A model generated the notes under the pieces. It searched no databases. It saw only the letters and a list, made by a program, of their open reading frames with translations, and had not been told where the DNA came from. A stretch of DNA of 54,093 nucleotides from an uncultured Candidatus Saccharibacteria bacterium (GTDB lineage: Bacteria; Patescibacteriota; Dojkabacteria; SC72), in the NCBI GenBank assembly GCA_964480345.1, contig CAYZNW010000005.1:9980-64072 (forward strand), in the 5' to 3' direction. Positions 1 to 54,093 of this stretch are shown piece after piece (the first letter of the stretch is position 1; each line of letters opens with the position of its first letter). The position numbers were made by a program, and so were the translations under genes.

Positions 1-170
1 AAGATATTAGTAATTGGGATACTTCGAATGTAACTTATATACCATATATGTTCCGTAAAGCGACTAATTTCAATCAACCAATTGGCAATTGGGTTACAAG
101 TAAGATGACAAACATGTACCGTATGTTTTATGAAGCCTCTAATTTTAATCAAGATATTAGTAATTGGGAT
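1..170 (+). repeat. Intragenic DUF285 repeat units (about 75 bp, 25 aa)
   Basis: The 20-mer aagatattagtaattgggat is identical at 1-20 and 151-170, 150 bp (two units) apart. Confidence 0.8.
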
Positions 171-1049
171 ATTAGAAATATAACTAGCATGTCAGAAATG
201 TTCACTGATTCAGGACTACAATCCAACAACTACGACCTCATACTAGAAAAATGGAGTAGTCAAATAGTCAAATCAGCTGTTCCTTTAGGAGGTACTTTCT
301 ATTGTAAGTCTCAACAGTACAGAGATATATTAACATCTGTTCCTAACAACTGGATAATTACTGATTTAGGAAAAAATTGTCCTACAGAAGATATAATCCT
401 ACCTACTGTAACCATTGTAGGAGGTAGTGATAGTAAAGTAGTAGGTACTCTATCTATCATAGATGAAGAAGATACACCATCCTCTTTCTCTCTGATATCT
501 GGTGTCGGAGGAGAAGACAATGATAAATTTGAAATAGATCCAGTGACAAATACCCTCCTTTTCAAAGAGACCCCATATTATTACAACCCAACAGATACAG
601 GATATACTGCAGATAGCAACACATACTCAGTACTAATACGAAGCACAGATGTACTAGGAGTATATACAGATAGGGTATTCTTAATTACAGTAACTCAGCC
701 ACCAGTTTCAGTAACAGAGTCTCCAATTGCACAACCCATTGTTGAAACCAATATAGCTCCAAAGAAAAAAACAGTTTATTCTAAAGTAGCTGTAGCATCA
801 TCTGATCCTGTAGAGAGTACAACAGAAGAAGATATAGATTCGGACAATCAAAAACCAACGACGGAGAGTGAGCCAAATAAAGTAACAAATACATATAAAC
901 CACTAGAAAAACCAGAAGTAATAGAGGAGGAGAAAAATGATAAAAAGCTTTGGTCTTACTTACTCCCATTTCTAATTCTTTTCTTAATCTTACTCTTCCT
1001 CCTATACAAACGCAGAAGAGAAGAGGAAGATAAGTACTCCTCATATTAA
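1..1049 (+). CDS. Surface protein, 5'-truncated: DUF285/BspA-type repeats, cadherin-like domain, Pro/Thr/Glu linker, C-terminal TM anchor
   Basis: Frame is open from base 3 (DISNWDTSNVTYIPYMFRKATNFNQPIGNW...FNQDISNWDIRNITSMSEMF). Cadherin-like segment DNDKFEIDP..LLFK..P.Y...Y.VLIRSTD. Hydrophobic C-terminal helix followed by KRRR. The true start lies upstream of the window. Confidence 0.85.
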   Translation, partial: DISNWDTSNVTYIPYMFRKATNFNQPIGNWVTSKMTNMYRMFYEASNFNQDISNWDIRNITSMSEMFTDSGLQSNNYDLILEKWSSQIVKSAVPLGGTFYCKSQQYRDILTSVPNNWIITDLGKNCPTEDIILPTVTIVGGSDSKVVGTLSIIDEEDTPSSFSLISGVGGEDNDKFEIDPVTNTLLFKETPYYYNPTDTGYTADSNTYSVLIRSTDVLGVYTDRVFLITVTQPPVSVTESPIAQPIVETNIAPKKKTVYSKVAVASSDPVESTTEEDIDSDNQKPTTESEPNKVTNTYKPLEKPEVIEEEKNDKKLWSYLLPFLILFLILLFLLYKRRREEEDKYSSY

Positions 1050-1103
1050 TCCTCCTCCATTTTTGTTGAAAATATCTTCCTTTTTCAGTAATATGTAGAA
1101 AGA

Positions 1104-2459
1104 ATGTCAAAACTGTCCATCCTTGAAAAAAATGCATATATTAGCATTGTAATAAAAGATAACGGCATATGGGCTCACCTAGCATATACAGACTACAATG
1201 CAAAAAGAGAGTATATACTCTCTGACTATACCAACATAAATACCTTACAATACCGCTTAGATGACCATATATTTACTAAAGAATTCTGGTTTGAATACTT
1301 CAATAACCTAGAAAAAATCTTCACCTGGGATATAGTAGATAAAAACTCATTAGCCATATTCACATTTAGAAAATTCAAACAAGAAGGAGATGGAATAAAT
1401 GGAATAAGAATACTCATAGATGATAACCAAGATTACTTTGACAAAATATTCCAATCAGTTAGAGACTTCTCCAATGACCTCTCTTTACGAGTCATTAATG
1501 ACCAATATATGCAAACTCTTGTGGAATCACTTGCAGATAGACTTGGATATGAAGACCTTCTGTATATAGATATGGACATATACGACTTCTCTCTCTTTAG
1601 AACTACAAACATTACTCAAAAAGATGGAAGTATCAGAAGACTCTTTACTAAATCAAAATTAGGTTGGAATTCTGATTTTGCTGTAATAGATAGCATAAAC
1701 GACAACAGATTTGGAGCATTTCTTGCCACTGACCTCTCCGAACGAGAACTAGTCAATTACTGGAGTAATTTCATACTAGACAGACCATTAAATATCAGAG
1801 AACCAAACCTACTAGATCTAGTAAGGGCATACACCACAATTCAAAACTTCTCAATACTAAGAGACAACAGACAGAAACTACAACAGTTTGGAAATATATA
1901 TACAAAAAATGCAATGATAGTATCGGGATATATACCAAATATACTTGGCAAATACAGTACCCTGCTAGCACTAACAGATGGGTTAGAACTAAATGGGCAG
2001 ATAGATTGTATATTTGATTCAGAATTAAGATTACTCTCCTACGGAAAATCATACTCAGCAGGAGTAGATAGTACAGATATCATCTTAACCAAGAAAGATG
2101 TCATATCTCCAATTACTAAATTGTTAATACCTACAACTGCAAATGGGATTAACAAAGTAATATTCAGCGGATATATTGAATCTATTGAAATACCAAGATC
2201 TGAATTCTTTGTACTTACTCCACAATTCAGTAGAATATCTCTACCTAAACATCAAGAAAAATTAATAGTAGAAGGAGATTGGAAAAATGGAGCAAGATTA
2301 AATAATTCAGAAACCACCCTCTCATTCATATCAACTCCTGATAGCACTTACTACGAATCTCTTCTAATAGATGCTCGTCCAAGACCAGTAATCTATGGAC
2401 CTGATGTATATTCAAACAAACTTAAATTACAACAATGGATAAATGATAATAAAGCGTAA
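1104..2459 (+). CDS. Hypothetical protein, degenerate GlmL/MutL (glutamate mutase L)-like, actin-like fold
   Basis: 451-aa ORF. Segments ELVNYWSNFIL..P, IVSGYIP...LALTDGLE...IFD..L.SYG and terminal LLIDARPRP resemble the GlmL-like family; recognised by eye. Confidence 0.5.
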   Translation: MSKLSILEKNAYISIVIKDNGIWAHLAYTDYNAKREYILSDYTNINTLQYRLDDHIFTKEFWFEYFNNLEKIFTWDIVDKNSLAIFTFRKFKQEGDGINGIRILIDDNQDYFDKIFQSVRDFSNDLSLRVINDQYMQTLVESLADRLGYEDLLYIDMDIYDFSLFRTTNITQKDGSIRRLFTKSKLGWNSDFAVIDSINDNRFGAFLATDLSERELVNYWSNFILDRPLNIREPNLLDLVRAYTTIQNFSILRDNRQKLQQFGNIYTKNAMIVSGYIPNILGKYSTLLALTDGLELNGQIDCIFDSELRLLSYGKSYSAGVDSTDIILTKKDVISPITKLLIPTTANGINKVIFSGYIESIEIPRSEFFVLTPQFSRISLPKHQEKLIVEGDWKNGARLNNSETTLSFISTPDSTYYESLLIDARPRPVIYGPDVYSNKLKLQQWINDNKA

Positions 2460-3483
2460 AGTATTCGAAAAATATAATAGCTATACTTTCAGTATCCCTT
2501 ACACATCACAGGACAAAGTACTTGTGAAGAAAGGAGATACCGTAAAAGTAGGCGATGATATCTTGCGAAGAGAAAGCAATGTTGTTAAACACTCCTTCTC
2601 CATACCAGAGCAAATTGGAGCTCCTGCAGAGAGAAGTAAAGAGTATGTTACATGCATAGATGGGGAACTAGTTACAGAAGGAACAATATTAGCAGAGCGA
2701 TTAATTGCTGGAGGATTAAATATCAAAAGATTAATATCACCATCAGATGGAGTCATAGATTTAGAGAGAATAGATAAAGGATATTTAGATATATTAGGTG
2801 AGGAAACAACTGTGGATATTAAAAGCTCATTTAAAGGAGAAGTACTAGATGTAAATCCTGTAGAGGGTATAAAGGTAAATTCTCCTGCCTATGCATTTGA
2901 TATAAAATTAATATCTGATGTATTTAATAACAGAAACGAAAGATTAAACAAAAAAATCTTTGGAGAATTTGTATTTCTAGGAGATGGAAAAGATCTCCTC
3001 CTTAAAGCAGAGGATACGGACTATCATGAGAAAATAGTCTTTGTTGGAAAATATCTACACACATCTCTCTTACATGACCTATTTCAGAAAGGAGCCTCAT
3101 TTGTACTTACATATTCTATGGATTACCGTGATTTTAGAAGACAAGGGTTACCTATCGGAGTTTTAGGAGGCTTTGGAGAGATATTTTTCAGTGAGCAAAT
3201 CTTAGACATATTAAAAAGCATGGTAGGTTCATTTGCAATAGTTGATTACGAAGAGAATCAACTATTCTTTCTTAATGAAGGAAAAGCTTTAGAAAGTAGT
3301 AAAGATTCTTTGTTTGTATACTCATTAAAAGATTCTACAGTTAGATCTCTCTCCTTAGCTAACTATGCAATGCTCGGTAAAGTAGTCGGTACAGAAGAAG
3401 ATCCTTCATTTTTGAAAGTTAAATGGGAAAATGGTTTAGTTGGAATAATTAATATAGCTAATGTGGAATTTATATCCCTTTAG
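2443..3483 (+). CDS. Hypothetical protein with tandem barrel-sandwich-hybrid (biotinyl/lipoyl-like) motifs; partner of the GlmL-like gene
   Basis: Motifs VLVKKGDTVKVGD, IDGELVTEGTILAE and LISPSDGVI; overlaps the upstream ORF by 17 nt. Confidence 0.55.
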   Translation: MIIKRKVFEKYNSYTFSIPYTSQDKVLVKKGDTVKVGDDILRRESNVVKHSFSIPEQIGAPAERSKEYVTCIDGELVTEGTILAERLIAGGLNIKRLISPSDGVIDLERIDKGYLDILGEETTVDIKSSFKGEVLDVNPVEGIKVNSPAYAFDIKLISDVFNNRNERLNKKIFGEFVFLGDGKDLLLKAEDTDYHEKIVFVGKYLHTSLLHDLFQKGASFVLTYSMDYRDFRRQGLPIGVLGGFGEIFFSEQILDILKSMVGSFAIVDYEENQLFFLNEGKALESSKDSLFVYSLKDSTVRSLSLANYAMLGKVVGTEEDPSFLKVKWENGLVGIINIANVEFISL

Positions 3484-3520
3484 AGTATAATTAAATCTGT
3501 TTATTTTTGAATTAGAGAAT

Positions 3521-4747
3521 ATGGACGAAAACAATTGTAACGAACAGAAACATCGAAGATTAGTAGGTACTGCAATACTCCTTGTAGCAGTATTTGTTCT
3601 TGGAATATTAACAGGACAGAGAGTTACTGGTAGTGACATAACTACTGTGTTTAACAAAAACAGTGATGTAAATATGGATATGTTCTGGCAGGTTTGGAAT
3701 ATAGCTTCAAAACAGTATGTAGATTCAGATAAAGTAGACAAAGAGAAGATGGTAACTGGAGCTATTAAAGGTATGGTTAACTCTTTTGAAGATCCTGCAA
3801 CAGTTTTTCTCGATCCAGAAGAAACAAAGAAATTCAATGAATCTACAAGTGGTAAATTCTTCCAAGGTATTGGAGCCGAACTTGGATACTCTGATGGAAG
3901 TGTCATAGTTGTTTCTCCAATTGAAGGCTCTCCAGCTAAAGAAGCAGGTATCCGTTCAGGCGACTATATCTTAAAGATAGATGATTACGAACTAACTCCA
4001 AAAGATTCAATATATGATGCAGTTGCTAAAATTCGAGGTGATGCTGGAACAAAAGTTACCTTAACAGTTCTGCATCGTGGAGATGAGAAGCCTGTAAGTA
4101 TTGAAATTGAAAGAAAAGAGATTACTGTTTCTAGTATGACCCTTGAATTTATTGGAAACAACAAAGATATAGCTAATTTGAAGGTGAATAGGTTTACTGA
4201 AACAACTGTAGCTGAATGGGAAAGAGAGTGGGATTCTAAAGTTAGTCAAATTGTGAAATCAGGAGTAAAGAAGATGATTCTTGATCTGAGAGGGAATCCT
4301 GGAGGGTATTTTGATGCCGCTATATACTCAGCAGACGAGTTCTTAGATGAAGGAAAAATCATATCACAACAACGAGATGGTTCAGGCCGTGTTATGAAGT
4401 ATGAATCCAAAAAAGGTGGTGAGTTGCTAGATATTGAAGTAGTAGTATTAGTTAATGAAGGAAGTGCTTCAGCTTCTGAAATTTTAGCAGGAGCTTTACA
4501 ACAAAATGGAAGAGCAAAAGTAATAGGTATGGCTACATACGGTAAAGGTACTGCACAATCTGTCTTAGATCTCTCAAACGGTTCTTCATTGCATTTAACA
4601 ATATTAAAGTGGTTACTTCCAGATGGTAGAAACTTAGATCATGAGAATAGTATCAAACCTGATGTAGAGGTTGATTTAACAAATGATGACTTTAAAGCTG
4701 GCAAAGATCCTCAGCTTCAAAAAGCATTAGAAATACTTTCTATTTAA
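3521..4747 (+). CDS. ctpA: S41 family C-terminal processing protease (PDZ + peptidase)
   Basis: N-terminal TM; GIGAELG PDZ loop; ILDLRGNPGG; SASASEILAGALQ; TYGKGTAQ. Confidence 0.95.
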   Translation: MDENNCNEQKHRRLVGTAILLVAVFVLGILTGQRVTGSDITTVFNKNSDVNMDMFWQVWNIASKQYVDSDKVDKEKMVTGAIKGMVNSFEDPATVFLDPEETKKFNESTSGKFFQGIGAELGYSDGSVIVVSPIEGSPAKEAGIRSGDYILKIDDYELTPKDSIYDAVAKIRGDAGTKVTLTVLHRGDEKPVSIEIERKEITVSSMTLEFIGNNKDIANLKVNRFTETTVAEWEREWDSKVSQIVKSGVKKMILDLRGNPGGYFDAAIYSADEFLDEGKIISQQRDGSGRVMKYESKKGGELLDIEVVVLVNEGSASASEILAGALQQNGRAKVIGMATYGKGTAQSVLDLSNGSSLHLTILKWLLPDGRNLDHENSIKPDVEVDLTNDDFKAGKDPQLQKALEILSI

Positions 4748-4765
4748 ATTTAAATAAGAGTTAAT

Positions 4766-5992
4766 ATGGAAGAGAAAGCAAAAGAAAAGAAAATTACAAA
4801 AGATACTACAGTAGTAGTGAAAAAAAGAGGAAACAGAGCTAAGAGATTCGGATATGTAATACTTGGAATATTACTGTTCTTCTCTGCTTTTGTAATTGTA
4901 GCTATGACAGCATCATACTTTACGTATAGAAATTTTCCTAAACTTCAAGAGGCAGTTTCTAAAATAACAGGAATTAAAGATGGAGAGAAAATAGATGATC
5001 TCTCTTCCAATAGAGATACTGGCAAAGAAATAGTTGTGAGTGAAGCTGAGAAATCTACGATAGATATTGTAAAAGAGACATCACCATCAGTAGTAAGTAT
5101 TGCTGTTACACAGATATCTCTTTCCCAAAACAAAGGAGTAGTTGATCAAAGTAATAATATTGGTACTGGCTTCATAGTTGATTCATCTGGAGTAATAATT
5201 ACGAATCAGCATGTTGTTTCTGGTAAGACAGATAACTACAAAGTAGTTACAAGTGATGGAAAAGAGTATGAAGTGAAGGAAGTATTAAGAGATGATTTGT
5301 ATGATATTGCTATATTAAAAATTGATGCCAAGGGGGATACATTTAAGGGTATCAATTTAGGAAATTCAGATAACTTAGTAGTAGGGCAATCTGTCCTTGC
5401 AATTGGAACACCATTAGGAGAGTTTGCAGGATCTGTCACTACAGGAATAATCAGTGGATTAAATAGAAGTGTTACTGCATCTAATTCCTCTTGGTTTGGT
5501 TCTACTGCTAAAACATATGAGGGAGTAATTCAAACTGATGCAGCAATTAACTCAGGTAACTCAGGTGGCCCTCTTATTAATTCTCAAGGTGAAGTCATAG
5601 GGGTAAATTTTGCTACTACATCATATGCTGATAATATTTCGTTCTCTATCCCTATTAACAAAGTGAAAAATCGATTAGAGGAGTATAGAACTTACGGTAA
5701 ATTTATAAAACCTTACCTAGGAGTCTCATATCAAATGATTACAGAGTATGACGCTCTTTACTATTCAAATGTAGTACCTGGAGCATTAGTAGTAGAGGTA
5801 GATGCTAGTAGTCCAGCGTATGCTGCAGGTATTAGAAGAGGAGATATAGTTACAAAATTTGGAGGAGAGGAAGTTAAAATATCTCTAGGTGATATGATTC
5901 AATCACATAAAGTAGGGGAAGAGGTTGAAGTAGTTGTTAACAGATCTGGCGAAACCCAGACATTTAAGGTAAAGCTAGGTGAGGTAAATTAG
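4766..5992 (+). CDS. htrA: HtrA/DegP-family trypsin-like serine protease with PDZ domain, membrane-anchored
   Basis: TNQHVV (His), DIAILKI (Asp), QTDAAINSGNSGGPL (Ser); C-terminal PDZ; N-terminal TM. Confidence 0.95.
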   Translation: MEEKAKEKKITKDTTVVVKKRGNRAKRFGYVILGILLFFSAFVIVAMTASYFTYRNFPKLQEAVSKITGIKDGEKIDDLSSNRDTGKEIVVSEAEKSTIDIVKETSPSVVSIAVTQISLSQNKGVVDQSNNIGTGFIVDSSGVIITNQHVVSGKTDNYKVVTSDGKEYEVKEVLRDDLYDIAILKIDAKGDTFKGINLGNSDNLVVGQSVLAIGTPLGEFAGSVTTGIISGLNRSVTASNSSWFGSTAKTYEGVIQTDAAINSGNSGGPLINSQGEVIGVNFATTSYADNISFSIPINKVKNRLEEYRTYGKFIKPYLGVSYQMITEYDALYYSNVVPGALVVEVDASSPAYAAGIRRGDIVTKFGGEEVKISLGDMIQSHKVGEEVEVVVNRSGETQTFKVKLGEVN

Positions 5993-6784
5993 AGCAAATC
6001 GATCTAAATTATTTTGATCTTTAATTACATGTATCTCTCCTTGGTAAAATGTGTGTAATTGTTTGGTAATAGATGGATCTATTTCAATTAAAAGAGTAAT
6101 ATTTTTTGTTTTCGGATATTTCTTTGAAAGGGTAGTTATTAACTCTTTGTAATATTTAATTCCATCAATACCTCCATCTAAAGCTGTTCTCGGCTCAAAA
6201 TTAATGACTGATGGGCATAAATTTTTATATATATCAGTAGGGATATACGGTAGATTTGCAATAACTAAAGTATTTTCTTCTATATTAACTCCATCTACTA
6301 GATCTGTTTGAACAAAATTAATCATATCTTCAACTCCATTTCGCTCACTATTACTCTTTGCTATCTCTAAAGCATCTTTATTAATATCAGTAGCTGTATA
6401 TTTTATTTTCTTCTCAGGATATTTCTCTTTCAAAGTTTTACAAAGAGAAATTACAATATTACCACTGCCAGTACCTACATCCATTACATTCTGAATATTC
6501 CTATCCATTACTAATGAACATGCTATATCAATTAACTGTTCTGTTTCTATCCTAGGAATCAAAGTTGAACTATTCACAGTAAACTCATAACCGTAGAACT
6601 CAGTATACCCTCGTATATACTCCCACGGCTCATCAGATTTGATTCTTTCCAATACTTTCGTTATCTGCAAATCATCACCATCACAAAATTCATAGATCTC
6701 ATTGGAAATTCTAATGTAGTCAGGATATCCTGATTGCTTCACTATCTGTTGAATTTGAAATAACTGTTTAAGCTTCTGTCTCAC
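5975..6784 (-). CDS. prmC: Release factor glutamine methyltransferase
   Basis: LIPRIETE, DVGTGSG, ANLPY (NPPY-like), ALDGG; directly downstream of prfA. Confidence 0.92.
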   Translation of the reverse strand: MRQKLKQLFQIQQIVKQSGYPDYIRISNEIYEFCDGDDLQITKVLERIKSDEPWEYIRGYTEFYGYEFTVNSSTLIPRIETEQLIDIACSLVMDRNIQNVMDVGTGSGNIVISLCKTLKEKYPEKKIKYTATDINKDALEIAKSNSERNGVEDMINFVQTDLVDGVNIEENTLVIANLPYIPTDIYKNLCPSVINFEPRTALDGGIDGIKYYKELITTLSKKYPKTKNITLLIEIDPSITKQLHTFYQGEIHVIKDQNNLDRFALIYLT

Positions 6785-7889
6785 TTTGCATCTTCTCTTC
6801 TAACAACTGATCTTGAAATGCATTGGTAATATCATCAATCATCTCTTGAATACTACCATTTAAAATCTCTTCTAAATTAAACCATGACAGTTTAACTCTG
6901 TGATCAGTAATTCTATTCTGTGGGAAATTATATGTTCTTATCTTCTCTGCTCTCATAGATGAACCTATCTGAGAAAGTCGCATATCTGATCTCTTTGACA
7001 TCTCTTCCTGCTTTCTCATGTCATACAATCTTGATCTAAGTATAGCCATAGCTTTCTCTTTGTTTTGACTCTGATGCTTGGTCTCCTGACAGCTTACCAC
7101 TATACCTGATGGAATATGTGTAATCCTTACAGCAGAGTCTGTTCTATTTACACACTGTCCTCCTGCACCTGATGCTCTCATCACATCTATTCTTAAATCC
7201 TCTGACTTGATATCAATATCTACATCTTTAGCTTCTGGGAGAATTGCTACAGAAGCAGTAGATGTATGAATTCTTCCTGAAGCCTCTGTAGAGGGTATTC
7301 TCTGTACTCTATGTACACCGCTTTCATACTTTAAATTCTTAAATACATTCTTACCATTAATCTGAGCAACAACCTCTTTAAATCCGCCTCCCTCTGTAAT
7401 ATTACTAGACATAAGTTGAACCTCCCATCCTTTATGAGTAGAGAAGTTAGAGTACATTTTGAATAAGTCGGAAGCAAAAAGAGCAGCTTCATCTCCACCT
7501 GCTCCTGCTCTAATTTCTAAAATCACAGATTTATCATCATCTTCATCAATTAACTCTCTACCTGCAATCATTCTTTTAATATTTAGGTCTAACTCTTCAA
7601 TTCTCTGCTCAAGGGAAGCTATCTCTTCATTAGCTAACTCTTTTAATTCATGATCTTGCTCTGTTTCAGCCATAGCTTTTGTATCTTCTAGATCTGTCAT
7701 AGCTTTTTGAATATGGGAAGTCTCTAGAGCGAGTTGAGAGAAATAGGCTAAATCACTACTTAGTTGTGACATATCCTTATCTCTTGATGGGTTGGATAGC
7801 TCTGCTTCTAATGCTTTAACTTTATTCTGAGCGTTATTTGTACTGTATTTTGTTTTTAATAGCTGAATATCCATAATGGATGATAGCAC
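6768..7889 (-). CDS. prfA: Peptide chain release factor 1 (start possibly ATG at 7874)
   Basis: EIRAGAGGDEA, ESGVHRVQRIPSTE (PxT), GAGGQ, RTYNFPQNRITDHR. Confidence 0.97.
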   Translation of the reverse strand: MLSSIMDIQLLKTKYSTNNAQNKVKALEAELSNPSRDKDMSQLSSDLAYFSQLALETSHIQKAMTDLEDTKAMAETEQDHELKELANEEIASLEQRIEELDLNIKRMIAGRELIDEDDDKSVILEIRAGAGGDEAALFASDLFKMYSNFSTHKGWEVQLMSSNITEGGGFKEVVAQINGKNVFKNLKYESGVHRVQRIPSTEASGRIHTSTASVAILPEAKDVDIDIKSEDLRIDVMRASGAGGQCVNRTDSAVRITHIPSGIVVSCQETKHQSQNKEKAMAILRSRLYDMRKQEEMSKRSDMRLSQIGSSMRAEKIRTYNFPQNRITDHRVKLSWFNLEEILNGSIQEMIDDITNAFQDQLLEEKMQSETEA

Positions 7890-7912
7890 GATGAGATTAT
7901 GTTTTGGAATAG

Positions 7913-8254
7913 TTACTTCTTAGAGATTTTTGCGTTTTCAAGCATATCTCTCAATGAAAGTGCAGTTGCTGGTTTGCTTGACATGTCATCCATCTTCTTC
8001 TTTCTTCTTTCCATCTTCTCTCTCTTACTTTGAAATGACATTCCTTTTGCCTTAGCTACCCTGTCTTCAAACTTCTTTACAAGGTTGTCTGTATCAACAA
8101 TCTTTTGCTCACCAGTATAGAAAGGATGACATTTTGAACAGATATCTACTGTCAATGTTTCTTCCTCTAATGTGCTTCCTGTTACAAAAGAGTTACCACA
8201 GGAGCATGTGATGGTTAAATTGTTATTATATTTTGGATGTATGTCTTTTTTCAT
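7913..8254 (-). CDS. rpmE: 50S ribosomal protein L31, Zn-binding type, with C-terminal extension
   Basis: [26 protein letters not shown]. Confidence 0.95.
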
Positions 8255-8299
8255 TTACAAAGTGGATTATATTAGAAGATATTCGTTAAGTCAAATGCT

Positions 8300-8321
8300 A
8301 GGCCTGCCCTAGGGCAGGCCT
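8300..8321. promoter_or_regulatory. Perfect 22-bp GC-rich palindrome between the divergent rpmE and CsoR-like genes
   Basis: aggcctgccctagggcaggcct is its own reverse complement. Function not shown. Confidence 0.5.
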
Positions 8322-8333
8322 GTTGAACCAATC

Positions 8334-8576
8334 TTGGCAATACCATATACTATGTACATGAAGTATTCTAAAAAAGTGCAAAACCATATCAAAAGAGTAG
8401 AAGGACAAGTAACTGGAGTAAAGAAGATGATAGTTGATGGTAAAAGCCAAGAGAAAGTGATAACACAATTGAAAGCATCGATCTCATCTTTAGAGAGTTT
8501 GAAAGTAGAATTGGCTAAAGAGCAAATGAAAGAGACAATTCTAGAAAATGTAAAAAACACTTTAGGAATAGAATAG
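8334..8576 (+). CDS. CsoR/RcnR/FrmR-family helical regulator lacking metal ligands
   Basis: HIKRVEGQVTGVKKMIVDG..VITQLKA matches the family pattern RLxRIEGQVxGIxxM; the protein has no Cys. Confidence 0.75.
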   Translation: MAIPYTMYMKYSKKVQNHIKRVEGQVTGVKKMIVDGKSQEKVITQLKASISSLESLKVELAKEQMKETILENVKNTLGIE

Positions 8577-8650
8577 GTTTCTTAACTGCCTGGGTAAGAT
8601 TTGATATACTTGTGTACTTGAGCAAGCATTTAATTTTGAACAACAAGTAA

Positions 8651-9301
8651 ATGAAAATACGAAAAGTAGGATGGACGACATTTCTTCTTAATACAGATAG
8701 TATCTCTGTTTTAACAGATCCTCTTGATATCAAAGAATCTGGAAACAGTCTAACTAAAACAGAGAGTGATATTCTTCTATTCACTAACTATTCTAAACAG
8801 ATTAAGAAAGATATTGTTAAAGACAATGATTTAGAATCTAAGATAGTTCCTGACAAGAGAGAGAAAATGATGGAGATATATAACCCTGGAGAGTATGAAG
8901 TAGGAGGCTTGATGATTAGACGAGGTTTAAATGACAACTTCTATATCATTGATGAAAAGGAAATACGAGTTGTATATATGGGAGGTACAGAGAAGGAGTT
9001 TGATCCTCAAAATGCTAAGAGTTTAGGAGATGTAGATGTTTTAATCATTCCAATAGGGGATGGTGAATCTTTCATGAGTTATGATACTTTAGAAAAAGTA
9101 ATCTCCAATATTGATCCAGCCATTTTAATTCCATGTGGATATAGAGAGGACAGTAAGAACCAATTAGATTTGAAAAGTAAGGAAGAATTTTTGAAACATT
9201 TTGGATATGCAAATGTGAGAGAAGAGAACTATTACAATGTTGCGAAGAAAAAAGTAGATGAAGAGAATCAGAGTAGTGTAGAAGTAATATTTTTGAAATA
9301 A
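8651..9301 (+). CDS. Degenerate metallo-beta-lactamase-fold protein (Lactamase_B_3-like)
   Basis: SVLTDP, PGEYEVGG, DVDVLIIPIG and IDPAILIP match the family that often precedes dnaB; the HxHxDH motif is absent. Confidence 0.65.
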   Translation: MKIRKVGWTTFLLNTDSISVLTDPLDIKESGNSLTKTESDILLFTNYSKQIKKDIVKDNDLESKIVPDKREKMMEIYNPGEYEVGGLMIRRGLNDNFYIIDEKEIRVVYMGGTEKEFDPQNAKSLGDVDVLIIPIGDGESFMSYDTLEKVISNIDPAILIPCGYREDSKNQLDLKSKEEFLKHFGYANVREENYYNVAKKKVDEENQSSVEVIFLK

Positions 9302-9309
9302 ATAGATAT

Positions 9310-10629
9310 ATGCAAGGGAAAATCCCTCCTCAAAATATAGAAGTAGAACAATCACTTCTAGGTTGTATGTTGATGGACAAGGATTCAATTATTACTGTTT
9401 CTGCATGGCTTCTTCCTACCCATTTCTATGATGATAGACATGTCATTATTTACTCCGCTATTCTTGATCTTTTTAATAACGGTCTTCCTGTTGATTTAGT
9501 AACTATAGTAGATAAGTTAAAGAAGCAGAAGAAGCTCACTAATGCAGGAGGAGCTACATATCTAGCAGATTTAGTAAGTACAGTAGCAACGTCAGCTCAT
9601 GTTGAAGAGTACGGTGAGATTGTTAAAGAGAGTGCTGTAAGAAGAGGTTTGATTTCGGCAGCTAGAGAGATTACTGAGCTTGCATTCAATGAAAATACTC
9701 CAATAGATAGAGTGATTGATAAGTCAGAGAAAGAGATTTTTGATGTTGCACAAACAGGCACGAAAAGTAATTTTATCCATATCAAAGATCTTTTACGAGA
9801 TGCATACGAGAGAGCGGAAAGAGCAGATAGTGATGAAGCATATTTAGGAATATCTACTGGATTTAAAGATTTAGATGATTTACTTGGAGGCTTCCAGAAA
9901 TCAGATTTAATAATTTTGGCAGCTAGACCATCTGTTGGAAAAACTTCATTAGCTCTAGATATGATGAGACATGCAGGATTACAAGAAAAAAAGACAGTAG
10001 CATTTTTCTCTTTGGAAATGTCTAAGACACAAATTATGGATAGATTGCTTGGTATGCAGTCAAATATTCCATTTTGGGAAATTCGAACAGGTAGATTAAG
10101 TGATAAAAAGTTTATGAAGCTTGCAGACACAATGGGAGAGCTTGCAGATGCCAATATCTATATAGATGATCAAGCGGGTCAACATATCAATGCAATTCGA
10201 ACAAAAGCACGAAGATTAGCTATGGAAGGGAATTTAGATATTATTTTTGTAGACTACCTACAGCTAATGCATGGTAGTAATACAGAGAGTAGGACATTAG
10301 AAGTAGGAGAGATATCTCAAGGTTTGAAGAATATAGCTAAGGAGTTAGAAGTACCTGTCGTGGCTCTCTCACAGCTATCTAGAGCCATAGAACAACGACA
10401 GGGTAGAAGACCTCAGCTTTCAGATTTAAGAGAGTCTGGTTCGATTGAACAGGATGCTGATGTTGTTATGTTCATAGATAGAGAAGAGACATGGAATCCT
10501 GATACTGAGGAGAAGGGTGTTGGTGAGTTAATAGTTGCAAAGCATAGAAACGGACCTACAGGTGTTGTTAAGCTTGCCTTTATAAACGAAATAGCGAGCT
10601 TTAGAAATTTGTATAAGAAAACAAAGTAG
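9310..10629 (+). CDS. dnaB: Replicative DNA helicase DnaB
   Basis: PPQNIEVEQSLLG, AARPSVGKT, FSLEMS, VDYLQL, LSQLSR, LRESGSIEQDADVV, KHRNGPTG; no intein seen. Confidence 0.98.
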   Translation: MQGKIPPQNIEVEQSLLGCMLMDKDSIITVSAWLLPTHFYDDRHVIIYSAILDLFNNGLPVDLVTIVDKLKKQKKLTNAGGATYLADLVSTVATSAHVEEYGEIVKESAVRRGLISAAREITELAFNENTPIDRVIDKSEKEIFDVAQTGTKSNFIHIKDLLRDAYERAERADSDEAYLGISTGFKDLDDLLGGFQKSDLIILAARPSVGKTSLALDMMRHAGLQEKKTVAFFSLEMSKTQIMDRLLGMQSNIPFWEIRTGRLSDKKFMKLADTMGELADANIYIDDQAGQHINAIRTKARRLAMEGNLDIIFVDYLQLMHGSNTESRTLEVGEISQGLKNIAKELEVPVVALSQLSRAIEQRQGRRPQLSDLRESGSIEQDADVVMFIDREETWNPDTEEKGVGELIVAKHRNGPTGVVKLAFINEIASFRNLYKKTK

Positions 10630-10635
10630 AGATTT

Positions 10636-10664
10636 TTGACATTGTATTTGAAATATGGCAGACT
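10636..10664 (+). promoter_or_regulatory. Candidate sigma70 promoter
   Basis: TTGACA at 10636-10641, 17-nt spacer, then CAGACT preceded by TGn; upstream of a small ORF and the ferredoxin cluster. Confidence 0.35.
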
Positions 10665-10704
10665 GATTCTCGGTTACTCAAAATATATTTAGAAATTTAA
10701 TGAT

Positions 10705-10818
10705 ATGAAGAAAAATGTAGATAAAAGTAGTGGTGAGGGAAAGAGTACAGCTCTTTATGTATTTCTGTATTTACTTGTTCTAATATTTCCTATAATCGTT
10801 TCTGTTATTAAGGGTTAA
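10705..10818 (+). CDS. Putative 37-aa single-pass membrane protein (absent from the ORF track)
   Basis: Hand-translated ATG..TAA: MKKNVDKSSGEGKSTALYVFLYLLVLIFPIIVSVIKG; polar N-terminus plus one hydrophobic helix. Confidence 0.5.
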   Translation: MKKNVDKSSGEGKSTALYVFLYLLVLIFPIIVSVIKG

Positions 10819-10851
10819 TTGTAGATATATAATATAAATTACAATTATTCT

Positions 10852-11046
10852 ATGAAAGCAAAAATAGATTCAAATAAATGTATTATGTGTGGATCGTGTG
10901 TAGCTATTTGTCCTGAGGTGTTTGAAATGGGTGATGATGGTAAGGTAAAAGTAAAAGGTGATGGTACAGTTCCTCAAGAAGCTCAGGAGAAAGCAAAAGA
11001 AGCTAAGTCATCTTGCCCAGCTATGGCAATCGAAATAGAGGAGTAA
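10852..11046 (+). CDS. Single-cluster ferredoxin
   Basis: CIMCGSCVAICPEVF...SCPAMAI. Confidence 0.93.
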   Translation: MKAKIDSNKCIMCGSCVAICPEVFEMGDDGKVKVKGDGTVPQEAQEKAKEAKSSCPAMAIEIEE

Positions 11047-11047
11047 A

Positions 11048-11638
11048 ATGTCTCACAAAGAAAAGATCTGTTGTATAAAAGAAGATATACTTTTCTCTGA
11101 AGGTAAATGGAATGGTTTGAAAAGGGATAATCTGTCTAAATATATTTCCCTGATAAATGAGAATATGGAATTTCATCCTAGAGATGAGTTAGAGGAGAAT
11201 TTTGAATATAAGCAAATAATTGCTCAGGTAATTTTGAAATATAAAGATAGATATTTTTTACATAAGCAGGTAGCTAGAACAGAGCAGAGGTTAAATTCAC
11301 TCTGTCCACTTCCTGTAGGTGGTCATATAGAGGAGTATGATAATACTGGAGCAGGTAATACTATCGAAAATGCTCTTGTTAGAGAGATGAATGAGGAGGT
11401 CTCTTTTGATGGTAATATCATTAAGAAAGATTTTGTGGGTCTAATATATATAGAGGATGATAATCCTGTAAATAGAGTTCATGTTGGTTTTGTATATATA
11501 TTTGAGCTAGATTCAGACAATGTTCATACTAAGGAGGAAGGCTTGGAGGATATAGGTTTCGTTGATGTTGACTATCTTAAGGAAAATATTAATAATCTTA
11601 CTTACTGGTCTCGTGAAATAATTTCATATCTTAAGTAA
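11048..11638 (+). CDS. NUDIX hydrolase (YmaB-like predicted phosphoesterase)
   Basis: GGHIEE...ALVREMNEEV Nudix box; VHVGFVY. Confidence 0.85.
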   Translation: MSHKEKICCIKEDILFSEGKWNGLKRDNLSKYISLINENMEFHPRDELEENFEYKQIIAQVILKYKDRYFLHKQVARTEQRLNSLCPLPVGGHIEEYDNTGAGNTIENALVREMNEEVSFDGNIIKKDFVGLIYIEDDNPVNRVHVGFVYIFELDSDNVHTKEEGLEDIGFVDVDYLKENINNLTYWSREIISYLK

Positions 11639-11639
11639 C

Positions 11640-12050
11640 ATGGACGACTGCATATTTTGTCAAATAGTTTCTGGAGAGAAGAATTGTCATAAGGTTTATG
11701 AGGATGATGATGTGTGTGCTTTTTTAGATGCAAATCCTTTGAGTAAAGGGCATACATTGGTAGTTCCTAAGAAGCATTATGAAAACATTTTTGATATACC
11801 TGATGATTTACTATGTAAAGTACACTCTGTTGCTAAGAAGATTGCTATGATACTCGAAGAGAGATTTAAAGTAGAGGGTGTAGTTATTCTTCAAAATAAT
11901 GGTAGGAAAGCAGATCAATCAGTATTTCATTATCATGTGCATGTAAAGCCAGTATATGACAATACAATCGTTTTATCTGATTCGGTTCATAGAAGTGTGC
12001 AAACAGAGGATGAAATGAAAGAGATTGCTGAAATGATTAAGCAGGCGTAG
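11640..12050 (+). CDS. HIT family hydrolase
   Basis: DDCIFCQI, GHTLVVPKKH, QSVFHYHVHV histidine triad. Confidence 0.95.
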   Translation: MDDCIFCQIVSGEKNCHKVYEDDDVCAFLDANPLSKGHTLVVPKKHYENIFDIPDDLLCKVHSVAKKIAMILEERFKVEGVVILQNNGRKADQSVFHYHVHVKPVYDNTIVLSDSVHRSVQTEDEMKEIAEMIKQA

Positions 12051-12126
12051 TTATCTGTTTCAGTTTTACGAACCATACTGTTTAGTATATAATTCACATC
12101 TAATATAAATTTACTTTTAAGAATAT

Positions 12127-12909
12127 ATGGAGAAAGATAAGAAAGAAGTTACTATCAATCTGGACACATTAGGTGTTCCTATAGCTATTATCATAGCTGC
12201 TTTAATTATCGCAGGTGTTGTTTATCTTACAAACACAAAGAGAAATAATGTAGATGATGCTAATAAGAAAACAACAAGCAGTGCTACACAAGATGGGACT
12301 GGTAGTACAGATACTGCAGATAGTGCTACTGCTAATAATGATACTACTACTAAGGAAGTTAAAGCATCTTTGGGTAATGATCCTTTTGTAGGAAATAAGA
12401 GTACAGCAAAGGTAGCTATTGTAGAGTACAGTGATCCTACTTGCTCTTACTGTAAGAGGCACTCTGATGAGACATATCCTGATATCAAAAAGAATTATAT
12501 AGATACAGGTAAAGCAGTTTATGTGTTTAAGGAGTGGCCAAGAGGCAATAATGGATCTTTGACATATGAGATATCTGAGGGAGGTATGTGTGTGTTTGAT
12601 CAGAAGGGTTCTGAGGTTTTTGTAGAGTATCATAAAGGAGCATTTAATGTTTCTGATATCGCAGGGATTAAAACTCTTGCAACAAAATTAGGAGTTAATG
12701 TAGATGCTTTTGATAAGTGTATGTCAGATGGTAAGTTTGTTGATGATTTGAAGAGTGATCAAGAGGAGGGTAATCTAGCAGGTATTTCTGGTACTCCTGG
12801 ATTTGTAGTTGGTAAGTTAGATGCGGATGGTAATGTAACTGGTGAACTTATAGCTGGTGCATTTCCATACAGTAAATTCGAGAGTGTCATAGAAGCATAT
12901 CTTAAGTAA
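12127..12909 (+). CDS. Membrane-anchored DsbA-family thiol-disulfide oxidoreductase
   Basis: N-terminal TM; EYSDPTCSYC; GISGTPGF (cis-Pro loop); GAFPY. Confidence 0.9.
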   Translation: MEKDKKEVTINLDTLGVPIAIIIAALIIAGVVYLTNTKRNNVDDANKKTTSSATQDGTGSTDTADSATANNDTTTKEVKASLGNDPFVGNKSTAKVAIVEYSDPTCSYCKRHSDETYPDIKKNYIDTGKAVYVFKEWPRGNNGSLTYEISEGGMCVFDQKGSEVFVEYHKGAFNVSDIAGIKTLATKLGVNVDAFDKCMSDGKFVDDLKSDQEEGNLAGISGTPGFVVGKLDADGNVTGELIAGAFPYSKFESVIEAYLK

Positions 12910-12935
12910 TTCAGATTATTTATAGGTATTTGAAA

Positions 12936-12956
12936 AAGGGGAGCATAGCTCCCCTT
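12936..12956. terminator. Likely bidirectional intrinsic terminator
   Basis: Hairpin aaggggagc-ata-gctcccctt, flanked by A and T runs, between convergent genes. Confidence 0.8.
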
Positions 12957-12983
12957 CTTTTTATCATAGTAATATGAGATGTA

Positions 12984-14189
12984 TTACTTACTCTTCTTTA
13001 CTTTGACTGTCTTCTTAGTAGTAACAGTTTTAGTTACAGTAGGAATACTCTTCCTGTTTTTTGCTATGACAAAGAAATCTTTCTTCATTCTAATAATTGC
13101 TCCTAGCGAGACAAAGACTAGAATTAGGTTGTAGAAAGTTCTGACATATGGAATCAAGTTCATGAATACTGAGAGAACTCTACCAACTAAAAGTGATTTG
13201 TATGGTCTATACTCTTTCATACCGAATAGCTCTAATATCTCTTTACCAAAGGCTAATTCTACCCATATTCTACCGAAGAACAGTATGAACATTAAGAAAG
13301 TAAATATTATGCCTGCTATTGGTGCTCCTATTATTGAGATGAGCAAGACAAATAGTGGGAAAGGAATTACTAAGAATACTCCAAGTCCTATTAGTAAGCT
13401 TTTGATGAATTCTGTTGGAGTATCTGTAATTTTCTTTCTAATCTGTATTGTTTTAACAGGAGTTAACCATATTAAGAAAGCACCTGTGATTAACATTGTA
13501 ACAAAGCTTATTAGCATACCTAATCCTCTTACTCCCCAATACTCTTTTGAAAGTAGTGATGGTGCTTTTATTTCCCCTTCCTTATCTAAGTCTACACCCT
13601 GACTTTTAGCTATGGATTTAATTGTACTGTCATAGTAGATATCTCTAGATATCTTCTCTTCATCAACTATGTTTTTTTCAGAGAACAGTAACAGATCTCC
13701 TCTAATTATGGAATTGATTGTAGATGACATACTAAATGCTCTTAAATCATCCCCAATTGATCCTTTAAATGAGTTTTGGTTTGTAAATGAAGATACATCT
13801 TTACTTGCCTGTCCTAGGAATGTTAAATGGTTTCCAAAGACATACACATTGTTGTTAAGTACTCCATCTACTGTGATGTTATTACCTGCTAAAAATGTAT
13901 TACCGTAGATTATTGAGTTAGTGGAGAGTTGGTTACCTGCTAGGTATATATCTCCTGTAACAGTTCCATTAATTTTAATGTTTTCTGCTGCTACTATGAG
14001 GTCTCCATCTACGACTCCATTTATCTCAGCTGATTCTCCAAAGATATATACATCATCTTTAACAGTTTCTCCCTGTTCTAATGTATATGATTTGAAGTGA
14101 AATTCTGCCGCTTCTATTCTTTCATTTGGAATGAGTAGTAAGGCAGAGAGAGTTACTAAAACTCCGAGAAGAAATTTAGGTATCTTCAT
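12984..14189 (-). CDS. Bactofilin-like beta-helical repeat protein with C-terminal multi-pass membrane domain
   Basis: Signal peptide; repeats INGVVDGDL, INGTVTGDI, VDGVLNNNV, IGDDL; several TM helices. Confidence 0.75.
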   Translation of the reverse strand: MKIPKFLLGVLVTLSALLLIPNERIEAAEFHFKSYTLEQGETVKDDVYIFGESAEINGVVDGDLIVAAENIKINGTVTGDIYLAGNQLSTNSIIYGNTFLAGNNITVDGVLNNNVYVFGNHLTFLGQASKDVSSFTNQNSFKGSIGDDLRAFSMSSTINSIIRGDLLLFSEKNIVDEEKISRDIYYDSTIKSIAKSQGVDLDKEGEIKAPSLLSKEYWGVRGLGMLISFVTMLITGAFLIWLTPVKTIQIRKKITDTPTEFIKSLLIGLGVFLVIPFPLFVLLISIIGAPIAGIIFTFLMFILFFGRIWVELAFGKEILELFGMKEYRPYKSLLVGRVLSVFMNLIPYVRTFYNLILVFVSLGAIIRMKKDFFVIAKNRKSIPTVTKTVTTKKTVKVKKSK

Positions 14190-14341
14190 ACTATATAAAT
14201 ATATTAAATTACATATATATACATAGTAACATACTCCTTATGGTTACGGAAGAGTGAAATATTGAGAGTAATATTATATATAATGGGTTAATTAAATAGT
14301 TATTGATGATGGGTTTGCTAATTTAAAATATTATCAATATA

Positions 14342-15115
14342 ATGAACGAGATGTTTAACTATATGGAGTTGCTTTGGCAATTCATTACAACTGATTTTAA
14401 ACTAAGATACAAGAATTCCTACTTGGGTATTGTATGGATTGTACTTAAACCGTTGGCTATGTTTGGGGTAATATATTTGATTTGGTCAAATATATTTAAG
14501 ATGGATGCTGATTACAAGATGGGTTTGCTTCTGGGTATTATCATAATGAATATGTTTAATGAAGCAGTTATGATGGGTCTTACTTCTTTGATGAGTAAGG
14601 CAGGGATTATATTGAAGATTAAGTTTCCTAGAGAGGTTGTGGTGTATAGTTCGGTTACAATATCGTTGATAGATCTGTTTTTTAATATGATAGTGTTTGT
14701 TATTTTCTCTATTTTTACTCCCGTTCATACATCCTTGGTAGGGTTGTTGTTGTTTATGTTCTGTATTCTTACTTTGTTTGTATTAATAGTTGGTATTAGT
14801 TTGTTTACGAGTGTTATATATATTAAGTTGAGGGATATTCATAATCTTACTATGGTTCTTCTTCAGTTAGTGTTTTGGATGACACCTATTTACTATCAAT
14901 TGAGTATGTTGCCAATTAAATTACAGAATATTGTTAGGTTGAATCCTTTAACAACTATAGTAGTTTATGCGAGGAAGGGGTTAATTAATGGTCCTGATGT
15001 TAGGGTTGAGGATTTTGCTCAAACAGGGGTTATTTTCTTAGTTTCTTTGGTTGTGTTTATTTTAGGATTTATGTTTTTTAGAAAGAGGGTATCTAAACTA
15101 GCTGAATTTTTCTAA
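14342..15115 (+). CDS. wzm: Polysaccharide ABC exporter permease
   Basis: DFKLRYKNSYLGIVW..LKPL, LRDIHNL, WMTPIYY, LNPLT; six TM segments. Confidence 0.92.
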   Translation: MNEMFNYMELLWQFITTDFKLRYKNSYLGIVWIVLKPLAMFGVIYLIWSNIFKMDADYKMGLLLGIIIMNMFNEAVMMGLTSLMSKAGIILKIKFPREVVVYSSVTISLIDLFFNMIVFVIFSIFTPVHTSLVGLLLFMFCILTLFVLIVGISLFTSVIYIKLRDIHNLTMVLLQLVFWMTPIYYQLSMLPIKLQNIVRLNPLTTIVVYARKGLINGPDVRVEDFAQTGVIFLVSLVVFILGFMFFRKRVSKLAEFF

Positions 15116-15855
15116 TGGAATTAAATAAACCGATTGTAGAATTAAAGAATGTTAAGAAGTCATTTTTCTTGCCACATGAGAAGCATGATACTTTTATTGA
15201 GTATTTGTCTCATCCTGGTAGGATATTTAAGAGAGCAGGTGAGCAGTATGAGGTGTTGAAGGATATTGATATGAAGATCTATCCTGGTGAGTTTTTGGGT
15301 ATTATGGGTAGGAATGGTTCTGGTAAGTCTACATTGCTTAAGATTATGGCAGGGATTTATGAGCCTACTGGTGGTAAGGTGATTGTTAGGGGTAAGATGG
15401 TTCCTTTTTTGGAGTTAGGAGTTGGTTTTAATCCTGAGTTGTCTGGTAGGGAGAATGTGTATCTTAATGGTGTGATTCTTGGTATGAAGAAGAAGGATTT
15501 GGAGAGTAAGTATAAGGAGATTGTTAAGTTTGCTGAGTTGGAGAAGTTTATGGATGCTCCTTTGAAGAATTATTCTTCTGGTATGCAGGTTAGGTTAGCG
15601 TTTTCTATTGCTATTATGGCTGATGCTGATATTTATATTCTTGATGAGGTTTTAGCTGTAGGAGATGTTGCTTTTCAAGAGAAGTGTTTTAATGTATTTA
15701 GACAGTACAAGAAGGAAGGGAAGACAGTTATATTGGTGACACACTCACCTGGTTCAGTAAAAGAGTTTTGTGATAGAGCTTTGTTTTTGAAAGATGGAGT
15801 AGTACATGAATATGATACTATTAAAGAAGTTATTGATGCCTATATTAAAGGATAA
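15115..15855 (+). CDS. wzt: Polysaccharide ABC exporter ATPase, without a C-terminal carbohydrate-binding domain
   Basis: GRNGSGKST, LELGVGFNPELSGREN, YSSGMQVRLAFS, ILDEVLAVGD; 246 aa. Confidence 0.95.
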   Translation: MELNKPIVELKNVKKSFFLPHEKHDTFIEYLSHPGRIFKRAGEQYEVLKDIDMKIYPGEFLGIMGRNGSGKSTLLKIMAGIYEPTGGKVIVRGKMVPFLELGVGFNPELSGRENVYLNGVILGMKKKDLESKYKEIVKFAELEKFMDAPLKNYSSGMQVRLAFSIAIMADADIYILDEVLAVGDVAFQEKCFNVFRQYKKEGKTVILVTHSPGSVKEFCDRALFLKDGVVHEYDTIKEVIDAYIKG

Positions 15856-15871
15856 GAATAATTTTAGATAA

Positions 15872-17446
15872 GTGTATTATCGGATTATTATGATAGGATT
15901 GATCATGTTTGACTTGAAAAACATAGTAGATTTTATAAAGAAATCAAAGCTTTCTATTATTATAATTGTATTCTTTATATTATTAACCTTTGGACAAAGG
16001 CTTTTAAGTAACAGTATTTCTATGGATACTGAGTATTATATTCGTAGTTATCAAACGACTTACAATGCATTCTTATCTTTAGGTCGACCGTCATTATTGG
16101 GGATAAATGAAATATTTGGATTTTCTAAGTTAATACCTTTTGTTAGTGTATTCTTAACTCTAATATTAATGCTTGTATATTCTATACTTATTAATTACCT
16201 CTTCTACATTAGTATGAAAGGAAAATATAAAAAAGTTTTCCTTAAGTACCAATTTATTTTACCAATAATTTTTATTAGTAGTCCTATATTTGCGGAACAG
16301 TACAATTTTATATTCCAAAGTGTGGGTGTTGCATTAGGAATTACTTTAGTACCTGTATCATTATTATTAGTAGATTATGCTCTTAAAGCAGAAAAACGCT
16401 TAAATAGAGTGATTTATTCAGTTTCTGCTATTTTACTTGCTGCTTTTGCTTTTGGGACATATCAATCTGTTATCTTTCTTTATATACTGATTGTTGTATC
16501 TGTTTACTTTATTAAAACTTATTTCTCAAGAAAAAACTATTTTGAATATCTTTTCATAAGTATTACAACATTTATATTCTCCTTTGCTTTTTATTTCCTT
16601 ATTAGTAATACTCTTAAAACAGAAGATAATTATCTTCAATACTGTTGGTTGAAACAAGGCTTGGATGTTTGTACTAAGAATATCTCTTATGTAATTACAG
16701 AAATGGTCACTTGTAATTGGATATTTTATAATACCTCGTACTTAATAGCACTTCTCCTTCTAGTTATTTTGGTGATTTATAAACTCTTTAGGAGAAATTT
16801 TAGTTTTGGTTTCTTAATTAGTAGTATAGGTTTACTTCTAGGCCCATTATATATAATGCTTATTACAGGTGTAGATCAACTTTATAGAACCCAATTTAAT
16901 TATCCGTTCTTTATAGGTTTTGTATTTTTGATGTTTGTTACAAGTATAAGCTCATATGAAAAAAAAGTCGTGAAGATTGTTTTATCTACCCTAATAACCT
17001 GTGTTGCTTTGTTTATAGGGTATAAGCAAGCATATATGTCAGCAGAACTGTTTTACTCTGATACAGTTCGATATCAAGGAGATATCACTGTAGCGAATAA
17101 AATTCAGAGCTCAATAGAATCCAAAGATTGGTATAATAACAATGAATCTTATGTATTGGTTCTTCTAGGAAATTATAGAGTTAAGCCTATTAACTTTATG
17201 TTGTATGGTGAAGTAATGGGACATTCTTTCTTTGAATTTGATTATCCATATTGGTATGGGCCAAGTAGAAGAGCTAATACTTTTATGAGGACACTTGGTT
17301 ATTATTATAAATACCCAAGAGAATCAGAATTTCAAGAAGCTAAAGAGTTTGTAGTTGAAAATAACATACCTTCTTTTCCTTCAAAGGACAGTATAAACAA
17401 ACTTGGGAATATGATAGTAGTTAAGCTATCTGATCAATTAGATTAA
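15872..17446 (+). CDS. GtrII-like (Glucos_trans_II) GT-C membrane glycosyltransferase
   Basis: SMDTE..LGRP, FAEQYNF, GTYQS; many TM helices; soluble C-terminal domain with GHSFF. Start may be a downstream ATG. Confidence 0.7.
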   Translation: MYYRIIMIGLIMFDLKNIVDFIKKSKLSIIIIVFFILLTFGQRLLSNSISMDTEYYIRSYQTTYNAFLSLGRPSLLGINEIFGFSKLIPFVSVFLTLILMLVYSILINYLFYISMKGKYKKVFLKYQFILPIIFISSPIFAEQYNFIFQSVGVALGITLVPVSLLLVDYALKAEKRLNRVIYSVSAILLAAFAFGTYQSVIFLYILIVVSVYFIKTYFSRKNYFEYLFISITTFIFSFAFYFLISNTLKTEDNYLQYCWLKQGLDVCTKNISYVITEMVTCNWIFYNTSYLIALLLLVILVIYKLFRRNFSFGFLISSIGLLLGPLYIMLITGVDQLYRTQFNYPFFIGFVFLMFVTSISSYEKKVVKIVLSTLITCVALFIGYKQAYMSAELFYSDTVRYQGDITVANKIQSSIESKDWYNNNESYVLVLLGNYRVKPINFMLYGEVMGHSFFEFDYPYWYGPSRRANTFMRTLGYYYKYPRESEFQEAKEFVVENNIPSFPSKDSINKLGNMIVVKLSDQLD

Positions 17447-18162
17447 TATTTACTCTTAGGAGTTTTAGCGACTACTGCAAAAAGGCTGAGTCCAGTGCTG
17501 AAAGGACTCAGAAATTTACATATCTTGTAGTCAATATTTAATATCGTCCTGACAATTTTTGTAAAGATATGCTTTTCATCATATCTCCAAGAGCTTAATT
17601 TGCTATCTCTGTTATACATTAATAAACGGATTGGTAAAAGTGAGAAATAAAAGTAATGATAATCAGTAACAGACAATCCACTTTCTTTACATATCTTTTT
17701 AATCTCTTTGATGTTATATCGTCTATGATGTTTTAATTCTATATCGTGTTTAGAAAAAAGTATCTGGTGTGCTGGGACAGTTAATATGATTCTACTATCT
17801 TTGCTTTTGAGAAATGGTTTTACATCTTCTTTTAGAAATAAGGTGTCATTTTCAGTGTGTTCTAAAACATCTAACAAAAGTATAGTATCAAATTTCTGTT
17901 TATTTAATTTCTTGTAGTTATTAACCCAGTGGCAAATACCTTCAGAACTATCATTTTTAGCATGTATGTCTATCCCCCATAATTGAGTGATTTTATTAAA
18001 CTTTTGTACTAACTGCCTATCAAAATATAAATCACCACAGCCTATATCTAAAAGATTCCCTTGTTTATGGATTTTTTTTATTTCGTATATGACAGAATCA
18101 CTTCTTGATAGTTCCCAAGGATGTCGGTGTTTTGCATCGTCAGATAATTCTATTAAATCCAT
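17443..18162 (-). CDS. Class I SAM-dependent methyltransferase
   Basis: RHPWE, LLDIGCGD, LLDVLEH, LTVPA..FS.HD..L.H.RRY. Confidence 0.88.
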   Translation of the reverse strand: MDLIELSDDAKHRHPWELSRSDSVIYEIKKIHKQGNLLDIGCGDLYFDRQLVQKFNKITQLWGIDIHAKNDSSEGICHWVNNYKKLNKQKFDTILLLDVLEHTENDTLFLKEDVKPFLKSKDSRIILTVPAHQILFSKHDIELKHHRRYNIKEIKKICKESGLSVTDYHYFYFSLLPIRLLMYNRDSKLSSWRYDEKHIFTKIVRTILNIDYKICKFLSPFSTGLSLFAVVAKTPKSKY

Positions 18163-18230
18163 TTATTTCATTAAAAAATTTAAGTTGAATTTTTAGTATA
18201 AGCGTATTCAAAAATAAGTTCTAGTAGAAA

Positions 18231-19700
18231 TTAACTAAAAAGATATTTCTCTCTTTTTATTAAATATTTATCTACTTTTGATCTCTCTGCTAAGAAATCA
18301 TATTTCTCAGGGAAATTATTAGTATAATATTTTTTTACTTTCTTCTTCTTAATCATCTCTTCTAATAGGTCGATAGAGTGATTCCAATTCCATTCTTTTG
18401 CAGTTTTATATCCATTTTCGATTAGTTTCTTCTTTAACTTTTCATCCTCTATTATTTTTTGAATTGCTTTCTTCACTCCGTCAATATCTCCTTCATTAAC
18501 AACCATTCCATTCTCTTTATGTTGTATATATTCATCATAACCTGACACCTTATTTACTACAGATATACATCCACAGGCCATTCCTTCCATAGGCGAGCCA
18601 AAAAAGCCCTCTACCTTACTCATTTTCACTAAGATATCACATGAAGAGTAAAGATTTTTCATATTTACAAATGGTACTTTTTCAAAGAACCTATCATACT
18701 TCCAATGTTTTGGTGGTTTACCCCACGAACTAATAATCCATTTCTCACAATCTAAATCTTTTATTGCTTCGTATCCTTCTTCTACACCTTTTAACCAATA
18801 ATTAATTTGTCCTTCTAACAGTACTCGAGGTCTATCAGTCTTAGGCTCTACAGGATCTGTTTTATAAAAGACGTTAAGATCTAAACCATTAGGGACATAA
18901 TATGCCTCTTTTCCAAACTCTTCTTTAAGCCATCTTTGTATCCATATCGCTTCTGTCATAAACTCCATATCCATACTGTATGTTTCTGCAATATATGAAA
19001 TAAGATTCTCTTTGTGCTTTTTTTCTAATATAAATCTTCTTTCATCAGATTGTACAAAATATACTTTTCTTTTTGCTTGTGCGAGAGAGACATAAGGAGC
19101 CGTACTCCAATGAGTCGCTACCATAATCTCTGCTTTATTTAGAAAATCTTCGGGATAATCTGAAAGATAAAGTACTGGAACATCAACTTTCAACCATGGT
19201 GAGGTAGTATATGGTCCAAACGTTAAAATACCAACATCATACCCTCTCTTTTTTAATTCATTACAATGTCTGACAATAATCTGCATACCACCTGATATAG
19301 CTAAAGCATTAACGACATATAAAATTCTAGGTACTTTCTTTTCAAGTACTTTCTGTTTAATCACTTCTTGCTTCTTAAATCTGGAAGAAATTTTCTCTTT
19401 TGCATATTTAAAAGATTTCTGTAAGAAACTCTTAAATGTTTCTCTTCTTATTTTAATTAGCAGAAGCTCCACAGCAGTTTTAGGATCTTCTATTGAGGCG
19501 ATTGGCAAGATAGTTGCTCTCTTATTTAGTAATTCTTCATAATATTTAAGATCATTATCTCTAACCGAGAGAAGCTGTTTCCTTCTTTCTAAATCTAACT
19601 CTAATGCCATTATCTTCTTATCTATCTGTCCTTTTGCAAAAATATTATCAATATTGATATCAAATTCTATTTGGAAATATTTTTTAAAATCTATTTTCAT
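18231..19700 (-). CDS. GT4 glycosyltransferase (WsaE/WsaF-like) with N-terminal coiled coil
   Basis: ISGGMQII, VATHWST, YFVQSDE, YVPNGLD, EGFFGSPMEGMACG. Confidence 0.88.
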   Translation of the reverse strand: MKIDFKKYFQIEFDINIDNIFAKGQIDKKIMALELDLERRKQLLSVRDNDLKYYEELLNKRATILPIASIEDPKTAVELLLIKIRRETFKSFLQKSFKYAKEKISSRFKKQEVIKQKVLEKKVPRILYVVNALAISGGMQIIVRHCNELKKRGYDVGILTFGPYTTSPWLKVDVPVLYLSDYPEDFLNKAEIMVATHWSTAPYVSLAQAKRKVYFVQSDERRFILEKKHKENLISYIAETYSMDMEFMTEAIWIQRWLKEEFGKEAYYVPNGLDLNVFYKTDPVEPKTDRPRVLLEGQINYWLKGVEEGYEAIKDLDCEKWIISSWGKPPKHWKYDRFFEKVPFVNMKNLYSSCDILVKMSKVEGFFGSPMEGMACGCISVVNKVSGYDEYIQHKENGMVVNEGDIDGVKKAIQKIIEDEKLKKKLIENGYKTAKEWNWNHSIDLLEEMIKKKKVKKYYTNNFPEKYDFLAERSKVDKYLIKREKYLFS

Positions 19701-19702
19701 AT

Positions 19703-20194
19703 TTAATAAAAGATGTATTTTTTGATCTTAGAATATTTTTCTACCTCTGACTTAATTAACTCTTTTTCTTGAAGCTCAGGATAATAGAATATATCTATTC
19801 TGGGTAATGTCTTTTGCATATCTGCTTGCAAGCTGAAACCATTTAAAATCAGTAAAATTTTCCCTTTATGATTATCTTGTTTTTGTATTGCTTGTATAGT
19901 TTTTGAAGTCAATTGCTTAACTATAAAACAAATATCATATTTCTCATTAAGTTTCTTTGCTGTGTGTGATAATTGCTTCTTGTTAGCTTCTTTTTTCAAG
20001 AGATATATGTTTAAATCTCTTTTTGCAATAAGGTCGTCGTAGTAATCTAATTGTTCTTTGAGGTTCTTAATTCGGTTATACTTCTCTTTTAGTATATGGT
20101 GCTTCACAGGTAGTCTTTCTGATATAATGTTTTGAAATGATATCATAACTTGATGTAAAATTGGTAGCAATTTATGAAAAACAAAAAACCTCAT
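19703..20194 (-). CDS. Hypothetical coiled-coil protein, coupled to the downstream GT4 (true start probably ATG at 20146)
   Basis: ORF ends 2 nt before the GT4 start. The longest start overlaps the divergent 20174 gene, which favours the internal ATG. Confidence 0.55.
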   Translation of the reverse strand: MRFFVFHKLLPILHQVMISFQNIISERLPVKHHILKEKYNRIKNLKEQLDYYDDLIAKRDLNIYLLKKEANKKQLSHTAKKLNEKYDICFIVKQLTSKTIQAIQKQDNHKGKILLILNGFSLQADMQKTLPRIDIFYYPELQEKELIKSEVEKYSKIKKYIFY

Positions 20195-23100
20195 GTCAGT
20201 ATAATAATTACTTGTTTCAATTTAGGAGAATTCTTAAAAGAAGCTGTTGATTCTGCACTAAATCAAACTTACAAAGATAAAGATATTCTGCTTATAGATG
20301 ATGGTTCTACAGACAAAAAAACTATAAAAGTTATCAAAGAGATAGAGAAAGAAAATCTGGTAAAAGTTGTTAGAATACCAAATGGAGGAGTCGCAAATGC
20401 TAGAAATCTTGCAATTAGCAAAACAGAAGGAGAGTATATATGCTGTCTTGATGCTGATGACATCTTAAATGAGAAATATATAGAAAAGGTTGTAGATACT
20501 TTTGAGAAGAATAAAGATAATAAACAATTAGCAGTAGTATCATCATGGGTACAGAAGTTTGGAGGAAGTAATGAAGTTTGGAAAACTAGAGAGTATGATC
20601 CTGTAGAGGTACTCTGGTCGAATCCTATTCATATTTCTTCTGTTTTCAAGAGAGAAGCTTTTAATAAATTAGATGGTTATGATACCAAAATGATAGGGTA
20701 TCAAGATTGGGATTTATGGATATCTTTAGTAGAACTATCGTATGAGTGGAAAATTATTCCTGAGAAACTGTTTTTGTATAGAGTTCGTGAAAATTCTATG
20801 ATAAAAAATTCTGATTCCAAAAGATTACAGCTTTTATCTTATATTATAGATAAACATTCGAATCTTTATTCTAAATATAAAAAAGAGTTATTGCTATCTT
20901 ATGAAGAAATGCGTCTAGGATTAGAAGATGATAATATGAAGAAATGGGAGAGTAAAAGAAAATATGAAGAAGCATATGCTGGACAAAAACTAGTTGTTAA
21001 TATACTGGAGAGTGATAAGAATAATATAAAGATGGAGTATATTCGGTTAAAGGATGATTTAGATGTTCTCAAATCTTCTAAGTTCTTTTTATTACGCTCT
21101 TGGATTGGTAGGCTTAGAAAAAATCTAAGGGCTACTATCAGCAAGATACTTGTTTTATTCAAATATTTATATTTATCTGTTAAATCGAGAATTACTTTAT
21201 TACGGATGGTATCCTCAAGATACAGTATGATTACATTGGATGTTTTTGACACTTTAATTCGAAGAACTGTTTATCCAGAAGAGGTTAAATTAGCGTCTAG
21301 TTTGTATATAGCATTAAAATATTCCAATATTTTTAATAGATATTATGATAAATGGGAGATTTATAACAGAAGATTAGAGATAGAGAAAAACATTTGGGAG
21401 GAAAAAAGTGAGTATAGGATAGAGGAAGTACTTTGTTTATTAATAGAATATATTACTAAAGATATAAAAGCTGATGAGATTAATAAAATAGTTGAAGATG
21501 TAATAGATTATGAAATAAGTATAGAGCAGAAAGTCATATATCCTGATAAGTTCATGAAAAATTTACTTGATAGAAAATTATCTAAAGAAAATCAAATTTT
21601 TATTTCTGATTTCTATCTAGGGAAAAAATATCTATTAAAATTACTTAATAAACACTATCCTAAACTTACAGATGGTATGGTATCTTGCGACTACGGTACA
21701 AATAAAGCATCTGGAAATTTATTTAAAGTGTTTTTAGAAGAAAATCCTAGTTTGAAGGCATCTGAAGTTTTACATTTAGGAGATAACAATCATTCAGATT
21801 ACTTAATGCCGAAAGAGAACGGTTTAAATGCTGTACGATACTTTAATCTAACTGAAGAATTAAAAAGGTATTCATTAAAAGAATCATGGCTTAATAAAGG
21901 AGAGAAATTGAGTATAGAAGGGGAATTGGACAATCTTAGTAATAGTATTAAAGGTAATAATAAAACAAATGGATCAGTTGAACAAGAAATGTTTAAGCTA
22001 GGAGTAAAATATTCTCCTATATTTTATAGCTTTGTTTTAAATATTATTGAATCTTTGAAGATGGAGGGTCTGGATAAGGTATACTTTCTAACTAGAGAAG
22101 GTGTTTTCTTTAGCAGAATATATGAGGAAATAATTAAATCTAGAAGTTATATTGGTTGTGAATTCGATGTCTTAGAAGTGAGTAGAATGGCTACTTTCTT
22201 TCCTAGTGTAGAGAGCTTTTCACTTAATGGCTTCCAACGATTGTGGAGTCAGTACAAAGAACAGTCTCCAAAAAGCTTCTTTAAGACATTAGATATCGAT
22301 ATTAAATTAGTAGAAAAGTTTCTTAGTAAATACCAAATAGATTTAGATAAAGAAGTAGCTTTATCTACTAATGAGAGCTTTAGACAACTTTTCTTAGATG
22401 AGGAATTTCTTGGATTAATGAATGATATATTAGAAAAAAGAAAAAATGTGTTTTCTAAATATCTTTCTCAAAAAGGAATAGTTAATGAATATGGTAAAAA
22501 GTATATGATAGTAGATATCGGTTGGAGAGGTTCTATACAGGATAATTTAGCTATATTTTTAGATAAAACAATTATATACGGAAAATATCTAGGGCTTCAT
22601 TCAGCTTATTATAATTCTCCTATAAATGTAATGAAATCAGCATACGGTCCGGATTACAAAATAGATTCTCGTAAAGATCTCGATTTAGTTAACTGGACTG
22701 GAGTATGGGAAATGTTATCTAATTCTGACTCAGGGAGTATTCGGGGATATGAAGATGACGGCTCTGGCAATATTGTTTCTATACCAAAGGAGGAGCAATC
22801 AGAAACTTTTGTTCATGATAAATATGTCAAATTTTTTCAAGATGGAGTTCTTGCTTCAATTGGATCAATAGATGAAGTTGTATCTGCAAGAGGTCTGAGT
22901 TCATATGATTTAAGAAACTATGTGTTTAAGAAAATGGGTGAATTAGTTTATATGCCTGAGAAAGTGTTAGCAGAAGCGTATTTCTCTTTAAATCATAATG
23001 AGACATTTGGATTAGGGAGATTTGTAAACATGAAAAAGTTCACTGAGGTTGCAAAAATTAATATATTTAAGTTATTCCTTTCTAGAAAATATAGAAAAGA

Positions 23101-23218
23101 AGTATATACTTCAGCATGGAAATCTTGTTGGCGTAATGGGTTCTGGACTTTATATGATATTAATAAACCTATGCGATATTTTGAGAAATTAAGATTCTTC
23201 ATTAAAGGTAAACTATGA
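20174..23218 (+). CDS. Multidomain protein: GT2, coiled coil, HAD-like phosphatase, PRTase-like domain (possible ribofuranosyltransferase)
   Basis: GT2: SIIITCFN, IDDGSTD, CLDADD, QDWDLW. HAD: TLDVFDTLIRR, HLGDNNHSD. PRTase-like: FLTREG, VDIGWRGSIQ. Confidence 0.8.
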   Translation: MKNKKPHVSIIITCFNLGEFLKEAVDSALNQTYKDKDILLIDDGSTDKKTIKVIKEIEKENLVKVVRIPNGGVANARNLAISKTEGEYICCLDADDILNEKYIEKVVDTFEKNKDNKQLAVVSSWVQKFGGSNEVWKTREYDPVEVLWSNPIHISSVFKREAFNKLDGYDTKMIGYQDWDLWISLVELSYEWKIIPEKLFLYRVRENSMIKNSDSKRLQLLSYIIDKHSNLYSKYKKELLLSYEEMRLGLEDDNMKKWESKRKYEEAYAGQKLVVNILESDKNNIKMEYIRLKDDLDVLKSSKFFLLRSWIGRLRKNLRATISKILVLFKYLYLSVKSRITLLRMVSSRYSMITLDVFDTLIRRTVYPEEVKLASSLYIALKYSNIFNRYYDKWEIYNRRLEIEKNIWEEKSEYRIEEVLCLLIEYITKDIKADEINKIVEDVIDYEISIEQKVIYPDKFMKNLLDRKLSKENQIFISDFYLGKKYLLKLLNKHYPKLTDGMVSCDYGTNKASGNLFKVFLEENPSLKASEVLHLGDNNHSDYLMPKENGLNAVRYFNLTEELKRYSLKESWLNKGEKLSIEGELDNLSNSIKGNNKTNGSVEQEMFKLGVKYSPIFYSFVLNIIESLKMEGLDKVYFLTREGVFFSRIYEEIIKSRSYIGCEFDVLEVSRMATFFPSVESFSLNGFQRLWSQYKEQSPKSFFKTLDIDIKLVEKFLSKYQIDLDKEVALSTNESFRQLFLDEEFLGLMNDILEKRKNVFSKYLSQKGIVNEYGKKYMIVDIGWRGSIQDNLAIFLDKTIIYGKYLGLHSAYYNSPINVMKSAYGPDYKIDSRKDLDLVNWTGVWEMLSNSDSGSIRGYEDDGSGNIVSIPKEEQSETFVHDKYVKFFQDGVLASIGSIDEVVSARGLSSYDLRNYVFKKMGELVYMPEKVLAEAYFSLNHNETFGLGRFVNMKKFTEVAKINIFKLFLSRKYRKEVYTSAWKSCWRNGFWTLYDINKPMRYFEKLRFFIKGKL

Positions 23219-24462
23219 AGATACTTCTTTGTAATACTTTAGAAAGTAAAGGGGGAGCTGCTAGAAGTAGTAGAAGAATATATGATGCTATTAAGAGGAG
23301 AAATATAGATATAGAATTTTTAGTGGCATACGGGGATTCAAAATCGAATGATGTGGTTGTTAGAAAGGATTTATTCTTTAGACTATTTTATAAATTGATT
23401 CCATATATAGAATCAGTAGTAAAAAGAATATTTACAAGAAGTAAAGAGCCATTTAGCACTTCTTTAATCCCATTTGGATTTACGAGAATTATAAAATCCA
23501 AATCTCCTAATATCTTACACCTTAATTATATTAATAATGGGATGTTATCTATTAGAGATATTGGTTGTTTGAAAATTCCTATTATATGGACATTACATGA
23601 CTCTTGGGCTTTCACAGGAGGATGCCATTTACCATGTAACTATAACTGTGATAATTTTAAGACCGAGTGCCAGTATTGTAAGGTAGTGCAATCTAATAAA
23701 AAATCAGGATTAAGCAGTTTTATATTAAAAGAAAAGAAACGTTTATGGAAAGACAGGAATATTACTATCGTTTGTCCTAGTAAGTGGTTAGCGAGTTGTG
23801 CTAAAAGTAGTGCTATATTTTCGGACAAACGAGTAGAAGTAATACCTAATCCTATTGATACCTCCATCTTTAAACCTAGAGATAGAAAAGAAGCTTGTAA
23901 ACGATTTAACTTAGAAGAAAATAAAAAATATATCTTATTTGGGGCAGTAAATTCTTTACATGATAAAAATAAAGGCTTCGAGTTTCTTAATAAAGCTTTG
24001 GAAAAAGAAAAATTTGAAAATACAGAACTTATTATCTTAGGTGCTGATACAAATGATAATATAGAAATTAAATATCCATATAGAAATATAGGATATATTA
24101 CTGATGAGCAAGAGTTATCATACCTATATTCTGCGGTTGATACTTGTATAGTTCCTTCATTATCTGAAAATTTACCTAATGTGATTTTAGAATCGTTAGC
24201 TTGTGGGACTCCTGTTATAGCTTCGAATGTAGGCGGTATCCCTGAAATTATTACAGAAAATAGATACGGTATGCTTACGGAACCTAAAGACTTTATTGCT
24301 TTAGGAGACTCTATCTCTAAAATTCTTAAAAATGGAAGTACAAATGATATACGTAGATTGCGACATAAATACATAGTAGAGAATTATTCATACTCAACAG
24401 TAGCTGAAAAATATATTAATTTGTATAAAAGTATTTTAAGAGATGAAAATAGTGATATTTAA
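23215..24462 (+). CDS. GT4 glycosyltransferase (WcaC-like)
   Basis: GGAAR, WTLHDSWAFTGGCH, PNPID, ENLPNVILESLACGTPV. Confidence 0.92.
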   Translation: MKILLCNTLESKGGAARSSRRIYDAIKRRNIDIEFLVAYGDSKSNDVVVRKDLFFRLFYKLIPYIESVVKRIFTRSKEPFSTSLIPFGFTRIIKSKSPNILHLNYINNGMLSIRDIGCLKIPIIWTLHDSWAFTGGCHLPCNYNCDNFKTECQYCKVVQSNKKSGLSSFILKEKKRLWKDRNITIVCPSKWLASCAKSSAIFSDKRVEVIPNPIDTSIFKPRDRKEACKRFNLEENKKYILFGAVNSLHDKNKGFEFLNKALEKEKFENTELIILGADTNDNIEIKYPYRNIGYITDEQELSYLYSAVDTCIVPSLSENLPNVILESLACGTPVIASNVGGIPEIITENRYGMLTEPKDFIALGDSISKILKNGSTNDIRRLRHKYIVENYSYSTVAEKYINLYKSILRDENSDI

Positions 24463-25318
24463 AGGTGGTGGTAGATTGGGAAATCAAATATTTCAATACT
24501 GTTTTCTTAAGAATTTTGCTAAAGAAAGAAGTATATTGATAACTTTCAATTTCAAAGAGTTTAAAGAGTTATTTCATTACTATGATTGGATTATTAATAT
24601 TAGCAATTCTTTTATCATACAAATATATGATCGATATATTTATAAGTTATTAGAAATTCTTCTGAAGAGAAAAATAATAGGCTATGCTTCTGTAATTAGA
24701 ACTGATTTAGATGGGAATTTAGCGGAAACTAGTAAATATGAGTTTATAAAAGGTTTCCTTCCTGTAATCCTTGTTGGAGAAGGATATTTCCAGTCAGAGA
24801 AAATGTTTGATGTCAGTATTATTAAAAATATAAAGATTAAAGATAAATATCTTGAAGATGCTAGAAACTTTCTTACTAAGAATCTTCATGGAAAGAAAAC
24901 TTGTTTTGTACATGTCAGAAGAGGTGACTATTTAAAGATAGAACATCGTATACTTGGTAGTCAAAATTACTCCTTACCTCTAGAATACTATAAAAAAGCA
25001 GTGAATAAGGTATTAGCTAGAAATAATAAAATATGTTTTGTGATAATGTCGGATGATTATGAATATATTAAAAAGAATTTTTCTTTCATTAAGAACAAAG
25101 TGTTATCAGATCAAAACATGTATATAGATTTCACAATTCAAACTTTATGTGATGCAGGAATAATAGCTAACAGTAGCTTTTCTTGGTGGGGTGGTTATTT
25201 AGCTAATTGTAGTAATGATGAAATCGTGGTGCCAAAGAACTTCTTAGGTTTTAAAAATGGCTTCGAGTATCCTCGTGATATTCTTAGTTGTTTTACTAAT
25301 AGGGTAGATGTATCATAA
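24443..25318 (+). CDS. GT11 alpha-1,2-fucosyltransferase-like protein
   Basis: GRLGNQIFQY, GYFQSE, HVRRGDY, IIANSSFSWWG. Confidence 0.92.
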   Translation: MKIVIFKGGGRLGNQIFQYCFLKNFAKERSILITFNFKEFKELFHYYDWIINISNSFIIQIYDRYIYKLLEILLKRKIIGYASVIRTDLDGNLAETSKYEFIKGFLPVILVGEGYFQSEKMFDVSIIKNIKIKDKYLEDARNFLTKNLHGKKTCFVHVRRGDYLKIEHRILGSQNYSLPLEYYKKAVNKVLARNNKICFVIMSDDYEYIKKNFSFIKNKVLSDQNMYIDFTIQTLCDAGIIANSSFSWWGGYLANCSNDEIVVPKNFLGFKNGFEYPRDILSCFTNRVDVS

Positions 25319-25348
25319 ATTTGTTGCTTTAAATTCTTAAAACTAGTT

Positions 25349-26035
25349 ATGAACCAAGATACAAGAGAGGAGTGGTTGAAGAAAACATTGTTGAAAATAA
25401 AAAAAGGTAAAATTTTGGATGCTGGAGCAGGTCAGTTGAAATATAAAGATCTTTGTAAACATTTGGAGTATGTAAGTCAAGATTTCGGAGAGTATGATGG
25501 TGTTGGAGATTCTCGTGGGTTACAAATGGGGACTTATGATAATAGTAAGCTAGATATAGTTTCCGATATTATAGATATTCCTGTGAAAGAAAATTCATTT
25601 GATGCTGTTATGTGTATCGAGGTATTAGAGCACCTACCGTATCCGGATAAAGCTATTAAGGAATTAAGTAGAGTGTTGAAAAAAGGAGGTATGTTTATAC
25701 TTACTGCACCATTTAATTCTTTAACCCATTATGCTCCATATTATTTTTGTACAGGATTTAGTAGATATTGGTATGAGAAAGTACTGAGTGACAATGGATT
25801 TGAAATAATTGATATACAATTTAATGGTAATTTCTTTGATTATTTAAATCAAGAGATGGACAGAGCTATATATATGGCAGATAAATACTCGAAAATTTCA
25901 AAAGTAAAAAGATATTTGTATAGTGAACTATTTAGAAAGAGCTGTAATGCTTTGGGCGATATTTCAAAATACGATAGTGGCTCGTCCGAACTTCTTTGTT
26001 TTGGAATTCATATATTAGCTAAGAAAATCAAATAA
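25349..26035 (+). CDS. Class I SAM-dependent methyltransferase (type 11)
   Basis: ILDAGAG, FDAVMCIEVLEH, ILTAPF...HYAPY. Confidence 0.9.
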   Translation: MNQDTREEWLKKTLLKIKKGKILDAGAGQLKYKDLCKHLEYVSQDFGEYDGVGDSRGLQMGTYDNSKLDIVSDIIDIPVKENSFDAVMCIEVLEHLPYPDKAIKELSRVLKKGGMFILTAPFNSLTHYAPYYFCTGFSRYWYEKVLSDNGFEIIDIQFNGNFFDYLNQEMDRAIYMADKYSKISKVKRYLYSELFRKSCNALGDISKYDSGSSELLCFGIHILAKKIK

Positions 26036-26037
26036 TA

Positions 26038-27882
26038 ATGTCAAAATTATATTCTTTTCTCAGTAAATATGGCATATATCTTTTACTGGGGGCATGTCTT
26101 GGTCTAGGCTTGTTATCACTGAAATTTCAGAATAATGTTCTAGATGATGACTTTTATCTTTTTGAAACATCTATACTTACCCACTGTATTAAAAACTTCC
26201 AATGGTTTGGTAACTATGCAGTAGGAGTGCACGGCTCCCTCTTTAAATTACCAGTTGCCTTAATATTCCTACTAACAGGACCCTCCTTAACAATAGCTAC
26301 AATATATAACATACTCCTCTCCTGTATTACACTTTACATCTTCTATCTAATTCTAAAGAAAATATTCCCAAATACCATATACCCATTACTAGGTACAATA
26401 CTCTTCTTCTGTAACTTCCAATTCATACTAAATTACCCGACATACATGAGAGAAATACCAGTAACCCTCTCTCTTCTCCTCCTACTCTATGCAATACTGC
26501 AGAAAAAATCATACTGGATTGTAGGATTACTACTTCTTCTGGTAATTGAAGCCAAAGAACTCGTCTTCTTTATGATAGTTCCTGGATTAACACTTGGAGT
26601 ACTGATTAGCGAATGGAGTGGATTAAACATCAAAAGTATATGGCGATACATTAAAATATACTTCAAACTATTTATACCAACCCTACTGTATTTACTCCTC
26701 ATGCTATTCACATCAATTATTCCTCTAAACACAGTTATCTTTACAGTAATACCTGGAATAACAGAAGGAGGAGTAGAGTACCAACTAAAACATTTCGAAA
26801 AGAAAGCAGCTACTCAAAGTATCGTAAGACTACAAAACCCAGAAGCAGCAACCATTCAAGATATAGTCCAACCAGAAGTACAGGAGAAAAAAGTAGAAGA
26901 CCAACCAATCTTAAAAAGTATAACTAAAATTTGGAACACAGTTGTAAGCTATATAGGTAAATTCCTCTATCCTAGAACATTCTCATTCCTTTCCATACCA
27001 AAAATAATATTCTTCCCAGCTCTCCTAGCATCATTCGTCCTATTTAAAAACTTTGTTAAGAAAAAACAATCCTTCTTCGTAATACTCTCACTAATTCTTT
27101 GGTCTTTCACATCTGTATATATACTAAGACAATCATTTGATAGATATATGTTTCCAATAACACCAGTAATTTTAATATTCTTCTTGAAGTACTTAACAGA
27201 TATCTCTAAAAAAAGAAAAATGTTCATATTAATCTTCACAGTATCCTCCCTACTTGCAATGCTAGGTTTACTTTTCGAAGCTGAGTACATAATGATTAAA
27301 TTTGTACTTAATGCTGTAGTAATGGTGATGCTGATAGGATATTTCTTAATACCAAAAGAAGCAAAAAACGATATCTTTCGTTTCCTTACTATCGCACTCA
27401 TAGGAGGGGTAACATTTGCAGTCTCAATATTCTACTACTACGCTTCTGGTCAACTACATCAATATATTAAATTTGGTAACGACTATGAAGTTCATGAAGT
27501 TATTAAACATTTTGATAAAGGAGAGAAAATATTAATTAATGATCCAGGGTGGGATTTACTAATTGGTACATATAGAGGTAATAGAGCGTACAATCCAGAG
27601 TGGAAGTGGTCTTTGCGAGATTGGGTACCAAGAAAAAAACATCTTAAAATGTTTGATGATGTAGACTCCTATGTGATTTCAGGAAAAGATGTAGAGGAAG
27701 ATAGAGAGATGGTAGAGGAGTATGGAATAGAAGGAGTGGGGTTAGTTGTCTCTAAATTAGAGGATACACAATTCCCATATCAGGATAGATTAGAAGGGTA
27801 TATGAATATAGATTGGTTAGAGTTAGAAGAGAAAGTGGATCTAAAGAACAAAGAGTTATATATATTCAAAGTGACTAAATAG
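26038..27882 (+). CDS. GT-C fold (PMT/ArnT-like) multi-pass membrane glycosyltransferase
   Basis: DDD in the first loop, HGSLF, YMREIP, EAKE, FDRYMFP; more than 10 TM segments. Confidence 0.65.
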   Translation: MSKLYSFLSKYGIYLLLGACLGLGLLSLKFQNNVLDDDFYLFETSILTHCIKNFQWFGNYAVGVHGSLFKLPVALIFLLTGPSLTIATIYNILLSCITLYIFYLILKKIFPNTIYPLLGTILFFCNFQFILNYPTYMREIPVTLSLLLLLYAILQKKSYWIVGLLLLLVIEAKELVFFMIVPGLTLGVLISEWSGLNIKSIWRYIKIYFKLFIPTLLYLLLMLFTSIIPLNTVIFTVIPGITEGGVEYQLKHFEKKAATQSIVRLQNPEAATIQDIVQPEVQEKKVEDQPILKSITKIWNTVVSYIGKFLYPRTFSFLSIPKIIFFPALLASFVLFKNFVKKKQSFFVILSLILWSFTSVYILRQSFDRYMFPITPVILIFFLKYLTDISKKRKMFILIFTVSSLLAMLGLLFEAEYIMIKFVLNAVVMVMLIGYFLIPKEAKNDIFRFLTIALIGGVTFAVSIFYYYASGQLHQYIKFGNDYEVHEVIKHFDKGEKILINDPGWDLLIGTYRGNRAYNPEWKWSLRDWVPRKKHLKMFDDVDSYVISGKDVEEDREMVEEYGIEGVGLVVSKLEDTQFPYQDRLEGYMNIDWLELEEKVDLKNKELYIFKVTK

Positions 27883-27892
27883 GGGAAGGGGT

Positions 27893-28651
27893 TTATTTCT
27901 CTTGCATAATTTTCATAGTTTCTCTATACCCTATATCAATAATATCTTGCCTCTCTTTTAGTAGCTGTAGCGTAGTATACTCAGTAAAATCTAGATGTAT
28001 CTGTTTCTCTGCTTTAGCTAAATCTCTCTTAGTAGAATGATACATAAGGGCATTAAACATACACTCTTGTAACTCTTTGTATGAAAATGCCTGTAGCGTA
28101 TTCTTTCTGTAAGATTCTAAACCTACTCCTAAAACTTCTTCTCCTCCAATACTCTTAACTGCATCCACAGGAACATTTTCAGCAATTCCTCCATCTACCA
28201 ATGGCTTACTGTCATATGTGTAGTAACCAAAAATAAATGGTAGAGAACAGCTAGCTCGTACTACATCTACAATAGATCCTTCTTTATGATATATCTTCTC
28301 CCCAGAATTTAAATCTAAAGTAACAGCTACAAAAGGTATCTTACAATCCTTAAAAGATTTACCTTCTAAATACTGATTAATGAAAAAGAGAAGCCAATCT
28401 CTCTGTCTAGATGTCTTAGCATATTCGTAATATGAACTTACTATTGTTTTTACATTAAGCTCTTTAGAGAATTCTTCTAACTTTGTGGCATCTCCATATA
28501 TAGAGTAAAGAGCACCTACAAAAGCACCTGCGCTACTCCCTCCAATATGAGTTATCTCTACATCTAACTCTTCTAAAGCTTTTAGTACACCAATGTGGGC
28601 AAAACCTTTTACTGCTCCCCCACCAAGAGCTAAAGCTATCTTTTTCTTCAT
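27893..28651 (-). CDS. Patatin-like phospholipase
   Basis: LGGGAVKGFAHIG, GSSAG, VRASCSLP, VDGG. Confidence 0.93.
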   Translation of the reverse strand: MKKKIALALGGGAVKGFAHIGVLKALEELDVEITHIGGSSAGAFVGALYSIYGDATKLEEFSKELNVKTIVSSYYEYAKTSRQRDWLLFFINQYLEGKSFKDCKIPFVAVTLDLNSGEKIYHKEGSIVDVVRASCSLPFIFGYYTYDSKPLVDGGIAENVPVDAVKSIGGEEVLGVGLESYRKNTLQAFSYKELQECMFNALMYHSTKRDLAKAEKQIHLDFTEYTTLQLLKERQDIIDIGYRETMKIMQEK

Positions 28652-28669
28652 AAGATAAATATTTAACTA

Positions 28670-29536
28670 TTACTGTATATCATTAAAAAAATCTAAAACC
28701 TCTAAGGTATATTCCGTATCAATATCAAAATGACCTACATTTGGAACTGTCACAAGCTCTACTTCTTTCTCAAAAGATTGTAGCCTTTTAATTAAATTTG
28801 TAGTCATGGAGTAAGGTACATTCACATCTTTATTCCCATGCCATATCTTTATGGGGATATCAAAAATATTCTGAACTCTGCCACTGTTCCATGTAGTTGC
28901 ATAACTAGTTGGAGCTAGTAACGCTATCTTCGCTATATCTTCAGGATACTTTTCTGCATAGTTCATAGTAACTAAACCTCCCATACTAAAACCAAGAAGA
29001 TATATCTCTCCATTCGTTTTGTAATTCTCATCGATATACTCTATTAGTTTCCTCGTATCCTCTATAGCTAGGCTATTTCCCCAGTTATCTCCATGCTGAT
29101 TAGAAGCAGCGAAGATATATCCATCATTTACAAAAATATCTGCATAGAAATCTAAGTCTTTAGTTAATTGATTTGTTGGATTTGAAGAGACGGAGTAGGT
29201 AGAACCGTGGCTGTATATGACTAAGGGATAGAGGATATTATCTCTTGGATTTAAATCAGTTGCAATGTATACCTCTTGTCCATCTATTGTTGTAAATAGG
29301 CTATCAACAACAATCGGTTCTTCTTCCTTAATCTCTTCCTTTTCTTCTGTTTCATTTTCCATAGTTGCAGTATTACTTTCAGTATTGTTATCAGTAGAGA
29401 ACCAAGTGATAATTCTGTCGTAGAAGAAATATCCAATAACTATTAATACAGCAAGAATAAATATGAAGATGAGAGATTTACGAGCTGATGAAGGTTTTCT
29501 TTCTGTTGAGGATTTCATATCTATATTCTTTTTCAT
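28670..29536 (-). CDS. Membrane-anchored alpha/beta hydrolase
   Basis: N-terminal TM; YSHG, GFSMGG, WHGNKDVNVP, GHF. Confidence 0.88.
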   Translation of the reverse strand: MKKNIDMKSSTERKPSSARKSLIFIFILAVLIVIGYFFYDRIITWFSTDNNTESNTATMENETEEKEEIKEEEPIVVDSLFTTIDGQEVYIATDLNPRDNILYPLVIYSHGSTYSVSSNPTNQLTKDLDFYADIFVNDGYIFAASNQHGDNWGNSLAIEDTRKLIEYIDENYKTNGEIYLLGFSMGGLVTMNYAEKYPEDIAKIALLAPTSYATTWNSGRVQNIFDIPIKIWHGNKDVNVPYSMTTNLIKRLQSFEKEVELVTVPNVGHFDIDTEYTLEVLDFFNDIQ

Positions 29537-29595
29537 ACTGTTATGATATCAAATTAACAATCAATATTTAATATATTCGGTAAATTATATAAATA

Positions 29596-30801
29596 ATGGT
29601 ACAATATCGCATGCATGTCATCATAGATGCAACAACTACACAAGATCAGTTAGCGTATGCTGGTATTGGTCAGTATACAAAGAATATAATTATAGAATTG
29701 GCAAAGCAGTATCCTGAAACAAAATACTCTCTACTTCTGTTTGAGGATAAGGAATCTACATTGAAAGGAAATATAGAGAAGTTTGAAAATGTTGAGGTTG
29801 TTCTGATTGGGAAGTACAGAGTAAGTGATTACAAAAATGATATTTGGTATTACAAAGATATATTACCTAGGATAAAAAAGATTATACAGAAAGACTCTGT
29901 ATATTTCTGTCCATACTTTTGGAGAAATTTTCCATCTAATGTGCTTCCTACAGTACTTTTTGTTCATGATATGATTCTTCCTCTTCTTGGTGTGTATTCT
30001 CAGCAATCTTTTGTTCATAATTTTGTGAGAAAAATGCAGTACTGGATAACTTTAGATAAGGCTGTGCAGTGTAAATACATACTGTGTAATTCTGAGACTA
30101 CAAAGGGTGATTTTCTAAGATATTACGAAGAGTATCCTGAAGATAGGGCAGTAGTTACATATCTTGGAGTAGATTTGGAGGAGAAAGAGGTTAGTATTGA
30201 TGATATGTTGCCTGCCGATTGGAAGGAGAGAGGATATATCATATATATGGGAGGTGGGGTAACAAAAAACAAGAATTCAGAGGGCGTTATTAAAGGTTAT
30301 TATGAATTTACAAAACTGTTAGGAGAGAACAAAGCTCCATATCTTGTCATTGCAGGAGGGGTATTTGTAAAGAAAGAAAACAAAGATGCTAAGAAGTTAC
30401 ATGATTTGATAGATACTCTAAATCTAAAAGAGAGTGTTGTATTAACAGGATTTTACAGTGATGAGAGTAAGTACTCTCTTCTAAAAAATGCATTTGCATT
30501 TATACATCTATCTACATATGAGGGTTTTGGTATTGCTGTAGCAGAGGCCTTAAGAGTTAAGGTCCCAACTATAATTGATAAAAGTTTGGTGTACATAGAG
30601 CTCTTTGACAATGTATCTGCAATAGTGGATGGGTATAAAGCTAAGGTAGTAGGGAAGAAAATATATGATATATATAAATACCCTCAGAGGTATAAAAGTA
30701 TGGTAGATAGAGGATACACACTTTCAAAAAGTTTTACTTGGGAAAATACTGCAAAAAAAACTCACGAGATTTTTGAAAAAGTTCTTGAAGAGAAGTCTTA
30801 A
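29596..30801 (+). CDS. GT4 glycosyltransferase (MtfB-like)
   Basis: AGIGQYT, VHDMI, VTYLGVD, STYEGFGIAVAEA. Confidence 0.9.
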   Translation: MVQYRMHVIIDATTTQDQLAYAGIGQYTKNIIIELAKQYPETKYSLLLFEDKESTLKGNIEKFENVEVVLIGKYRVSDYKNDIWYYKDILPRIKKIIQKDSVYFCPYFWRNFPSNVLPTVLFVHDMILPLLGVYSQQSFVHNFVRKMQYWITLDKAVQCKYILCNSETTKGDFLRYYEEYPEDRAVVTYLGVDLEEKEVSIDDMLPADWKERGYIIYMGGGVTKNKNSEGVIKGYYEFTKLLGENKAPYLVIAGGVFVKKENKDAKKLHDLIDTLNLKESVVLTGFYSDESKYSLLKNAFAFIHLSTYEGFGIAVAEALRVKVPTIIDKSLVYIELFDNVSAIVDGYKAKVVGKKIYDIYKYPQRYKSMVDRGYTLSKSFTWENTAKKTHEIFEKVLEEKS

Positions 30802-31465
30802 TATGACTGACTTTCTTCTCATATGCAAATATGTTTCCTACAGAATTTTCGATTATGCATTTCTCGTTATTTAAGCAGTAAGCTTTTGCTACATCTATGT
30901 CATTTGGCAAATTAAGACCGTTTGGTCTACTATATCTTTTCTCTAAATCTTCAATACCCTCTGTTTCTTGAACCTGTGAGCTGTCAATGTCTACTCTGTA
31001 TGTATACGGAACTAGAAAAGGCATAGTTGTGATTCCTTCTATGTACTTCTCGTTAATATATAAAGGTAGGAAGCTGTTGTATAGATCTATGCTTTTTACA
31101 AAATTATGATTGTTATCATATATGCCCACTTTCATAGCGTAATCTTTCTCTGTGTATCTCATGAAAATATCGTACTTGCAGTATATGAGATCTCCATTCT
31201 CTTTTACGCCTACTATTTCATTTCCATCTTTTTCTCGTATATCATCACTGCTATTTGTTTGAAAAGAGTATATGTAAAATTTTTCGTTTGTAGCAAAGAT
31301 AACCTCATTCTCTGATTTCCAAATAACCTGTTGTGGAGATGAGATATTTTCTACAAAAGAGGTCGTATATATATCATCGTAATATTTCTCCTTTAGATTA
31401 ACAAAGAGTATGAATATACAGATGGAGAGCATGGAGTTAATAACTATCTCTATGATTTTTTTCAT
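30734..31465 (-). CDS. Hypothetical exported or membrane-anchored protein
   Basis: 243-aa ORF with an N-terminal hydrophobic helix and beta-rich body; 3' end overlaps the convergent GT4 by 68 nt. Confidence 0.6.
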   Translation of the reverse strand: MKKIIEIVINSMLSICIFILFVNLKEKYYDDIYTTSFVENISSPQQVIWKSENEVIFATNEKFYIYSFQTNSSDDIREKDGNEIVGVKENGDLIYCKYDIFMRYTEKDYAMKVGIYDNNHNFVKSIDLYNSFLPLYINEKYIEGITTMPFLVPYTYRVDIDSSQVQETEGIEDLEKRYSRPNGLNLPNDIDVAKAYCLNNEKCIIENSVGNIFAYEKKVSHIKTSLQELFQKSREFFLQYFPK

Positions 31466-31483
31466 TTAACAATCTAACTAAAA

Positions 31484-33103
31484 TTATTTATCTGGATGAG
31501 GGTTATCTCCACTTAATCGACCAGGTATGTTTTTTGTATTAAGTGTTGAGACAGTGTTCCAATCAACATCTATATATTTAACTGGATTGTCATGTGTACT
31601 TTGAGCTCTCCCTTTTCTAGTTTCAAAATGTAGGTGATATGCTAAATCTTTACACTCACTCTTACCACTGTTTCCTGATTTAGCTATGACCTGGTTCTTC
31701 CTAACTGTATCTCCAATATTCACATAGCTTTCCATTAGATGAAAATATACAGAGTGCATCCCATTTTCATGTTTAATGGTTAGATAGTTACCTCCTGAGT
31801 TACATGTACCGTAGTATGTATCGTACCCTTTTGCTACTACTGTACCGTTAACTACTGCGAGAGTATCTTCCAGCTTACTTCCAAAATCTATGCCTGTATG
31901 TGGGTTTTGAAATGCAGTATGTCCATGCCACTGTGTTACTCCTATGATTTTTTTGAAAGGGAAGGAGAAAGGCTTAGCTGATCCCCTGTTTTCAAGAAGT
32001 ACAGGATTTAAAGGGTAATTACTTACAGCTTCCTCCGAGATGTTGTAGAGAGGTATTTTAAGTGAAATTGATGCTTGTAAAGAGAAGAGGTTATTTGTTC
32101 TAGATACTGCATAACTTGTTAAGGAGAAAGTCCCATTTTGTGTAATTACAGTTGAGGTAGGTATCTTCTGATTGTTTTGTAAAATCTGCAACTGTATTTT
32201 GAGTGGGTGAACAGTATGTACAGTTCTTACAAACTCTTCCTTACATCTAAACCAAGAGAGAGGGTTGTAAAATTTCTTAATACAGTTGTATTCATCAATT
32301 TGTACCTTAAGACTCTCTGGATATTTTCCAACTACTTGGATAGAGGTATTACCATCTATGTTTCTTTTACTACTAGATATGTTGGACAGATTATATATTG
32401 AGCAAAACTTTTTAATAGCTGTCTTTCTGTTCCCCTCTTTTACAAATTTAATATGGCACATGGTGTCTTTTGAAGGAGGTATGACAGTGGAAGCTCCAAG
32501 TACGCTACCTTTAGGGACTGAGTTGTTCCATATGATTGTTGTGTCTTTGCTCGTTTTAAAACTCCACCGATTACGACATATCTGTGTGATTGAACCATTT
32601 GGATTCCTTACCTGAGTATTTGGTCTAAAGAAATCTCCTGGAGTCTTCCCTCTAATTTGCGAATATATTGAAGATGGTACATATCTATTTATGCCTGCTA
32701 CGAAAATATTTGAATACAGTTTGAAAGAAAATGATGGATTTGTAGGATACTTCGAAAGATTGGATAAATATTCATCTCTTCTTTGATATGCAACAAACCA
32801 GTAGAGATAGCTACTCTTTTCTGCTATATCTGCTGCAGTGTACTGTTGCGAAGTAGGAAGTTCACACTCTCTTGTTCCATTAAGGATATCATCAGTAAAG
32901 CAGAGCATGTACATATACTCTCCATATTTAGATTTGTCAGCCCACTTAAATTGAATCTGTGAGGAATTAAGTTTCGCTCCTGTCTTTGGATATATCGGAT
33001 ATATTTTACTACTACCTGCATAGAGTGTATGCTGATTTGTTGCCAAGAAGAGTGTACATAGAAAAAGTATTGAGGGTATATGTTTTAGAAATTTTCTACT
33101 CAT
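31484..33103 (-). CDS. Secreted protein with a C-terminal M23 metallopeptidase domain
   Basis: Signal peptide; HTGIDFG, GGNYLTIKH, VYFHL, HLHFE. Confidence 0.9.
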   Translation of the reverse strand: MSRKFLKHIPSILFLCTLFLATNQHTLYAGSSKIYPIYPKTGAKLNSSQIQFKWADKSKYGEYMYMLCFTDDILNGTRECELPTSQQYTAADIAEKSSYLYWFVAYQRRDEYLSNLSKYPTNPSFSFKLYSNIFVAGINRYVPSSIYSQIRGKTPGDFFRPNTQVRNPNGSITQICRNRWSFKTSKDTTIIWNNSVPKGSVLGASTVIPPSKDTMCHIKFVKEGNRKTAIKKFCSIYNLSNISSSKRNIDGNTSIQVVGKYPESLKVQIDEYNCIKKFYNPLSWFRCKEEFVRTVHTVHPLKIQLQILQNNQKIPTSTVITQNGTFSLTSYAVSRTNNLFSLQASISLKIPLYNISEEAVSNYPLNPVLLENRGSAKPFSFPFKKIIGVTQWHGHTAFQNPHTGIDFGSKLEDTLAVVNGTVVAKGYDTYYGTCNSGGNYLTIKHENGMHSVYFHLMESYVNIGDTVRKNQVIAKSGNSGKSECKDLAYHLHFETRKGRAQSTHDNPVKYIDVDWNTVSTLNTKNIPGRLSGDNPHPDK

Positions 33104-33191
33104 ATATCCAACTATATATTTGAAAAATGAAATATTTCTTAAATTAATAAATATGAGATATAATCAAAAGATTACATTGTATTAAACAGAT

Positions 33192-36101
33192 ATGTTAAAA
33201 ATATTCTCTTCTCTTTTCGATTCAAATGAGAAGCAACTAAAAAAAATAGAACCTGTCATCAAGAAGATCAATGATCTTGAGGAGGAGATGTCTAAGCTTT
33301 CTGATGAAGAGCTTAAGTCTAAAACAGAGGAGTTTAGAAAGATACTTGGAGTTAATCTTGATACTTGTCGTACTGATTTTGTTAAATTAAGTGATTCGGA
33401 ATTAAATAGCTCTCTTGATGCAGAGAAGAAGAAGATGTATGAGATTTTACCTGAGGCGTTTGCTGTTGTACGAGAAGCTTCTAAAAGGGTAGCCAATCAT
33501 AGACATTTTGATGTTCAATTAACAGCAGGGTATGTTTTGTTTGATAACAAAGTTGCTGAGTTATTTACAGGAGAGGGCAAAACATTAGCTGCTAATCTTC
33601 CACTATATCTTTACGGTCTTACTGGAAGAGGCTCTCATCTTGTTACAGTTAACGACTATCTTGCTAGAAGAGATGCAGAGTGGACTGGGCATATTTTGAA
33701 TTCTTTAGGTATGAGAGTTGGAGCAATTAACTCTGGTAAGCAGTATAGATTTGTTTCTGATGAAGAAGCCGTAAAGATTAAAGGTGACGAGGGTAAGGAG
33801 ATGATTAAAGAGAGAGAGGAGAAAGCTAAGAAGGCTGGTAGGTTGAAATACGACCATATGAGCGGAGTAAATCTCGTGGAGTGTAGTAAGAAAGAGGCGT
33901 ATGCTTGTGATGTTGTTTACGGTACAAACAGTGAGTTTGGTTTTGACTATCTTCGTGACAATATGGCAAGAAATTTAGAGGATCGAGTTCAAGGTCCTAA
34001 ATATTTTGTCATAGTAGATGAAGCTGACTCCATTTTGATTGATGAAGCTAGGACTCCTTTGATCATATCTACAAGTGCTGATACAGCTAATGATCTGTAC
34101 AAACAGTTCGCCTCTATTGCTAAATCTTTGAATCCTGAACAGCACTATGTTGTTGATGAGAAAGCAAATGCAGTTTCATTGAATCAAGCTGGTATGGATG
34201 CGGTAGAGAAGGTGTTGGGAGTAGATAATATATATGAGAATGCACAGCTTGCATATCATTTAGACAATGCTCTAAAAGCTAAAGAGCTGTATAAGTTGGA
34301 TGATGAATATATGATTCGAAATGGTGAGATTCTCATCATTGATGAATTTACAGGAAGAGCTATGGATGGTAGGAGATATAGCGAAGGTTTACATCAAGCT
34401 ATTGAAGCTAAAGAGGGAGTTGAGGTGAAGAAGGAGTCTAAAACTATGGCAACCATAACTCTTCAGAACTTTTTTAGACTTTACAAATATCTCTCAGGTA
34501 TGACAGGTACTGCTTTAACAGAGGCTGAGGAGTTTTCATCCATATATAACTTAGATACTATTGTTGTTCCAACAAACAAAAAAGTAGTTAGGGTAGATAA
34601 CAATGATGTAGTATACAGAGGTCAGGAGGGTAAATTTAGAGCTATAGTTGAAGAGATTAAAGAGCGACATGAGAAGGGGCAACCTCTTCTTGTTGGTACT
34701 ACATCTGTAGAGAAGTCAGAGATATTGTCAGATATGCTATCTAAAGAGGGTGTTAAGCATAATGTGTTAAATGCAAAACAGCATGAATTAGAAGCTAAAA
34801 TTGTTGCTGAAGCAGGACAGTTGGGTGCTGTAACTATTGCAACTAATATGGCAGGTAGAGGAACAGATATTGCTTTAGGAGAAGGAGTAAAAGAAGTGGG
34901 TGGTCTCTATGTTATTGGTTCTGAGAGGCATGAATCTAGAAGAATTGATAATCAGTTGAGAGGTCGATCTGGAAGACAGGGAGATCCTGGAGAATCGAAG
35001 TTCTTTGTTTCATTTGAGGATGATTTAATGAGGATATTTGGAGGGGACAGGATGAATATCATAATGAGTCAGGTGGGTATGGATGATGATATGCCAATAT
35101 CAGTAGGTATTCTTGGTAGGACAATAGAGAATGCACAGAAGAAAGTAGAAGCAAACAACTACGATATTAGGAAGAGATTAGTTGAGTATGATGATGTTTT
35201 AAATCAGCAACGAGAGATCATATATACATTAAGAAGAAAGATTTTAGAGGCTGAGGGAGATACGGCAAAGAAACTTACGGGGAAAGATTTGAAGAGTGAT
35301 GTTAAGTTAGTAAAAGATATAGATATAGAGGCTGTGCAGGACTCTCTTGATCTTTTCTCTTTAGCAAGAGAGGAAACATGGAGTATGCCTTCTGTAGATT
35401 CTTTACACTATCCGCTTTGTGGGTTAGATAAATGGGTACTGAAGAAACTGTTAGAGTATGTGGATTCTCTTGTAGCATCTGAGATGCAGGATGATATGAA
35501 GATAGATAATATTGAAGAGAGGAAGATGTACTCTCAGATTATTAATCTTCTTACCCAACCTTTGTTTGAGATTGCTTCTAAAGAGTTAGGTTACAAGGAT
35601 ACGGTTGAGTTTTTCAGAGATATTTTCAGCAAGAGTCAAACTGATGGAGTCGCTTTGTTAAAGAAGGTTGTTTTAATGGGTTACATTATTCATGTATATG
35701 CTATTGGTTTAGAAGCTATGCATACTTTACTAAAGTATGTGATTTTAGAATCTTTTGACAAGTTCTGGATGGAGCATTTGGATACAATGACTGATTTAAG
35801 AGAGGGTATATCTCTTAGAAATCTTGCTCAGAGAGATCCTTTAGTTGAGTACAAGAATGAAGGGTTTGAGATGTTTGATTCTATGCTTTCCAAGATAGAT
35901 GAATTTGTTCTTACTAGACTGTTTAAGATTCGATTAGTGAAGAGAGAGGAGCAGGTAGCTATGGAGAGTAAAAGGGAGGAAGACAGTAGGCCTGGTAAGG
36001 TAGGTAAACAGAAAACTATACAGAAAGGTAAGAAAGTTGGAAGAAATGATTTATGTCCATGTGGTAGTGGAAAGAAGTACAAGAAGTGTTGTGGGAAGTA
36101 G
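33192..36101 (+). CDS. secA: Preprotein translocase ATPase SecA with C-terminal SEC-C motif
   Basis: TGEGKT, VTVNDYLARRD, IVDEADSILIDEARTPLIIS, ATNMAGRGTDI, RHESRRIDNQLRGRSGRQGDPG, GRNDLCPCGSGKKYKKCC. Confidence 0.98.
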   Translation: MLKIFSSLFDSNEKQLKKIEPVIKKINDLEEEMSKLSDEELKSKTEEFRKILGVNLDTCRTDFVKLSDSELNSSLDAEKKKMYEILPEAFAVVREASKRVANHRHFDVQLTAGYVLFDNKVAELFTGEGKTLAANLPLYLYGLTGRGSHLVTVNDYLARRDAEWTGHILNSLGMRVGAINSGKQYRFVSDEEAVKIKGDEGKEMIKEREEKAKKAGRLKYDHMSGVNLVECSKKEAYACDVVYGTNSEFGFDYLRDNMARNLEDRVQGPKYFVIVDEADSILIDEARTPLIISTSADTANDLYKQFASIAKSLNPEQHYVVDEKANAVSLNQAGMDAVEKVLGVDNIYENAQLAYHLDNALKAKELYKLDDEYMIRNGEILIIDEFTGRAMDGRRYSEGLHQAIEAKEGVEVKKESKTMATITLQNFFRLYKYLSGMTGTALTEAEEFSSIYNLDTIVVPTNKKVVRVDNNDVVYRGQEGKFRAIVEEIKERHEKGQPLLVGTTSVEKSEILSDMLSKEGVKHNVLNAKQHELEAKIVAEAGQLGAVTIATNMAGRGTDIALGEGVKEVGGLYVIGSERHESRRIDNQLRGRSGRQGDPGESKFFVSFEDDLMRIFGGDRMNIIMSQVGMDDDMPISVGILGRTIENAQKKVEANNYDIRKRLVEYDDVLNQQREIIYTLRRKILEAEGDTAKKLTGKDLKSDVKLVKDIDIEAVQDSLDLFSLAREETWSMPSVDSLHYPLCGLDKWVLKKLLEYVDSLVASEMQDDMKIDNIEERKMYSQIINLLTQPLFEIASKELGYKDTVEFFRDIFSKSQTDGVALLKKVVLMGYIIHVYAIGLEAMHTLLKYVILESFDKFWMEHLDTMTDLREGISLRNLAQRDPLVEYKNEGFEMFDSMLSKIDEFVLTRLFKIRLVKREEQVAMESKREEDSRPGKVGKQKTIQKGKKVGRNDLCPCGSGKKYKKCCGK

Positions 36102-36186
36102 AATTGGTCTTCATATAACTAAAATATATTAAAATCCTATTGTTAAGTTGAAGTTGCGTGGCAGTATTTCTACCTCTATGGGATTC

Positions 36187-36215
36187 TTGACACACTATAA
36201 ACCCTATACTATCCT
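36187..36215 (+). promoter_or_regulatory. Candidate sigma70 promoter for the 36255 gene
   Basis: TTGACA at 36187-36192, 17-nt spacer, TATCCT at 36210-36215. Confidence 0.5.
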
Positions 36216-36254
36216 AGATAAACAGTATGTTGTTAAATATATTACTATATTGTT

Positions 36255-36770
36255 ATGGCTGTAACCAAAAAGAAAAAAGATGAATTGATACCAACTAGAC
36301 GAAGTGTACATGTCATCTTCCTTTCATGTCCTCACTGTGGTAATGAAATAGATGATATTCGACTCTGCCCTGAGTGTAATGAACCTATGAAAGTGATTGA
36401 TATTGTTGAGAAGTTTGGTGATGATGCCGAGAGATTTTTAGAAAGAGCTAAGAAGAGGTTAGAGAAGAGTAAAGAGAATTATTCACAAGAGGAGGAGGAA
36501 GAGGAGTTTGATAGTATTGATAAAGAAGAACCTAATATCATACTGATGGGAGATGAGAATTTAGAAGACGATGGAGGTATAGATGCTACTGTTCAAGTAG
36601 ATGATGGCTCTTTAGATGTAATCTTCCCAGATGATGATGAGTCTTCCAAGCCTGTAATACCAGCAGGAGATGATCTTACAAAAGCATTAGAGCAGTTAGA
36701 TACAGAAGAGGAAGAAAATATCACTGCTGAAGATTTCGGTTTTGATGATGGAGAGATTCCAGAGCTTTAA
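36255..36770 (+). CDS. Hypothetical protein: zinc ribbon plus long acidic, probably disordered tail
   Basis: CPHC...CPEC; C-terminal half rich in Asp/Glu (EEEEEEFDSIDKEE, DDDES). Confidence 0.75.
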   Translation: MAVTKKKKDELIPTRRSVHVIFLSCPHCGNEIDDIRLCPECNEPMKVIDIVEKFGDDAERFLERAKKRLEKSKENYSQEEEEEEFDSIDKEEPNIILMGDENLEDDGGIDATVQVDDGSLDVIFPDDDESSKPVIPAGDDLTKALEQLDTEEEENITAEDFGFDDGEIPEL

Positions 36771-36773
36771 CCC

Positions 36774-36801
36774 CTGACAGAATTATTAAATACTGTATAA
36801 T
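36774..36801 (+). promoter_or_regulatory. Candidate promoter giving a leaderless mRNA
   Basis: CTGACA, 16-nt spacer, TATAAT (36796-36801), 5 nt before ATG 36807; no Shine-Dalgarno. Confidence 0.5.
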
Positions 36802-36806
36802 ATCGT

Positions 36807-37985
36807 ATGTCAGATATTATTTCTTTCTACCTTAAAGTTGCAATAGTAGCAGATCAAATGACTGCCTTTGGTGGTGCAGATAGAGAAATGTATTCAATGT
36901 TAAAAGTACTTCCTCATGCAGATATATTTACAGTAGTTTTTGATAAGGAGAAATATCCTACTCTTAAAAATAAGGTATATACGACATTTGTTCAAAAAAT
37001 ATCAAAATATCTACCAAAAGGATTCTATCGACATTTAAAAGTACTTACTCCAATAGCGTATGAAAATATTGATTTAGAGGGATATGACTTAGTTGTATCT
37101 ATATCAGCAGGTCCTGCAAAAGGAGTAATAACAGGATTAGACCAACCTCATTTAGCTATGGTAATGACTCCTCCACGAAGCCTGTGGGACAAAGAATTAA
37201 ATGTAAGGGGATCTAAATTCAAATCCCTGTATAGAGGAATATCAAACATATTAAACACACAAATGAGAGTATGGGATTACTCAATCTCAAAAAGGGTAGA
37301 TTACTGGAGTGCTAATTCAAACTTCATTAAAAAGAAAATTAAGAAGACATATCAACAAGAGGCAAGAGTAATATATCCAGGGGTAGAAGAGAAGTATTTT
37401 GAAAATATTTCAAAACAAAGAAAAGAGGAAATTAAGAAAAGATATGATTTGCCAGATGAATTTTTTCTAGTTGTATCAAGATTGTATGATTACAAAAGAG
37501 TTGATCTTGCAATTAATTCATGTATTAAAGCCAACAAACAGCTATACATCATAGGAGAGGGACCTGATAGAAAGTATTTAGAAAACATAGCTAAAGAACA
37601 TGACAATATACATTTTCTTGGATACCTACCAAACGATGATGATGTGATTGTATTCTACACCTTAGCTCAAGCACTCCTCTTCTGTGGGGTAGAGGATTTT
37701 GGTTTAACTCCTGTAGAAGCTATGGCTTCAGGAACTCCTGTCATTGCATATGGATATGGAGGTGTACTAGAAACAGTTAAAGAGAATATAACTGGGCAAT
37801 TTTTTTCAAATGAAAAGGAATTAACTTCCATACTTATAGATTTTGATAAAACAAGATATAATCGAAGTGAGATAATTAACCAAGCTAAAACATTCTCTGA
37901 GGAAAAATTCATAATTAACTTCACGAAATACCTTAAATATATATATGAGCAAGAGAAAACAAAGAAAGATGCCCAGAAACAGTAA
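36807..37985 (+). CDS. GT4 glycosyltransferase (WbaZ-like)
   Basis: GGADRE, SISAGPAKG, VIYPGV, VSRLYDYKRVDL, EDFGLTPVEAMASGTPV. Confidence 0.93.
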   Translation: MSDIISFYLKVAIVADQMTAFGGADREMYSMLKVLPHADIFTVVFDKEKYPTLKNKVYTTFVQKISKYLPKGFYRHLKVLTPIAYENIDLEGYDLVVSISAGPAKGVITGLDQPHLAMVMTPPRSLWDKELNVRGSKFKSLYRGISNILNTQMRVWDYSISKRVDYWSANSNFIKKKIKKTYQQEARVIYPGVEEKYFENISKQRKEEIKKRYDLPDEFFLVVSRLYDYKRVDLAINSCIKANKQLYIIGEGPDRKYLENIAKEHDNIHFLGYLPNDDDVIVFYTLAQALLFCGVEDFGLTPVEAMASGTPVIAYGYGGVLETVKENITGQFFSNEKELTSILIDFDKTRYNRSEIINQAKTFSEEKFIINFTKYLKYIYEQEKTKKDAQKQ

Positions 37986-39135
37986 ATTAAGAGTAGCAAT
38001 ATCTTGTGAGCCTCTCTACAAAAAAGGAGGTGCGGAGTTTCATTTACGACATATCATTAACACCTTTCCAAACTGTGAGCTGTTTACTGCCTACTACGAT
38101 AAAGAGTTTGTTAAAGAGTATTTCCCTGATGTAAAAATACATCACTCCTTCATGCAGTATTTACCAAAGAAAGATAAGCTTAGAGAGATATACCTCATAT
38201 TTCAACCTATGGCGTACGGCTCTTTTAAGTTTAAAGGCTTCGATGTTGTCCTTTCTCTCTCAATAGCATTCTCTAGATTTGTTAAAAGTAAAAGTCTTAA
38301 GCATGTTAATCTATGTATGTCTCCTCCAAAATTTTTGTGGCAGAAAGATGATAGGACATTGAAAAGTAAAGAGCAGTTAAGTGGAATTAATCGTTTCGGA
38401 TACAAGATATATACCTCATTTGTAGGTAAACTGTTGGAGAATAGATGGAAGAAGTTAGATAAACAATCAGCTCAGAGATGTACAAAGATAATTGCTAATT
38501 CTAATGTAGTTAAGGAGAGAATTAAGAAATTTTACAGTATGGATTCTGATGTCATATATCCTCCTGTTGATGTGTCAGGTATTCGATCATTGAAACCAGT
38601 TAATCGGAAAGAGAATTGGTTCTTGTATATGGGAAGAGTTGAGACATACAAAGGAGTGAAGCTTGCAATTGAGTCGTGTGTTGCTTTAGGACTCCCTCTT
38701 AAAGTAGCAGGTAGTGGTGGTGATTTAGAAGCTATGAGAGAGTATGTTAAGAGTTTAAATGCTAAAGGATTAGTTAAGCTTCTAGGATTTGTCACAGATG
38801 AAGAGAAGTTTGATCTTCTTTTAAAGGCTAAAGCATTGATATTTCCTGTACGAGGAGAAGATTTCGGTATAGTTCCTGTAGAGGCAAATGCTGCTGGTAC
38901 TGCAGTTATTGCATACAGAGATGGTGGAGTGATGGAGACAATTTCAGAAGAGAATCCAAGAACTGGTGTGTTTTTTGATGAATATAACAAGAAGTCATTG
39001 GTTAAGGTTTTGAAGAATTTTAAAATAGAGAACTACAGTCAAGATAATTGTAGAAAACAGGCACAGAATTTTGCTTCTGAAATATTTGAATATAAGTTGG
39101 AAAAATATGTAGAAGATGTCTTACAAAGTAATTAA
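37945..39135 (+). CDS. GT4 glycosyltransferase (WbaZ-like paralog)
   Basis: GGAE, IANS..VKERI, IYPPVD, EDFGIVPVEANAAGTAV. Confidence 0.93.
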   Translation: MSKRKQRKMPRNSKLRVAISCEPLYKKGGAEFHLRHIINTFPNCELFTAYYDKEFVKEYFPDVKIHHSFMQYLPKKDKLREIYLIFQPMAYGSFKFKGFDVVLSLSIAFSRFVKSKSLKHVNLCMSPPKFLWQKDDRTLKSKEQLSGINRFGYKIYTSFVGKLLENRWKKLDKQSAQRCTKIIANSNVVKERIKKFYSMDSDVIYPPVDVSGIRSLKPVNRKENWFLYMGRVETYKGVKLAIESCVALGLPLKVAGSGGDLEAMREYVKSLNAKGLVKLLGFVTDEEKFDLLLKAKALIFPVRGEDFGIVPVEANAAGTAVIAYRDGGVMETISEENPRTGVFFDEYNKKSLVKVLKNFKIENYSQDNCRKQAQNFASEIFEYKLEKYVEDVLQSN

Positions 39136-39763
39136 AAGGTTGTTTGATATCATACTTTCCTTCATCTTAATAGTAATATTTTCTCCTTTACTGCTACTTA
39201 CAGCACTAATTATTTGGTTAAATGATAAAGGTCCTGTATTTGTTGAAAACCCTAGGAGAATAGGGGTAGGAGGAAAGAAATTTTTTATGTATAAATTTCG
39301 AAGTATGATAGTAGATGCTCATAATAAGATTGAGCATGATGTTGCGTATAGTCATAAGAAAAAGAAGAAGATAGAGAACGGTAATAAAATTTCATGTGAT
39401 GATAGAGAGATTATGACTAATGTTGGAAGAGTAATTAGAAAGATAGATTTAGATGAACTACCTCAGCTAATTAATGTTTTAAAAGGAGAGATGTCTCTTG
39501 TAGGTCCTAGACCATCGTATGACGAGGAATTGAAAAATCATTTTGTAAAGTTTCCTAAAGATAGAAAGTTAGTCGAAGAGATACAGAGATTGAGACCAGG
39601 TATTACAGGGATATGGCAAGTATCTGGAAGAAACAGTGTTTCATTACATGATCGATTTGAGATGGAGAATGAGTACAGTAAGAGATATAATTTAATTACT
39701 GATATTAAAATACTGTTAAAGACACCGTATATAGTCTTTTCTAGAAAAGGAGCATATGAGTAG
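39116..39763 (+). CDS. Small priming polyprenyl-phosphate phosphoglycosyltransferase (Bac_transf)
   Basis: KRLFDI, YKFRSM, DLDELPQLINVLKGEMSLVGPRP, RPGITGIWQVSGRN. Confidence 0.95.
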   Translation: MSYKVIKRLFDIILSFILIVIFSPLLLLTALIIWLNDKGPVFVENPRRIGVGGKKFFMYKFRSMIVDAHNKIEHDVAYSHKKKKKIENGNKISCDDREIMTNVGRVIRKIDLDELPQLINVLKGEMSLVGPRPSYDEELKNHFVKFPKDRKLVEEIQRLRPGITGIWQVSGRNSVSLHDRFEMENEYSKRYNLITDIKILLKTPYIVFSRKGAYE

Positions 39764-40364
39764 AGATATTGTTACTGTAATTAAATCTGTTAATTATGCT
39801 GAAGCAGATAAGATTCTTACTGTTTTTGGAAGAAACTCTGGTAAATTCTCACTGTTTGCTAAAGGTATCCGTAAAATAAATAGTAAGAATAGGGGAAATA
39901 TGCAGACATTAAGTACAAGCAAGATTTCATACTACGAAGGTAAAGGAATGCCTCTGCTAACAGAATCTGAGCTAATATCTGCTTTAGATCTGGATAAACT
40001 AGAGGTAGAGAATGTTAAGCGGATTCTCTTTCTACTTAATAAATTTCTTCAGGAGTACGATTCATATCCTCAGCTATTTGATTCCTTACAAAGAAGTTTA
40101 CAAGGTAATTTAAATGATAAAGTAACAAATAAATTAAGAATAATCTTTTTGAAAGAAATGGGCTTCCTAGGAGACTTTTCTACATGTTGTTGTTGTGGAA
40201 GTAAAAAAGAGTTGTCATATCTTTCAAAAGGAGATTTTGCACTTCTGTGCAAAAATTGTTACAGTAAAGAGAGAGGATATTCTCTTGGTGATGATCCGTA
40301 TGTTTCGTCTGATCTAACCAAGTGTCTTGATCAATATATTAAAAAAATAGTGGAGGAGATTTAG
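39756..40364 (+). CDS. recO: DNA repair protein RecO
   Basis: NYAEADKILTVF, AKGIRK..SK; C-terminal Cys motifs CCCC and CKNC. Confidence 0.88.
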   Translation: MSRDIVTVIKSVNYAEADKILTVFGRNSGKFSLFAKGIRKINSKNRGNMQTLSTSKISYYEGKGMPLLTESELISALDLDKLEVENVKRILFLLNKFLQEYDSYPQLFDSLQRSLQGNLNDKVTNKLRIIFLKEMGFLGDFSTCCCCGSKKELSYLSKGDFALLCKNCYSKERGYSLGDDPYVSSDLTKCLDQYIKKIVEEI

Positions 40365-42515
40365 ATGAAAATAGGTACTGCCTTAAAAACAATGATTGTA
40401 TTTCTGTTTCTTCTTTTTCCTTTCTCTTTTTTTGCAGAAGAACTCAATGTAAATGTTACTGTCTCTATTAATACAGATATTCACTCATATATTACATTAG
40501 TTCCTGCGACATCAGAGATTTCGGCTCCATCACAGGTTCAAATAAGTATGGTAGATGGTAATGGAAATCCTAAGGTTGGAAGAAAAACATATATATATGT
40601 TAAAGGTAGTAATGCAGATAAGGTTACTATTACTCAGGCTCCTATTACAAATGCTTCAGGTACTGCAACAGGAAATATATATGCTTCAACTCCTGGAGTG
40701 TATGAAGTATGTATACAGGATCAAACAGAGGTTAATGTTATAGAGGTTGAGAAATGTTCAAACTTTTATGTAATTCCTACTCCACCTCCTGTTATGGAGC
40801 AAGAACCAGCATATACCGTAGGTAGTACAAATACAGTTTCTTGGACTCCACAAGGTAGTTTGCCGTATCAGTACTATGTAGAGGTTAGTACCAACCAAGA
40901 TTTTACATCTGTTGTGAATAATAGTGGTTGGATCTCAACAACATCACATACTTTTTCTGGATTACAGGGTGGGCAAATGTACTTCTATAGAGTGAAAGCA
41001 AAGAATAACTACGGATCTGAAAGTACTTGGTCCAACTATGTATACTCTGCACAGAGTGTAGCTTCTCCAGCTATTATCTTAGAAAAAATTTCTCCTCTTC
41101 CAGATACATACTCTGATTCTTGGAACCAAGATTCTGTTATTTCATTTACATACAGGATTAATGATAAGTTAGGAGTAGATGGAGTGAAGTTCCTCTGTGT
41201 AAATTCTGATGGAAGTAAAAAAGAGTGTAATGCAACTATTTCGCAAGAAGGAAATATCTATACAGTATCTATAAAACTAGGAGATTTAGAGAAACAGCTT
41301 GATGGCACTACCCTATACCCCTCATACTCATTCTGTTTAGAAGCTACAAATAGTATTGGAACTAAGTCATCTAATTGTACAGCTACTGTTAATTTTTCAA
41401 AAAAGGTAGTTGTAGATGATACTGAAGAGCCATTAACGCCTCCAACTCCGTCAACACCACCTCCTGAAGTAGAAGAGGAGCCTGTTACTACAACACCGTT
41501 AGCAAGAATAATAGCTAAGGTAGAAAATGTAGTAAAAGAATTCTGGGGGACATTGAGTACAACTGTAGCAGATAGCACGCCTGAAGAAGCTCGTGATGTG
41601 GCTGTAACTTCTTTAGCAGTTAACGTTTCGGTAGGATTAGCACTCTTGACCTCTTTAATTACCTCTATGCCTTATTTGATCACTCAGATCATATTAGGTG
41701 TACTTACCTTCTTCGGTTTAAGAAAGAAAGGTAATTTAAATGGTTATATATATGACTCTTTTTCTAAAAATCCTGTAAGGCAAGCCATAGTCAGAATATA
41801 TACTAAAGAAGATGAGTTAATCTGGACAGATGTTACTAACCAGCAAGGTTATTTCAAAACTATTGATATTCCAAATGGAGAGTATTACATTACAGTTAAC
41901 GCTAATGGATATATCTTCCCAACTAAAACGATATTTGGAAGTACAGATTTACCTATGGAAAATATATACCATGGAGGAGTATTTACTGTTACAAAAAATA
42001 GTATTCCGAAATTTTCGATACCTTTAGATAGGGCAGAGTCTAAAGCATTTTCTATCTTAAAACAGAGATCTTGGAACTTGCTTAAATTAATATTCCATTT
42101 ACTTCATGTCACTGTATTTATAATTGGTTTAATCTTTAGTATATATGCTGTCTCTGTAAGTCCTATACTTATCAACTACATAATCTTAGCTTTATATATC
42201 CCATCTATCCTATTGATCGTATTTCCGTTATGGATAAATAGAGAGAAGTATGGAATTGTTAGAGATGAGAAGAAAAATAGGTTAGAGGGGATTGATATCG
42301 GGCTATATGAGTCTGAATTTAACAGATTAGTGCTAAAGAGAGTAACTGACAGTAAAGGAAGATATAGATTTTTAGCTGATCGAGGCAACTACTACATATC
42401 TGTTCTAAATCCGGAATATTCTATTGTTAATGAAAAGAAATTTGAAAATATTGTTGTAAAAAAGCGTACTGGCGAAATGATTCGACCAGATATTACAGTT
42501 CGAAAAAATGTATAG
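40365..42515 (+). CDS. Large surface/membrane protein: Big_1-like, FN3-like, Pro-rich linker, carboxypeptidase-regulatory-like domains and TM helices
   Basis: Signal peptide; TNASGTATG, YFYRVKAKN..SESTWS, PPTPSTPPP, TDVTNQQGYF, VTDSKGRYRFL. Confidence 0.7.
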   Translation: MKIGTALKTMIVFLFLLFPFSFFAEELNVNVTVSINTDIHSYITLVPATSEISAPSQVQISMVDGNGNPKVGRKTYIYVKGSNADKVTITQAPITNASGTATGNIYASTPGVYEVCIQDQTEVNVIEVEKCSNFYVIPTPPPVMEQEPAYTVGSTNTVSWTPQGSLPYQYYVEVSTNQDFTSVVNNSGWISTTSHTFSGLQGGQMYFYRVKAKNNYGSESTWSNYVYSAQSVASPAIILEKISPLPDTYSDSWNQDSVISFTYRINDKLGVDGVKFLCVNSDGSKKECNATISQEGNIYTVSIKLGDLEKQLDGTTLYPSYSFCLEATNSIGTKSSNCTATVNFSKKVVVDDTEEPLTPPTPSTPPPEVEEEPVTTTPLARIIAKVENVVKEFWGTLSTTVADSTPEEARDVAVTSLAVNVSVGLALLTSLITSMPYLITQIILGVLTFFGLRKKGNLNGYIYDSFSKNPVRQAIVRIYTKEDELIWTDVTNQQGYFKTIDIPNGEYYITVNANGYIFPTKTIFGSTDLPMENIYHGGVFTVTKNSIPKFSIPLDRAESKAFSILKQRSWNLLKLIFHLLHVTVFIIGLIFSIYAVSVSPILINYIILALYIPSILLIVFPLWINREKYGIVRDEKKNRLEGIDIGLYESEFNRLVLKRVTDSKGRYRFLADRGNYYISVLNPEYSIVNEKKFENIVVKKRTGEMIRPDITVRKNV

Positions 42516-44171
42516 CTATTTCCTACTCAACTCTTTATGCATATATAGTTTGCCTTTGTAGAACATATTTGATTCGTAATACTTTCTTGTTCCAATAGCA
42601 GATATTACAGAAATCCTCTCTATGCCTTGCTTCTTACTAATTCTCTCTGCCTCCTTTATTAACATTCTCCCAAGACCTAAATGTTGTGACTCTCCCCTAC
42701 TTTGCTGTTTTAGTCCAACTACAGTCCCATATACATGTATCTCTCTGATTATGCTAGAACTATTTAATTCATTTATGAAATTACAGTTAATTAAATCTCT
42801 CTTTGGAATAGATAATCTAAGAAAAGCACATAACATATCATCTTTCTTTGTTCTGTATGATATGAAATACTCAGTACTAACACTCGTTTTGTATTTAATA
42901 CTTTCAAGTTCTAAATCTCTCCTATCCACCTCTCTATTTTTAATTTCTCTTGCGTGAATCTCATTAATCTTCACTCCTTTATGCTTCAGATTACCCTCAA
43001 CTATCTGTCTCAGATTAGTAATCTTACTTCCTGCCTCTATCTCTTCAGAAGGAATATCTCTTATGATTCTAGAAAGCCTGCAATATCTAGGAGTCATAGC
43101 TATACTCTTTTCTAAAACTTCTATTAGCTCCTCTTTACTATACGGTACATATTGATTCTCTTTGTATAGATGATACAGTCTTGTATTTGAAATGACAGAA
43201 GTTGGATAGATCTTAAGTTCATCTGGAGCAAACTCCTCTGACCACAATTTCTTGTATCCATCAATATCAATCTTTGGAGTAGACATATACAGTGCTGGCA
43301 TCCAGTGTCCATGAATCTTAAACCCTGCTCTTCTTAACAGAGCAAATGCCTTCTTGACATCATCTACACTCCTGCCTACACAGTTTGCATCAAGTATCTT
43401 GTCAGAGAGAGTTTGTATCCCTATTTGAACCTTTGTAGCTCCAAATCTTCTCATAGTGATTACTTCATCTTCAGTAATACAGTCAGGTCTTGTTTCTAAA
43501 ACTAAACCTACATTCCTACTGTATGCTCCCTCGTTCTTCCTCTGATTCTTTTCTAGTTCACTCCATTTTACATCTTTAAATGAGTCATCTTTAGGTATTA
43601 CATATTCATTACTATTCATATCAATATCATTCATTGCTCTAAAACATTCATTTATGAACCAAATTCTGTAATCTAAAGAATATGCCGACCAAGTTCCTCC
43701 AAGAATAATTAACTCGACCTTCTCCACATTATGCCCAATCTTTTTTAAAGCTACTACCCTATTAAATACCTGGGCATACGGATCAAACTTACTTACTAAA
43801 GCCCTCTGAGCACCAGGTTCAGAAGCTATGTAACTTTTCGGCATACTTGAATCATTTGGACAGAAGATACATCTACCAGGACATGGATACGGCTTAGTTA
43901 ATACAGTAACTACAGCAACTCCTGAATTAGTTCTTGTAGGTTTTAAACGAATTCTGTTTTCTAAAAGCTTACTTCTCTCAATTAGCTTTTTAGAAAGAAG
44001 AAAGTTATACATCTCCACAAGCTCGTCATTACGATATATCATCCCATTACTACTTTTGAATTTTCTTAACAGCTTGTTCAATGAATCTGTATTCCAATCT
44101 TTCGAATTAATGAAAAGAATTTCATCAAATATCTTCTTAAATTTTTTAGTTTTTTCAGTATTAAATTTCAT
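42516..44171 (-). CDS. elp3: Elp3-family radical SAM / acetyltransferase tRNA U34-modifying enzyme
   Basis: RTNSGVAVVTV, CPGRCIFCP, PKSYIASEPG, ETRPD, ELKIYPT, IREIHVYG, QHLGLGRML, ISAIGTRKYY. Confidence 0.93.
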   Translation of the reverse strand: MKFNTEKTKKFKKIFDEILFINSKDWNTDSLNKLLRKFKSSNGMIYRNDELVEMYNFLLSKKLIERSKLLENRIRLKPTRTNSGVAVVTVLTKPYPCPGRCIFCPNDSSMPKSYIASEPGAQRALVSKFDPYAQVFNRVVALKKIGHNVEKVELIILGGTWSAYSLDYRIWFINECFRAMNDIDMNSNEYVIPKDDSFKDVKWSELEKNQRKNEGAYSRNVGLVLETRPDCITEDEVITMRRFGATKVQIGIQTLSDKILDANCVGRSVDDVKKAFALLRRAGFKIHGHWMPALYMSTPKIDIDGYKKLWSEEFAPDELKIYPTSVISNTRLYHLYKENQYVPYSKEELIEVLEKSIAMTPRYCRLSRIIRDIPSEEIEAGSKITNLRQIVEGNLKHKGVKINEIHAREIKNREVDRRDLELESIKYKTSVSTEYFISYRTKKDDMLCAFLRLSIPKRDLINCNFINELNSSSIIREIHVYGTVVGLKQQSRGESQHLGLGRMLIKEAERISKKQGIERISVISAIGTRKYYESNMFYKGKLYMHKELSRK

Positions 44172-44221
44172 AATTATCTGATATGCTTACTATTATCTAA
44201 CATTTTAACGATTCTTACTAT

Positions 44222-44830
44222 ATGCGAAGGCCAAGCATTGCTTTAGAGAGAAGTTTAATTTTAATTAAACCAGATGTATTACAGAGACAGATTGTTGGGG
44301 AAATACTAACAAGATTTGAAAGAAAAGGGTTTAAGATAGTTGGACTAAAGATGTTAAATGCGACGAAAGAACAAGTAGGAGAACATTACACAGCAGATGA
44401 GGCATACTTAATTGAAACAGGAGAGAAAGCAAAAAAAGGAGCTATAGCGAGAGGAGAGGATGTTTCAAATTGGAATTCATTAGAAAGAGGGAGAGTCATT
44501 AGACAACGAAATATTGATTATCTAACCTGCGGCCCTATTGTAGCTATGATACTGGAAGGACATGGAGTTGTATCTCAGGTGAGAAAAGTATTAGGTAGTA
44601 CTAGTCCAGCAGATGGAGATGTTGGAACCATTCGAGATGATTACTCTTTGGACACATACGCTTTAGCTGACTATATCTCTAGATCCACAAGAACAATGTT
44701 ACATGCCTCCGACTCAGTAGAAAATGCAGAAAGAGAGATAAAGATTTGGTTTACTAAGAAAGAGATATGTAACGATTACGAGACTGGTGTAGAAAAGATA
44801 TTCTACGATGAAGGGTGGGATCGAAAGTAG
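44222..44830 (+). CDS. ndk: Nucleoside diphosphate kinase, long variant
   Basis: SLILIKPD..QRQIVGEI..RFERKG, GTIRDDY, LHASDS (phospho-His), AEREIKIWF. Confidence 0.93.
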   Translation: MRRPSIALERSLILIKPDVLQRQIVGEILTRFERKGFKIVGLKMLNATKEQVGEHYTADEAYLIETGEKAKKGAIARGEDVSNWNSLERGRVIRQRNIDYLTCGPIVAMILEGHGVVSQVRKVLGSTSPADGDVGTIRDDYSLDTYALADYISRSTRTMLHASDSVENAEREIKIWFTKKEICNDYETGVEKIFYDEGWDRK

Positions 44831-44832
44831 GA

Positions 44833-45447
44833 TTACAGATTTAAAATATCATTAATCTCCCCTATTTTCCCAGATGAATTATTTTTTGTTGTATCTAAAA
44901 ACTCTTTAAGCTTTTTGAAATCCTCTAGTAGCACAGCTCTCAAATTAGGATTGTAAAGTGCAGCAGCCGGATGGTACATAGAGAAGATGGGAATATGGGA
45001 TGGATGATCAAATACCTCTCCATGTGAAGTAGTAATATTTGTATTTGGAACAAATCTAGTGAGAGCATGCCTACCTAAAGTTACTATGACTCTTGGTTTA
45101 ATGAAAAGAAGTTCAGCATTAAGCCAAACTCTACAAGCATCCTTCTCTGAATCTTGAGGCTCCCTATTATCTGGAGGCCTGTATTTCACAATATTACTAA
45201 CATACACATCCTCTCTCGTATGACCAATACTTTGCAAAAGTTCATTAAGAAATTTACCAGCAGCTCCTACAAAAGGTCTACCCTGAAGATCCTCATTTCT
45301 TCCTGGAGCTTCCCCTATGAATATTATCCCTGAAGATGGAGGATTAATCTCATACACAGGTTGAGTAGCCACATCTTTCAACTTACAACTATTATGAACT
45401 GCATAGTACTCATGCAATTCTTTTATGGAATCAAACTCCCTTCTCAT
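44833..45447 (-). CDS. udg: Family-4 uracil-DNA glycosylase
   Basis: IGEAPGRNED..GRPFVGAAG, NIVKYRPP, MYHPAAALY. Confidence 0.93.
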   Translation of the reverse strand: MRREFDSIKELHEYYAVHNSCKLKDVATQPVYEINPPSSGIIFIGEAPGRNEDLQGRPFVGAAGKFLNELLQSIGHTREDVYVSNIVKYRPPDNREPQDSEKDACRVWLNAELLFIKPRVIVTLGRHALTRFVPNTNITTSHGEVFDHPSHIPIFSMYHPAAALYNPNLRAVLLEDFKKLKEFLDTTKNNSSGKIGEINDILNL

Positions 45448-45503
45448 TCATTAATTATACATTAAAGCACAACAGTGTATAGTAATCCTGATATACTATT
45501 AAG

Positions 45504-45731
45504 ATGAAGATTACTGTTAAAGTAAAAATAAATCAGAAAGAGGAAAAAGTAGAATACATTGAAGCAGAAAATATATATATCTTACACACAAAAGAACCTG
45601 CTAAAGAGAATAAAGCTAATATGAAAGTTATTGAAATCCTGTCAGAAAAATTTCATATTCCCAAAAGAAATATTACAATAACTTATGGATTAAAAAACAG
45701 AAACAAAATTGTGAATATAGATGAGAATTAA
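45504..45731 (+). CDS. DUF167 (YggU) family protein
   Basis: ITVKVK, EPAKENKAN..VIEILS..F, GLKNRNKIV. Confidence 0.85.
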   Translation: MKITVKVKINQKEEKVEYIEAENIYILHTKEPAKENKANMKVIEILSEKFHIPKRNITITYGLKNRNKIVNIDEN

Positions 45732-45734
45732 AAG

Positions 45735-46184
45735 CTAAACCTCCCCCTGTATACTCCAGAAAGTAACCTGCCCGATATTCATATTTGGATATATCTTAAC
45801 TGGCAAAACAGGATTCAACATCAAAGTACACTGCTTAATAGAGCCTAAATCAATCAAATCTGCTGTAATATTCACAAAAATCCCAAGCCTCCCTATCGAT
45901 GACCGTCCCTTAATAATTGGCACATACAAATTACTCCCTATGACCTCCTGAGTCTTACCGATATATATCTGATTAGGATCTAACAACAAGCCCTCCTCTG
46001 TAATAGTAATCTCCTCTGTCTCATTCTCCCCCTTAGAATCTAAAATATCTCCTTTGTAAATCTGCAATGTAGAATCAATATGAAAATCATATGAATTTGC
46101 TTGTATACTCTTCTCATCAAAAGGAGATATTACAATTGTTCCTTCATTCACACATTTTGAAATTTCTTTACCTGTTAAAATCAT
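45735..46184 (-). CDS. dCTP deaminase/dUTPase-fold protein B (motif-2 Ser/Arg intact; catalytic Glu and C-terminal tail missing)
   Basis: MILTGKEI, ANSYD, GRSSIGRLG, ITADLIDLG, TLML, IGQVTFW. Confidence 0.88.
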   Translation of the reverse strand: MILTGKEISKCVNEGTIVISPFDEKSIQANSYDFHIDSTLQIYKGDILDSKGENETEEITITEEGLLLDPNQIYIGKTQEVIGSNLYVPIIKGRSSIGRLGIFVNITADLIDLGSIKQCTLMLNPVLPVKIYPNMNIGQVTFWSIQGEV

Positions 46185-46705
46185 TTTTCTAATTGTTTAA
46201 ATAATTTACTTAAGTATGGAGTATTCTGAGTCGCATAAAATTCTGTATTGTCATAATTAATCTCCCCTTTAGGTAGCCAAAAAGTCACTTTCCCAATCTC
46301 CATAAATGGATATACTCGCAATTTCTTTACAACCTGAATCTCTAAAGTCCATTTATGTGCTTTCCCTAGCTGACCTAAATCTGCAGTAATTTGCAAAAAC
46401 ATACCAAGCTTACCTATACGATTCCTTCCTGCTAGTGAAGTTACAAAGTGTTGACTACCAATAACTTCACTTGTGGTACCGAGATACAGTTTATTTGGTT
46501 CTAGTACAAAACCCTCCTCTGGGATAGTTATCTCCTTTGTTGAAGGCTCTCTATTAATATCACCAACATCGTCTATCTCTATGAGAGTATTTGAAAGATG
46601 GTAAATATAGCTAGTTGGAGCTATACACCTTTCCTCAAAAGGAGAAATAACAACCCTTCCTGACTCTACCTCTTTTTTTATTTCCTTACCTGTTAGTATG
46701 CTTAT
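46181..46705 (-). CDS. dCTP deaminase/dUTPase-fold protein A, 174 aa, putative ATA start (the ORF track shows only the last 73 aa)
   Basis: Hand-translated frame is open from ATA 46705: (M)SILTGKEIKKEVESGRVVISPFEE...LEPNKLYLGTTSEVIGS...GRNRIGKLGMFLQITADLGQLG...WTLEI. GGAG lies 7 nt upstream. No ATG, GTG or TTG between the upstream in-frame TAG and this point. Confidence 0.8.
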   Translation of the reverse strand: MSILTGKEIKKEVESGRVVISPFEERCIAPTSYIYHLSNTLIEIDDVGDINREPSTKEITIPEEGFVLEPNKLYLGTTSEVIGSQHFVTSLAGRNRIGKLGMFLQITADLGQLGKAHKWTLEIQVVKKLRVYPFMEIGKVTFWLPKGEINYDNTEFYATQNTPYLSKLFKQLEK

Positions 46706-46944
46706 AAACTGTCTCCAACGTAATAAGTTATGTTTATATAACAGAAACTATAGCAGATATTTCAGAATATTTTAAGAAGCTATAAGCTAATTTAGCGTTA
46801 CTTATGTTTAAATCTTCTATCGTTGTTCATAACTGCAGTTAATAAATGAACTAGCTATAATAATAAAAATTGTTAGCTTAAGGTAATCACATTGATAATA
46901 TCCCATACTGTCTTAAATCATTATTAAATATCCTCTTAAATGCT

Positions 46945-47007
46945 TTCACCATCTAAGTTTGTAACCACCTTCAACCTGTTTGATCTTCTTCACTATGATT
47001 TCACCAT
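46945..47007 (+). promoter_or_regulatory. Candidate OmpR/PhoB-type direct-repeat operator
   Basis: TTCACCAT at 46945, TTCACTAT at 46989, TTCACCAT at 47000; all offsets are multiples of 11 bp. Confidence 0.5.
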
Positions 47008-47056
47008 ATCTTTAGTAATGTATTACCGTAATATCTAAATTAATATATTTAGAACT

Positions 47057-47515
47057 ATGAAAATAAAAGTATCCAAGAAAAAAGACAATAAGATAAATAA
47101 AAACCTGATTGTAGTATATACCTCTATAGGTGCAATATTAGTAATACTTGGAGTATACACTGCTCCAGTTAGTGCTAATGCATCAGAAAGCAACATTACT
47201 GCAGTACAGCTTCCTTTGATATCTAAAGTTATTGATGAAATGAATGTTCCTTTAGATGAAATAAAGGAAATAGATGACTCTGCAGAGGGTAAAGCAGCAC
47301 TTCGAGTAGAAAAGATATTAGCAGGTATTAACGAAGGTAAAATTAATGAACGGCAGGCAGAGATTCTTAATGTGTTAGAAGATCTAGCACCTTTAGAGTC
47401 AAATACTCAGCTTGTTACCACATTAAGTGAAATGTACTCTGTTACTAAGGATGAAGTTACCTCTCTTGAGAGTACACTTACCGAGCTTGGTGTAGATCTC
47501 TCGTGGTATGTCTAG
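47057..47515 (+). CDS. Hypothetical secreted helical protein
   Basis: Basic N-region, hydrophobic helix, VSANA cleavage-like site; EGKINERQAE motif; lies just before the two-component genes. Confidence 0.7.
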   Translation: MKIKVSKKKDNKINKNLIVVYTSIGAILVILGVYTAPVSANASESNITAVQLPLISKVIDEMNVPLDEIKEIDDSAEGKAALRVEKILAGINEGKINERQAEILNVLEDLAPLESNTQLVTTLSEMYSVTKDEVTSLESTLTELGVDLSWYV

Positions 47516-47535
47516 TAACAGTATATAATTGAGGT

Positions 47536-48195
47536 ATGAAAATACTGTTAGTAGAAGATGAAGAAGATTTAAGAAATATTGTAAAAAGATATTTAGAAAA
47601 GAGTAAATATTTAGTGGATGTAGCAGGAGATGGTAAGAAGGCTTTAGAGATGAGTAATATCACATCATATGATCTTCTAATTTTAGATTTAAATCTTCCC
47701 ATAATAGATGGTATAGAGGTATCAAAAAGATTGCGCATGAGAGGAAGTGATGTTCCCATAATTATGCTTACTGCTAGATCACAGGTGTACAACAAGCTTG
47801 AGGGTTTTGATGTTGGAGCTGATGATTACATCACTAAACCTTTTGATATGAAAGAGCTATTAGCTAGGATCACTGCTGTTTTGAAAAGAGGCAGGAAAAA
47901 TCTAATTGTATTAAAATTTAATGAATATGATGTGTTCCCTAGGAAAAATATATTAAAGAAAGGTAATGAAGTTGTAGAACTGAGTACAAAGGAGATGGGT
48001 ATATTAGAATACCTTTTACTAAATAAAGGAGTACCTGTATCAACTGAGGAGCTTTTGGAGCATGTTTGGGATACGGAGATTGATATGTTAACTGATACTG
48101 TTAAGACTCATATTAAAACTTTAAGAAAAAAGGTAGACCCTAACAAGAAATATATTTTAAATATCAGAGGTAAGGGCTATTTGTACAAAGGTTAA
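47536..48195 (+). CDS. OmpR/PhoB-family response regulator
   Basis: KILLVEDE, YDLLILDLNLP, MLTAR, GADDYITKPF, HIKTLRKK, IRGKGY. Confidence 0.97.
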   Translation: MKILLVEDEEDLRNIVKRYLEKSKYLVDVAGDGKKALEMSNITSYDLLILDLNLPIIDGIEVSKRLRMRGSDVPIIMLTARSQVYNKLEGFDVGADDYITKPFDMKELLARITAVLKRGRKNLIVLKFNEYDVFPRKNILKKGNEVVELSTKEMGILEYLLLNKGVPVSTEELLEHVWDTEIDMLTDTVKTHIKTLRKKVDPNKKYILNIRGKGYLYKG

Positions 48196-48219
48196 TTAAT
48201 TTCTAATCAAACATATATT

Positions 48220-49365
48220 GTGGAAAGGTTCAGATTTTTTAAATCATTAAAATTTAAGTTAACTATTTGGTACTCATTAATACTTTCAGTGTTCTGTATT
48301 TTCTTTCTTTTCGCAGTGAATATTTGGATGACTAGCTATATGAGTAGATGGGATCCGAATAGCAATGATTTGCCTTTCTGGACGGAGAGAGAAAATATGT
48401 CTGTTCTTTCATCTCTTTCTGAGGAGGAGGTACAAATTATTGTAGCTGCTAGATTGCGAGATATGGAGAATATCCGAATTGTTTCAGTATACTCTGTTCT
48501 ACCACTTGTATTTCTAAGTTTTCTTGGTGGTTATGTTATTGCGACTGTGATGCTTAATCCTTTAGAGACACTAAACAGTACAATCAAGAAGAGAGAGTTG
48601 GAAAATATTGATGAAGAGATACCTTTTGATGATAATGGAGATGAGATATCAGAGTTGATTAAAAGTTTTAATAGGATGAGTAATAGGTTGGGTAAATCTT
48701 TTGATTCGCAAAAGCAATTTATTGAAAATGCTTCTCATGAATTAAAGACTCCGTTAGCTGTTGTTAGTGCAAATACAGATATGATTTTAGATGATGAGAG
48801 TATTACTTTAGATGAGGTTAAGGATTTGGCTAGTAGTAGTAAAAGACAGATTGCCTTTATGAATGATCTGACAGAGGATCTTCTGTTGATGAGTGTGAAG
48901 AATAGTATTAAGTGTAGGAAGATGGATATTCTTCCTTTTCTTAGAGATTTAGCTACTTCTTCTAGTACTGATGAGTTTAAGGTTCTATTTAATGATAAGT
49001 TCAGAAGAAAGCAGATGATTTTTGTTAATATGAATAAGGTTCTTTTGGAGAGAGCTTGTATGAATATTGTAGAGAATAGTATTAAATATTCAGGTGGTAA
49101 TGAATTGGTAATTTCATTAGAGAAAAAAAGAAAAGAGTTGTATATACATTTTGTTGATAATGGTAAGGGTATACCTGAGGAGTCTAAGGAAAAGGTGTTT
49201 GATAGATTCTATCGAGTTGATAAAGGAAGGTGTAGGGATTGCGGTGGTAGTGGTTTAGGTTTATCAATTAGTAGAAAGATAATTGAGTTGCATGGAGGAA
49301 GGGTATATTTGAATAAGGTTAGAAAAGATGGTGCAGAGTTTATTGTTGTTTTGAAAACAGTGTAA
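48220..49365 (+). CDS. HAMP-domain sensor histidine kinase (GTG start)
   Basis: Two TM helices; NASHELKTPL, NIVENSIKY, DNGKGIP, FDRFYRVD, GSGLGLSI. Confidence 0.96.
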   Translation: MERFRFFKSLKFKLTIWYSLILSVFCIFFLFAVNIWMTSYMSRWDPNSNDLPFWTERENMSVLSSLSEEEVQIIVAARLRDMENIRIVSVYSVLPLVFLSFLGGYVIATVMLNPLETLNSTIKKRELENIDEEIPFDDNGDEISELIKSFNRMSNRLGKSFDSQKQFIENASHELKTPLAVVSANTDMILDDESITLDEVKDLASSSKRQIAFMNDLTEDLLLMSVKNSIKCRKMDILPFLRDLATSSSTDEFKVLFNDKFRRKQMIFVNMNKVLLERACMNIVENSIKYSGGNELVISLEKKRKELYIHFVDNGKGIPEESKEKVFDRFYRVDKGRCRDCGGSGLGLSISRKIIELHGGRVYLNKVRKDGAEFIVVLKTV

Positions 49366-49371
49366 GAGATT

Positions 49372-49641
49372 GAAAGAAAACCTCTAGGAGAAATGTGTAT
49401 AAAATACGTAATGGTAAAACCATTATTTTATTTCTCCTAGAGTCAAGTTCTTAACTGGTAGGTACGCTATCTCTGTAGCATTTTAACCCTACGGTTAAGT
49501 TCTTTTTGGTGGTGAGTAAGGGTTGCAGATAAGTTGTCATAATGAGGAGTAATATGAATGAAAACAATTTCCGTTGTCATTTTTGTATGACTTTCCTTAC
49601 TCTTCAAACTCTAGTCAATATCAAGTAACCACCATTAACAG
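49372..49641 (-). ncRNA. Candidate structured non-coding RNA or small-peptide transcript of unknown family
   Basis: Lies between an upstream promoter and a terminator-like hairpin, and contains several nested helices (see findings). Confidence 0.45.
49382..49442 (-). terminator. Long hairpin followed by a U-rich tract on the minus strand
   Basis: 13-bp arms ctctaggagaaat (49382-94) and atttctcctagag (49430-42); inner stem taatggt/accatta; the minus strand continues GUUUUCUUUC. Confidence 0.6.
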
Positions 49642-49646
49642 TATGA

Positions 49647-49675
49647 AGTATAGCATAAAAGAGGTGTTCTGTCAC
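49647..49675 (-). promoter_or_regulatory. Near-consensus sigma70 promoter firing into the 49.37-49.64 kb intergenic region
   Basis: Minus strand: GTGACA (49675-70), 17-nt spacer, TGc-TATACT (49652-47). Confidence 0.6.
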
Positions 49676-50175
49676 TACTTTCTTGCTTCTTGTGCCTTCT
49701 TAATATTTCTCTTCCAAGCTTTTTTCTGTGCATCTGTAGGTTTGTTTTTTTCTGGCACATTTATTTCAGCTTTTGCTCTGTAAATATCTCCTTTTACATG
49801 TTCAGGTTTAGAGCCTAAGCTCTTTAGTAATTTTTTTACTGAAGCCGAATTACTTCGTATTGTATTTCCATATTTTGAAGCTAAATCTTTTGATATTAAC
49901 CAGGCTTGTGTTGCCCATGATCCGCTAGATCGTCTTCCAGCAACTCTCTCTAATCCTCCTTTTTCTCCTACATCATGTATTTTGAATGATGTAAATTGTG
50001 ATTTCTCTCTTATCTGTATTCTAAAGAATTTTCCTTTTCCTGTACTTCCTGGTTTTTTTCTGCTGGCTCCTTGTGGTTGTGCTAATGTTCTTTCTCTTTT
50101 TGTCATTGTTTTCCATTTCTGTTGTGCTTTTTTAATGTTTCTTTTTGATGCTTTTAATTGTTTAGGTGTAGGCAT
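49675..50175 (-). CDS. Conserved hypothetical, highly basic protein (start MPTPKQ at 50175 preferred)
   Basis: KPGSTGKGKFFRI..HDVGEKGGLERVAGRRSSGSWATQAWLISK resembles a widespread uncharacterised family; KRNIKKAQ occurs at both termini. Confidence 0.75.
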   Translation of the reverse strand: MPTPKQLKASKRNIKKAQQKWKTMTKRERTLAQPQGASRKKPGSTGKGKFFRIQIREKSQFTSFKIHDVGEKGGLERVAGRRSSGSWATQAWLISKDLASKYGNTIRSNSASVKKLLKSLGSKPEHVKGDIYRAKAEINVPEKNKPTDAQKKAWKRNIKKAQEARK

Positions 50176-50248
50176 ATATATGTAATTAAAATTTACATAT
50201 TTAAAGTATATATTAAGGCTAAAAGAAATCAAGTTAGGTAGTTGTAGA

Positions 50249-50308
50249 TTGAAGATAGGAGTGATTTTATGGTATAATTCTATAGGTCATTAAAAATTAC
50301 TGGGAGGT
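50249..50308 (+). promoter_or_regulatory. Strong promoter plus canonical Shine-Dalgarno for the 50314 gene
   Basis: TTGAAG (50249-54), 18-nt spacer, TGg-TATAAT (50273-78); GGGAGGT at 50302-08. Confidence 0.6.
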
Positions 50309-50313
50309 AAGAA

Positions 50314-50763
50314 ATGGGAAATATGTTATCAGACATAAAAGCCATTGAACCTGTTAACAAAAGGTTTGGGAATAAAACATTTAAAGGATATGATGTCGGT
50401 GGAGGTATGTTTTTATATAACTTGACTGATATACCTACTCCTGTTTTTTTTGCTAATATGGGTAGAACTTTGGAATGTTGTGGTTATGTAGCATCAATTG
50501 TCATAAATAGAAGGAAATCTAATGAGAATAAAGGTGGTTGCACCTTGCTTTCTAATACTGTTACTCATAAAGTGATCAACCTTCCAAAACCATCCCCTAA
50601 TGCTATTTTTCTTGTTAGCAGAGAAGTGTATTTCTTTTGCCAAGACAGGCATGACGTATTTATTCTATCCCAAAATGAATCTGATGCACTCAGGATAGGA
50701 CTACATATGGGTAGTTTATTTATTGAAGGAAGAGGAGAAATAAAGTTCTTATCGAAAGAATGA
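50314..50763 (+). CDS. Hypothetical protein resembling a virus-associated NLTPH...GLPEP family
   Basis: LYNLTDIP, CGYVASI, VINLPKPSPNAIFLVSREV...DRHDVF. Confidence 0.55.
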   Translation: MGNMLSDIKAIEPVNKRFGNKTFKGYDVGGGMFLYNLTDIPTPVFFANMGRTLECCGYVASIVINRRKSNENKGGCTLLSNTVTHKVINLPKPSPNAIFLVSREVYFFCQDRHDVFILSQNESDALRIGLHMGSLFIEGRGEIKFLSKE

Positions 50764-50765
50764 CC

Positions 50766-50823
50766 TAGGTTGGTGCTAACTAAAATATTGAATATATTTA
50801 TTCATATTGTTAGCACCTTCCTA
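50766..50823. terminator. Imperfect long hairpin between convergent genes, possibly a bidirectional terminator
   Basis: ggtgctaac (50772-80) pairs with gttagcacc (50809-17); inner tgaat/attca; outer tagg/ccta. Confidence 0.55.
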
Positions 50824-50876
50824 AACCATCTATATGTTTATAGGTATAGGAAGAATAGTTTAGATTAATCAAGCAA

Positions 50877-51341
50877 TTAAGAGTTATATATTCTTTTTTT
50901 TACTCTCGCACTGTACTGATCTCTTAAGTTTATAGCTCCTCGTGTATCTATCTGATGTGTAAGTAAATAGTTATCATTGTTTATCGATATCTGTTTAGAA
51001 AAATCTCCCATTTTCATTTGAGCAACAAACAGCATTTTTTCTGATCTATGAAGAAGATCTATGGCGTTTTTTAATAGGAACTCTGCTGTATCATCATCCT
51101 GAATAGAGAGCTTTGATAGAGCTATTCTTGGATCTCCTTGATCACTTCTTGTTCCAGTTGTAATTTGAAATAACTGTATATCTTTTGAATCATCTATTTT
51201 TCTAATACCAAAGCATCTATCTGTTTCTACCACTTTCTCTTCTAGATATACTCTATATGTATCATCCTCTAGTTTAATATCTCGTTGAGGCATTAAATCT
51301 TCTATATCTGGCACTCTTATTTCCATATCTTCTAAACTCAT
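50877..51341 (-). CDS. Hypothetical protein
   Basis: 154-aa ORF with normal composition; no motif recognised. Confidence 0.6.
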   Translation of the reverse strand: MSLEDMEIRVPDIEDLMPQRDIKLEDDTYRVYLEEKVVETDRCFGIRKIDDSKDIQLFQITTGTRSDQGDPRIALSKLSIQDDDTAEFLLKNAIDLLHRSEKMLFVAQMKMGDFSKQISINNDNYLLTHQIDTRGAINLRDQYSARVKKRIYNS

Positions 51342-51375
51342 ATGTTTCTTTCATAAAGTTATCTTAAATCTCTAT

Positions 51376-52239
51376 CTATTTAGGTTGAACAATTTCAAAC
51401 TTGTCTCCTAGGTTGGAATATACTATGAATCTTACACTACATGTTGATTCATCAGCTCCGTTTTCTGGCTGTGTAAACTTTTGTATTGATTCCAATTTGT
51501 TATCTTTAAATGTTATCTGTATGTAATTATTGAAGTATAAGGTTGCTCCTGTAAATGAAGAGGAACTTTTTCCTGTAACATAGAGCGTGTTCTCTTTAGA
51601 TCGTTCATCAAATTTAACTGATTTGTTTTGTAGATTTGTTAATGTTTCTAGTGTAGTAGCTGGATATAGGCTTAATATATCTTTCTCTTCGTTAGAAGAG
51701 GTTTCATTTTGAGTTATTTCTTTTGTCTTTGCATTGATGCTACTCTGTGTATCTTCTATTGTAACTGTTCTTCTTGTGTACTCCTCTTTACCATTGTTGT
51801 AGTAATCTGTATGAGTGGAATCATTTACAAATATTTCATAGTAGTTTTGTAATCTGTCTGATGGATAATATCCTTTGTCTTTTAGTGCAAATGATGTGTA
51901 TTTCTTTGTTTCTGTAAGTATTGTATTTAGTTTCTTTTCTGCTTCTGGATTACTTTTGTATGTTACTTCATTAGATTCTTTTGGTGGGAAGTAAGTTTTG
52001 ACATATTCTGCACAAGAGGATGGATAGAATGGTATATCTGAGAAATTTACTTCTGATATTTTTACGATACTTGTTTTACTTTTTGATTGGTCTTCTGATT
52101 TTTTTGAATCTTTTGTAAATAGATAGATTACTAAAGCAAGTAGTAGTATAGCTAATATCGCTACAGGTATTAGATATTTCTTGGGTATTTTGGGAATGAC
52201 CATATTTTTATGGTTAAACTTAATACATATATTATACAT
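51376..52239 (-). CDS. Hypothetical membrane-anchored exported protein (start possibly ATG at 52200)
   Basis: Single N-terminal TM (LIPVAILAILLLALVIYLF); Ser/Thr/Lys-rich, beta-rich body. Confidence 0.7.
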   Translation of the reverse strand: MYNICIKFNHKNMVIPKIPKKYLIPVAILAILLLALVIYLFTKDSKKSEDQSKSKTSIVKISEVNFSDIPFYPSSCAEYVKTYFPPKESNEVTYKSNPEAEKKLNTILTETKKYTSFALKDKGYYPSDRLQNYYEIFVNDSTHTDYYNNGKEEYTRRTVTIEDTQSSINAKTKEITQNETSSNEEKDILSLYPATTLETLTNLQNKSVKFDERSKENTLYVTGKSSSSFTGATLYFNNYIQITFKDNKLESIQKFTQPENGADESTCSVRFIVYSNLGDKFEIVQPK

Positions 52240-52268
52240 CTGTTATGTATGGGTACAAGATGAGATAT

Positions 52269-52784
52269 TTATGTAATTATTGTAATACCTCTCTCTTTAG
52301 ATATATTCTCTAGATATTCTTTTAATGGTTCTAATCCTATTTTCTTTCTTCTTTTATCTACTTCTCTAGGGTTATATATTTCATAAAGTTTATATGTATT
52401 TGCTTTCTCTTTTATTGAAGTAAATTGTGTGCCATATAACTGTTTCTTACCTTCATATATTCTTATTCTATCTACTAATTGAGCATAGTTTAATGGATTG
52501 ATATTTTTTAAATCTTTTTTCATTTGTGATAGATATTCTTTCATAAAAGTGATATCTTCTTTAGGCATATGTTGAACAATTAGGAATGCTGCTAGTTGAA
52601 CTTCTTTACCGTATTTTGATGATATGTATCCAAATTGATTAAATATCTTTTTAAACTTCTTTCTATTTTGTTTATCAATATTTTTAACTTTTTGTAAATC
52701 TTCATTACTGTTTGTTTGTAGATAGTTGGTTCTAAGTAATTGATCTTCTTCTGACATTTTAAGAATAATGTTCTTTATATTCAT
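52269..52784 (-). CDS. DUF6624-family protein
   Basis: EEDQLLR, AAFLIVQH, YAQLVDRIRI..GKKQLYGTQF, VDKRRKKIGLEPL. Confidence 0.8.
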   Translation of the reverse strand: MNIKNIILKMSEEDQLLRTNYLQTNSNEDLQKVKNIDKQNRKKFKKIFNQFGYISSKYGKEVQLAAFLIVQHMPKEDITFMKEYLSQMKKDLKNINPLNYAQLVDRIRIYEGKKQLYGTQFTSIKEKANTYKLYEIYNPREVDKRRKKIGLEPLKEYLENISKERGITIIT

Positions 52785-52921
52785 AGATATTGTTTAGATA
52801 GGTATTAAACTAAAGGGAAATAATAAAACGGGATTTAGACCTCTAGAACCTAATAGTAACATTAGCATTATAGAATGAAAGTGGTATATTTGAATAGTTA
52901 ACTTAAGAGAGAAATATTAAT

Positions 52922-54052
52922 ATGGATTATATATTGTACAGAGAAACTGATGGAGAAAGTACACCTGCTACTAATCTGGGAATAAATGATTTGAATAAAG
53001 AATTAAACGCAGAGAATTTGAATTCCTCGACCAGTAAAGATATGGCAAATTTAGATAAGGGAGTACAGATACTTCGAGAGGAAACGGACAAGCAAGCAGA
53101 TGGTCCAATTGTTGATTATCTTGAAAAATCTGGTTTGAGTGATTCAGAGAAATTAGAAGCTTTAATCCAAAATGGCTATTACGAAGATTTCAGGAATCAT
53201 CTCGTACACCTTAATGCTCTTATTCGTAGTATTCCTCCTGAAGATCACATAATTGATGGGGAAAAAGTTCTTATTAAAGATGGTCTTGTCCCAATCTCTA
53301 GTGAATTTAAAGAGAAAGTAGTAGAAATGGCATTTGACTCTCTGAAGTGCTTGTCACTAAAGGATCGCGGGTTATTGATGTATAACATTCTGGTCTCTGT
53401 TCATTTATTTGTAGATGGGAACGGAAGGTTAGCGCGAATCTATCACCATTTACTTAGTGGTGAGAGATTGGATGACGAGCAGGTACAAATACTTATCAAG
53501 CATGATAAGTTGGGTTCAAAAGGGATAGCTGAGACAGGAAGACAGGCAATTGCAGAGTACTTAAATGTAAACAGTGACGAAACTGGTGGAATAGTGAATC
53601 AATTAGCTTTTGCGCAGGAATTGGATGCAATTGGGGCAAAAAGTATAACTGCTGACTTACCACAGCTTTTACCTCGTTCAAGAAGTGCAGATGGAAGTAT
53701 CCCGAAGAATGACTTGGGGAAGAGGTTAATGCTTATTTGTCAAGAGGATACATCTCCAATATTTGTTCCTTTCAATATTATGACTATGTACATGCTTTCA
53801 AAAGAAGACCCTACTTTTACTGTTCCTCCAGCCAGTATGATAAATGGTGATTATTGTTATCATAATGAAAAAGAACACAATCTCTATTTTACCCAATTGC
53901 AAGCGCAAAGGTTTGTTGATATCAACAATGAATTGAAAATTAGATCCTTTCAGACATTGATAGATATTTTCAAGAATCCAGAACGATATAAATTCACAAA
54001 TGGTAGTCCTATAAAAGAAATATTTTATTCTAGAGGAGAAAGAGGTCTTTAA
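52922..54052 (+). CDS. Fic/DOC-domain protein
   Basis: VHLFVDGNGRLAR matches the Fic signature HxFx(D/E)GNGRxxR. Confidence 0.85.
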   Translation: MDYILYRETDGESTPATNLGINDLNKELNAENLNSSTSKDMANLDKGVQILREETDKQADGPIVDYLEKSGLSDSEKLEALIQNGYYEDFRNHLVHLNALIRSIPPEDHIIDGEKVLIKDGLVPISSEFKEKVVEMAFDSLKCLSLKDRGLLMYNILVSVHLFVDGNGRLARIYHHLLSGERLDDEQVQILIKHDKLGSKGIAETGRQAIAEYLNVNSDETGGIVNQLAFAQELDAIGAKSITADLPQLLPRSRSADGSIPKNDLGKRLMLICQEDTSPIFVPFNIMTMYMLSKEDPTFTVPPASMINGDYCYHNEKEHNLYFTQLQAQRFVDINNELKIRSFQTLIDIFKNPERYKFTNGSPIKEIFYSRGERGL

Positions 54053-54093
54053 GACAATATTTCTTATTTCTATTATTATGGAATATGGCGGAA

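Follow-up and report, generated by a model that had tools for sequence, protein, structure and literature searches.

The stretch of DNA analysed here (the window, 54,093 nucleotides) carries two DCD-fold paralogs in tandem on the minus strand, where all the features described below are also located. The upstream gene, g1 (46,181..46,705), has 174 codons and ends with a TGA stop, and the downstream gene, g2 (45,735..46,184), encodes 149 residues between an ATG start and a TAG stop. They are separate open reading frames in different frames, and they overlap by 4 nt at ATGA (46,181..46,184), where the stop TGA of g1 shares bases with the start ATG of g2. The tandem paralogs and their overlap, both claimed in the original prediction, were confirmed from the open reading frames. 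The same 4-nt overlap was found in 53 of the 80 genome loci of our survey (see below). It is compatible with translational coupling of the two genes, which would be co-regulated through it.

The start of g1 is unusual. Its frame is closed by a stop codon 15 codons upstream of 46,705, and between this stop and Met102, the first ATG/GTG/TTG codon of the frame, there is no ATG, GTG or TTG. The only plausible start in the frame is an ATA (46,703..46,705), a probable near-cognate start with a Shine-Dalgarno-like element in the sequence, GGAG (46,713..46,716), 7 nt upstream of it. The nearest relatives read ATA AGT ATT (L001) and ATT AGC ATA (L170) at this position. As ATA or ATT is present there too, the ATA of g1 is, on comparison of the three genomes, a conserved near-cognate start, and a sequencing error is ruled out. 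The ATA start may keep the output of g1 below that of g2.

Gene callers shorten g1 in relatives, to 138 residues in L170 for example. This shortening and the lack of ATG, GTG or TTG would suit a recent tandem duplicate in random degeneration, with the start of g1 already lost. We give such pseudogene decay next to no probability and consider it ruled out, to the extent that sequence data allow, by the dN/dS values, the conservation of the near-cognate start in three genomes and the phylogenetic spread of the pair. The g1 frame is open across all its codons, the residue split described below is shared by 103 pairs from different phyla, and g1 and g2 each form a monophyletic group. Measured against the nearest relative, L001, g1 has a dN/dS of 0.047 and g2 one of 0.037, values that indicate strong purifying selection on the two genes.

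Both proteins match the Pfam family PF22769 DCD (8e-35 for g2 and 3e-25 for g1), and both align over their full length with solved Dcd and DCD-DUT chains in the end-to-end alignment that had been proposed as a check. AlphaFold models have pLDDT values of 86.8 (g1) and 88.7 (g2), and Foldseek TM-scores of 0.8–0.86 against Dcd and DCD-DUT structures agree with the DCD/trimeric dUTPase-like jelly-roll fold. In the structure comparison, all nearest structures of the pair are dCTP deaminases or DCD-DUTs. Against the curated model for the dCTP deaminase Dcd, TIGR02274 (EC 3.5.4.13, cutoff 92.8 bits), both proteins fall below the cutoff, g2 with 85.0 and g1 with 50.8 bits; the Streptomyces homologs score 62 and 86.8 bits.

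Enzymes of the dUTPase/Dcd superfamily are homotrimers, and the known Dcd enzymes are the product of one gene, a single chain carrying Ser111, Arg115, Asp128 and Glu138 together. The pair shares with Dcd and DCD-DUT the fold and the layout of motifs II, III and IV; g1 also has their catalytic Glu, and g2 their Ser-Ser-Arg set. Unlike in Dcd, the key residues are divided between two co-inherited paralogs. In E. coli Dcd numbering, the motif II of g1, GRNRIGK (residues 93–99, 46,409..46,429), is degenerate with respect to GRSSxGR, with Ser111 replaced by Asn, Ser112 by Arg and Arg115 by Lys. Its motif III, QITADLGQLGKAHKWTLE (residues 105–122, 46,340..46,393), varies very little among g1 proteins and has Gln112 (46,370–46,372) aligned with Asp128, while Glu122 (46,340–46,342) retains Glu138 in WTLEI. 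His117 and Trp119 in AHKWTLE, invariant residues specific to the g1 family, adjoin the base pocket. A 31-residue C-terminal tail (residues 144–174, 46,184..46,276) is the presumed lid over the g1 motif III site. In g2, motif II has the canonical form GRSSIGR (residues 93–99, 45,888..45,908). Its motif III, NITADLIDLGSIKQCTLM (residues 105–122, 45,819..45,872), retains Asp128 as Asp112 (45,849–45,851) and carries Met122 (45,819–45,821) at the Glu138 position (CTLML). The protein ends at FWSIQGEV without a tail. The residues that had been read by eye in both proteins (motif II, positions 128 and 138, the tails) were all found to be correct by alignment. The combination of Ser111, Arg115 and Glu138 in one chain is present neither in g1 (Asn, Arg and Lys at 111, 112 and 115) nor in g2 (Met138), and Glu and Asp do not occur in the same motif III as in bifunctional DCD-DUT (EC 3.5.4.30), the pairs being Gln/Glu in g1 and Asp/Met in g2. 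Rather, an intact motif II lies on one module and the catalytic Glu of motif III on the other, with the reciprocal motifs degenerate.

The view that g2 is simply defective did not hold, as Ser-Ser-Arg with Asp128 and Met138 is the pattern of archaeal Dcd-like dUTPases, namely P45 of P. furiosus (9ln0/9ln3) and the enzyme of T. pacificus (8y1w). Both 9ln0 and 8y1w read RSSLAREG..VDPGWDGNLTLML where g2 reads GRSSIGR..IDLGSIKQCTLML, so that RSS..R, Asp128 and Met138 (TLML) are common to them. P45 is reported to hydrolyse dUTP efficiently and not to deaminate dCTP (PMC5122711), which leaves the originally proposed inactivity of g2 by itself conjectural. By analogy, the motif III of g2 (Asp and Met) would be of the dUTP-hydrolysing type. 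We rejected g2 as an equivalog of the archaeal dUTPases, for although it has their residue pattern, it fits neither their family model nor their tail. The archaeal Dcd-like dUTPase model, NF002598, gave no match to the g2 of the window, and the full-length g2 half of a natural fusion (P0394, see below) reached 23.5 bits, with the cutoff at 130. P45 retains a YRGNYQGS tail, whereas the window g2 is tail-less; full-length g2 relatives retain GKYQG. Structurally, g2 is nearer to bacterial DCD-DUTs than to P45. Nevertheless, the shared residue pattern speaks for two separate homotrimers catalysing consecutive steps, dCTP to dUTP to dUMP, in which g1 would be a monofunctional dCTP deaminase and g2 a P45-like dUTPase, adjacent by virtue of the shared pathway. 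Enzymes of adjacent steps are often co-transcribed or fused. In addition, both proteins are full length with intact motif II in 81 of 102 pairs, which could therefore form chemically complete homotrimers.

The survey bears on this alternative. Genome loci were found by a g1 profile, and the metagenome set came from a separate scan by a g2 profile. All 80 genome loci have g2 downstream of g1 in the same orientation. From the metagenome scan, 21 of 23 g2-type genes adjoin a separate g1; one of the other two is a g1-g2 fusion and the remaining contig is too short. Four further g2 proteins each have a DCD gene directly upstream. No g2-type gene without g1 was seen wherever the context was readable, which is difficult to reconcile with two independent homotrimers, since archaeal Dcd-like dUTPases act alone but g2 is always accompanied by g1. 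Canonical Asp/Glu genes are single in 57 of 57 cases while g1 and g2 are paired, and together with the dN/dS values (~0.05 and ~0.04) this disposes of the concern, raised with the original prediction, that the homologs might usually occur singly and decay at random.

The proposed survey of the pair and its residue split thus found the same order and the same complementary split in 103 loci from at least 10 phyla. Recurring in 103 independent gene pairs, the complementarity is by sequence comparison far beyond chance. Over these pairs, motif III has Gln, His or Asn with Glu in g1, and Asp with Gln, Met, Thr or His in g2. The pair occurs in CPR bacteria, Streptomyces, Clostridia, Chlamydiae, Holosporaceae and others, and in the scan of one genome per species, at least 150 genomes were found to encode a g1 relative. 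In a neighbour-joining tree, g1 (99 sequences) is monophyletic with a bootstrap of 79/100 and g2 (105 sequences) with 49/100, the latter a modest support; g1 and g2 together split from canonical Dcd with 63/100. The divergences of g1 and g2 across genomes correlate (r = 0.85). As judged from the alignments and this tree, the Asp/Glu split between the paralogs is ancient and widespread, and the decay of motif II and the loss of the tail are later changes, placed on the Dojkabacteria-type branch.

The decay of motifs is asymmetric. Degeneration of motif II affects g1 in 21 of 102 pairs, from several lineages (the Dojkabacteria type, L060, L079, L095 and L129), and g2 in none of 103. The g2 protein is tail-less in 17 pairs, and in 17 of these 17 the motif II of g1 is degenerate. 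Among the g1 proteins, none was found without Glu138 or, where the gene is not cut by a contig end, without the tail. Within the Dojkabacteria-type clade g1 motif II has a column entropy of 0.69 bits, no different from the mean over the protein, against 0.08 for g2 motif II. On these patterns, a homotrimeric g1 could not tolerate the observed decay of motif II. Two homotrimers would hardly account for a decay that is repeated in g1 and never occurs in g2, and in the clade of the window, with g1 degenerate in motif II and g2 tail-less, both would be crippled in spite of the strong purifying selection acting on the two genes. Two further observations concern this clade. The motif II of g1 is non-random: in GRNxIxK, Arg110 is retained and position 115 is still basic, and a g1 homotrimer that binds phosphate differently is therefore conceivable. 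Motif III of g2, including Asp128, is strongly conserved in the tail-less clade (entropy 0.34), and therefore a strict single-site model is insufficient unless the g2-g2 interface is also used.

Natural fusions were obtained as well. P0394, present in 8 contigs from 3 sources, contains g1 and g2 in one chain; as both halves are full length, two tethered homotrimers could also be envisaged for it. P0252 consists of a tail-less domain with intact motif II and dead motif III, followed by a domain with dead motif II, a g1-like motif III (His/Glu) and a tail. P0350 has two tail-less domains with dead motif III and then one g1-like domain. The three-domain chains P0240, P0241 and P0390 each retain a single intact motif II and a single intact motif III with tail, and these are located on different domains. 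The tail of the fused relatives is always on the domain that retains motif III. The gene contexts of P0252 and P0240 are ordinary bacterial. Going by their motifs, the site in P0252, P0350 and P0240 can only form between unlike domains, contrary to what two homotrimers would require. Taken with the pairing and the asymmetric decay, we regard two separate homotrimers as unlikely.

According to a review of dUTPases, motif III and motif II of a site reside on different chains, and a tail that is not swapped works with motif III of the chain to which it belongs (PMC12524310). The assignment of motifs to subunits in DCD enzymes was carried over by homology from this review and complemented by the fusion patterns. 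By this analogy, each DCD-fold nucleotide site would lie between two subunits, one giving motif III (the base/sugar pocket with Asp128 and Glu138) and its neighbour giving motifs I, II and IV (phosphate binding, with Ser111, Ser112 and Arg115). The original prediction of a heterotrimer that rebuilds one asymmetric site finds support in the pairing, the fusions and the decay of motif II in g1 only. It fails in one respect: Asp128 and Glu138, separated by 10 residues, both belong to motif III and thus come from one subunit, so a heterotrimer cannot rebuild a site with both. From the distribution of the motifs, the true complementation is that of g2 motif II with g1 motif III and tail.

We therefore consider it reasonably probable, from these sequence patterns, that g1 and g2 form one heterotrimeric DCD-fold enzyme with a composite deaminase site, for which g2 would donate motif II and g1 would donate motif III and the lid. 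The sole site with the full deaminase residue set in the window would be this composite, combining GRSSIGR of g2 with the motif III Glu and the lid of g1. It would convert dCTP to dUTP; we infer both substrate and product, and the assignment of dCTP has to be read with both proteins lying under the TIGR02274 cutoff. In dUTPases, changing the corresponding Asp to Asn abolishes catalysis but not binding (PMC4827122; PMC5519681). As Gln in place of Asp128 removes the dUTPase general base, a site made with the motif III of g1 would carry out deamination only. In full-length relatives, the motif III of g2 probably forms a second type of site, converting dUTP to dUMP. In the Dojkabacteria-type lineage, this second site would have neither a lid nor a g1 motif II partner, hence would be weakened or vestigial. 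A 2:1 stoichiometry of g2 to g1 in the trimer would fit, speculatively.

Monomeric herpesvirus dUTPases and the pseudo-heterotrimeric dUTPase of Drosophila virilis are built of duplicated modules, one with motif III and another with motifs I, II and IV, in which one composite site survives and the remaining motifs decay (PMC12524310). The evolutionary logic is the same, but those enzymes are single polypeptides of the dUTPase branch, whereas the pair consists of two coupled genes of the DCD branch. Among the full texts searched, no paper on tandem, paralogous or heteromeric dCTP deaminases was found. More tentatively, and with somewhat less than even confidence, we suggest that the pairs represent a widespread, unannotated class of obligate heterotrimers. 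An ancestral bifunctional enzyme would have split its chemistries between interfaces, with g1 motif III becoming deaminase-only and g2 motif III dUTPase-only, and the product would be an asymmetric machine working in two steps, in which dUTP might be passed from one site to the other; Dojkabacteria and several fused forms would be reduced to the one composite site. A natural two-gene heterotrimer, if true, would be a clean case of transition from homomer to obligate heteromer after duplication, because the intermediates survive in living lineages as full-length pairs, pairs with one decayed site, and two- and three-domain fusions. The sources that name g1 and g2 genes call both 'dCTP deaminase' or 'deoxycytidine deaminase', names which mask that the full catalytic set is in neither protein alone. 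In CPR bacteria with reduced genomes, the pair belongs to the pathway that leads from deoxynucleotides of cytosine to those of thymine, and whether dUTP or dUMP is the product bears on the reconstruction of their DNA-precursor metabolism.

The genomic context was considered with regard to a heteromer with another job, whose site acts on CTP, dCMP/dCDP or 5-modified dCTP, or in which g2 is mainly a regulatory or scaffold pseudoenzyme binding dTTP or dUTP. The scores under the curated dCTP deaminase cutoff and the invariant His117 and Trp119 of g1 beside the base pocket would fit such a role, as would some neighbours of the pair elsewhere, which include methyltransferases, a GT4 glycosyltransferase, TauD, NUDIX/NrtR, a histidine phosphatase and an amidohydrolase, and the fusion of g2 to a methyltransferase in L129. 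These neighbours are variable, however, and none is universal, and the nearest structures, all dCTP deaminases or DCD-DUTs, argue in the same direction. Nothing was found here in favour of altered specificity for a modified nucleotide, which had been suggested originally, and we hold another job for the heteromer to be unlikely. An anti-phage defence system acting by nucleotide depletion was rejected: PADLOC matched no defence-system model among 4 proteins, no g1 relative was found in viral contigs, and the neighbours in the window are housekeeping genes. There, as in L170, the pair adjoins ordinary DNA-precursor and repair genes, encoding NDK and a family-4 UDG. Elsewhere, the commonest neighbour is a dNMP-kinase-like gene, which lies beside the pair in more than 20 other loci.

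The two dCTP-deaminase-fold (DCD) genes, the upstream g1 (46181..46705, minus, 174 codons) and the downstream g2 (45735..46184, minus, ATG start, 149 aa), share an ATGA overlap (46181-46184, minus). PF22769 matches g2 at 8e-35 and g1 at 3e-25, and solved dCTP deaminases and DCD-DUTs align with both over their full length. The AlphaFold models are confident (pLDDT 86.8 for g1 and 88.7 for g2), and their top PDB matches were the DCD-DUTs of B. halodurans, M. tuberculosis and M. jannaschii together with E. coli Dcd, with TM-scores of 0.8-0.86 for the best matches. In E. coli numbering, g1 has GRNRIGK, Gln128, Glu138 and a tail of 31 residues, while g2 has GRSSIGR, Asp128 and Met138 and ends directly after motif IV; the residues, overlap and tails were checked against the sequence, and the original description of both proteins is accurate. 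Strong purifying selection acts on both genes, with dN/dS between the window and the related locus L001 of 0.047 for g1 and 0.037 for g2. Pseudogene decay was rejected on these low values, the conserved near-cognate start of g1 (see below) and the phylogenetic spread.

Homologs assign the window to Candidatus Dojkabacteria (WS6). A g1-profile scan of one genome per species gave at least 150 confirmed loci, and the 80 examined came from Dojkabacteria, Saccharibacteria, WWE3 and other candidate phyla radiation (CPR) lineages, Streptomyces, Clostridia, Paenibacillus, Chlamydiae, Holosporaceae, Verrucomicrobia, Muribaculaceae, one cyanobacterium and one Chloroflexi member. All 80 carry tandem same-strand DCD genes (two, or three in two cases) in constant order, Gln/His/Asn128 with Glu138 first and then Asp128 with Gln/Met/Thr138, and a 4-nt overlap joins the paired genes in 53 of them. 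In a metagenome scan with the g2 profile, canonical Asp/Glu genes were single (57/57); among the 23 g2-type genes, 21 adjoin a separate g1, another is fused behind g1 in a single chain, and the last lies on a contig too short for judging its neighbours. Four further g2 proteins, looked up one by one, each had a DCD gene directly upstream. The pair with its residue split, for which the original prediction had suggested a genome survey, is both old and widespread. A neighbour-joining tree (263 sequences, 100 bootstraps) recovered g1 (79/100) and g2 (49/100) as monophyletic and split them jointly from canonical Dcd (63/100), and the pairwise divergences of g1 and g2 across genomes were correlated (r=0.85); one old duplication followed by co-inheritance would explain both the monophyly and the correlation. 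Three tandem DCD paralogs were observed at L024 3998-5640 (Promineifilaceae) and L073 3998-5646 (Oscillatoriales), where the extra third gene has GRSTxAR, Asp128 and Val138, and at L099 1904-3537, where a canonical Asp/Glu gene is followed by g1 and then g2. These loci may form three-component heterotrimers.

It had been proposed that g1 and g2, each inactive alone, rebuild one site by complementing each other at Asp128 and Glu138. Both residues are inside motif III and therefore g1 and g2 cannot complement each other at these positions, which makes this part of the proposal unworkable. The composite-site heteromer itself is backed by motif decay and natural fusions in a different form, as a possible complementation in which one protein supplies motif II (Ser111, Ser112 and Arg115) and the other supplies motif III and the tail; the comparative data point to this form. 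The roles of the subunits in supplying each motif were assigned to DCD enzymes by their homology with dUTPases; a tail that does not swap works with the motif III of the chain it belongs to (PMC12524310). Motif II of g1 is degenerate in 21/102 pairs from several lineages (GRNRIAK, GRARTGK, GMDKTSK, GTLTTGN, GKTELGK and others) and that of g2 in 0/103. A tail-less g2 was found in 17 pairs, and g1 motif II is degenerate in all 17. In the 103 pairs, no g1 lacks Glu138 and no g1 uncut by a contig end lacks the tail. In the Dojkabacteria-type clade, the column entropy of g1 motif II (0.69 bits) equals the g1 protein mean, and those of g1 motif III and g2 motif II are 0.23 and 0.08 bits, respectively. 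Judging from these patterns, a homotrimeric g1 could not drop motif II yet hold motif III and the tail so constrained.

Multi-domain DCD proteins were obtained by exhaustive profile search. P0394 (L082 1935-3002, 355 aa; 8 contigs, three sources) is g1-g2 in a single chain. In P0252 (L161 5001-6044, 347 aa; 6 contigs), domain 1 has GRSSTGR, a dead motif III and no tail, and domain 2 has a dead motif II, LGHTGFNGHWVLE with His/Glu, and a tail. In P0350 (466 aa), the first two domains have no tail and a dead motif III, and the last, which is g1-like, has a dead motif II. The three-domain P0240, P0241 and P0390 (L163 1189-2838, about 540 aa) keep motif III (Asp and Glu) and the tail in domain 1 only and GRSSVGR in domain 3 only. 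The gene contexts of P0252 and P0240 are ordinary bacterial. In all types other than P0394 the tail is on the same domain as the surviving motif III, and a site would be possible solely between unlike domains. Such bacterial two- and three-domain chains with complementary motif loss, of which no description was found in the literature searched, appear to be covalent pseudo-heteromers, and the g1/g2 pair of the window would be the unfused equivalent of P0252. Separate homotrimers, one per consecutive step, are possible for full-length pairs and are at odds with both the window's clade and the fusion proteins. Taken together, the comparative evidence, with subunit motif roles taken by homology from dUTPases, points to a heteromer of g1 and g2. 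No description of paired or heteromeric dCTP deaminases was found in the literature searched; the closest precedents, monomeric and pseudo-heterotrimeric dUTPases, are single chains from the superfamily's other branch (PMC12524310).

The composite site would combine g2 motif II with g1 motif III and lid, and its Ser, Ser, Arg and Glu would make up the deaminase set. Since Asp to Asn at the Asp128 equivalent stops the human and mycobacterial dUTPases from hydrolysing dUTP while they still bind it (PMC4827122, PMC5519681), a g1-based site should deaminate its presumed substrate without hydrolysing it. The motif III pattern of two solved archaeal dUTPases, P45 from Pyrococcus furiosus (9ln0) and that of T. 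pacificus (8y1w), both with the sequence RSSLAREG..VDPGWDGNLTLML, is identical to Asp128/Met138 of g2; P45 is reported to hydrolyse dUTP but to lack dCTP deaminase activity (PMC5122711). Full-length g2 proteins retain the canonical GKYQGxxGP tail. Because of the chemistry suggested for the two sites, the P45-like motif III and these full-length tails, the ancestral pair may have divided the two activities of DCD-DUT over interfaces of two kinds. A g2-based site in the window's lineage would have lost both its lid and its motif II partner from g1; g2 Asp128 is still invariant there, which, speculatively, could be explained if a 2:1 trimer had a g2-g2 interface.

No ATG, GTG or TTG start is present in g1, whose first canonical start codon is Met102, and the reading frame is closed by a stop 15 codons upstream of 46705. 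The probable near-cognate start is ATA (46703-46705, minus), with GGAG (46713-46716, minus) 7 nt before it. The nearest relatives read ATA AGT ATT (L001) and ATT AGC ATA (L170) at the same place; comparison of the start regions (window 46697-46716, minus; L001 3998-4012; L170 1977-1994) gives ATA, ATA and ATT, and the near-cognate start is conserved in three related genomes. Owing to this start, g1 is missed or truncated by gene callers, as in L170 where it was shortened to 138 aa. The near-cognate start probably reduces how much g1 is made compared with g2 and may tune the g1:g2 ratio. In most Dojkabacteria g1 genes (L002-L014; e.g., L003 3976-3997), a TATATAAT box, located about 6-10 nt upstream of the ATG, ends ~6-8 nt before it, which suggests transcripts that are leaderless or nearly so; the subclade of the window differs in its GGAG leader and non-ATG g1 start.

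The pair is flanked by an NDK (44222-44830, plus, 202 aa), which was matched in two stretches and is apparently interrupted by an insertion, a family-4-like UDG (44833-45447, minus) and a DUF167/YggU protein (45504-45731, plus), and a 551-aa radical SAM protein with a Radical_SAM_C domain is encoded at 42516-44171 (minus). The NDK and UDG flank recurs in L170, where the whole block of radical SAM, NDK, UDG and DCD pair is syntenic. A dNMP-kinase-like gene lies upstream of the pair in >20 other loci, and the gene context fits deoxynucleotide metabolism. That the pair acts on another substrate, or that g2 is regulatory, is a less likely alternative, compatible with the varied neighbours (methyltransferase, GT4, TauD, NUDIX, amidohydrolase) and with scores of 50.8 (g1) and 85.0 (g2) bits, under the 92.8-bit cutoff of the curated dCTP deaminase family. 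A defence role found no support in a PADLOC search of four proteins or in viral contigs.

A P-loop protein of ~185 aa, with no Pfam match and with a match to the phage dNMP kinase phrog_139 (2e-18, L082 copy), was observed directly upstream of the pair in L082 (1393-1938), L077 (2079-2636) and 20 further loci from Chlamydiae, Clostridia, Verrucomicrobia and Muribaculaceae, often alongside an NrtR-like NUDIX regulator and a histidine phosphatase. At L129 (1386-4164), motif II of g1 is fully degenerate (GTLTTGN); the next gene encodes a 391-aa protein containing two P-loop domains that resemble thymidylate kinase, and after it comes a g2 with a class I methyltransferase domain fused at its C-terminus. 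In Saccharibacteria and other CPR (L164 87-1977; L168 1-2020; L038 2114-3196), a 361-aa protein weakly similar to the catalytic core of alanyl-tRNA synthetase and a class I methyltransferase precede the pair. ARAGORN found no tRNA genes in the whole 54-kb window (1-54093), the G+C content of which is 32.8%.

What the first reader, a model, noticed from the sequence alone, without database searches (positions are those of the whole stretch)
49372..49675. Promoter- and terminator-bounded structured RNA of about 270 nt, convergent on the histidine kinase gene
Seen on the minus strand: a near-consensus promoter (GTGACA-17-TGcTATACT), then nested helices (plus-strand coordinates) 49507-13/49628-34, 49514-21/49595-602, 49536-41/49586-91 with an apical stem. 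A second hairpin follows (cttaac..gtagg / cctac..gttaag, about 49450-49499), then a 61-nt hairpin and U tract. A 5' CUAGAGU (49614-08) can also pair with ACUCUAG (49443-37), overlapping the terminator arm like an antiterminator. Short likenesses to RNase P conserved regions (AAGGAAAGUCA; AAUGCUACAGAGA) are present, but I found no P4 3' strand. Inference: an unannotated sRNA, a divergent housekeeping RNA (e.g. 6S-like), or a switch that controls antisense read-through into the kinase gene.
Basis: partly seen in the sequence, partly recalled or inferred. Interest (0 to 1): 0.7.

Follow-up and report, generated by a model that had tools for sequence, protein, structure and literature searches.

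The report
New structured small RNA in Dojkabacteria
The region encodes a real non-coding RNA of about 265 nt with its own promoter and terminator, conserved in shape in a few related uncultivated CPR bacteria (Candidatus Dojkabacteria); it matches no described RNA family, its function is unknown, and it is not RNase P, 6S or a switch acting on the kinase gene.

Summary
The RNA folds better than all 200 shuffles (z = -3.97).

Homologues occur in six sequence variants from Ca. Dojkabacteria metagenomes. Each lies directly after the same conserved 166-aa gene, and each keeps the promoter, a long-range closing helix, a large pyrimidine-rich loop, hairpin P3 and terminator hairpin P4.

In a hand-made alignment of five lineages, 94% of pair cells are canonical and 29 of 59 pairs change on both sides. 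Slid registers give 39-49% and 3-7 pairs.

Rfam 15 gives no hit for this RNA. The RNase P-like words, the antiterminator pairing, the small ORF in P4 and the adjacency to the kinase gene are not conserved.

Best reading: a new, lineage-restricted small RNA whose promoter overlaps the upstream stop codon and which shares that gene's terminator. It probably acts in trans through a CUCCU or CCUCCUUUCU (anti-Shine-Dalgarno-like) loop, in a genome that rarely uses SD sites. Expression, targets and function are untested.

The parts
49647..49675 (-). Sigma-70-type promoter: -35 GTGACA (49670-49675, overlapping the TAG stop of the upstream gene at 49675-49677), 17-nt spacer, extended -10 TGC TATACT (49647-49655)
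   Evidence: Promoter scan. The same GTGRCA/TAGACA, about 17 nt, TGnTAnnnT arrangement lies at the same place in L002, L010, L016, L044 and L053.
49372..49642 (-). Predicted transcript, about 265-270 nt, from about 49640 to the U tract
   Evidence: Position of the promoter and terminator. MFE z = -3.97. An nhmmer profile of the homologues matches 49373-49636 and nowhere else in the window.
49628..49634 (-). P1 5' strand UGGUGGU (pairs with 49507-49513)
   Evidence: P1 is 7-13 bp with unrelated sequences in the other lineages, and 100% of its cells pair.
49507..49513 (-). P1 3' strand ACCACCA
49603..49627 (-). 5'-side bulge between P1 and P2 (variable: 0-29 nt in homologues, a hairpin in L002)
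49595..49602 (-). P2 5' strand GAGUAAGG (pairs with 49514-49521)
   Evidence: P2 is present in 4 of 5 aligned lineages and absent in L044.
49514..49521 (-). P2 3' strand CCUUACUC
49522..49594 (-). 73-nt interior region: a small hairpin, then a largely unpaired pyrimidine-rich stretch with CAUA...CUCCU (CUCCU at 49545-49549). It holds an 8-nt direct repeat AUGACAAC that allows two alternative partners for GUCAU.
   Evidence: The motif is CCUCCUUUCU in L002, L010, L016 and L053, and only CU-rich in L044.
49450..49499 (-). P3 hairpin: CUUAAC/GUUAAG base, 5' bulge UAAA, apical stem AUGCUA/UAGCGU, loop CAGAGA
   Evidence: 91% of cells pair and 11 of 19 pairs change on both sides. RNAalifold also predicts it on a plain MAFFT alignment.
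49382..49442 (-). P4, a 61-nt terminator hairpin: 13-bp stem CUCUAGGAGAAAU/AUUUCUCCUAGAG (SD-like 5' arm, anti-SD-like 3' arm), 35-nt loop with inner hairpin AAUGGU/ACCAUU
   Evidence: The stem is invariant in four lineages. In L044 it reads GACUGGGAGA/UCUCCCAGUC, with three compensatory pairs.
49372..49381 (-). U-rich tail GUUUUCUUUC after P4 (intrinsic terminator tract)
   Evidence: U-rich in all lineages, weaker in L044. The terminator scan did not list it because its loop limit is 8 nt.
49340..49423 (-). 27-codon ORF (MVLPLRILYTFLLEVFFQSLTLFSKQQ) starting in the P4 loop; judged non-coding
   Evidence: The frame and length are not conserved: 8 aa or another frame in L002, 41 unrelated aa in L010/L016, and the AUG lies 21 nt from the GGGAG in L044. 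It would run past the terminator and into the kinase gene.
49675..50175 (-). Upstream 166-aa gene (conserved CPR protein of unknown function). Its stop codon overlaps the RNA promoter, and no terminator lies between it and P4.
48220..49365 (+). Convergent histidine kinase gene (context only, not part of the element)
   Evidence: Pfam HAMP/HisKA/HATPase_c. Not adjacent to the RNA in the other lineages.

Best explanation
This is a gene for a non-coding RNA of about 265 nt, a new family found so far only in one subclade of Candidatus Dojkabacteria (CPR/Patescibacteria).

Inferred from conserved signals:
- Transcription starts at an extended -10 promoter that overlaps the stop codon of the conserved 166-aa gene.
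- It ends at the P4 hairpin plus U tract. P4 must also end the upstream mRNA, because no other terminator lies between them.
- By position this is a '3'-UTR-type' small RNA with its own promoter.

Shown by comparison:
- The RNA folds into a long-range closing helix (P1, usually extended by P2).
- That helix holds out a 60-70-nt, pyrimidine-rich, mostly unpaired region.
- It is followed by an A-rich linker, a bulged hairpin (P3) and the terminator hairpin (P4).

Inferred mechanism, about 0.35-0.4 on its own: the RNA acts in trans as a base-pairing regulator of translation initiation.
- The displayed CAU...CUCCU / CCUCCUUUCU stretch is complementary to a start codon plus a Shine-Dalgarno site. 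It would occlude the ribosome-binding sites of the few SD-led mRNAs of this SD-poor genome.
- One candidate target is the divergently encoded, always SD-led small-protein gene on the far side of the 166-aa gene.

The overall confidence below combines 'real structured RNA gene' (about 0.85) with this mechanism.
For: Promoter, helices and terminator are present as described.

Folding: MFE z-scores run from -3.5 to -4.4 in four independent lineages, and each MFE fold gives the same four-part architecture without constraints (the L044 lineage's MFE fold gives the same P1-loop-P3-P4 layout without P2, no z-score computed).

Homologues:
- Six sequence variants (window/L001; L002; L044-L049; L010/L017/L050/L051; L016/L022; L052-L054).
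- All lie directly after the same 166-aa gene.
- The gene on the other side differs between lineages.

Covariation:
- Hand alignment of five lineages: 234 of 248 pair cells are canonical and 29 of 59 pairs change on both sides.
- With the 3' partner slid by 1-3 columns: 39-49% canonical and 3-7 pairs.
- P1 has unrelated sequences in three lineages yet pairs at 100% of cells.
- P4 shows three compensatory pairs in L044.
- RNAalifold on an unfitted MAFFT alignment of the 3' half predicts P3 and P4, with 11 of 37 pairs compensated.
- G-U cells outnumber C-A cells 12 to 4, which favours the minus strand.

Rate: L002 and L044 proteins are more than 90% identical, yet their RNAs differ by large indels and many substitutions while the helices are kept.

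Non-coding: the ORF in P4 is not conserved.

Mechanism:
- CCUCCUUUCU lies in the unpaired region of 4 of 6 variants, and CUCCU in the window.
- Only 5 of 50 genes in the window have an SD-like motif.
- The best predicted partners of the window's loop are those SD-bearing starts: 40365 at -17.6 and 11048 at -17.1 kcal/mol.
- The neighbour gene (window 50314-50763) carries a strong GGAGG in all six variants.
- It has 9-10 contiguous complementary bases in L002 and L010, with matching flanks: CA/UG in L002 and UU/AA in L010.
Against: - There are no expression data. Promoter, start and 3' end are predictions.
- The family was found only in a narrow clade. It is absent downstream of the same gene at 70% protein identity or less.
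- The five-lineage alignment was fitted by hand to the structure, so its pair counts lean towards it. Positional homology in P1 and P2 is uncertain.
- The plus strand folds equally well.
- The anti-SD-like motif is degenerate in the window (UUACUCCUC) and missing in L044.
- Cognate RNA-target energies are best only for L002 and L010, not for the window, L016, L053 or L044. In the window the neighbour gene ranks 8th of 49 scored TIRs.
- Any CCUCC pairs with any strong SD, so complementarity alone is weak evidence.
- With unrestricted duplex prediction no target stands out from background.
Confidence: 0.5

Rival explanations
1. It is a cis-acting 3' untranslated region of the 166-aa gene. The structured domain and P4 stabilise or terminate that mRNA, and the 'promoter' is incidental or minor.
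For: No terminator separates the 166-aa stop codon from P4, so read-through must end at P4. The RNA is always directly downstream of this gene, whatever lies beyond it.
Against: The -35 and extended -10 elements are conserved in position in all six variants, although the surrounding DNA diverges fast. The same gene in other CPR lineages has no such 3' region. The two roles can coexist.
Confidence: 0.2
2. It is a protein-binding or decoy RNA, such as a 6S-like RNA, a sponge for a protein that binds single-stranded pyrimidine-rich RNA, or a mimic of the 16S rRNA 3' tail. It would act by titrating a protein or the 30S subunit rather than by pairing with mRNAs.
For: A long closing helix displays a 60-70-nt open loop with repeated CU-rich words, for example CCACCUCCUUUC twice in L002 and CUUUCUGU twice in L010. 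L002 carries CACCUCCUUUCU; its first nine bases are the only part matched to a sequence held here (E. coli 16S 1533-1541, whose 3' end reads CACCUCCUUA), the full 12-nt likeness to a Bacillus-type tail resting on my own knowledge. The best exact matches of the window, L002 and L010 RNAs to E. coli 16S all fall in nt 1502-1541. Sequence evolves fast while shape is kept, as in 6S RNA.
Against: No 6S model matches at E <= 10 in the region or in four loci carrying the RNA (window-identical L001 plus three homologue lineages). There is no terminal stem or central bubble of 6S type. Exact 11-mers against 16S occur in about 5% of shuffles. The 16S-like words sit in different parts of the RNA in different lineages, and CCUCC is absent in L044. 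The organism's own 16S was not available.
Confidence: 0.12
3. It is an mRNA for a small hydrophobic protein (type I toxin-like). A structured 5' UTR keeps the SD and AUG sequestered in P4.
For: A strong SD (AGGAG) lies 10 nt before an AUG, and the 27-codon ORF encodes a hydrophobic peptide. The SD is locked in a 13-bp helix, as in type I toxin mRNAs.
Against: The ORF is 8 codons or in another frame in L002, 41 unrelated codons in L010/L016, and its AUG lies 21 nt from the GGGAG in L044. The shared TFLLE codons are invariant at nucleotide level because they form the 3' arm. The ORF runs through the terminator into the convergent gene.
Confidence: 0.04
4. It is a riboswitch or attenuator whose P4 terminator controls read-through, either antisense into the kinase gene or ancestrally into the dcd-udg operon on the same strand.
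For: The RNA and dcd are always on the same strand, with the RNA upstream. In L002 and L044 nothing lies between them. CUAGAGU/ACUCUAG could compete with P4 in the window.
Against: The kinase is adjacent only in the window. Convergent genes separate the RNA from dcd in three lineages. dcd has its own conserved promoter-like box. The alternative pairing is not conserved. The 5' domain has no conserved ligand-pocket-like core; its sequence is the fastest-evolving part.
Confidence: 0.05
5. It is a divergent RNase P RNA or another universal housekeeping RNA (SRP, tmRNA).
For: There are short likenesses to AAGGAAAGUCA and ACAGAGA.
Against: No Rfam hit even at E <= 10. ARAGORN finds no tmRNA. The words are not conserved in homologues. 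There is no P4 pseudoknot partner. The family has a narrow clade distribution, unlike a universal RNA.
Confidence: 0.01

Closest known systems
3'-UTR-type small RNAs with an internal promoter (for example DapZ and MicL in enterobacteria; from my own knowledge of the field)
   Same: The promoter overlaps the end of the upstream coding sequence. The small RNA shares the intrinsic terminator of that mRNA. It is conserved together with the upstream gene. The proposed action is pairing at ribosome-binding sites.
   Different: It is two to three times longer, with an ornate four-part fold. No Hfq or ProQ dependence is known or testable here. The organism is an SD-poor CPR bacterium. Targets are unknown.
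Multi-hairpin Gram-positive regulatory RNAs with C/U-rich seed loops that pair with SD sites (RNAIII, RsaE/RoxS; own knowledge)
   Same: Unpaired CUCC-type motifs are displayed on a stable scaffold and are complementary to SD sequences.
   Different: There is no sequence or structural homology (no Rfam hit). The motif is not invariant in this family (L044 lacks it).
6S RNA (Rfam RF00013 and relatives)
   Same: Similar size class. Own promoter. Fast-evolving sequence with a kept secondary structure. A long closing stem around a large open region.
   Different: No covariance-model match at E <= 10. No terminal stem or symmetric central bubble. Two extra 3' hairpins. Narrow distribution.
Bacterial RNase P RNA (RF00010/RF00011)
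   Same: Only short word likenesses (GGAAAGUC, ACAGAGA).
   Different: No model match, no P4 pairing, and the words are not conserved in homologues.
Type I toxin mRNAs (hok, tisB, aapA-like; own knowledge)
   Same: The SD is sequestered in a stable hairpin, there are long-range 5'/3' helices, and the window has a small hydrophobic ORF.
   Different: The ORF is not conserved in frame, length or sequence. No antisense RNA gene is evident.

Membership tests
RNase P RNA | Match to the Rfam covariance models (conserved core P1-P4, CR-I/CR-V) | tested here: not met
   No hit at gathering score in the whole window. None at E <= 10 in 49200-49850 or in four loci carrying the RNA (window-identical L001 plus three homologue lineages).
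RNase P RNA | Universally conserved P4 strands (GGAAAGUC... / ACAGAA...) kept among homologues | tested here: not met
   The window has GGAAAGUC. The equivalent positions read GGAAAAGUU (L002), GGUAACCGU (L010) and GGUGACCGU (L016), and the segment is absent in L044.
6S RNA | Match to 6S covariance models; closing stem, central bubble, terminal stem | tested here: not met
   No hit at E <= 10. The folds show a closing stem but no terminal stem, and two further hairpins.
tmRNA / tRNA-like | tRNA-like domain and tag reading frame | tested here: not met
   ARAGORN finds nothing in the window.
Any described Rfam family (4227 models) | Score at or above the gathering threshold | tested here: not met
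   Zero matches. Sub-threshold hits are unrelated eukaryotic snoRNA or miRNA models and do not recur in homologues.
Independent bacterial small-RNA gene | Own promoter | tested here: met
   Prediction only: -35/extended -10 found by the scan and conserved in position in six variants. The start site has not been mapped.
Independent bacterial small-RNA gene | Intrinsic terminator (G+C-containing stem followed by a U tract) | tested here: inconclusive
   A 13-bp stem plus GUUUUCUUUC is present and conserved. The 35-nt loop is outside the scan's definition, and the tract is weak in L044.
Independent bacterial small-RNA gene | Non-coding: no conserved reading frame | tested here: met
   The only SD-led ORF differs in frame, length and sequence among lineages.
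Independent bacterial small-RNA gene | Conserved secondary structure supported by compensatory changes | tested here: met
   94.4% of cells are canonical and 29 of 59 pairs are compensated, against 3-7 in slid registers (hand alignment). On an unfitted alignment, 11 of 37 pairs are compensated.
Independent bacterial small-RNA gene | A discrete transcript is expressed | not testable with these tools
   No transcriptome data are available here.
Riboswitch / transcription attenuator | A conserved downstream gene on the same strand, under control of the terminator, and a conserved alternative (antiterminator) pairing | tested here: not met
   The downstream neighbour varies and is convergent in most lineages. 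The alternative pairing is not conserved.
Type I toxin-antitoxin | A conserved small hydrophobic toxin ORF | tested here: not met

The most novel reading that the evidence does not exclude
The RNA may be the dedicated trans-repressor (antitoxin-like) of the small-protein gene encoded divergently two genes away (window 50314-50763). That gene's product resembles a PADLOC family of unknown small proteins that are sometimes fused to CARF domains.

- In all six variants this gene keeps a strong GGAGG ribosome-binding site, although the genome otherwise rarely uses SD sites.
- The RNA loop carries CAU...CCUCC, complementary to that start region.
- In two lineages (L002 and L010) the bases flanking the motif co-vary with the target's flanks.

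Together with the conserved 166-aa protein, this would be a CPR-specific three-part cassette in which an rRNA-tail-like RNA competes with the ribosome for one SD.
Probability: 0.12. Interest if true: 0.65.

Novelty: new member of a known kind. Interest (0 to 1): 0.45.

Why it matters
My four literature searches turned up no report of a regulatory RNA in CPR/Patescibacteria, bacteria with tiny genomes that are mostly uncultivated. This is a well-supported candidate. It has conserved transcription signals and a fold maintained by compensatory changes while the sequence drifts at about the intergenic rate.

If it does work through its anti-SD-like loop, it would show how a lineage that has largely abandoned Shine-Dalgarno initiation still uses the SD/anti-SD interaction for regulation. 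As it stands it is a new RNA family of unknown function. That is useful for annotation and as a target for metatranscriptomic follow-up, but it is not a surprise in kind.

Tried and rejected
- Rfam at gathering score and at E <= 10 on the window and on homologue loci: nothing relevant.
- tRNA/tmRNA scan: nothing.
- Phage collection, blastn: no match.
- Kinase protein used to fetch related genomes: no relatives confirmed.
- Viral-contig pattern scans: only chance hairpins, or nothing.
- Passing the hand alignment to the tools with N padding: MAFFT re-gapped it. Pair counts and slide controls were therefore computed in Python.
- Covariance model: not built. The MAFFT alignment of the L010/L016 group misplaces P1 because the 5' strand is duplicated in L016.
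- RNase P likeness: rejected, because the words are not conserved.
- Antiterminator pairing CUAGAGU/ACUCUAG: marginal in the window (5% of shuffles) and absent elsewhere.
- Small ORF or type I toxin: rejected.
- Integron attC-like reading of the P3 base (ACTTAAC/GTTAAG): holds only in the window sequence.
- 16S h45 or tail mimicry: the best exact matches cluster at 16S nt 1502-1541, but each is individually insignificant and they are inconsistently placed.
- Target prediction with unrestricted duplexes: no gene stands out from background.
- Cognate against non-cognate RNA-target energies: not diagonal overall.
- Function of the 166-aa protein: no Pfam, NCBIfam, PADLOC or PDB sequence hit. The AlphaFold model is confident but has no fold match.
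- Literature searches for CPR small RNAs or 6S RNA: nothing relevant.

Full report
**Observation**

- The promoter scan reports GTGACA, a 17-nt spacer and TATACT with an upstream TG, 10 of 12 matches. The -35 overlaps the TAG stop of the upstream gene.
- UGGUGGU (49634-28) pairs with ACCACCA (49513-07).
- GAGUAAGG (49602-49595) pairs with CCUUACUC (49521-14).
- GUCAUA (49591-86) can pair with UAUGAC (49541-36).
- The hairpin 49382-49442 is exactly 61 nt and is followed by GUUUUCUUUC.

The minimum-energy fold of the 274-nt RNA (-67.3 kcal/mol) contains P1, P2, hairpin P3 and hairpin P4. It is better than all 200 dinucleotide shuffles (z = -3.97). The complementary strand folds as well (z = -3.89), so energy does not decide the strand.

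**Context**

The window is a 33% G+C bacterial chromosome segment carrying DnaB, SecA, glycosyltransferases and an ELP3-like radical SAM gene.
- The region lies between a histidine kinase gene (48220-49365, plus strand; the response regulator is upstream) and a 166-aa gene on the minus strand (49675-50175).
- The 166-aa protein has no Pfam or NCBIfam match. It has 542 homologues, the named ones from Patescibacteria (one is labelled Blastocatellia). The closest (81%) is from Candidatus Dojkabacteria.
- The window therefore comes from a Dojkabacteria-like CPR bacterium.

**Known families**

- Rfam 15 (4227 models) gives no match at gathering score anywhere in the window.
- At E <= 10 the region gives only unrelated eukaryotic snoRNA and miRNA models, plus two bacterial motifs far below threshold.
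- The same search on four loci carrying the RNA (window-identical L001 plus three homologue lineages) gives nothing recurrent.
- ARAGORN finds no tRNA or tmRNA.

**Homologues**

I looked up contigs that encode relatives of the 166-aa protein. I also scanned the genome and metagenome collections for the P4 hairpin pattern. Together these gave six distinct versions of the RNA:
- window/L001;
- L002 (also L003-L005, L014, L020);
- L044-L049;
- L010/L017/L050/L051;
- L016/L022;
- L052-L054.

Each version lies directly after the stop codon of the 166-aa gene. Each has the same promoter layout: GTGRCA or TAGACA, about 17 nt, then TGnTAnnnT.

Relatives of the gene at 70% identity or less have another gene, a tRNA or a contig end there instead. 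A profile of the family finds one copy per locus and none elsewhere in the window.

**Structure**

Independent MFE folds of the window, L002, L010, L016 and L044 RNAs all give the same order of elements:
- a long-range helix P1, extended by P2 in four of the five aligned lineages;
- a 60-70-nt weakly structured, pyrimidine-rich interior region enclosed by those helices;
- an A-rich linker;
- a bulged hairpin P3;
- a long hairpin P4 with a U-rich tail.

The z-scores are -3.97, -3.54, -4.13 and -4.41.

The P1 sequences are unrelated between lineages, yet always complementary:
- UGGUGGU/ACCACCA;
- GUAAGAAUG/CAUUCUUAC;
- GUAGGAAUGGUGG/CCACCAUUCCUAC;
- UUGAGAGUGAA/UUCACUCUCAA.

In my segment-wise alignment of five lineages, 234 of 248 pair cells are canonical (94.4%) and 29 of 59 pairs change on both sides. 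Sliding the 3' partners by 1-3 columns gives 39-49% and 3-7 pairs (four-lineage version).

P4 is invariant in four lineages. In L044 it becomes GACUGGGAGA/UCUCCCAGUC, with three compensated pairs.

This alignment was fitted by hand, which biases it towards the structure. As an unfitted control, RNAalifold on a plain MAFFT alignment of the 3' half still predicts P3 and P4, with 11 of 37 pairs compensated.

G-U cells outnumber C-A cells 12 to 4. With the promoter and the U tract, this assigns the RNA to the minus strand.

The L002 and L044 proteins fall in one cluster at 90% identity, yet their RNAs differ by large indels (280 nt against 223 nt) while the helices are kept. Selection therefore acts on shape more than on sequence.

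**What it is not**

- RNase P. The RNase P-like words are not conserved: GGAAAGUC in the window reads GGAAAAGUU, GGUAACCGU or GGUGACCGU in other lineages, and the segment is absent in L044.
- A small-protein mRNA. The 27-codon ORF that begins in the P4 loop is 8 codons or another frame in L002, 41 unrelated codons in L010/L016, and far from the GGGAG in L044. The shared TFLLE codons are simply the invariant 3' arm.
- A switch on the kinase gene. The kinase operon is next to the RNA only in the window. L010, L016 and L053 have a convergent 149-aa gene there, and L002 and L044 have nothing before the dcd-udg genes.
- An antiterminator. CUAGAGU/ACUCUAG is reached by 5% of shuffles in the window and is no better than shuffles in the other lineages.
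- The leader of dcd. dcd keeps its own conserved promoter-like box, and convergent genes intervene in most lineages.

**How it probably works**

By position this is a small RNA of the 3'-UTR type with its own promoter. P4 must also terminate the 166-aa mRNA, since no other terminator lies between them.

The most distinctive conserved single-stranded element is in the interior loop:
- CAUA, 3-5 nt, then CCUCCUUUCU in L002, L010, L016 and L053;
- CAUAUUACUCCUC in the window;
- only a CU-rich tract in L044.

This reads as the complement of a start codon plus a Shine-Dalgarno site.

The genome itself is SD-poor. Only 5 of 50 longest-ORF starts have an SD-like word at -20 to -4 (a rough count, because the starts are not curated). 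The best predicted partners of the window's loop are exactly those few SD-led starts: 40365 at -17.6 and 11048 at -17.1 kcal/mol.

One SD-led gene is the divergent neighbour of the 166-aa gene (window 50314-50763).
- Its homologues in all six variants keep a strong GGAGG.
- The loop matches the neighbour's start region by 9 contiguous bases in L002. A 15-pair duplex with one bulge reaches the AUG there.
- It matches by 10 contiguous bases in L010.
- The flanks co-vary: CA with UG in L002 and UU with AA in L010.

However, cognate pairs are not the best in the window, L016, L053 or L044, and any CCUCC pairs with any strong SD.

I therefore commit to a trans-acting base-pairing regulator of SD-led translation starts as the most likely mechanism, at roughly 0.35-0.4. 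The neighbour gene is a candidate target, not a finding.

Protein sponge, 6S-like function and 16S-tail mimicry remain open.
- L002 carries CACCUCCUUUCU.
- The best exact matches of three RNAs to E. coli 16S all fall at nt 1502-1541.
- Each match is individually insignificant, and they sit at non-homologous places in the RNAs.

**Verdict**

This is a real, conserved, structured non-coding RNA gene that belongs to no described family and is restricted, as far as seen, to one Dojkabacteria subclade. Of its three interpretations, only 'unannotated sRNA' survives. Function and expression are untested. Novelty: a new member of a known kind. Interest is moderate.

Noticed in passing
window 49675-50175 (-): The 166-aa basic protein belongs to a very conserved CPR/Patescibacteria family (542 hits; 53-81% identity across Dojkabacteria, Roizmanbacteria, Zambryskibacteria and Minisyncoccia). 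It has NIKKAQ helices at both ends. There is no Pfam, NCBIfam, PADLOC or PDB sequence match. The AlphaFold model is confident (pLDDT 81.7), but Foldseek finds no PDB fold match.
   Followed up: partly
whole window (gene starts), e.g. 36807, 37945, 47536: The genome is poor in Shine-Dalgarno sites: about 5 of 50 longest-ORF starts have one. Several ATGs sit a few bases after TATAAT-like boxes, which suggests many leaderless mRNAs. The count is rough because the start codons are not curated.
   Followed up: partly
window 50314-50763 (+); L002 3426-3878 (-); L010 852-1190 (-): The divergent neighbour of the 166-aa gene is a small protein (104-150 aa, 34-38% identity between lineages). It matches PADLOC 'Unk_01, unknown small protein sometimes fused to CARF' at E about 2e-5 to 4e-5 in all three homologues tested. 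It keeps a strong GGAGG ribosome-binding site in all six variants.
   Followed up: partly
window about 46181-46699 (-); L002 about 5025-5529 (+): The first of two tandem dCTP-deaminase-like genes has an open, conserved N-terminus (ILTGKEIKK...) that begins at ATA in the window and ATT in L002, with no in-frame ATG, GTG or TTG. Gene callers report only the last 71-73 codons. This may be a conserved non-AUG start codon.
   Followed up: partly
window 46185-49371, between the RNA terminator and dcd: This is a variable insertion point. The window has a three-gene cassette here (152-aa protein, OmpR-type response regulator, histidine kinase). L010, L016 and L053 have one convergent 149-aa gene, and L002 and L044 have nothing.
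   Followed up: partly
L016 1819-1855; L010 1896-1920: In the L016/L053 lineage the 5' strand of P1 is tandemly duplicated (AGUUGAGAGUGGAU then ACUCGAGAGAGGUG). MAFFT therefore aligns L010's P1 to the second copy. Several lineages also have direct repeats inside the interior loop: AUGACAAC twice in the window and CCACCUCCUUUC twice in L002. These repeats offer alternative pairing partners.
   Followed up: no
window 49486-49496 and L010 1918-1928, compared with E. coli 16S nt 1502-1516: The window's P3 contains UAACCGUAGGG and L010's P2 contains AAGGUAACCGU. Both are 11-nt exact matches to the 5' strand of 16S helix 45, but they lie at non-homologous places in the RNA. About 5% of shuffles give an 11-mer somewhere in 16S.
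   Followed up: partly
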